Of a stretch of DNA of 25,378 bases, positions 1-25,378 are shown in pieces. The DNA is from Promethearchaeota archaeon (GTDB lineage: Archaea > Asgardarchaeota > Lokiarchaeia > Sigyniarchaeales > SOKP01). The stretch is taken from the NCBI GenBank assembly GCA_029838195.1, contig JALGVJ010000046.1, positions 1 to 25,378 on the forward strand. The letters run 5' to 3'. The notes beneath the pieces are model-generated. The model saw only the letters and a program-made list of their open reading frames with translations, was not told where the DNA came from and made no database searches. Position 1 is the first letter of the stretch. Each line of letters starts with the position of its first letter. The position numbers and the translations under genes were made by a program.

Positions 1-63
1 CGGATTACATGCGAGAGCCGACAAATCTGCGCTTGCTATAATCCCGATTTTTGTCGCCCTTAA
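1..63 (+). CDS. Possible 3' end of an upstream gene (partial), Cys-rich tail
   Basis: Frame 1 is open from base 1 to TAA at 61-63 and reads RITCESRQICACYNPDFCRP*. It is more GC-rich than the following intergenic DNA. Too short to assign. Confidence 0.4.
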   Translation, partial: RITCESRQICACYNPDFCRP

Positions 64-115
64 AGTTAAAAGATTTAAAAATCAAGCTAAATTATAAACT
101 TAAAAATACCCTCTT

Positions 116-772
116 ATGATTCCATGGAGTTTAGAAAAAATAAAAAATATTTATGATAAAGCAGCCTTATTTCCACAGATGCTTTATTTGGATGCTTTTT
201 TTGGAGGGGTTTCCTCTAATTCCATGCTCAGGAAAAATGCCGTGAAATTACTTAGGTTAAAAAAAGATGATAAAGTGCTTGATGTAGCATGTGGAATTGG
301 ATTTAATTTTAATCTGATTCGCAAACATCTCGGTAAAGAAGGATTGCTCATAGGATTAGATATTTCTCGAAAATCACTAGAATTTGCTAACGCTATTATT
401 CATAAAAAGGGATGGAAAAATGTAAATTTAATTAATAAGGATATATTAAAATATGCACCGGATTTTCATTTCGACGCTATCATTTCCACTTGTGCATTAG
501 AAATAGTTCCTAATCCCGAAAAAACTATTGATAAAATCTATTCTTTATTGAAAAATAATGGAAATTTCTCAATGATTGGAATGAAAACTAGTGATGTCAT
601 GCCCTTTAAATTGATTAACAAGCAATATGAAAAATTTTCTGAGCTTGTGGGGATAGATTATCACAGAAACATTAAAAAATATATTTATTCTAAATTTCAA
701 AAAATTAACTATGATTCGGAGTTTTATTTTGGATTCTACTATATTCTTAGTGCTAAAAAAATATCTGATTAA
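116..772 (+). CDS. Class I SAM-dependent methyltransferase (UbiE/Methyltransf_11-like)
   Basis: 218 aa with motif I VLDVACGIG, acidic residue after beta2 (GLDIS), FDAII strand and 'LLKNNG' post-II motif. Confidence 0.88.
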   Translation: MIPWSLEKIKNIYDKAALFPQMLYLDAFFGGVSSNSMLRKNAVKLLRLKKDDKVLDVACGIGFNFNLIRKHLGKEGLLIGLDISRKSLEFANAIIHKKGWKNVNLINKDILKYAPDFHFDAIISTCALEIVPNPEKTIDKIYSLLKNNGNFSMIGMKTSDVMPFKLINKQYEKFSELVGIDYHRNIKKYIYSKFQKINYDSEFYFGFYYILSAKKISD

Positions 773-1206
773 TTATACTATTTTTAAGAGTTTATTCATG
801 AATTAAAATTTTAAAAAATTTAATATCAGAAAAAATGTGGACTTTTTAAAAAGTTAATCAGAATTTATTCTATAATAAGTAAGAAGGTTAATGAGCAAAT
901 ATCATATTAATTGAATTATGAATTCATGATTACCGCGTTAATTAGCAGTTAATTCTTTCTATATATTATCTTCTTTAAATTTAATAAATTGAAATATCAA
1001 TAATATATATCTTAAAACGAAATCATAATAAATTTAAATACAATAAAAATTCTCAAAAAACGGTAAATTTATTAAGGAACCATAGAATTATGCTTCCAAT
1101 TATCTCATTATTTTTTGTATTATTTAGATTTTAATACTTTTATTTCTCATCAAAACAAATAGAAGCTTTTACTATAAATCTAAGATTAAAAAGCCTCCGG
1201 GGGGAT

Positions 1207-1236
1207 TTGTTCCAAAAGAGAGTGTTTCTCTTTCAT
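1207..1236 (-). other. Non-canonical T-loop tRNA intron with strict BHB motif
   Basis: Central helix GUUC/GAAC flanked by two AAA bulges. Outer helix U-G plus GAAAGAGA/UCUCUUUU closes an AACAC loop. Cleavage after the 2nd bulge nt places it at 58/59. Confidence 0.88.
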
Positions 1237-1257
1237 TTGAACCCCCGACCTGCTGAT

Positions 1258-1277
1258 TTCCTTATCTTATTAAGAAA
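1258..1277 (-). other. Canonical-position anticodon-loop tRNA intron (relaxed BHB)
   Basis: TTTCTTAATAAGATAAGGAA inserted one base 3' of anticodon TGT. It has an internal UCUU/AAGA hairpin and pairs imperfectly with C32-G35. Confidence 0.88.
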
Positions 1278-1572
1278 TACAAGTCAGCTGCTATACCGCT
1301 AAGCCACGGAGGCAAAGTTTAAATCAATTTAAATGAGAAATGACAATCTTACATCCTTCAATATCAAGATTAATAATAAAGAATAAATTTTTAATTTTTG
1401 GTTTTACATGAGGTCTTAAAACGAGGTCTTGAATGAAAATAGAGCCTCTAAGATATGGGTGTGAATTTTAGAGAATTTTAATAAAATCATTATATTTTTC
1501 TCTTACATCTTGTTCGAAAGATTTTTAGAAAGCGATTCATCAATTTTTTTAAAAATGAGTGGATGAGTAATT

Positions 1573-1582
1573 AAAAAAAAAA
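1573..1582 (-). terminator. Oligo-T tract (T10), candidate archaeal intrinsic terminator of the sulfatase-like gene
   Basis: A10 run on + strand 6 nt beyond the stop codon at 1589. Confidence 0.4.
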
Positions 1583-1588
1583 TATTGA

Positions 1589-3061
1589 TTAACATTTGGG
1601 ATTTTTTACTAAGGTTTTCGCCACGGGCGTGCATCCTAATAAATCTTTAAATTTACGCATGAAATCCATATCGATTGGTTCTTTTGCATCTTTCCATGCC
1701 ATTTCTAACAATTCTCGGGCTTTATCCGGAGCTTCCATGATCATGTCCTTCTCGAGATGAGGATCTTTTTTTACATCGAATAAGCTTCCTTCTTCTATAT
1801 CCCAAATATATCCATTATACCAATAATCTCCATCATATACTGCCACGGAGCCTCCCCAAGCAATTGTCACGTGGTCATGATAAATTAGATCCTTCTCTTG
1901 GACTAATGGTAGTAAATCTTGCCCATCCATGTCTTTTACACTAACGCCACATGCTTTCGCAATGGTAGCTGCGATATCATGGTGATAGCAAAACTTATCG
2001 CACGTTTTTCCGCTCCCTTCACCCCCTGGAAATCGAATCATTGCCACTAAATCCGCTACTTCTCTTCCCAGCGGATTTGCAGCTTTAGCAATGAGTCCAT
2101 GCTCTCCTAACATGTGTCCGTGGTCTGAAACAACGACAATTATAGAGTCATCCCAGATACCGATTCGCTTAATATAATCAATAAAATATCCAAACCACGT
2201 ATCAACAAGGGAAACTTCTCCCGCATATCTTGTTCTTAGATTTTTTAATTCTTTTTCGGTGATCATGGTTGCGGGGCCGTAGAGAGAATGGCATATTTTT
2301 CTGCAGCCTTTTTCCCAATCGGGATCTTTTTCATACATTCGAATATAGTGGAGAGGTGGGTTCCATGGCTCGTGTGGGTCAAAGGATTCCACGGTAATGA
2401 AGCCTTTGCCCGCAGAAAGGACTTCGTAATTCATATCTAACCATTCTCCTGCTGCTCGAAATACTTGTGCAGTAAAAGTATCCGCTTCAGAGCGCCACCA
2501 GCGCGTGTTTTGTAAGAACTTGCGCATCATGGTTTGGGCAAACACGGAACCGGCAGAAATTCCATCTTTTTTAGTGGTGAGATATTCCTTAAGAATTTCA
2601 TCGGGGATGCGGGGTCCGGATAAAAAAGAATCTTCTTCTTGTCCACGAATCCACATCCACTGGTCAAAACCCCGATGAAAATTATATCCGGGTTTGAATT
2701 GATGATACACATCTGAAAATAAAGCCGAGGTGTACTTTTTTCGCTTGAATCGCTCAGATAACGTATCATTTAATTCGGAAATATTGCCCCATCCAGGAGC
2801 GCCTAATGCATCGCCTATAAAATCGCCTCGTCCGGCTTTAGTAAGTCCTATTTTATCTTCAGTAAAAGGATAGACCCGTTTTCCCGTGTAGATTGCTTTT
2901 CGAGCGGGAAGGGTGGGGAGAGAATCAGGATACATTCGAGTAAATTTAACGGCTTCTTTAGCAAACTTGTCCAGATTAGGTGTTTTAATCCAATCATTTC
3001 CATAGCACCCCACGTGATCTTGTCGTAAAGTATCTAATATAATGAGAATTGCATTTACCAC
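1589..3061 (-). CDS. Sulfatase-like hydrolase/transferase (alkaline phosphatase superfamily)
   Basis: 490 aa, GTG start. Motifs NAILIILDTLRQDH, KTPNLD, PTLPARKAIYTG (sulfatase signature with Thr), FDPHEPW, VSDHG. Confidence 0.92.
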   Translation of the reverse strand: MVNAILIILDTLRQDHVGCYGNDWIKTPNLDKFAKEAVKFTRMYPDSLPTLPARKAIYTGKRVYPFTEDKIGLTKAGRGDFIGDALGAPGWGNISELNDTLSERFKRKKYTSALFSDVYHQFKPGYNFHRGFDQWMWIRGQEEDSFLSGPRIPDEILKEYLTTKKDGISAGSVFAQTMMRKFLQNTRWWRSEADTFTAQVFRAAGEWLDMNYEVLSAGKGFITVESFDPHEPWNPPLHYIRMYEKDPDWEKGCRKICHSLYGPATMITEKELKNLRTRYAGEVSLVDTWFGYFIDYIKRIGIWDDSIIVVVSDHGHMLGEHGLIAKAANPLGREVADLVAMIRFPGGEGSGKTCDKFCYHHDIAATIAKACGVSVKDMDGQDLLPLVQEKDLIYHDHVTIAWGGSVAVYDGDYWYNGYIWDIEEGSLFDVKKDPHLEKDMIMEAPDKARELLEMAWKDAKEPIDMDFMRKFKDLLGCTPVAKTLVKNPKC

Positions 3062-3619
3062 GAGCGGTCACCAGCCAAGATTTTTAATTCACTTGTTCTT
3101 GATTGATTCACTATTTTTGAGCTATATTTCATTTTATTACCTCTATTTCATGAAGATATTATTTAATGTATTGTATGAATGAGAAAATAATTGAAAAAAT
3201 AAAGATATTTCTTTAACCATTGAAAATTAAAAGGAGCATGATTAATTTTTTAAAAGGCGTGATGATGTTTGTTAAGGAAAATGAAATGTAATAAGAAAGG
3301 ATAGAAAATTGATATTATCATGGCTAAACGAGAGAAATTTTAGAGATTTTCTATTTATCCTACTCATGTATAATAAGATTTGAATTAGTGGAAGTGGGAA
3401 CTCTTTGATTAGCTTTTTATCAGTTAGATGTATTTTGATTTCATGTTCATGCTGAGTTATTAAATAAAAATTTTGATTGGTTTAGAAGAAAATAAGGAAT
3501 TCTCTTTAAGATGAAATAAAAAAAAGAGGCGTAAATGTTAAAAGTAAATCTTTCTTAATTTTAAAACAAGAATAACATGATCGGTTTCAATAAAATATAA
3601 GTACATTATCTTAACAATC

Positions 3620-3982
3620 ATGCCATTTACAAAAGAAGATGTAGAGATCTTGGCATATAGGAGGTATATAAGTAACGAAGCCTATGAAAAATCCGTTTGG
3701 TATTTAGCAGAGCTGTGTGTCACGATCAACAAGAATATTAAAAATGGATATGATGTTAAACCCTTAGAAACCGATAATCTAATTTTATTATTGAATGAAA
3801 ACGTCAATGGCGAATTACTCAAGCCAACCGAAGAGGAAATTAGAGAATTAGCCGAGAGAATTTATCATGAAAATCCCTCTAAAAGTGAACTCCATTGGTA
3901 TATCGCCGAAAAAACTTTATTATTAAAAGAAATCGGGAATCTCATTAAATCGAATTCGCAATCGAAGAAAAAAGAGACCTGA
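3620..3982 (+). CDS. Hypothetical protein with two internal DUF2934-like helical repeats
   Basis: 120 aa. Residues 4-31 and 70-97 align without gaps (T.E....LA.R.Y..N.......WY.AE). Confidence 0.75.
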   Translation: MPFTKEDVEILAYRRYISNEAYEKSVWYLAELCVTINKNIKNGYDVKPLETDNLILLLNENVNGELLKPTEEEIRELAERIYHENPSKSELHWYIAEKTLLLKEIGNLIKSNSQSKKKET

Positions 3983-4083
3983 TTATAAAAGTGATCTCTT
4001 TAAATCAAGGAGGAAGCGCCAGTTCATTCATGTATTAAAGAATTCCCCAAAAGCTCACGAAAAGGTTAACATGGAATGAATTA

Positions 4084-5460
4084 TTATTGGGTAGCTGCCG
4101 TCATGTTAACATCTTTAATTTTAATTGCTGGCAGAAATGTTGGTGTGGGAACTTCCCACCATTTTATTTGAATGATTTTTTTTCCGATGGCCTCAATCCT
4201 GTTGAGCATTCCATGGATGTTATCAGAGATTCTCAATTTTTCAACGGGTTTAAGGATCTTGCCCCTTTGGATTAAAAACATGCCATCACGAGGAATCGTG
4301 GAAAAAGACCCTTCTAGCATGTTCGTGAAACGCGTGTACCAATTAGAAGTCACATAGATCGTAGGCTTTCTACTCTCATGAATCATTTCTTCAAAATGAT
4401 AATCCCCCTCTTTAAAAACGATATTGGAAGGTGCTGGAGCCAAGAACTTCGAACCAATTCCTAGCGAATAGAATGTAGAATTACCGGTGGTTTTGGAACC
4501 AAATTGCTTGGCGGTTGATGTGTTATGTAAGATTCCCTTGAGAAAACCATTCTCAATTAAAGTAGTCTTACCGGAAGGTGTTCCTTCCACGTCAAATGGA
4601 TGACTATGTAACCCTTCCTTTAATAATGCATCGTCCCAAATAGTTAGACTTTCATGAGCAATTTTTTTCCCGATGTCTTCAATTTTAATGGGGCTCATTC
4701 CAATCATCATTAAGAGAGGTTGGGCAGCATTGGTGAGTTGACCGAAAACGTTTGCGGCCACCGTCGGGCTCATGATGAGATCATAAATTCCCGCTTTTCC
4801 TTGAGTACCTCCCTCTGCCATTCTTGCTATATCTTTAGCATGATTAGCGGCATTCGAGAGTTTTTTATCAATATTATCTAAATTTCTCCCGCAAGCTATT
4901 CCTTGACCGCTGCTGCGCTCATCGGCAAAGGCCCTGATTGTAAATTGGTAATAGGAACTTTCATGAGTCCCTTTCACGTCATGACTCGTCAATAAATTGG
5001 TAGAAAAGTATCCAAAATAAAATACACCAGCCAATTTTTTAATTCCACTGACTTTAGAAGCATTTAATGCAGAATTGATGTATTCCGCTGCTTTTTCCGG
5101 GAAATCAAAAATTCTTTTATCCAAGAAATCTTTCATGGATGAATAAGAATGCTGTTGAGTCTCCATTCCATTATATAAATTGCTTCTTGGTACTTTCGAA
5201 AGATATTTCACCGTTCTTGAAAGGGTTTTTTCAATTTTTTTCGGAGTAGGGGCTTCTACATCCACTTGGGTTGTTTTTTGTTCTTTTACTAAAAATAATT
5301 CTAATAGATTCTCATTCCATTCTTTAGAAATATCAATTGCAGAATTAGAAAAGCGAATCTGGTAATTAGTTCCTTCTTTTCTCAATGCGATGATCTCATC
5401 CATGCCCATTTTAAGTGCTAAATTAATGGTAAATTCCAATATATCTTCGTTATTATTCAT
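4084..5460 (-). CDS. pmbA: PmbA/TldE family protein (non-catalytic partner of TldD)
   Basis: Motifs IRFSNS, PFDVEGTP, LIENGFLK, NWYTRF, DGMFLI and no HExxH. Start moved from 5553 to ATG 5460 (MNNNED), 2 nt after the tldD stop. Confidence 0.9.
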   Translation of the reverse strand: MNNNEDILEFTINLALKMGMDEIIALRKEGTNYQIRFSNSAIDISKEWNENLLELFLVKEQKTTQVDVEAPTPKKIEKTLSRTVKYLSKVPRSNLYNGMETQQHSYSSMKDFLDKRIFDFPEKAAEYINSALNASKVSGIKKLAGVFYFGYFSTNLLTSHDVKGTHESSYYQFTIRAFADERSSGQGIACGRNLDNIDKKLSNAANHAKDIARMAEGGTQGKAGIYDLIMSPTVAANVFGQLTNAAQPLLMMIGMSPIKIEDIGKKIAHESLTIWDDALLKEGLHSHPFDVEGTPSGKTTLIENGFLKGILHNTSTAKQFGSKTTGNSTFYSLGIGSKFLAPAPSNIVFKEGDYHFEEMIHESRKPTIYVTSNWYTRFTNMLEGSFSTIPRDGMFLIQRGKILKPVEKLRISDNIHGMLNRIEAIGKKIIQIKWWEVPTPTFLPAIKIKDVNMTAATQ

Positions 5461-5462
5461 GA

Positions 5463-6911
5463 TTAAATTCCTCCTAATCGGATATTTCGCATTCTTACAT
5501 GAGGGCCTCCCAACCACACGGGAACCCCTTGCATGGGATCTCCCTTTCCGCAAATTCCTAAAGGGAATTCCCCATCACGAGATACAGCATCAATGCTTTT
5601 TAAAATTCCGGGAGTAGTTAATTCTAAAATGGGTCTTCGTACCAAGACATTGGTCAGCGTTCCATTTTCGATGAGATAAGCCTCTAACCCCACGTATTTG
5701 CTTTGGAATCTTCTATCATCTATATTCCATTCAGTAAAGCTTTTCAAATAAACCCCCTTTTTAATGTCTTCAAACAATTCTTCTTTAGTGAAATCTCCCG
5801 GTTCAAAGAACGTGTTTGCCATGCGACATAAAGGTTCACTCCTGTAGTTCATGGAACGAGCTGCTGCATTGGATTGTGTGTTGAATTTAAATGCATGTTC
5901 TCTATTCAAGAGAAATTCATTTAATTTACCATTTTTGATGAGATATCTAGGACGCGCTTTCACGCACTCATCATCATAAAGATAATAGCCGGAACTTCCG
6001 GGAAGCGTAGGATCATCGATAACGGAAACGCAATCATTTCCCATCTTGATTTCTCCTAATGTCCCGTCTTTGAGAAGATCTGCATAAAAAGATTCACCGG
6101 CCTGCGCACCTTCACGCCCTAATATCCTATCCGCCTCGCTAGGATGTCCTACATTCTCATGGGCAATAATGCCCGAAATTTCTCCACTAATGACGACATC
6201 TACTTTATCTAATTTCATTTCGATGGCATTTCGTGCAGCCTTAATAAGAACTGCATTATCCTCTACAATTTTTTTATCTATTTCGTTTTCGATGAGCCAT
6301 TCCCAACCACCCGCTGCTCCCAAAGTCAGCATTCTTTGTTCCGTGCCTCCTTTTCCTTTCGCAGTGTTAAAGGAATGAAAAGAGATGAGAGAATGTTCTG
6401 ATTCTACTTGGGAACCATCACTATTAGCGATATATTTCTGCTCAGAATATAAATGTAATAAACACGTGCGGGTGGGCAATTTGAGTCGAAACCTTTGATT
6501 TAGTTCTTTATCAAGCTCAATAATGAATTGTTGCTTTTCTTCCAAGGAAATATTTTTAAATTTTATTTTTACGGGGGTTTTCCATTTAGTATTGACCGTT
6601 TTTTCCTCAGATAATTTAATAGCATCCTTTCGTTTGCTTACTTTAGCATGTTTAATGGCCTCCTTTATTAATTTTTCCAGATTTGCTCTCTCTAACTTGG
6701 GTGTCGATACAAAACTCATGCCGCCATTAACTAGAACTCGAATGCCCAATCCTTCAAGAGAGGTCATGCCAGCACCCAATATTACACCATTTCTTGCTGC
6801 AAGGCTCTCATCCTCAGAGAAAATATATCGTGCCTCGCTATAGGTGGCTCCCAAGGATAGGGCATGGTCAACGGCAAAGTCTGCTAAATCTTTTCCATAT
6901 TCCAATTCCAT
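5463..6911 (-). CDS. tldD: TldD family metalloprotease
   Basis: 482 aa with HENVGHPSEAD (HExxGH), YDDEC, RMANTFF and C-terminal CGKG plus VPVWLGGPH motifs. Confidence 0.93.
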   Translation of the reverse strand: MELEYGKDLADFAVDHALSLGATYSEARYIFSEDESLAARNGVILGAGMTSLEGLGIRVLVNGGMSFVSTPKLERANLEKLIKEAIKHAKVSKRKDAIKLSEEKTVNTKWKTPVKIKFKNISLEEKQQFIIELDKELNQRFRLKLPTRTCLLHLYSEQKYIANSDGSQVESEHSLISFHSFNTAKGKGGTEQRMLTLGAAGGWEWLIENEIDKKIVEDNAVLIKAARNAIEMKLDKVDVVISGEISGIIAHENVGHPSEADRILGREGAQAGESFYADLLKDGTLGEIKMGNDCVSVIDDPTLPGSSGYYLYDDECVKARPRYLIKNGKLNEFLLNREHAFKFNTQSNAAARSMNYRSEPLCRMANTFFEPGDFTKEELFEDIKKGVYLKSFTEWNIDDRRFQSKYVGLEAYLIENGTLTNVLVRRPILELTTPGILKSIDAVSRDGEFPLGICGKGDPMQGVPVWLGGPHVRMRNIRLGGI

Positions 6912-6951
6912 GAACCTATTTTTTTAAAAAGAATTAGAAGAGGGTAATCCA

Positions 6952-7905
6952 TCATGTTAAAATAGGTTTACTAATTTTAAAATCAATTTTTTTCATTAAA
7001 GACCCATGTTTCTCACGGATTTGCTTTAAATGCGCTTGTAATTGGTTTATTTCAAGTTTTTGGACCTTTAAGGGATATTCTCTCCCAAGCATTTTATATT
7101 TCTGAACTCCAAATTCATGATAAGGGATCAATTCAAAAGATTTGACACCCAATTCGACTAATTGAGTAAGATATTTATCTAATTCGCTGGGGATGTTAAT
7201 GAAATTATAGCCAGGAATCACGGGAACTCTGACGATTAAATCACCCTCATGTTCCAAGCAATATTTTAAATTCTTCAAGATTAATTCATTAGATTTGCCC
7301 GTCAATTGTTCATGACGCTTATCATCCAAGCATTTCACGTCATAAAGGAAAAGATCCACAAGAGACATTATCTCTTTAAGTTTTTTAGTCTCTACGTATC
7401 CCGTGGTATCCAAACACGTGTGTAATCCAAACTCGTGGGCTCTCTTTAAAAATTCTTTTATAAAATTGAATTGAAGCAATGGTTCACCCCCCGATAACGT
7501 CACGCCCCCTCCAGATTGTTCAAAAAATACTTTGTCAGATAACACTTCCTTCATGATATCTTCGACACTCATGTATTGTCCACAGATTTCTAATGCTTTA
7601 GAATCACACGTCTTCACGCATTCTTCACATAAATTACATTTATTTCTATCAATTATAATGATTTCTTTTGAATATGTAATGGCATTTAACGAACAAGAAT
7701 TTACACACTTGTTACAATTTTTATCATGGATGCATTGAAATTCTCTAAAAAGAATTTCGGGAAAGGGTTTAATCCCTTCAGGATTGTGGCACCACTTGCA
7801 ATACAAGGGACATCCTTTAAAAAAAATAGTGGCTCGTATGCCGGGGCCATCATGTAAAACAAAATGCTGGATATTAAAAATTAACCCTTTTTCTTTTCCG
7901 GTCAT
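6952..7905 (-). CDS. Glycyl-radical enzyme activating enzyme (radical SAM, with 2x[4Fe-4S] ferredoxin-like insert)
   Basis: HDGPGIR, FFKGCPLYCKWCHNPE (Cx3Cx2C), insert Cx5Cx2Cx3C and Cx2Cx2Cx3C, GGVTLSGGEP, LIPYH. Start chosen at ATG 7905 (MTGKEK), 8 nt after the GRE stop. Confidence 0.95.
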   Translation of the reverse strand: MTGKEKGLIFNIQHFVLHDGPGIRATIFFKGCPLYCKWCHNPEGIKPFPEILFREFQCIHDKNCNKCVNSCSLNAITYSKEIIIIDRNKCNLCEECVKTCDSKALEICGQYMSVEDIMKEVLSDKVFFEQSGGGVTLSGGEPLLQFNFIKEFLKRAHEFGLHTCLDTTGYVETKKLKEIMSLVDLFLYDVKCLDDKRHEQLTGKSNELILKNLKYCLEHEGDLIVRVPVIPGYNFINIPSELDKYLTQLVELGVKSFELIPYHEFGVQKYKMLGREYPLKVQKLEINQLQAHLKQIREKHGSLMKKIDFKISKPILT

Positions 7906-7913
7906 GACCCAAA

Positions 7914-10247
7914 TTAAATTTTCCCATAACAATATCTATTGATGATATCATCCTGCACGGCTTTGGGAAGATCAATAAATCGAGCACTATACCCCGAAAC
8001 TCTTACCATAAGATCCTTGTAGTTTTGAGGATTTACTTGGGCATCTTTCAGAGTTTTTAAAGAAATAGCATTAAATTGAAGATGGGAGCCCTTTAATTTA
8101 ACGTAACTCTTGAGAAGGGATTCAAATATCTTTCCGTTTTCAATTTTTGTAATTTCCGGATTAATGTTTAAGGTACATGCCACGCCATTTGTTAGTTTGG
8201 AATGATCAAATTTAGTAATGCTTTTAATGGCAGACGTTAATCCTTTCTCGCCGGTATGCCCGGGGGCAATGTCTCTATTCAATGGTTCTCCTTTTTTCCT
8301 CCCAGACGGTAGAGCCCCGGTAAAAATGCCAAAACCGATATGGGTCGTCATGGCATGAATGCCAATGCGATAATCTCCTCCACGAGAGCATTTCAATCCT
8401 TTTACAGAATTCGCCAAGATGTTCATCAATTTTTGAGCATATTTATCCGCTCTATCATCATCTTCTCCGTATTTGGGGCATTTGTATTTTAAATATTGCT
8501 GTAAATCCTTGTGTCCTCGGAAATTCCTTTTTAATGCTTCTATTAATTCCATTAACGACACCCGTTTTTCTTTAAATACGGCCCATTCAATGGCGGCGAG
8601 AGAGTCAATGACATCAGAAAAACCGGTAACATGAATCCCCGAAAAATTATATTTAGCCACGCCTTCACTTACATCCATTCCCTTTTCAAAAGCCCCATCA
8701 ATGCATAAAGACATTAGGGGGGTAGGTTTTAGAACACGATGTCCTTGTTGATAGGCATTTGCGGCCATGACTGCCATTTCTACGATAATTCTTAAGGCTG
8801 CTTCATAGGCTTTAAGGATATCATCCATGGAAGCATAGTGGTTGGGGTCAAAATTTAATTTTACATGTTTACTAACGATAGTTGTATCGGTATTCAATGC
8901 AAGCTCAAGAGCTTTTGGCATGCTTAAAAAAATAGCTCCCGTATTGTCATAGGAAGTGCCCGAGGTTGAAAGCCCCACGCACCCCACTATTCCATAGTTT
9001 CTGGCTTCTTGGAGAGGAATTCCGCAATTCATCAAGCTCTTGAAGATCAAATCATCATTGTATAAACCGATTACATTTTTTTCTTTGGAAAGAATTTTTC
9101 CAATAGCGTTCAAGAGCTCGTGAGGTGAATTTTCGTGCAATCGCACAACCAAATTAGGCGAGGGCACGGCAGCTTCATCTATGGCTTGCAAAAAGAGGTA
9201 TGTTAAGGGATTCGTCGCGTCATTTCCCTCTTCATCCACGCCTCCGACTAATATGTTCTGCGTCGTTGCCATTCCGCCAAAATAACTAGTAGCAACAGAA
9301 TCATAAAGTGCAATGATTTCATTAGTTTTTAGAAGCAAGTTCTTGATTAAGCGTAAAGCAGAATCGGCATTTCCATCATAGTACGAATATAAATATTGAT
9401 CTATGCGACCAAACGAGATGCCATGCTCAAAATTTTCGATATGGAGCGCCATGTGGAGGAACCAAATGAGTTGAAGGGCTTCATGGAAGGTTTGAGGGGG
9501 CTTTTTCGAAAGGTTTTCACATGCTTGAGCGATTTGCAGTAATTCCGATTTGCGGGTAGAGTTCGTTTCTTCTTTAGCCATTGATGCTGCCTTTTCTGCG
9601 TAGCGTTTTGAATAATCACATAATGCTTGACAAACACATTTAACCGATTTGTAAAAAGCAATTTTTTTATCCGAATTAGGATCTTTTATTGCATTCCGTT
9701 CTGAAATTAGATTTATGATTTTTTCATTAGCAAGTTCAATATATTTTTTTAATCCTACTTTTAATAAGCGAGGATAATTAATTACCGCGTGAGCGATTCC
9801 TCCTAATTCCGTAGCGATAAAGGCACAGCCACTATATTGAATATCGAAGATTTTAGAAGGTACCAGTTCACTAGCATAGGTATCTATTCTAAAATTTTCG
9901 TAAAAGGGAACCAAGTCTTTTTTAATCACGTCAATATCATGTTCATTTACCAATATAGGATTAATTTTTCTACGTGGTAAGGTTTCTAATTCTTTTAATA
10001 TTCTGAAACCACTTCCCTCGAAGCGAGGTATAGCAACCGGCACCTGGAAGTCGAAGGTTCCCACGATCAATTCATCGGGGCGAATGACGACAGGTAAATT
10101 TTCTAAAGTTAATTTTAACCCTTCGGCTTGATTAATAATCATGGGTCTGCCTAAAGCATTAATCAATGCTTTTTTATAATTAATCGGAACAGTAAGAGAT
10201 AATATAGGGGTACCTCTAATCATATCATCTAGCGTTTTAACTATCAT
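7914..10247 (-). CDS. Glycyl radical enzyme (PFL2/PflD-like superfamily), substrate unknown
   Basis: 777 aa with IRPDELIVG, TFHEALQ, GRIDQY, GG.D..G.DATN, Cys-loop IVGCVG (Cys423) and Gly-radical motif LMVRVSGYSA (Gly752). Adjacent to an activase. Confidence 0.95.
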   Translation of the reverse strand: MIVKTLDDMIRGTPILSLTVPINYKKALINALGRPMIINQAEGLKLTLENLPVVIRPDELIVGTFDFQVPVAIPRFEGSGFRILKELETLPRRKINPILVNEHDIDVIKKDLVPFYENFRIDTYASELVPSKIFDIQYSGCAFIATELGGIAHAVINYPRLLKVGLKKYIELANEKIINLISERNAIKDPNSDKKIAFYKSVKCVCQALCDYSKRYAEKAASMAKEETNSTRKSELLQIAQACENLSKKPPQTFHEALQLIWFLHMALHIENFEHGISFGRIDQYLYSYYDGNADSALRLIKNLLLKTNEIIALYDSVATSYFGGMATTQNILVGGVDEEGNDATNPLTYLFLQAIDEAAVPSPNLVVRLHENSPHELLNAIGKILSKEKNVIGLYNDDLIFKSLMNCGIPLQEARNYGIVGCVGLSTSGTSYDNTGAIFLSMPKALELALNTDTTIVSKHVKLNFDPNHYASMDDILKAYEAALRIIVEMAVMAANAYQQGHRVLKPTPLMSLCIDGAFEKGMDVSEGVAKYNFSGIHVTGFSDVIDSLAAIEWAVFKEKRVSLMELIEALKRNFRGHKDLQQYLKYKCPKYGEDDDRADKYAQKLMNILANSVKGLKCSRGGDYRIGIHAMTTHIGFGIFTGALPSGRKKGEPLNRDIAPGHTGEKGLTSAIKSITKFDHSKLTNGVACTLNINPEITKIENGKIFESLLKSYVKLKGSHLQFNAISLKTLKDAQVNPQNYKDLMVRVSGYSARFIDLPKAVQDDIINRYCYGKI

Positions 10248-10355
10248 GATTATATTCTTACAATCTTTTCATGAAAATTATAGGTAATATTATTTGGGAA
10301 AAAAGATAAATCCTTTTCTTATGAGATTAAATGTCGTGGTTTTAAATCCTCATGA

Positions 10356-10763
10356 TCATGGGAGGCAGATACCCGGGGCCATCAGGGCTCTTAAAAATTT
10401 GTCCCATATTTTGAAATAAGGTGGGATTTTATTTACTAAATGCAAGAGTTCGTTTATTTTTGATTTGAGAGTGATTTCTGAAATACCATGTACACCGATA
10501 TATTGATTTGGTAAGCGATAAATTAAGAAATTTTGGATTTCAGAAATTGGATTGACTTTTATAAAATCAGCATGAGTATACACATCAGCGCCTGCGCTAC
10601 ATTTAAAAGAGTATCTAATATTATAATGTCTAATAAATACTTGCCACACTTAAAAAACATCCTTCATTAATCCGAGAAATGCATTATTATTAGCAAGGTC
10701 ATCCGCGAATTTTTGACAAGATAAATATAATTTCAGAGCATGAGGCATGAAAATTCTTCTCAT
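10356..10763 (-). pseudogene. Possible pseudogene: 136-codon frame interrupted by one in-frame TAA (10650-10652)
   Basis: ATG at 10763 reads MRRIFMPHALKLYLSCQKFADDLANNNAFLGLMKDVF*, then continues in frame into the 97-aa ORF VWQVFIRHYN...GICLP*. No family recognised. Confidence 0.4.
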
Positions 10764-11000
10764 TTTAACTTTTTAGTACGTAAATTTAGATTTAATAAAA
10801 TAAGATAAAAATTCCATGTAATAACTTAAATTATTACCTCAAAAATTATAATTTTATTTTTCTTTTATTATCAATGAATGCAATCCAATTTAATAAAAAG
10901 TTTCTTTATTAACTTTGGAAGAAAATAATAGATATTAAATAATCCTTTTATTATAAAAATTAGAGAAGAAAAAAAAAAGACGAGGAAAGGAAAATAAATA

Positions 11001-13931
11001 ATGTCCAAAAAGGGAAGAAAATCGGGAAAAGATAAAGATAAAAAACAAATCACTCTATTTTCTTTTACAGAAGGTTCTAAAGAAGATTTGAAGACTTCAA
11101 GAGGAAAAACACCATCAACACGTAAACCAAGTGTTAAACCTGTAAAAAAACCCGGGATTAAAAAAGCAAAGAGAGCGCAACCAAAAGAAACGGAGATGGT
11201 AAAAGGGGCGAAAGAAAAACCTAAAAAAAGGATTCCCATCCCGGACGATTTCATATTTAAAGGAAATGATACTCCTTTTGGATTAAAAGAGGGAAATATC
11301 AAGCTTTCCGAAGTGAAAAGAGAATCCATGAGCTCGAAATATATCCGGTATTTAATCGAGCGGAATGAAATCGTTTCTGATTTAGAACGCGGTTTATTAT
11401 TAGATGTAGACTATGATGGAGGGCAGAATAAGGCATATTGTAAATTTTATGATTTAGATACGGATGAAATTAAAATTTGGATTGATACCACGAATCACCA
11501 ACCTTATTGCTTGAGTAAATTATCTCAATCCGAATTAGAACAAAATATTAAATTAACGAATTATCCCGGCTTTGATAGAATTGAAAAAGTAAAGAAAATT
11601 GATTTATTAAGAGATACAGAAATTGAAATGTCTAAAATTTATGGAATAACACCATTAGATATTGGAGGGTCAGGAAGGGAAAATATCCGCCAAATTATAG
11701 GAACTAATCATGCTTGGGAAGCAGATATTAGATATCATCTTAATTATATATATGATACGGGTTTGATTCCGGGGTTAATATATACAATTAAAAATGGGAA
11801 GTTAAAAAAACTTGGTCTTGATTTGGAAAAAGCGAAGGAGTCTGAACATATTGTAAAGGAATTAAATAACATTTTCAAGTTTGACCGGGAAGAAATCCAG
11901 CGATTTTCTGAAAAATATTTAGATATTTTCCTTACTCCCATTCCAGACGTAATAAGAATGGCCATGGATATAGAGGTGAACATGGATCCAAATAATGTAG
12001 TAATCCCCGATCCTACATTAGCAAAGCAAAAAATAATAAGCATATCGTTCGCGGCAAATGATGGGTTAAAATTAGTGTACATGTTGGAACGAGAAGGATG
12101 GAATTATCAACCCGTTCATGATAAATTTCCAAAAGATGCTAAAATCATTTTTTTTACGGAAGAAAAGGATTTAATCACGGAGACTTTTCGCCTGATGTGG
12201 CAATATCCCATTATTATTACATTTAACGGAGACAATTTTGATTTTAATTATCTCTATCATCGAGCAAATAAATTAAAGATTGATAAGGATTTGAATCCCA
12301 TTCAAGTGAAACGAGGGTTTGGTTTTTTATCCAAGGCGGAATGTGATCTACGAAAGGGAATTCACCTTGATATTTTCAATTTCTTTTTTAATAGGTCAAT
12401 TTCGGGATATGCATTTGGAGGAGCATATGATTCCGCTTCGTTAAATGCCATTTCTGCGGCATTATTAGGAAGAGAAAAATATAAACATGAAGAAGAAATC
12501 CATGATATGGAATATGGAACTCTTGCCTGGTATAACTTAAAAGATTCCATTTTAACCTTAGAATTAACTCAATTTAATAGTAATCTTGTCTGGAATCTCA
12601 TCATTCTGCTCTGTCGAATCACTAAAATGCCCATTCATGAAATGATAAGGAGACAAATTTCCACGTGGATTCAAAATATCCTCTATTTCGAACACCGGAG
12701 AAATGATTTCTTGATACCTCGCCATTCAGAAATATCAGAAGTAAAACCTGGCGGGTATTCGAAAGCAACAATTGAAGGAAAAACATTCCAAGGGGCTTAT
12801 GTGGTCACGCCCGTTCCCGGAATCCATTATAATGTGGTAGTGATGGATTTTGCAAGCCTCTATCCTTCCATAATTAAAGAATATAATCTCTCTTATGAAA
12901 CGGTTCAATGCCCTCACGAAGATTGTAAAGATAATTTAATTAAAGGCATTCCATATCATGTTTGCACGCATAAATTGGGAATTTTTGCTTATATCGTGGG
13001 GTTTTTTAGAGATATTCGCGTGAAATATTTTAAACCAAAATCAGCAGATAACTCCTTATCAGAGGAAATAAGGAGTTATTTTACGACCATTCAACAAGCA
13101 TTAAAAGTTTTTATTAATGGCTCGTATGGCGTTTTTGGAAGTAAAAATTTTCCTTTATTTTGCTTGCCAGTTGCAGAGAGCACGACAGGCATAGGCCAAT
13201 ATTCCATAAAAGCAACTATAAAGAAAGCGGAAGAATTAGGTGTGAAGGTCCTCTATGGGGATACAGATTCTGTATTCTTACTTAATCCTTCAGAAGAACA
13301 ATTAGAACAACTTGCCCAATGGAGTAAAAAAGAATTAGATCTCGATTTAGAAGTAGAAAAAAAATACCAATTTCTTGCTCTTTCAGAGAGAAAGAAAAAT
13401 TACATAGGAATACACGAAAATTCAAGACACGTAGATTTAAAAGGTTTAGTGGCGAAAAAGAGCAACACGCCGGAGTTTATTAAAAAGGTTTTTAATGAAT
13501 TAATCGAAATCTTAAAAAATATAAGGAACGAAGAGGAATTTCAAAAAGCAAAAAAAGAAATCATTAAGATTATCAGGACTAATTTGAAAAAAATTGGGAA
13601 ACCAGATGCGTTTACCTTGGAAGATTATGCCATTAATATTGGACTTCAAAAAAGCTTAAATAAATATGATAAAGTAATTCCGCAACATGTACGAGCTGCG
13701 TTAGAATTGAAGAAAATCACGGGAAAAGAATATCAAAAAGGAGACGTGATCCCCATAATTAAATCTAAGGGAGTAGAAGGAGCAAAAGCTTTAGAATTAG
13801 CGAAGTTACAAGATATTGATATTAAAGGATATAAAAAGTTATTACAGTCTGCATTGGAACAAGTATTAGATGCTTTAGGAATTAACTGGGAAGAAATTCG
13901 AGGTGTAAAGAAAATGGATTCATTTTTTTAA
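11001..13931 (+). CDS. polB1: Family B DNA polymerase, archaeal PolB1 type
   Basis: ExoI MAMDIEV, ExoII FNGDNFD, ExoIII YNLKD, and Pol motifs DFASLYPS, QQALKVFINGSYG, YGDTDS. N-domain LLDVDYDG...KAYCKFYD...D.TNH.PY resembles crenarchaeal/thaumarchaeal PolB1. Confidence 0.95.
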   Translation: MSKKGRKSGKDKDKKQITLFSFTEGSKEDLKTSRGKTPSTRKPSVKPVKKPGIKKAKRAQPKETEMVKGAKEKPKKRIPIPDDFIFKGNDTPFGLKEGNIKLSEVKRESMSSKYIRYLIERNEIVSDLERGLLLDVDYDGGQNKAYCKFYDLDTDEIKIWIDTTNHQPYCLSKLSQSELEQNIKLTNYPGFDRIEKVKKIDLLRDTEIEMSKIYGITPLDIGGSGRENIRQIIGTNHAWEADIRYHLNYIYDTGLIPGLIYTIKNGKLKKLGLDLEKAKESEHIVKELNNIFKFDREEIQRFSEKYLDIFLTPIPDVIRMAMDIEVNMDPNNVVIPDPTLAKQKIISISFAANDGLKLVYMLEREGWNYQPVHDKFPKDAKIIFFTEEKDLITETFRLMWQYPIIITFNGDNFDFNYLYHRANKLKIDKDLNPIQVKRGFGFLSKAECDLRKGIHLDIFNFFFNRSISGYAFGGAYDSASLNAISAALLGREKYKHEEEIHDMEYGTLAWYNLKDSILTLELTQFNSNLVWNLIILLCRITKMPIHEMIRRQISTWIQNILYFEHRRNDFLIPRHSEISEVKPGGYSKATIEGKTFQGAYVVTPVPGIHYNVVVMDFASLYPSIIKEYNLSYETVQCPHEDCKDNLIKGIPYHVCTHKLGIFAYIVGFFRDIRVKYFKPKSADNSLSEEIRSYFTTIQQALKVFINGSYGVFGSKNFPLFCLPVAESTTGIGQYSIKATIKKAEELGVKVLYGDTDSVFLLNPSEEQLEQLAQWSKKELDLDLEVEKKYQFLALSERKKNYIGIHENSRHVDLKGLVAKKSNTPEFIKKVFNELIEILKNIRNEEEFQKAKKEIIKIIRTNLKKIGKPDAFTLEDYAINIGLQKSLNKYDKVIPQHVRAALELKKITGKEYQKGDVIPIIKSKGVEGAKALELAKLQDIDIKGYKKLLQSALEQVLDALGINWEEIRGVKKMDSFF

Positions 13932-14055
13932 AAAATAAGGTATAGCGATAAAAAAATAAATTTTAACAAATATATCAAAATTACTAAAAATTATTTAGAT
14001 AGGGCATATTTATTAACGTATTCTATTTTTTAAAAATCTTAAATTAGGATATAAT

Positions 14056-15396
14056 ATGAACGTGGATGATAAAGCCGATTTTATGAATTCAAGTCAATTT
14101 AACCTTGAAATGAGCTTGGAGGAAAAATTAAGAAAGTATAATATTAATCCAAGAGCAGCATTTTTTACGATTTTTTTATGCATTATCATAGATATTTTAG
14201 GATATTCGATGATCTTACCTCTTTTACCCATTGTAGCTACGCAAACGTTTGGAGCCTCTAGTTTTCTCGTGGGAATCATGATTGCTTCTAATGCTTTAGC
14301 CACTTTCATTTTTGCTCCATTATGGGGACGATTATCGGATAAAGTAGGACGTCGAGGTCCGTTATTACTTTCTCAATTCGGTACCTTTGCAGCCTTTCTA
14401 ATTCTCGGTTTCTCTAATTCAATCTCAAATATCTTCCTTTCAAGAGTGCTAGATGGCATTTTTGGAGGTCAAATCCCCGTGATAAGAGCATTTGTCACTG
14501 ATATTACGGACGAAAAAACACGATCTTCTCAAATGGGACGGTTTGCCGCAGTTATGGCACTAGGAATGATTGTTGGGCCTAGTATCGGAGGGTTGGTTGG
14601 CTCTGTTAACTGGCGATACCCCGCATATATCGCTTCAGCACTCTCCATCATCTCAATCATATTAACTCTTCGATTTCTTATCGAGACCATGCCAAAAGAG
14701 AGGATCCAAGAAATAAAAAAAAGAAAAGAAATGAATGGAAAAACTAGTAAAAAACGCTTTTCTTACTTGAATCGGTTAGTAGTATTGCGATTAAATGAAC
14801 TTTTATTATTTGCAATTGCTTTTAACATGATTTTCTCTACATTTGCCTTGGTGCTAAATCTAAGGTATGGATTAGATATTGGAATGATAGGGATCTTTAC
14901 TACATTCGCCGGTTTTAACATGATCCTTTTTGGAGGGATTCTCATGAAACCTTTAACGAAAAGATTTGGTGAAAAAGTATTATTACTTTTCAGTTTAAGT
15001 ATAGCCTATGTTTGCTTCATAAGTTATCCCTTTCTCAATGAAGCATGGTTATTATTCGTCTATGTTATTCCTTTCATGTTCATGCAAATTGTATTGCGAA
15101 CAATAATTTTTACAAACTTAAGTAAGGGTGTTGAAGAAGATGAGCAAGGAGTTGTATCTGGATGGGCATCTAACATGTTTTCCATTTCGCAGATAATTTC
15201 ACCAATAATTGGGTACTGGTATTTAGATATTCAACAAGTAGAACTCGGAGGATATATTCTTGATGCTTATTTCTTGATGGCTCTTACCTGCACGTTAGCA
15301 ATTTGTATTCTGACGGTTTTGATTCTTTTTGATTTAAAAAACCATCCCGAGCATTTTCAGCAAGCAGATATCAAGCAAGTGTCCTTCGGAACTTGA
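14056..15396 (+). CDS. MFS transporter, TetA/DHA1-like
   Basis: 446 aa with about 12 hydrophobic segments, D.LGYSMILPLLP, motif A GRLSDKVGRR and motif C GMIVGPSIGG. Confidence 0.93.
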   Translation: MNVDDKADFMNSSQFNLEMSLEEKLRKYNINPRAAFFTIFLCIIIDILGYSMILPLLPIVATQTFGASSFLVGIMIASNALATFIFAPLWGRLSDKVGRRGPLLLSQFGTFAAFLILGFSNSISNIFLSRVLDGIFGGQIPVIRAFVTDITDEKTRSSQMGRFAAVMALGMIVGPSIGGLVGSVNWRYPAYIASALSIISIILTLRFLIETMPKERIQEIKKRKEMNGKTSKKRFSYLNRLVVLRLNELLLFAIAFNMIFSTFALVLNLRYGLDIGMIGIFTTFAGFNMILFGGILMKPLTKRFGEKVLLLFSLSIAYVCFISYPFLNEAWLLFVYVIPFMFMQIVLRTIIFTNLSKGVEEDEQGVVSGWASNMFSISQIISPIIGYWYLDIQQVELGGYILDAYFLMALTCTLAICILTVLILFDLKNHPEHFQQADIKQVSFGT

Positions 15397-15739
15397 ATTC
15401 CTCCAAATTTATATTCATTAATAACATGTATATCATAAAATTCATACCCGTATTATTAAGATGCTATTATCATGAGTCATTATTTATCCATCATTTCTTT
15501 AGTGGATATTTGCAAGGGAGTCGAAAAAGTTTTCCAGCAAACTTCAGAAAGGTTCTTGAGGATATATTAAAAAAATGTTAGATTGACAATGAAAGATTTT
15601 AAAAATGAGAGGAAATTATTAATTCAAAAATACTCTTTAATGGGATTTAAAATGATTATTAATATTCTTATTCTATTATTGTTTTCCAATAAAATGTTCT
15701 AAAAGATTATATTTACATTAAAATATTTTCATAAGCGCC

Positions 15740-17959
15740 TTGAATAATAAAAAAAAAGTTAAATTTAATGAAAAAGTTTGGACAATTTTTCAATTATCGA
15801 TAATATCTATTTATTTAATTAATTATCACTATAATTCTAAAATCTTAATTTTTAATATAATCCTTGGTATTACATGTGTTCTTTTTTTACCTGGCTACAA
15901 TATCTTATCACTTTTAAAGCCCAAAGAGGATATTATTTACAAAATAGGTATCACTTTTATTATAAGCCTTGCTTTTGAGAATATATTAATGATTTCTTTC
16001 TATTTAATAGATTATGATAAATATGCTCTTCCGATAGAGGGGGATTTTATAAGTTTTCAAATAAATCCTAATTTATTAGTTTATTCAATCCAAGCATTTA
16101 ATTTAGTATTTCTAATCTTAAATTATCTTTTTATTAATAGAGATATTAATTTTAAAAACAACCATAATGAATGTTTATTTAGAAATTTTAAAAAATTTAG
16201 AAATAATTTTAACATTAAATATATCTTAATCTTTATTTGTTATCTTATTTCAATAATTTTAGTGGGATTTTCAGTTTTAAATAGCAATAATTCCGTTAAT
16301 AGCTATAATACAAATAGGAGAGATTATCGTTCTAATTTAATGTTTTTTCTAAGAGTAAGCCCTTTTTTTTATATTTATATAAGTTTTGCCATTTTTTTTT
16401 TAATTATTTTGATTCTCAATAATTCAAACAAGTTTTTAATTTTATTATCAATTTCAATTTTTTTATATACTTTATGGATTTTACCATATTTACAAATTAA
16501 AAATTATTTTAATCATGACTCCTATTTTTTGTATTCTTTATATATCAATTATAAATTGACTGGAATTAATGGTGGAGAGGATTATGGTTTTTGTTTAATA
16601 CAATCGATTGGATCATTAAGATATTCGACTAATTTATTCAATGCAATTCTTATCACATCGACAATGAATATGGATATTAATTATACAATTTGGTTTTTAT
16701 TTCCAATTTTTTTTACTGGTCTTCCTTTCTTTTTCTATTCAATTTTCGAAAAATATGAAAAAATTGAAACCCAGAAAGGTAAAAAATTAATATTACTAAC
16801 TGTTCTCGCTATTAGTATACCTCAATTTTTAAAAGGAGGGCATAATGCAAATACAGGATTTTTAGCTATATTCACATTTTTCATTTTAACGTTAAATTTT
16901 CATGAAATACTTAGAAAGAATAAATTTAAAAGAGAGATTATTCTTATCTTAATACTATATTTTTTTCTATGTTTAACTCATTTCGAAGAATGTATTTATT
17001 TTTTAGTTTTAGTAGCCTTATTTAATTTTATTTATTTATTTATTGAACAAAAAAAAAATATGAAAATTACTCTAAATTCAAATCAAATTGCTTATATTAA
17101 ATTAAAAAATCATAAAAAAGGATTGAAAAAATTTAATTCTGAAAATAAAATTAAAAAAAAGTTTTTCATTTTAAATGGATTATTGGCAATTCTAATTCTT
17201 ATGTTTTATTGGTCTTTATTATTTTTTGGATATATAAATCATTATTATACTAAGGTCTTTGGGGGGTTTGAATTTATTAAATTATTATTAATTTTTCATA
17301 ATATTAAATTATCAATATTATTTTATCTCATATTTTTTTTAGCAAATTTTGTTTATCTTTCATATATTATTATTTTTAAAAAATTCATCAATGTTTTATC
17401 TCTAATTATCAAAACGGCCAATATTGTTAAAGGAATATTAAATAGATTTAATAATTTCTTTTATGGAAGATTTTTTAAAATAGTTTTTTTTCCAATATTT
17501 TATTTTATTTTACTTATCCTCAATTTAAATATTTTGTTTTCCTATAATAATGAGCCTATAGTAATAAGTTTGATATCTTTAATACTTTCATATATTCCTT
17601 TTTGCTATAATTTATTTTTATTCTTAAGAAAAATTAAATATATAAAATTAAACAATAATAAGCAAATGTTTTTTCTTACATCTATAATCTCATCAAGTTT
17701 AATTATAATTCTTTTCTCATTATTGTTTATTTTAGGTTTATTATTTCAAAAATTAATTTTGAATTTTTTATGGATGGGTTTTTATGTTTCTCAATACAGT
17801 TTTAGTTCAAGTTTTATATTTTTTAATCTATTAATAATTCAAGACAATTTCTTTAAAAATCATCCTAAGAAACATTTTAATGGAACTTATAAATTTTTAG
17901 TAGTGTCTTTTTTGGTATTAAGTGTCTTTTTCAGTCTCAGAACTCTGAGGTTTGGATAA
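15740..17959 (+). CDS. Large polytopic membrane protein, DUF1616/DUF2206-like (possible GT-C fold)
   Basis: 739-aa uninterrupted ORF in extremely AT-rich DNA, with many TM segments, N-terminal FLPGY motif, loop 'NHDS' and 'LCLTH' motif. TTG start uncertain. Confidence 0.65.
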   Translation: MNNKKKVKFNEKVWTIFQLSIISIYLINYHYNSKILIFNIILGITCVLFLPGYNILSLLKPKEDIIYKIGITFIISLAFENILMISFYLIDYDKYALPIEGDFISFQINPNLLVYSIQAFNLVFLILNYLFINRDINFKNNHNECLFRNFKKFRNNFNIKYILIFICYLISIILVGFSVLNSNNSVNSYNTNRRDYRSNLMFFLRVSPFFYIYISFAIFFLIILILNNSNKFLILLSISIFLYTLWILPYLQIKNYFNHDSYFLYSLYINYKLTGINGGEDYGFCLIQSIGSLRYSTNLFNAILITSTMNMDINYTIWFLFPIFFTGLPFFFYSIFEKYEKIETQKGKKLILLTVLAISIPQFLKGGHNANTGFLAIFTFFILTLNFHEILRKNKFKREIILILILYFFLCLTHFEECIYFLVLVALFNFIYLFIEQKKNMKITLNSNQIAYIKLKNHKKGLKKFNSENKIKKKFFILNGLLAILILMFYWSLLFFGYINHYYTKVFGGFEFIKLLLIFHNIKLSILFYLIFFLANFVYLSYIIIFKKFINVLSLIIKTANIVKGILNRFNNFFYGRFFKIVFFPIFYFILLILNLNILFSYNNEPIVISLISLILSYIPFCYNLFLFLRKIKYIKLNNNKQMFFLTSIISSSLIIILFSLLFILGLLFQKLILNFLWMGFYVSQYSFSSSFIFFNLLIIQDNFFKNHPKKHFNGTYKFLVVSFLVLSVFFSLRTLRFG

Positions 17960-18103
17960 TAATCATTAAAATGTAATTTAATTAATTTAGAGTATAAAAT
18001 TAACGATTTCTTTAATTTCATAGGGAGGGTTTACTTTTCAAATAATAAGAAAATAATTTAAAGAATTTTGATCTTGAAAATTAATCCTGTATTTGATTAA
18101 ACA

Positions 18104-18124
18104 AATAATAATAATAATAATAAT
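18104..18124. repeat. (AAT)7 simple sequence repeat between convergent genes
   Basis: Seven tandem AAT units read directly. Confidence 0.85.
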
Positions 18125-18190
18125 GAAAATTTTGTAAAACTAAGTTTAAATTTCTTAAAAAATAATTTTTTATTTTGCTAAAGGTAAGGT

Positions 18191-19441
18191 TTAAAGAGTT
18201 TTTTCCTTTTTTATTAAGAGTAACAAAAGTGTAAACCCATAAATTAAAAAAAGGATTATATATCTGAGTACTATAATATAAAATAAGATAATATTACTCA
18301 TGATAAAAGGAAAGTATTTCATAATAGTTTCAAAAGGGGGCATTAAATTAATTCCTCCTACTGCTATGAGATTAATAAGTAAAATCTTATTGTTTTTTAT
18401 ATAACGTAGTAATTTGTCATTTTTAGTAAAATAAGGAATGTATAATAGAAGTGAAAATGACATTAAAATATGAAAAAGAGTAAAGCAGTTATACACACCA
18501 AAAAATAAATAAAATGCTGAAAAAGATCCAATTTTTCTCTCAATAGAAAAAGTTTTATTGAAAATTAAAATAATAGTGAATATTAATAACATGATTGTGG
18601 AAACCATCGTAAAATAATTATTATTGAGAAGGGGTAAGGGATTTTGATAAAAAAAACAGCAACGTGTTCCTTTATGAGATGAGCTCCAATTTATTCCCTC
18701 AAAAAAAGATAATAAAGTCTCAGGAAAAAAAATAAAATAAAAATTTTGAATTAAAAAAATAACAATCATTAAAAGAAATTTTTTAATCGTTCTTCTTTTC
18801 AAAAAATCATCGAAATTAATATCGTGAAAAAAAATTATTAATAAAAGGAGTATTAAGGAAGGAGCCATTCCTACAGCAAATATAAGTAAAGAATATTGAA
18901 TTATATAATAAAGGCTTGATTTATAAGTATTTTCCATATTTATTTGAATTTCTTTCCTAAGGACATAAATAATAACAAGCCCCACAAATATTTTAGTTTG
19001 AACGAATGTAAAAGTAAAATATAAGAACCAACTATTTCCGGCCAATAATAAAAGTAAAAATCTAAATTTTTTATTTTTCACATTTAATAATAATAAAATT
19101 TTATCTAATTCTCTTAAAAAAAGAGCACTAAAAACCATGTTCGCTAAATATGAGATATAATAAGCCATAATATAAGGAAAAATTAAAACATATAAAGCAA
19201 AAAACACGGCAAAACTAGGTAAATAGTAAAAATAGGGATTATAATAAAGTTGTGATGGATTTGTTAATAATTGCATGCCAGCAAAATAAAATATCATAAA
19301 ATCCCAGTATCTATTATAAATTATAAAATTTTTATAATATAACCAATAGAACCCCCATATAAATGGACAAATACATGCAATAATTAAATATATTTTATCT
19401 TTTGCTAATTTTAATATTAACATCTCTATTTTCTTCTTCAA
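18191..19441 (-). CDS. GT87/DUF2029-like membrane glycosyltransferase (GT-C)
   Basis: 416 aa multi-TM protein. The first external loop WDFMIFYFAG...LY...FYYLPSFA matches the GT87-type DF..Y.A / F.Y.P pattern. TTG start. Confidence 0.7.
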   Translation of the reverse strand: MKKKIEMLILKLAKDKIYLIIACICPFIWGFYWLYYKNFIIYNRYWDFMIFYFAGMQLLTNPSQLYYNPYFYYLPSFAVFFALYVLIFPYIMAYYISYLANMVFSALFLRELDKILLLLNVKNKKFRFLLLLLAGNSWFLYFTFTFVQTKIFVGLVIIYVLRKEIQINMENTYKSSLYYIIQYSLLIFAVGMAPSLILLLLIIFFHDINFDDFLKRRTIKKFLLMIVIFLIQNFYFIFFPETLLSFFEGINWSSSHKGTRCCFFYQNPLPLLNNNYFTMVSTIMLLIFTIILIFNKTFSIERKIGSFSAFYLFFGVYNCFTLFHILMSFSLLLYIPYFTKNDKLLRYIKNNKILLINLIAVGGINLMPPFETIMKYFPFIMSNIILFYIIVLRYIILFLIYGFTLLLLLIKKEKTL

Positions 19442-19590
19442 AGCTTTTTTAATTTTTTTAGTAAAATTTAGGTTAGTATAAATATTAAAAATTCAAAAAA
19501 AATTTTGTTTTTCGATTAAAAGTATTTTTTTGGAAAATTAGTTTATTTAAATATAAAGTATCTATTATTATATTTTATTGTACAATTATA

Positions 19591-20613
19591 ATGAATGAAG
19601 AAATAATAAAATCTACTGATTTATTTGATGAAAAGGGCGTTTTAATCCAAGATGGATGGGCAAGAAGACCAATTTTAAAATATAATCGTGAGAAAGTAAA
19701 GGCAAAATGGTACCGGTTAAAAGAATGGGATAACTACGTAATCATGCATCCAGATTATCAACTTAATATTACGGTGGCAGATGTCGGATATTTAGGGCAA
19801 ATTACGTTTCAGTTTATTAATTTTAAGACAAAGCAAAAATACGATGATGGTTGGAGGAAATTTTTTACAAAAGGCCGCTTGAACCTTCCAGTTAGTTCTT
19901 TAGAAGGAGACATGGAGTTTCATAAAGAACGGTTTGATCTGAAAATTAAGCGTTTTTCTGATAAAAGGATTCTTTCTTTCGATTTTCCTTCTTTCTCCGA
20001 AAATAAAGGGTTAAGAGGAACTTTAACTCTTTATCAAGATCCAAAGAAAGATTCAATAGTAAAAGTCAATCGTTATCCCGACAATAAGAAACTATTCTAT
20101 TATTCTGATAAAATCGTTTGGATGCCTGTAGAGGGAAACGTGATTTTTAACAATGAAGAGTACATCTTTTCTCCGAAAGATAGCTATTGTAGGTTAGATT
20201 GGGGGCGTGGTGCTTGGCCATATAAAATAAATTGGTATTGGGGGGCGGGATGTGGTCGATTGGAAGGAGACCACGAAATCTGGTTCAGTCACGGCTATTC
20301 TTGTGAGGACCCCGCTTTTCATGATAAAAACATGGTTGGATATGATGGAAAAGGGCATAAACTCTTCAATATCAAGTTCATTGTTCCAAAGAATCCCATG
20401 GATACATGGAAATTTGTAAGCAATGATGGAAGATTTAATCTGATTTTAGAACCCTTTTATTATCATCGGGAAAAAATGAATCTCATGATATTTTCTTCTC
20501 GATCGCTGATAGCTTTTGGCTATTATTCCGGTCATGTAATTTTAGATGATGGACAGGAAATACGGTTAAAAAAAATATTAGGACATGCGGAATCCATACG
20601 GTGGCGGTGGTAA
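19591..20613 (+). CDS. DUF2804 family protein
   Basis: 340 aa with GWARRP, KEWD.Y, ADVGY, DWGRG.WPY...W.W and terminal GHAE...RW pattern. Confidence 0.8.
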   Translation: MNEEIIKSTDLFDEKGVLIQDGWARRPILKYNREKVKAKWYRLKEWDNYVIMHPDYQLNITVADVGYLGQITFQFINFKTKQKYDDGWRKFFTKGRLNLPVSSLEGDMEFHKERFDLKIKRFSDKRILSFDFPSFSENKGLRGTLTLYQDPKKDSIVKVNRYPDNKKLFYYSDKIVWMPVEGNVIFNNEEYIFSPKDSYCRLDWGRGAWPYKINWYWGAGCGRLEGDHEIWFSHGYSCEDPAFHDKNMVGYDGKGHKLFNIKFIVPKNPMDTWKFVSNDGRFNLILEPFYYHREKMNLMIFSSRSLIAFGYYSGHVILDDGQEIRLKKILGHAESIRWRW

Positions 20614-20653
20614 ATTAATTAGGATTTTTTATCTATTTCTTTCTTTTTCTGCC

Positions 20654-21790
20654 CTAAAATAAAAGCGGAATAAAAATATAGGCAATCCACATGAACAAGC
20701 CACAGAATAAAGGATTCAAGATATTATCATCTATTTTCATATCAGCGATATCAATAAGTAAGAATATTAGAGCACCTATTAAGCTAACAATAAATAAATT
20801 AATACATTCAATTAAAGGGTTAAAAATTTTAATCATTAACAACGCTATGACAAAAGCTGAACTAAATCCCGCTACATGTCCTATTTTAGATTTTTTTTGA
20901 TACATGACATTTTTTTCAAATTTTATTCCTATAAGAGAAGCCAAACCATCGGAAATCGTGGCAATCAAGACTGTTGAGGCAAATATTTCAAATGGTAAGA
21001 AAAAAATCGGGATAAAAGAAAGAATTAATGCCGTGGGACTTAAAAATTCTATTTTTTCATTACTTTTAATCGATTTATCAAGGAAATTTAATACGGGATC
21101 GGGAATTAACCAGGAAATTTCTCCCCGTGGTTTAAATATAAAGGATAAGCGAATATAATCTAAAATGGCAAATAATAATAAAGCTGAATAACCAATAGTT
21201 AAAATTAAAAATCGGCCAAACATTTCTCCACTAATTCCCCAAGCTTCATTTTGATTTAATACATCTTGCCAAATTTTAATCGAAAAAACCCAACAAAAGA
21301 GTATTATGACTACAGGTATTACATGTAATATTTTTCGATATATGTTAATTCTTAATTTCGCGTCTTTTGAGATGTTATCATTCTTAGCCAGTTCTTTAAA
21401 AACCTTTATTTCAATCATCGTTTTCCTTCTTTTTTTAATTTCCGGCTCTTTTTTAAGTTTAAACAATTGGTATAATAAGATAATCAAAATTATAAAGGGC
21501 ATGAAACCACATATGGTCAAGGTCGATATCCCTTGAAAAAATCGAATGTTTGAGGAAGGATCATTTTCCACGTAAAAATAAGGATACATGATTCCTCCAT
21601 TTATCCATAAAACAACAATCAACAAGGAGTTCAGTAAATTATGATTTTCGGAGAACATTCGTTTTAATCTAAATGAATAAAATAAATGAAGAATACCATT
21701 TCCGATGAATAATAAGACTACCGGCAATAAGATATAATTACATGCCATTTTTAAAGTACAATATTCTTGATTATAGTTATACCTTTTCAA
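20654..21790 (-). CDS. CTP-dependent polyprenol/dolichol/diacylglycerol kinase-like membrane protein (cytidylyltransferase family)
   Basis: RKILH, D.IR, DGLASLIG, KKSKIG and DDN..P motifs, plus an extra N-terminal TM region. Start uncertain. Confidence 0.8.
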   Translation of the reverse strand: MKRYNYNQEYCTLKMACNYILLPVVLLFIGNGILHLFYSFRLKRMFSENHNLLNSLLIVVLWINGGIMYPYFYVENDPSSNIRFFQGISTLTICGFMPFIILIILLYQLFKLKKEPEIKKRRKTMIEIKVFKELAKNDNISKDAKLRINIYRKILHVIPVVIILFCWVFSIKIWQDVLNQNEAWGISGEMFGRFLILTIGYSALLLFAILDYIRLSFIFKPRGEISWLIPDPVLNFLDKSIKSNEKIEFLSPTALILSFIPIFFLPFEIFASTVLIATISDGLASLIGIKFEKNVMYQKKSKIGHVAGFSSAFVIALLMIKIFNPLIECINLFIVSLIGALIFLLIDIADMKIDDNILNPLFCGLFMWIAYIFIPLLF

Positions 21791-21863
21791 ACAAAATCTT
21801 TATTACCGGAAAAAGTATAGTTTAATTTTATTAAGTAAGAAAAATAACACGAGTTAAAACGCA

Positions 21864-22871
21864 ATGAAAACAGCTTTATATGAAGGAAAAAGAAAAATTA
21901 AAATTGTTGAAAAACCAGATCCAATACCCGAAAAGAATGAAGTAGTAATAAAAGTTAAACATACCGGCATTTGTGGATCGGATCTGGAATTTTACAAGAC
22001 AGGATTATGGCCCGAAAAAGGCATTTTAGGACATGAAATAATGGGAATCATTAAAGAATTAGGATCTGAGGTCAAGAAATGGAAAAGTGGAGATCGTGTT
22101 ACAATTGATCCTGCCTTACCTTGTGGCCGATGTTATTATTGTAAAAAAGGAGGGACAAATCTATGTTCAGGTACGGAAGCCATTGGATTGGGGAGAGATG
22201 GAGGCTTTGCTGAATATATTAAAGTTCCCGAAAGATGCATTATAAAACTACCCGATGCTATACCCGACAAGCATGGTACGGTTTTTGACCAAATTGGAAC
22301 AGGATTAATGGCATTGAAAAAAATAAATTTTAAGATTGGAGATACCGCAGTCGTCTTGGGAATGGGTACAATAGGTCTTTTCTTATTACAACTATTAAAA
22401 ATCTCTGGAGCGTCACGAATAGTGGTTATTGAGAAAAATATTAACCGTTTAGAGGTTGCAAAGAGATTTAATCCCGATTTAGCCTTAACCAAGGTAAATC
22501 ATCCTAAGATAAAAAGAATCGTCGGAAGGATTGGAGCAACTCATGTTTTTGAATGCTCTGGCTCACCTCAATTGGTCAATGCCGCTTTAGATATTACTTG
22601 CAAGGATGGAAATGTTATCCAGATAGGATTATGGGATAAACCCATTGAAATCAGTATAACAAAATATGTTATGAATCAAATCCGAATACAAGGAATAATT
22701 GGTTGCTCACGAGAAGATTTTGAATTTGCCATTGAATTAGTTGCTAAAAAAATGATCGATCCTGAACCGATTATCACGAAAATCATCCCTTTAGATAGAA
22801 TCGTGGAAGAGGGATTTGAAAGTGCGATTTCTCCTAACACGAGCGACATAAAAATATTAGTAGCGCCTTGA
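21864..22871 (+). CDS. Zinc-dependent MDR alcohol/polyol dehydrogenase
   Basis: GICGSD, GHE, structural Zn CGRCYYC..NLC, Rossmann GMGTIG and ECSG motifs. Confidence 0.93.
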   Translation: MKTALYEGKRKIKIVEKPDPIPEKNEVVIKVKHTGICGSDLEFYKTGLWPEKGILGHEIMGIIKELGSEVKKWKSGDRVTIDPALPCGRCYYCKKGGTNLCSGTEAIGLGRDGGFAEYIKVPERCIIKLPDAIPDKHGTVFDQIGTGLMALKKINFKIGDTAVVLGMGTIGLFLLQLLKISGASRIVVIEKNINRLEVAKRFNPDLALTKVNHPKIKRIVGRIGATHVFECSGSPQLVNAALDITCKDGNVIQIGLWDKPIEISITKYVMNQIRIQGIIGCSREDFEFAIELVAKKMIDPEPIITKIIPLDRIVEEGFESAISPNTSDIKILVAP

Positions 22872-22879
22872 AAAGAATA

Positions 22880-24406
22880 TTAAGTGCGTAGTTTTTCGAT
22901 ATCACGGCTATTTAGCGTGATGATGTTTTTTTGAAGAGAAGGATCATGTTTCACGGGGAATTTCTTACCTATCAAATCATGTTTTAATAACCCATTCAAT
23001 ACAATACGATCCGCGCTAATTTGAGCGAGAGCTCTTCGATTTGATTCAATTTTTCCAATAACTATTCCCTTAACAGGATTTCCTTGTCTATCATGTACAA
23101 ATGTATAACTCTCTATTTCTAAAACACCATTTGCTTCTTTTAATGGAGGAGCCAAACTTTTGGATAAAATGGCGCTTTGGATTTCGGTATCGTCAAGCTG
23201 ATCCCATAAAATTAAAGGAGGGTTTTTTCCATAAATTCCAAAAGATTGTTTGGTATTGTATCCTCCATTCGCAATTACCATGATTTTTAAATCAGAATTG
23301 TCACGGATTTTTTCTACAGCCGTTACAATTGCGTGCATGGAATAATTGCTCCAAGGTCCACCAAAATAAGGCAAACCCCCTGCGATAGTGAGAGTACGGG
23401 GGTCGTCCTCTAGGATTCCGATTTCTTTTTTAATAATTTGCACGATGGAAGGAAAGCAACTATAGATATCAAAAGCATTAATTTCATTTAACCTCAAGCC
23501 AGCTTGCTTTAAAGCGCGTTTTGATCCTTCTCGAGCGGCCGGTGAATCGTATAATTTTGGGCGCCTAGATATTTCATGAATGTTTTGGAAGTCGGACCCT
23601 CCCATTAAGTATACCCATAAATGCTCATCGATATTTAATCGGCGAGCGACCTCCTCTGTCATCATGATAATCGCTGCTACTTGATCCACAAACATGTTAG
23701 AACACATGCGTTTAGTATAAGGAAAATTTATCATTCGATTTTCATCCGTCGGAGTAATAATTTCTTCTGCGCTAAATGATGTTCTTGTCCACGCATGAGG
23801 ATTCTCGGAAGCTATTTTCGAAAATCTTTCAAATAATTTCCCCATGTGAAGTTGATGTTCTCGAATTGTTCTTTGCGAAGCACTTCTTAAGGCATTTTCA
23901 AATATGGCATACGTGCAAGAGGGAATTTTGAACCCATATAAATTTTCATGATCATTAATTCCATTCCAAATTTTGCCTTCCATGCTTGCAGGTTTTTCAC
24001 GAGGCGGCCAGTCTTGCGTTTTTTTTGATTTATAGGCAGTATATGCAGCTTCTCCTCCCGCTATTAAAACCGCCTTAGCTTGACCATAAAAGAGAGCCTT
24101 GGAAGCTCTATTTACCGCCATTTGAGGAGTATTGCCCCCATCAGCCAAATATATTTTCTGTTTAGGTTTGATTCCAAGAGCCTTGCATAAAACTCCCGGC
24201 GAATCCTTATAAGACCAACTATTAACATTAATGAGGATTACTGAATCAATGGATTTAATGAGTTTAAAATCTTCTACACCGGTATCTTTTATTGCATTTT
24301 TACTGGCGTGGAGGATTAATTGTAAAGGATCTAAGGGATTTTTTGTTTGCTTATGCTGAGTATATTGAGAAACACCAACAATAATGGAATTCTTTCCTTC
24401 CTTCAT
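22880..24406 (-). CDS. Thiolase-like protein (acetyl-CoA acetyltransferase-like, TLP1 type) with C-terminal extra domain
   Basis: GGNTPQ, GGEA, NRMINFPYTK, VDQ.AA, DIYSCFP, GGLPYFGGP..NY.MHAI and ANGG motifs. Start chosen at ATG 24406. Confidence 0.85.
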   Translation of the reverse strand: MKEGKNSIIVGVSQYTQHKQTKNPLDPLQLILHASKNAIKDTGVEDFKLIKSIDSVILINVNSWSYKDSPGVLCKALGIKPKQKIYLADGGNTPQMAVNRASKALFYGQAKAVLIAGGEAAYTAYKSKKTQDWPPREKPASMEGKIWNGINDHENLYGFKIPSCTYAIFENALRSASQRTIREHQLHMGKLFERFSKIASENPHAWTRTSFSAEEIITPTDENRMINFPYTKRMCSNMFVDQVAAIIMMTEEVARRLNIDEHLWVYLMGGSDFQNIHEISRRPKLYDSPAAREGSKRALKQAGLRLNEINAFDIYSCFPSIVQIIKKEIGILEDDPRTLTIAGGLPYFGGPWSNYSMHAIVTAVEKIRDNSDLKIMVIANGGYNTKQSFGIYGKNPPLILWDQLDDTEIQSAILSKSLAPPLKEANGVLEIESYTFVHDRQGNPVKGIVIGKIESNRRALAQISADRIVLNGLLKHDLIGKKFPVKHDPSLQKNIITLNSRDIEKLRT

Positions 24407-24560
24407 GAGATTAATCAAATTAAATTAAAAAGATATAAAAAGATTTTTTTTTTTTTATAAAAGATTTTCTCATTCTTCAATATAATTTAAAGTTTAATAA
24501 TTTAAAACAATGAACCCCAAAAAAACATGAATTAAAACATTTAAATTAAAATATTTAAAA

Positions 24561-24862
24561 CTAAAGTTCGACAACTTAATGTATCTTGGAAGCTTTATAA
24601 ATCCTTGTACCTCTCTAATGATATGAGAAAGGCTCCCGTGGAAAAAGCTTGACATATCACCCTCATCATGCACGCTTTTATAAGAAAGGAAGAGCCCTTT
24701 ATCTTAAAATGCTAGTCGTGGAAGAAAACCCGCTTATCATGAATTTTTTTGAAGAACATGGCTTGCGTTTACCAGCCAACGAGGAAAAGGCCGTGAAGGC
24801 GTTTGTTCATGGTTTATTAGTGAATGAGAGAGCTTCCGTCAAGCATGTTGCTGAGAACACCG
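24561..24862 (+). mobile_element. IS701-like insertion sequence remnant: left part with N-terminal transposase fragment (ATG 24709)
   Basis: MLVVEENPLIMNFFEEHG...KAFVHGLLVNERASVKHVAENT resembles IS701-family transposase N-termini (Y..GLL..ERK.V..IA). TTTTATAA at 24676-24683 lies upstream of the ATG. Composition shifts at about 24561 (CTAA). No DDE domain or right end is present. Confidence 0.5.
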
Positions 24863-25139
24863 TTAATTTTTCAACAATTACTTCTGCTGCGAGGGCTCGC
24901 ACATCTTTTTTCATGGGGGGCAAGGGAACCGAGATATCATCAAAACAAATGGAAATTTTACTATCGCTCATGATTAATTCATCTAATTTTTTTGATTCTA
25001 TAGGATTTTCAATGGCGTCTTTTATCGCATTTCTTGCATTTTCAAGGGGACGCATGGGTTCCTTCGCATGATAAATATCGATGTTATCAGAAAAATCATG
25101 GAGAAACACGTCATCCCCAAAATAAATTATCTCCTTCAT
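24863..25139 (-). pseudogene. Truncated LarA-like (lactate racemase N-terminal/DUF2088) gene
   Basis: AIENPIESKKL...ICFDDISVPLPPM..D.R is a LarA_N-type N-terminus. Similarity stops after VIVEKL (~92 aa), and the expected ALGLHR-like motif and rest of the protein are missing. The frame runs into antisense IS sequence and stops at 24807. Confidence 0.7.
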
Positions 25140-25200
25140 GTGTATCCCACTTTAATCGAGCAATATCAGCAATTTGATTCGATTTAGAAATAATTTCTTT

Positions 25201-25378
25201 TTAATCCATCGGAATAAAATCTTCGTGCCGTCGAACTAACCCCTTCCAATACAATTCAGAATCAATGTTTAATTCTTTTTTAAGCAATGTCGCAAAAGCT
25301 TTTCCCATTTCTTCCGTAATAAAATTATACATTTGAATGGTGATCCAATCCACCATCTCAAGATTCAAATCGCTCAAG
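25201..25378 (-). CDS. 3' end of a gene running off the window (partial hypothetical)
   Basis: Open frame LSDLNLEMVDW...RRHEDFIPMD* ending at TAA 25201-25203, co-oriented with the larA-like fragment. Confidence 0.6.
   Translation of the reverse strand, partial: LSDLNLEMVDWITIQMYNFITEEMGKAFATLLKKELNIDSELYWKGLVRRHEDFIPMD

Follow-up and report, generated by a model that had tools for sequence, protein, structure and literature searches.

A clade of archaeal glycyl radical enzymes carries an invariant Gly in place of the cysteine-loop Glu

A glycyl radical enzyme (GRE), an oxygen-sensitive kind of enzyme, is encoded in the genome of a Promethearchaeota archaeon and belongs to a conserved, uncharacterised subfamily. 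Its fold, Gly loop, and catalytic Cys are all preserved, as is its activase, and the Cys loop reads GCVG. The enzyme, P0001, and its activase, P0002, lie in the window, the 25,378-nucleotide stretch of contig JALGVJ010000046.1 analyzed here (Table 1). We are highly confident that the proteins sharing this motif form a real, selected, and distinct GRE clade of unassigned function. As a whole, the explanation that we favor, and to which we give about an even chance, is that P0001 and P0002 would constitute a functional and selected two-gene unit of GRE and activase, in which the radical is predicted to be installed, and that this unit is of dehydratase-like PFL2 descent and acts on an anionic hydroxy-acid substrate. 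That the GCVG clade performs new chemistry is a well-founded hypothesis.

Table 1. Positions of the GRE gene, its sequence landmarks, and adjacent features in the window
Feature	Position	Strand	Basis or remark
Glycyl radical enzyme P0001, member of the archaeal GCVG clade	7914..10247	minus	ORF, Pfam, AF2 model
Cys loop Y418-G430 (YGIVGCVGLSTSG)	8958..8996	minus	Translation and codon reading
Codon of the catalytic Cys423	8979-8981	minus	Inside YGIVGCVGLSTSG
Codon of Gly425, GGG; eliminases/isomerases carry Glu here	8973-8975	minus	Codon reading
Gly loop RVSGY, radical site Gly752 at 7992-7994	7989..8003	minus	Translation
GRE-activating radical SAM enzyme P0002	6952..7932	minus	TIGR02494, Cys motifs
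TldD/PmbA-type peptidase pair, directly downstream of GRE/activase, same strand	4084..6911	minus	Pfam
AT-rich intergenic region between the GRE and a divergently transcribed family B DNA polymerase	10248..11000

The open reading frame of P0001 encodes 777 amino acids with no internal stop; its strand, on which the preliminary description of this DNA was silent, is the minus strand. The protein is composed of a PFL-like barrel domain (PF02901, E 1e-156) and a C-terminal glycine radical domain (PF01228, E 2.4e-22), the combination that defines the superfamily (IPR004184). The GRE fingerprint RVxG[FWY]x6-8[FL]x4Qx2[IV]x2R (PMC13450708) is present in full in the translation as RVSGY-SARFID-L-PKAV-Q-DD-I-IN-R, together with the Cys-loop Cys423, which is found in the context VGCVGLSTSG. 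Both landmarks on which the preliminary description was built, Cys423 in a GCVG loop and Gly752 in an intact RVSGY, were read in the translation. The AF2 model of P0001 (pLDDT 93, pTM 0.93) superimposes best on PFL2, on the glycerol and propanediol dehydratases, and on CutC, with TM scores of 0.92–0.94, and more poorly on BSS, MASS, and HPAD (TM 0.88).

P0002 is encoded directly downstream of P0001 in a frame that overlaps the GRE stop, its true start being likely the ATG at 7903-7905, just past that stop. It scores 334 bits against TIGR02494 (cut-off 174) and carries the motif CPLYCKWC (CX3CX2C) along with two ferredoxin-like Cys clusters, in keeping with the earlier observation that a full-length activase of the long type adjoins the GRE. 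The dedicated radical SAM activase that belongs to a GRE of this superfamily is therefore found next door. In genomes where a GCVG-clade GRE is an orphan, with no neighboring activase, one to three GRE activases are encoded elsewhere.

A homologue search of 5.8 billion proteins yielded more than 100 cluster representatives that are 52–73% identical to P0001, and in all full-length ones the loop reads GC(V/I)G and continues with LSTSG. In the alignment, the residue at the position of Gly425 is Gly in all 103 full-length clade members and Glu in 86–88% of about 150 other GRE representatives. Across 50 distinct DNAs, this Gly is encoded by GGA (36), GGG (9), GGC (3), and GGT (2). The complete conservation and the use of all four Gly codons indicate that GCVG is maintained by long-term purifying selection and is not the product of an error or a recent mutation. 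Two of the four Gly codons in use lie two steps from any Glu codon.

The preliminary description had warned that the codon GGG is one substitution away from GAG and that nearest orthologs with GCVE would point to an error or a recent mutation; all of them carry GCVG, none GCVE, and a sequencing error or recent mutation is effectively refuted. The broader reading, in which P0001 would be an artefact or a dead gene through an error at GGG, a recent inactivating mutation, or silencing of a paralogue, draws on that single-step codon and on the composition of the 4.5-Mb genome, which encodes four PFL-like GREs, the other three having GCVE or GCLE. We regard its probability as very low in view of the open frame, the intact activase, the invariance of G425, encoded by four different codons, among 103 homologues whose identity falls as low as 52%, and the strong conservation around both loops. 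The further departures from usual GRE motifs reported for P0001 were not all of one kind: PL(N/T)(R/K)D-IAP, IGLYND, and the shorter segment after GRIDQY are clade-wide, whereas KYGEDD is private to P0001, the clade consensus at this site being KYGNDD.

In a maximum-likelihood tree of 174 sequences (FastTree, LG+gamma), the GCVG proteins are monophyletic with a support of 1.0, so the clade whose existence had been posed as a question is recovered by phylogeny. Its sister is a small GCVS group (support 1.0), and the two group with the A. fulgidus PFL2 lineage, which carries GCVE, at a support of 0.999; this placement indicates that the Glu was lost once, inside a dehydratase-like archaeal lineage. 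The hosts are mostly Asgard MAGs, labeled Promethearchaeia/-ota, Hod-, Hermod-, Thor-, and Heimdallarchaeota, the non-Asgard carriers being Candidatus Geothermarchaeum rappei (54% identity) and the Archaeoglobus sp. JdFR-41 MAG (53%). Among 301 sampled genomes of the phylum, 15 of the 68 that belong to the family of the window have clade orthologs; the other families yielded only PFL2-like matches of 39–42% identity. Clade members are named "pyruvate formate lyase family" or "formate C-acetyltransferase" in databases, and the annotated function is probably wrong; our literature search found no published description of a GCVG clade.

The six C–O eliminases, CutC, the C–S lyases, and the three isomerases all retain the motif CXE (PMC13450708, 2026 review), whose Glu is essential in eliminases and isomerases where tested (PMC13450708); the corresponding residues of P0001 are C423-V-G425. 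The protein falls below every NCBIfam cut-off tested: 395–434 bits against the eliminase/isomerase equivalogs of the HypD, CutC, HpfG, HpsG, and PflD types (cut-offs 1000–1109), and 659 bits against the broad subfamily model TIGR01774 (cut-off 678). The GRE decarboxylases HPAD, IAD, and PAD are not matched either (NF033715, 250 versus 1150; NF033718, 271 versus 1100), and the structure of HPAD compares with the P0001 model at a TM score of 0.88 and 21% identity. These scores and the separate clade support the earlier designation of P0001 as a divergent GRE class that clusters inside no characterized family, and none of the refutations proposed beforehand that could be computed told against it. 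The defining feature of each of the known classes with which it had been contrasted, the CXE motif, the Cys pair, and the Arg at Cys+15 of the fumarate-adding enzymes, is absent from P0001.

The two-Cys motif is confined to PFL and TdcE, in which both Cys are essential (PMC13450708). P0001 has a single Cys at this place, it scores 118 bits against the formate lyase model TIGR01255 (cut-off 994), and its match to PFL reaches only E 1e-20; judged from these sequence features, a PFL mechanism is ruled out for the clade. The Cys-Cys pair is likewise absent from all four PFL-like GREs of the window's genome. The RVSGY..R segment of P0001 resembles the PFL Gly loop, and for this reason R756 may be structural. 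A pyruvate or 2-oxoacid formate-lyase activity, to which this resemblance, the database names, and the 2-oxoacid formate lyases invoked for an Asgard archaeon by Imachi et al. 2020 (PMC7015854) would all lend themselves, is thus very improbable for an enzyme that lacks the second of two adjacent essential Cys.

The X-succinate synthases come closer to P0001 in one respect, as they too have a single Cys in a Cys loop that lacks the Glu; in BSS and MASS, this loop forms an oxyanion hole that holds the carboxylate of fumarate (PMC12358834). Fumarate addition has moreover been proposed for related archaeal GREs, those of Hermodarchaeota included, as alkylsuccinate synthases (PMC8163825), and for A. 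fulgidus PflD as an alkyl-/benzyl-succinate synthase (PMC13450708). In both BSS and MASS, fumarate is bound by an Arg at Cys+15 (BSS R508, MASS R492; PMC12358834), whereas this position, counted as an offset from the Cys, is Ala438 in P0001 and Ala in 99% of the clade. Among ORFs of 90 aa or more, neither the window nor any of 45 related loci showed a gene for a small Fe-S subunit beside the GRE, and the residues altered in the pocket are polar (His, Thr, Asp, Arg), not hydrophobic. MASS and BSS are also far more distant from P0001 (E 3e-63 and 1e-48, TM 0.88) than the dehydratase-like GREs, PFL2 among them (E 1e-172). These sequence characters argue against fumarate addition by the clade, and we consider an alkyl- or benzyl-succinate synthase quite improbable; the possible oxyanion hole would be a likeness in working, not membership. 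For the GCVG clade, neither the alkylsuccinate synthase reading (PMC8163825) nor the 2-oxoacid formate lyase reading (PMC7015854) is supported, and even when these two are pooled with the dead-gene reading, their joint probability is small.

The active site was mapped by pairwise alignment of P0001 to the B12-independent glycerol dehydratase (GD) of C. butyricum (1r8w) and its known glycerol ligands. Two His are kept, H164 as H153 and H281 as H275, and five ligands are changed: S282 to G276, Y339 to T329, E435 to G425, the β-strand Asp D447 to G437, and Y640 to H631. All seven positions are at least 96% conserved within the GCVG clade, and further residues, among them R75, T428, D434, R627, D659, C691, T692, and R756, never vary in the clade yet are seldom or never seen outside it. 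In addition, CutC Thr502 aligns with the invariant T436; the alignment of representatives contained no identifiable IslA-like or HypD-like members by which IslA Arg678 or HypD Thr645 could be placed. From the loss of bulk or charge at five ligand positions we infer an enlarged substrate pocket, and the earlier suggestion of a different, bulkier substrate is consistent with the loss of side-chain bulk at these positions.

The companion suggestion, that the reaction is not an elimination, stands as a hypothesis only: both GD active-site His are kept and a third His appears, and for this reason an eliminase with a relocated base is possible. Such an enzyme would still be a 1,2-eliminase or isomerase, namely a dehydratase or lyase acting on diols, polyols, or amino alcohols, in which H631 or H275 acts as the base and H153 protonates the leaving group. 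The fold of P0001 is common to glycerol and propanediol dehydratases, CutC, HypD, IslA, YbiW, and PflD (TM 0.91–0.94), the closest structures being PFL2, glycerol/propanediol dehydratase, and CutC, and P0001 shares with the GRE eliminases and isomerases the single catalytic Cys, the invariant equivalents of GD His164 and His281, and that of CutC Thr502, with the new invariant His standing in place of GD Tyr640. Some neighboring genes of relatives would also suit it, as a sensor kinase with a PocR domain follows the activase in one of them, and a Zn-dependent alcohol dehydrogenase (Zn-ADH) and an aldehyde:ferredoxin oxidoreductase (AOR) would be appropriate for an aldehyde product. On the other hand, all characterized eliminases and isomerases keep the CXE Glu that P0001 lacks, a residue essential where tested (PMC13450708), and the changes go beyond the base alone, five ligand positions being altered together, with Gly, Thr, Gly, and His at GD Ser282, Tyr339, Asp447, and Tyr640. 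With scores below all eliminase equivalog cut-offs as well, we hold a relocated base to be a minority possibility.

The closest solved relative of P0001 is A. fulgidus PFL2 (PflD, 2f3o; E 1e-172, model TM 0.94), which is 38% identical over the Foldseek structural alignment; other members of the PFL2 group are 39–45% identical by BLASTP. The function of PFL2 is itself debated, either glycerol dehydratase or alkylsuccinate synthase. The two proteins are alike in length, domain order, and type of activase, whereas PFL2 has GCVE and Asp440 where the GCVG clade has Gly at both positions. Further differences from PFL2 to the clade are Gln to His at 275, Tyr to His at 631, Asn to Thr at 329, and Tyr to Phe at 273, and the clade additionally has Arg627, Asp659, Cys691, and Arg756.

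Gene context was compared in 46 loci, the window and 45 others. Genes for BKACE and for proteins like 3-hydroxyacyl-CoA dehydrogenase lie only a few genes from the GRE in three lineages whose arrangements are unrelated: Archaeoglobus sp. JdFR-41, a Hodarchaeota MAG, and an Asgard metagenome group. In the Archaeoglobus MAG, a LarA-like homologue of 2-hydroxyacid racemases overlaps the GRE start by 4 nt and an AOR lies upstream; a second LarA-like gene is found near the GRE of a Promethearchaeota MAG, and the Hodarchaeota MAG has a Zn-ADH after its GRE. MFS transporters often occur near the GREs of the clade. Chance adjacency is not negligible, because BKACE (four copies) and LarA homologues (five matches) are multi-copy in the window's genome. 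None of these genes stands beside the GRE in the window, which apart from TldD/PmbA contains a Zn-ADH at some distance and, 15 kb off, a fragment resembling LarA; a literature search for a link of GREs to BKACE or LarA gave nothing relevant.

We propose, tentatively and by analogy with the known classes, a hydroxy-acid mechanism operating in the Glu-less Cys loop. The usual cycle would be kept, the Gly radical generating a Cys thiyl that abstracts a hydrogen from the substrate. The substrate would be larger and probably anionic, our best guess being a hydroxy-carboxylic acid, and its carboxylate would sit in the Ser/Thr-rich loop GCVGLSTSG as an oxyanion hole, a use modeled on the handling of fumarate by the X-succinate synthases. 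The acid/base work would fall to His153, His275, and His631, or to the substrate's own carboxylate, and the product, a carbonyl compound or a β-oxo or β-hydroxy acid, would be handed to dehydrogenases and BKACE-type enzymes. Two candidate reactions are put forward because they fit the neighbor genes: one would dehydrate a 2,3-dihydroxy acid, giving a β-keto acid, and the other would decarboxylate a 2-hydroxy acid, giving an alcohol or a β-hydroxy acid. A GRE reaction of an undescribed type, for instance one that dehydrates 2-hydroxy or 2,3-dihydroxy carboxylic acids by a radical route or decarboxylates them in the Kolbe manner, is conceivable but less likely than not; the substrate carboxylate would then take the place of the missing Glu, and the triad of His153, His275, and His631 could serve for acid/base catalysis or even for metal binding.

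A function has yet to be assigned to any archaeal PFL-like GRE (PMC13450708), and the undescribed reaction, if true, would give the first. It would also change the interpretation of "PFL" genes in metabolic models of Asgard archaea. The clade is widespread in Asgard archaea, and PFL and formate C-acetyltransferase annotations feed the fermentation models of these organisms; the models affected are those invoking a 2-oxoacid formate lyase or an alkylsuccinate synthase. The clade offers a route to correcting such metabolic reconstructions and, since the pair of GRE and activase is compact and clonable, a direct means of testing for a radical reaction that may be new.

The remaining neighbors bear less on the substrate. 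The commonest context, seen in about 22 Asgard loci, is Elp3, zero to two copies of a hypothetical gene, the GRE, an optional activase, GatE, GatD, and L2, and the Elp3-GRE-GatE-GatD-L2 arrangement is housekeeping and functionally uninformative. The TldD/PmbA pair was rejected as part of the GRE unit, as it occurs there in this window only and in none of the 45 other loci. A 97-aa ORF at 10356-10649, considered as an accessory small subunit, has no family matches and no Fe-S-type Cys motif, its only two Cys being far apart, and does not resemble such a subunit. In many Asgard loci, the gene immediately upstream of the GRE belongs to a hypothetical family of about 360 aa, F8, which has no Pfam match and whose neighbors in the protein atlas are hypothetical archaeal proteins only. 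Its AF2 model (pLDDT 79) has no clear fold match (best Z 6.3), and the N terminus is weakly ribbon-helix-helix-like (Z about 4–4.7); judged from this model, F8 may be a regulator, silent on the substrate.

Among the contexts found for glycyl radical enzymes (GREs) of the GCVG clade, the locus of Archaeoglobus sp. JdFR-41 is the most operon-like metabolic one. There, a gene for a homologue of the 2-hydroxyacid racemase LarA overlaps the start of the GRE gene by 4 nt and an aldehyde:ferredoxin oxidoreductase gene lies upstream, while the downstream genes encode the activase, a 3-hydroxyacyl-CoA dehydrogenase-like protein, a beta-keto-acid cleavage enzyme, an amino-acid permease and a DAGK-like kinase. 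In the window, a Lar_N match sits in a frame of 110-114 aa close to the contig end; this may represent a fragment or, alternatively, a truncated homologue of LarA.

Two genes of the TldD/PmbA metallopeptidase family directly follow the window activase on the same strand, and their ORFs as listed share ~90 nt (5463-5553). In none of the 45 related loci compared was such a neighbourhood of TldD/PmbA genes and a GRE seen. The window and a Promethearchaeota MAG (L033) each have a sulfatase-family gene, of the same BLAST family, at a distance of a few genes from the GRE; GPH-type and MFS transporters are also close by in the MAG. In a Hodarchaeota MAG (L041), the GRE is directly followed by an alcohol dehydrogenase of the same family as that of the window. 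The context closest to the window is the metagenome contig L069, with PolB and a 378-aa hypothetical protein common to both; on L069, a PocR-PAS histidine kinase gene comes after the GRE-activase pair.

Many Asgard genomes carry, directly 5' of the GCVG GRE and positioned between elp3 and the GRE, a hypothetical family of ~360 aa, often in two tandem copies, as at locus L049; equivalents are present at L034, L035, L039, L046, L048, L051, L065, L070, L075, L083, L084, and L087. The family has no match in Pfam and fold comparison gave no clear match; its atlas neighbours fall in an AF_0136_C-like cluster and its N-terminus is weakly RHH-like. It may act as a local regulator.

Coordinates of the genes and matches discussed (L, compared loci; G000, the genome of the window; C, its contigs)
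Feature	Location	Strand	Details
LarA-like gene, Archaeoglobus sp. JdFR-41	L056:4526-5935 (also L094)
Hypothetical ~360-aa family, copies	L049:4801-5877 and L049:3290-4414
PocR-PAS histidine kinase	L069:6972-9479
Sulfatase-family gene	window 1589-3061	-
Two TldD/PmbA-family metallopeptidase genes	window 4084-6911	-	482 + 489 aa as listed
DUF2804 protein gene	within window 19591-24418
Zn-dependent alcohol dehydrogenase	window 21864-22871
Thiolase-like protein	window 22880-24418
Lar_N (LarA N-terminal) match, short	window 24882-25082	-	E 2e-7
Three further PFL-like GREs	G000 contigs C38, C90, C92 (L001, L002, L004)		796, 988, 828 aa

The genome of the window encodes three further GREs resembling pyruvate formate lyase (PFL), one of them with an N-terminal extension of ~190 aa. 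Their Cys loops read GCVE or GCLE and none of the three has the Cys-Cys pair of PFL; canonical PFL is therefore absent from this genome. A second, unrelated GRE clade (proteins P0120, P0122, and P0138; ~33% identity) also carries Gly at Cys+2; the superfamily has thus lost the Glu on more than one occasion. The Cys loop of this clade is VGCVGAQVSGCGKG, and eight residues further on comes a second Cys.
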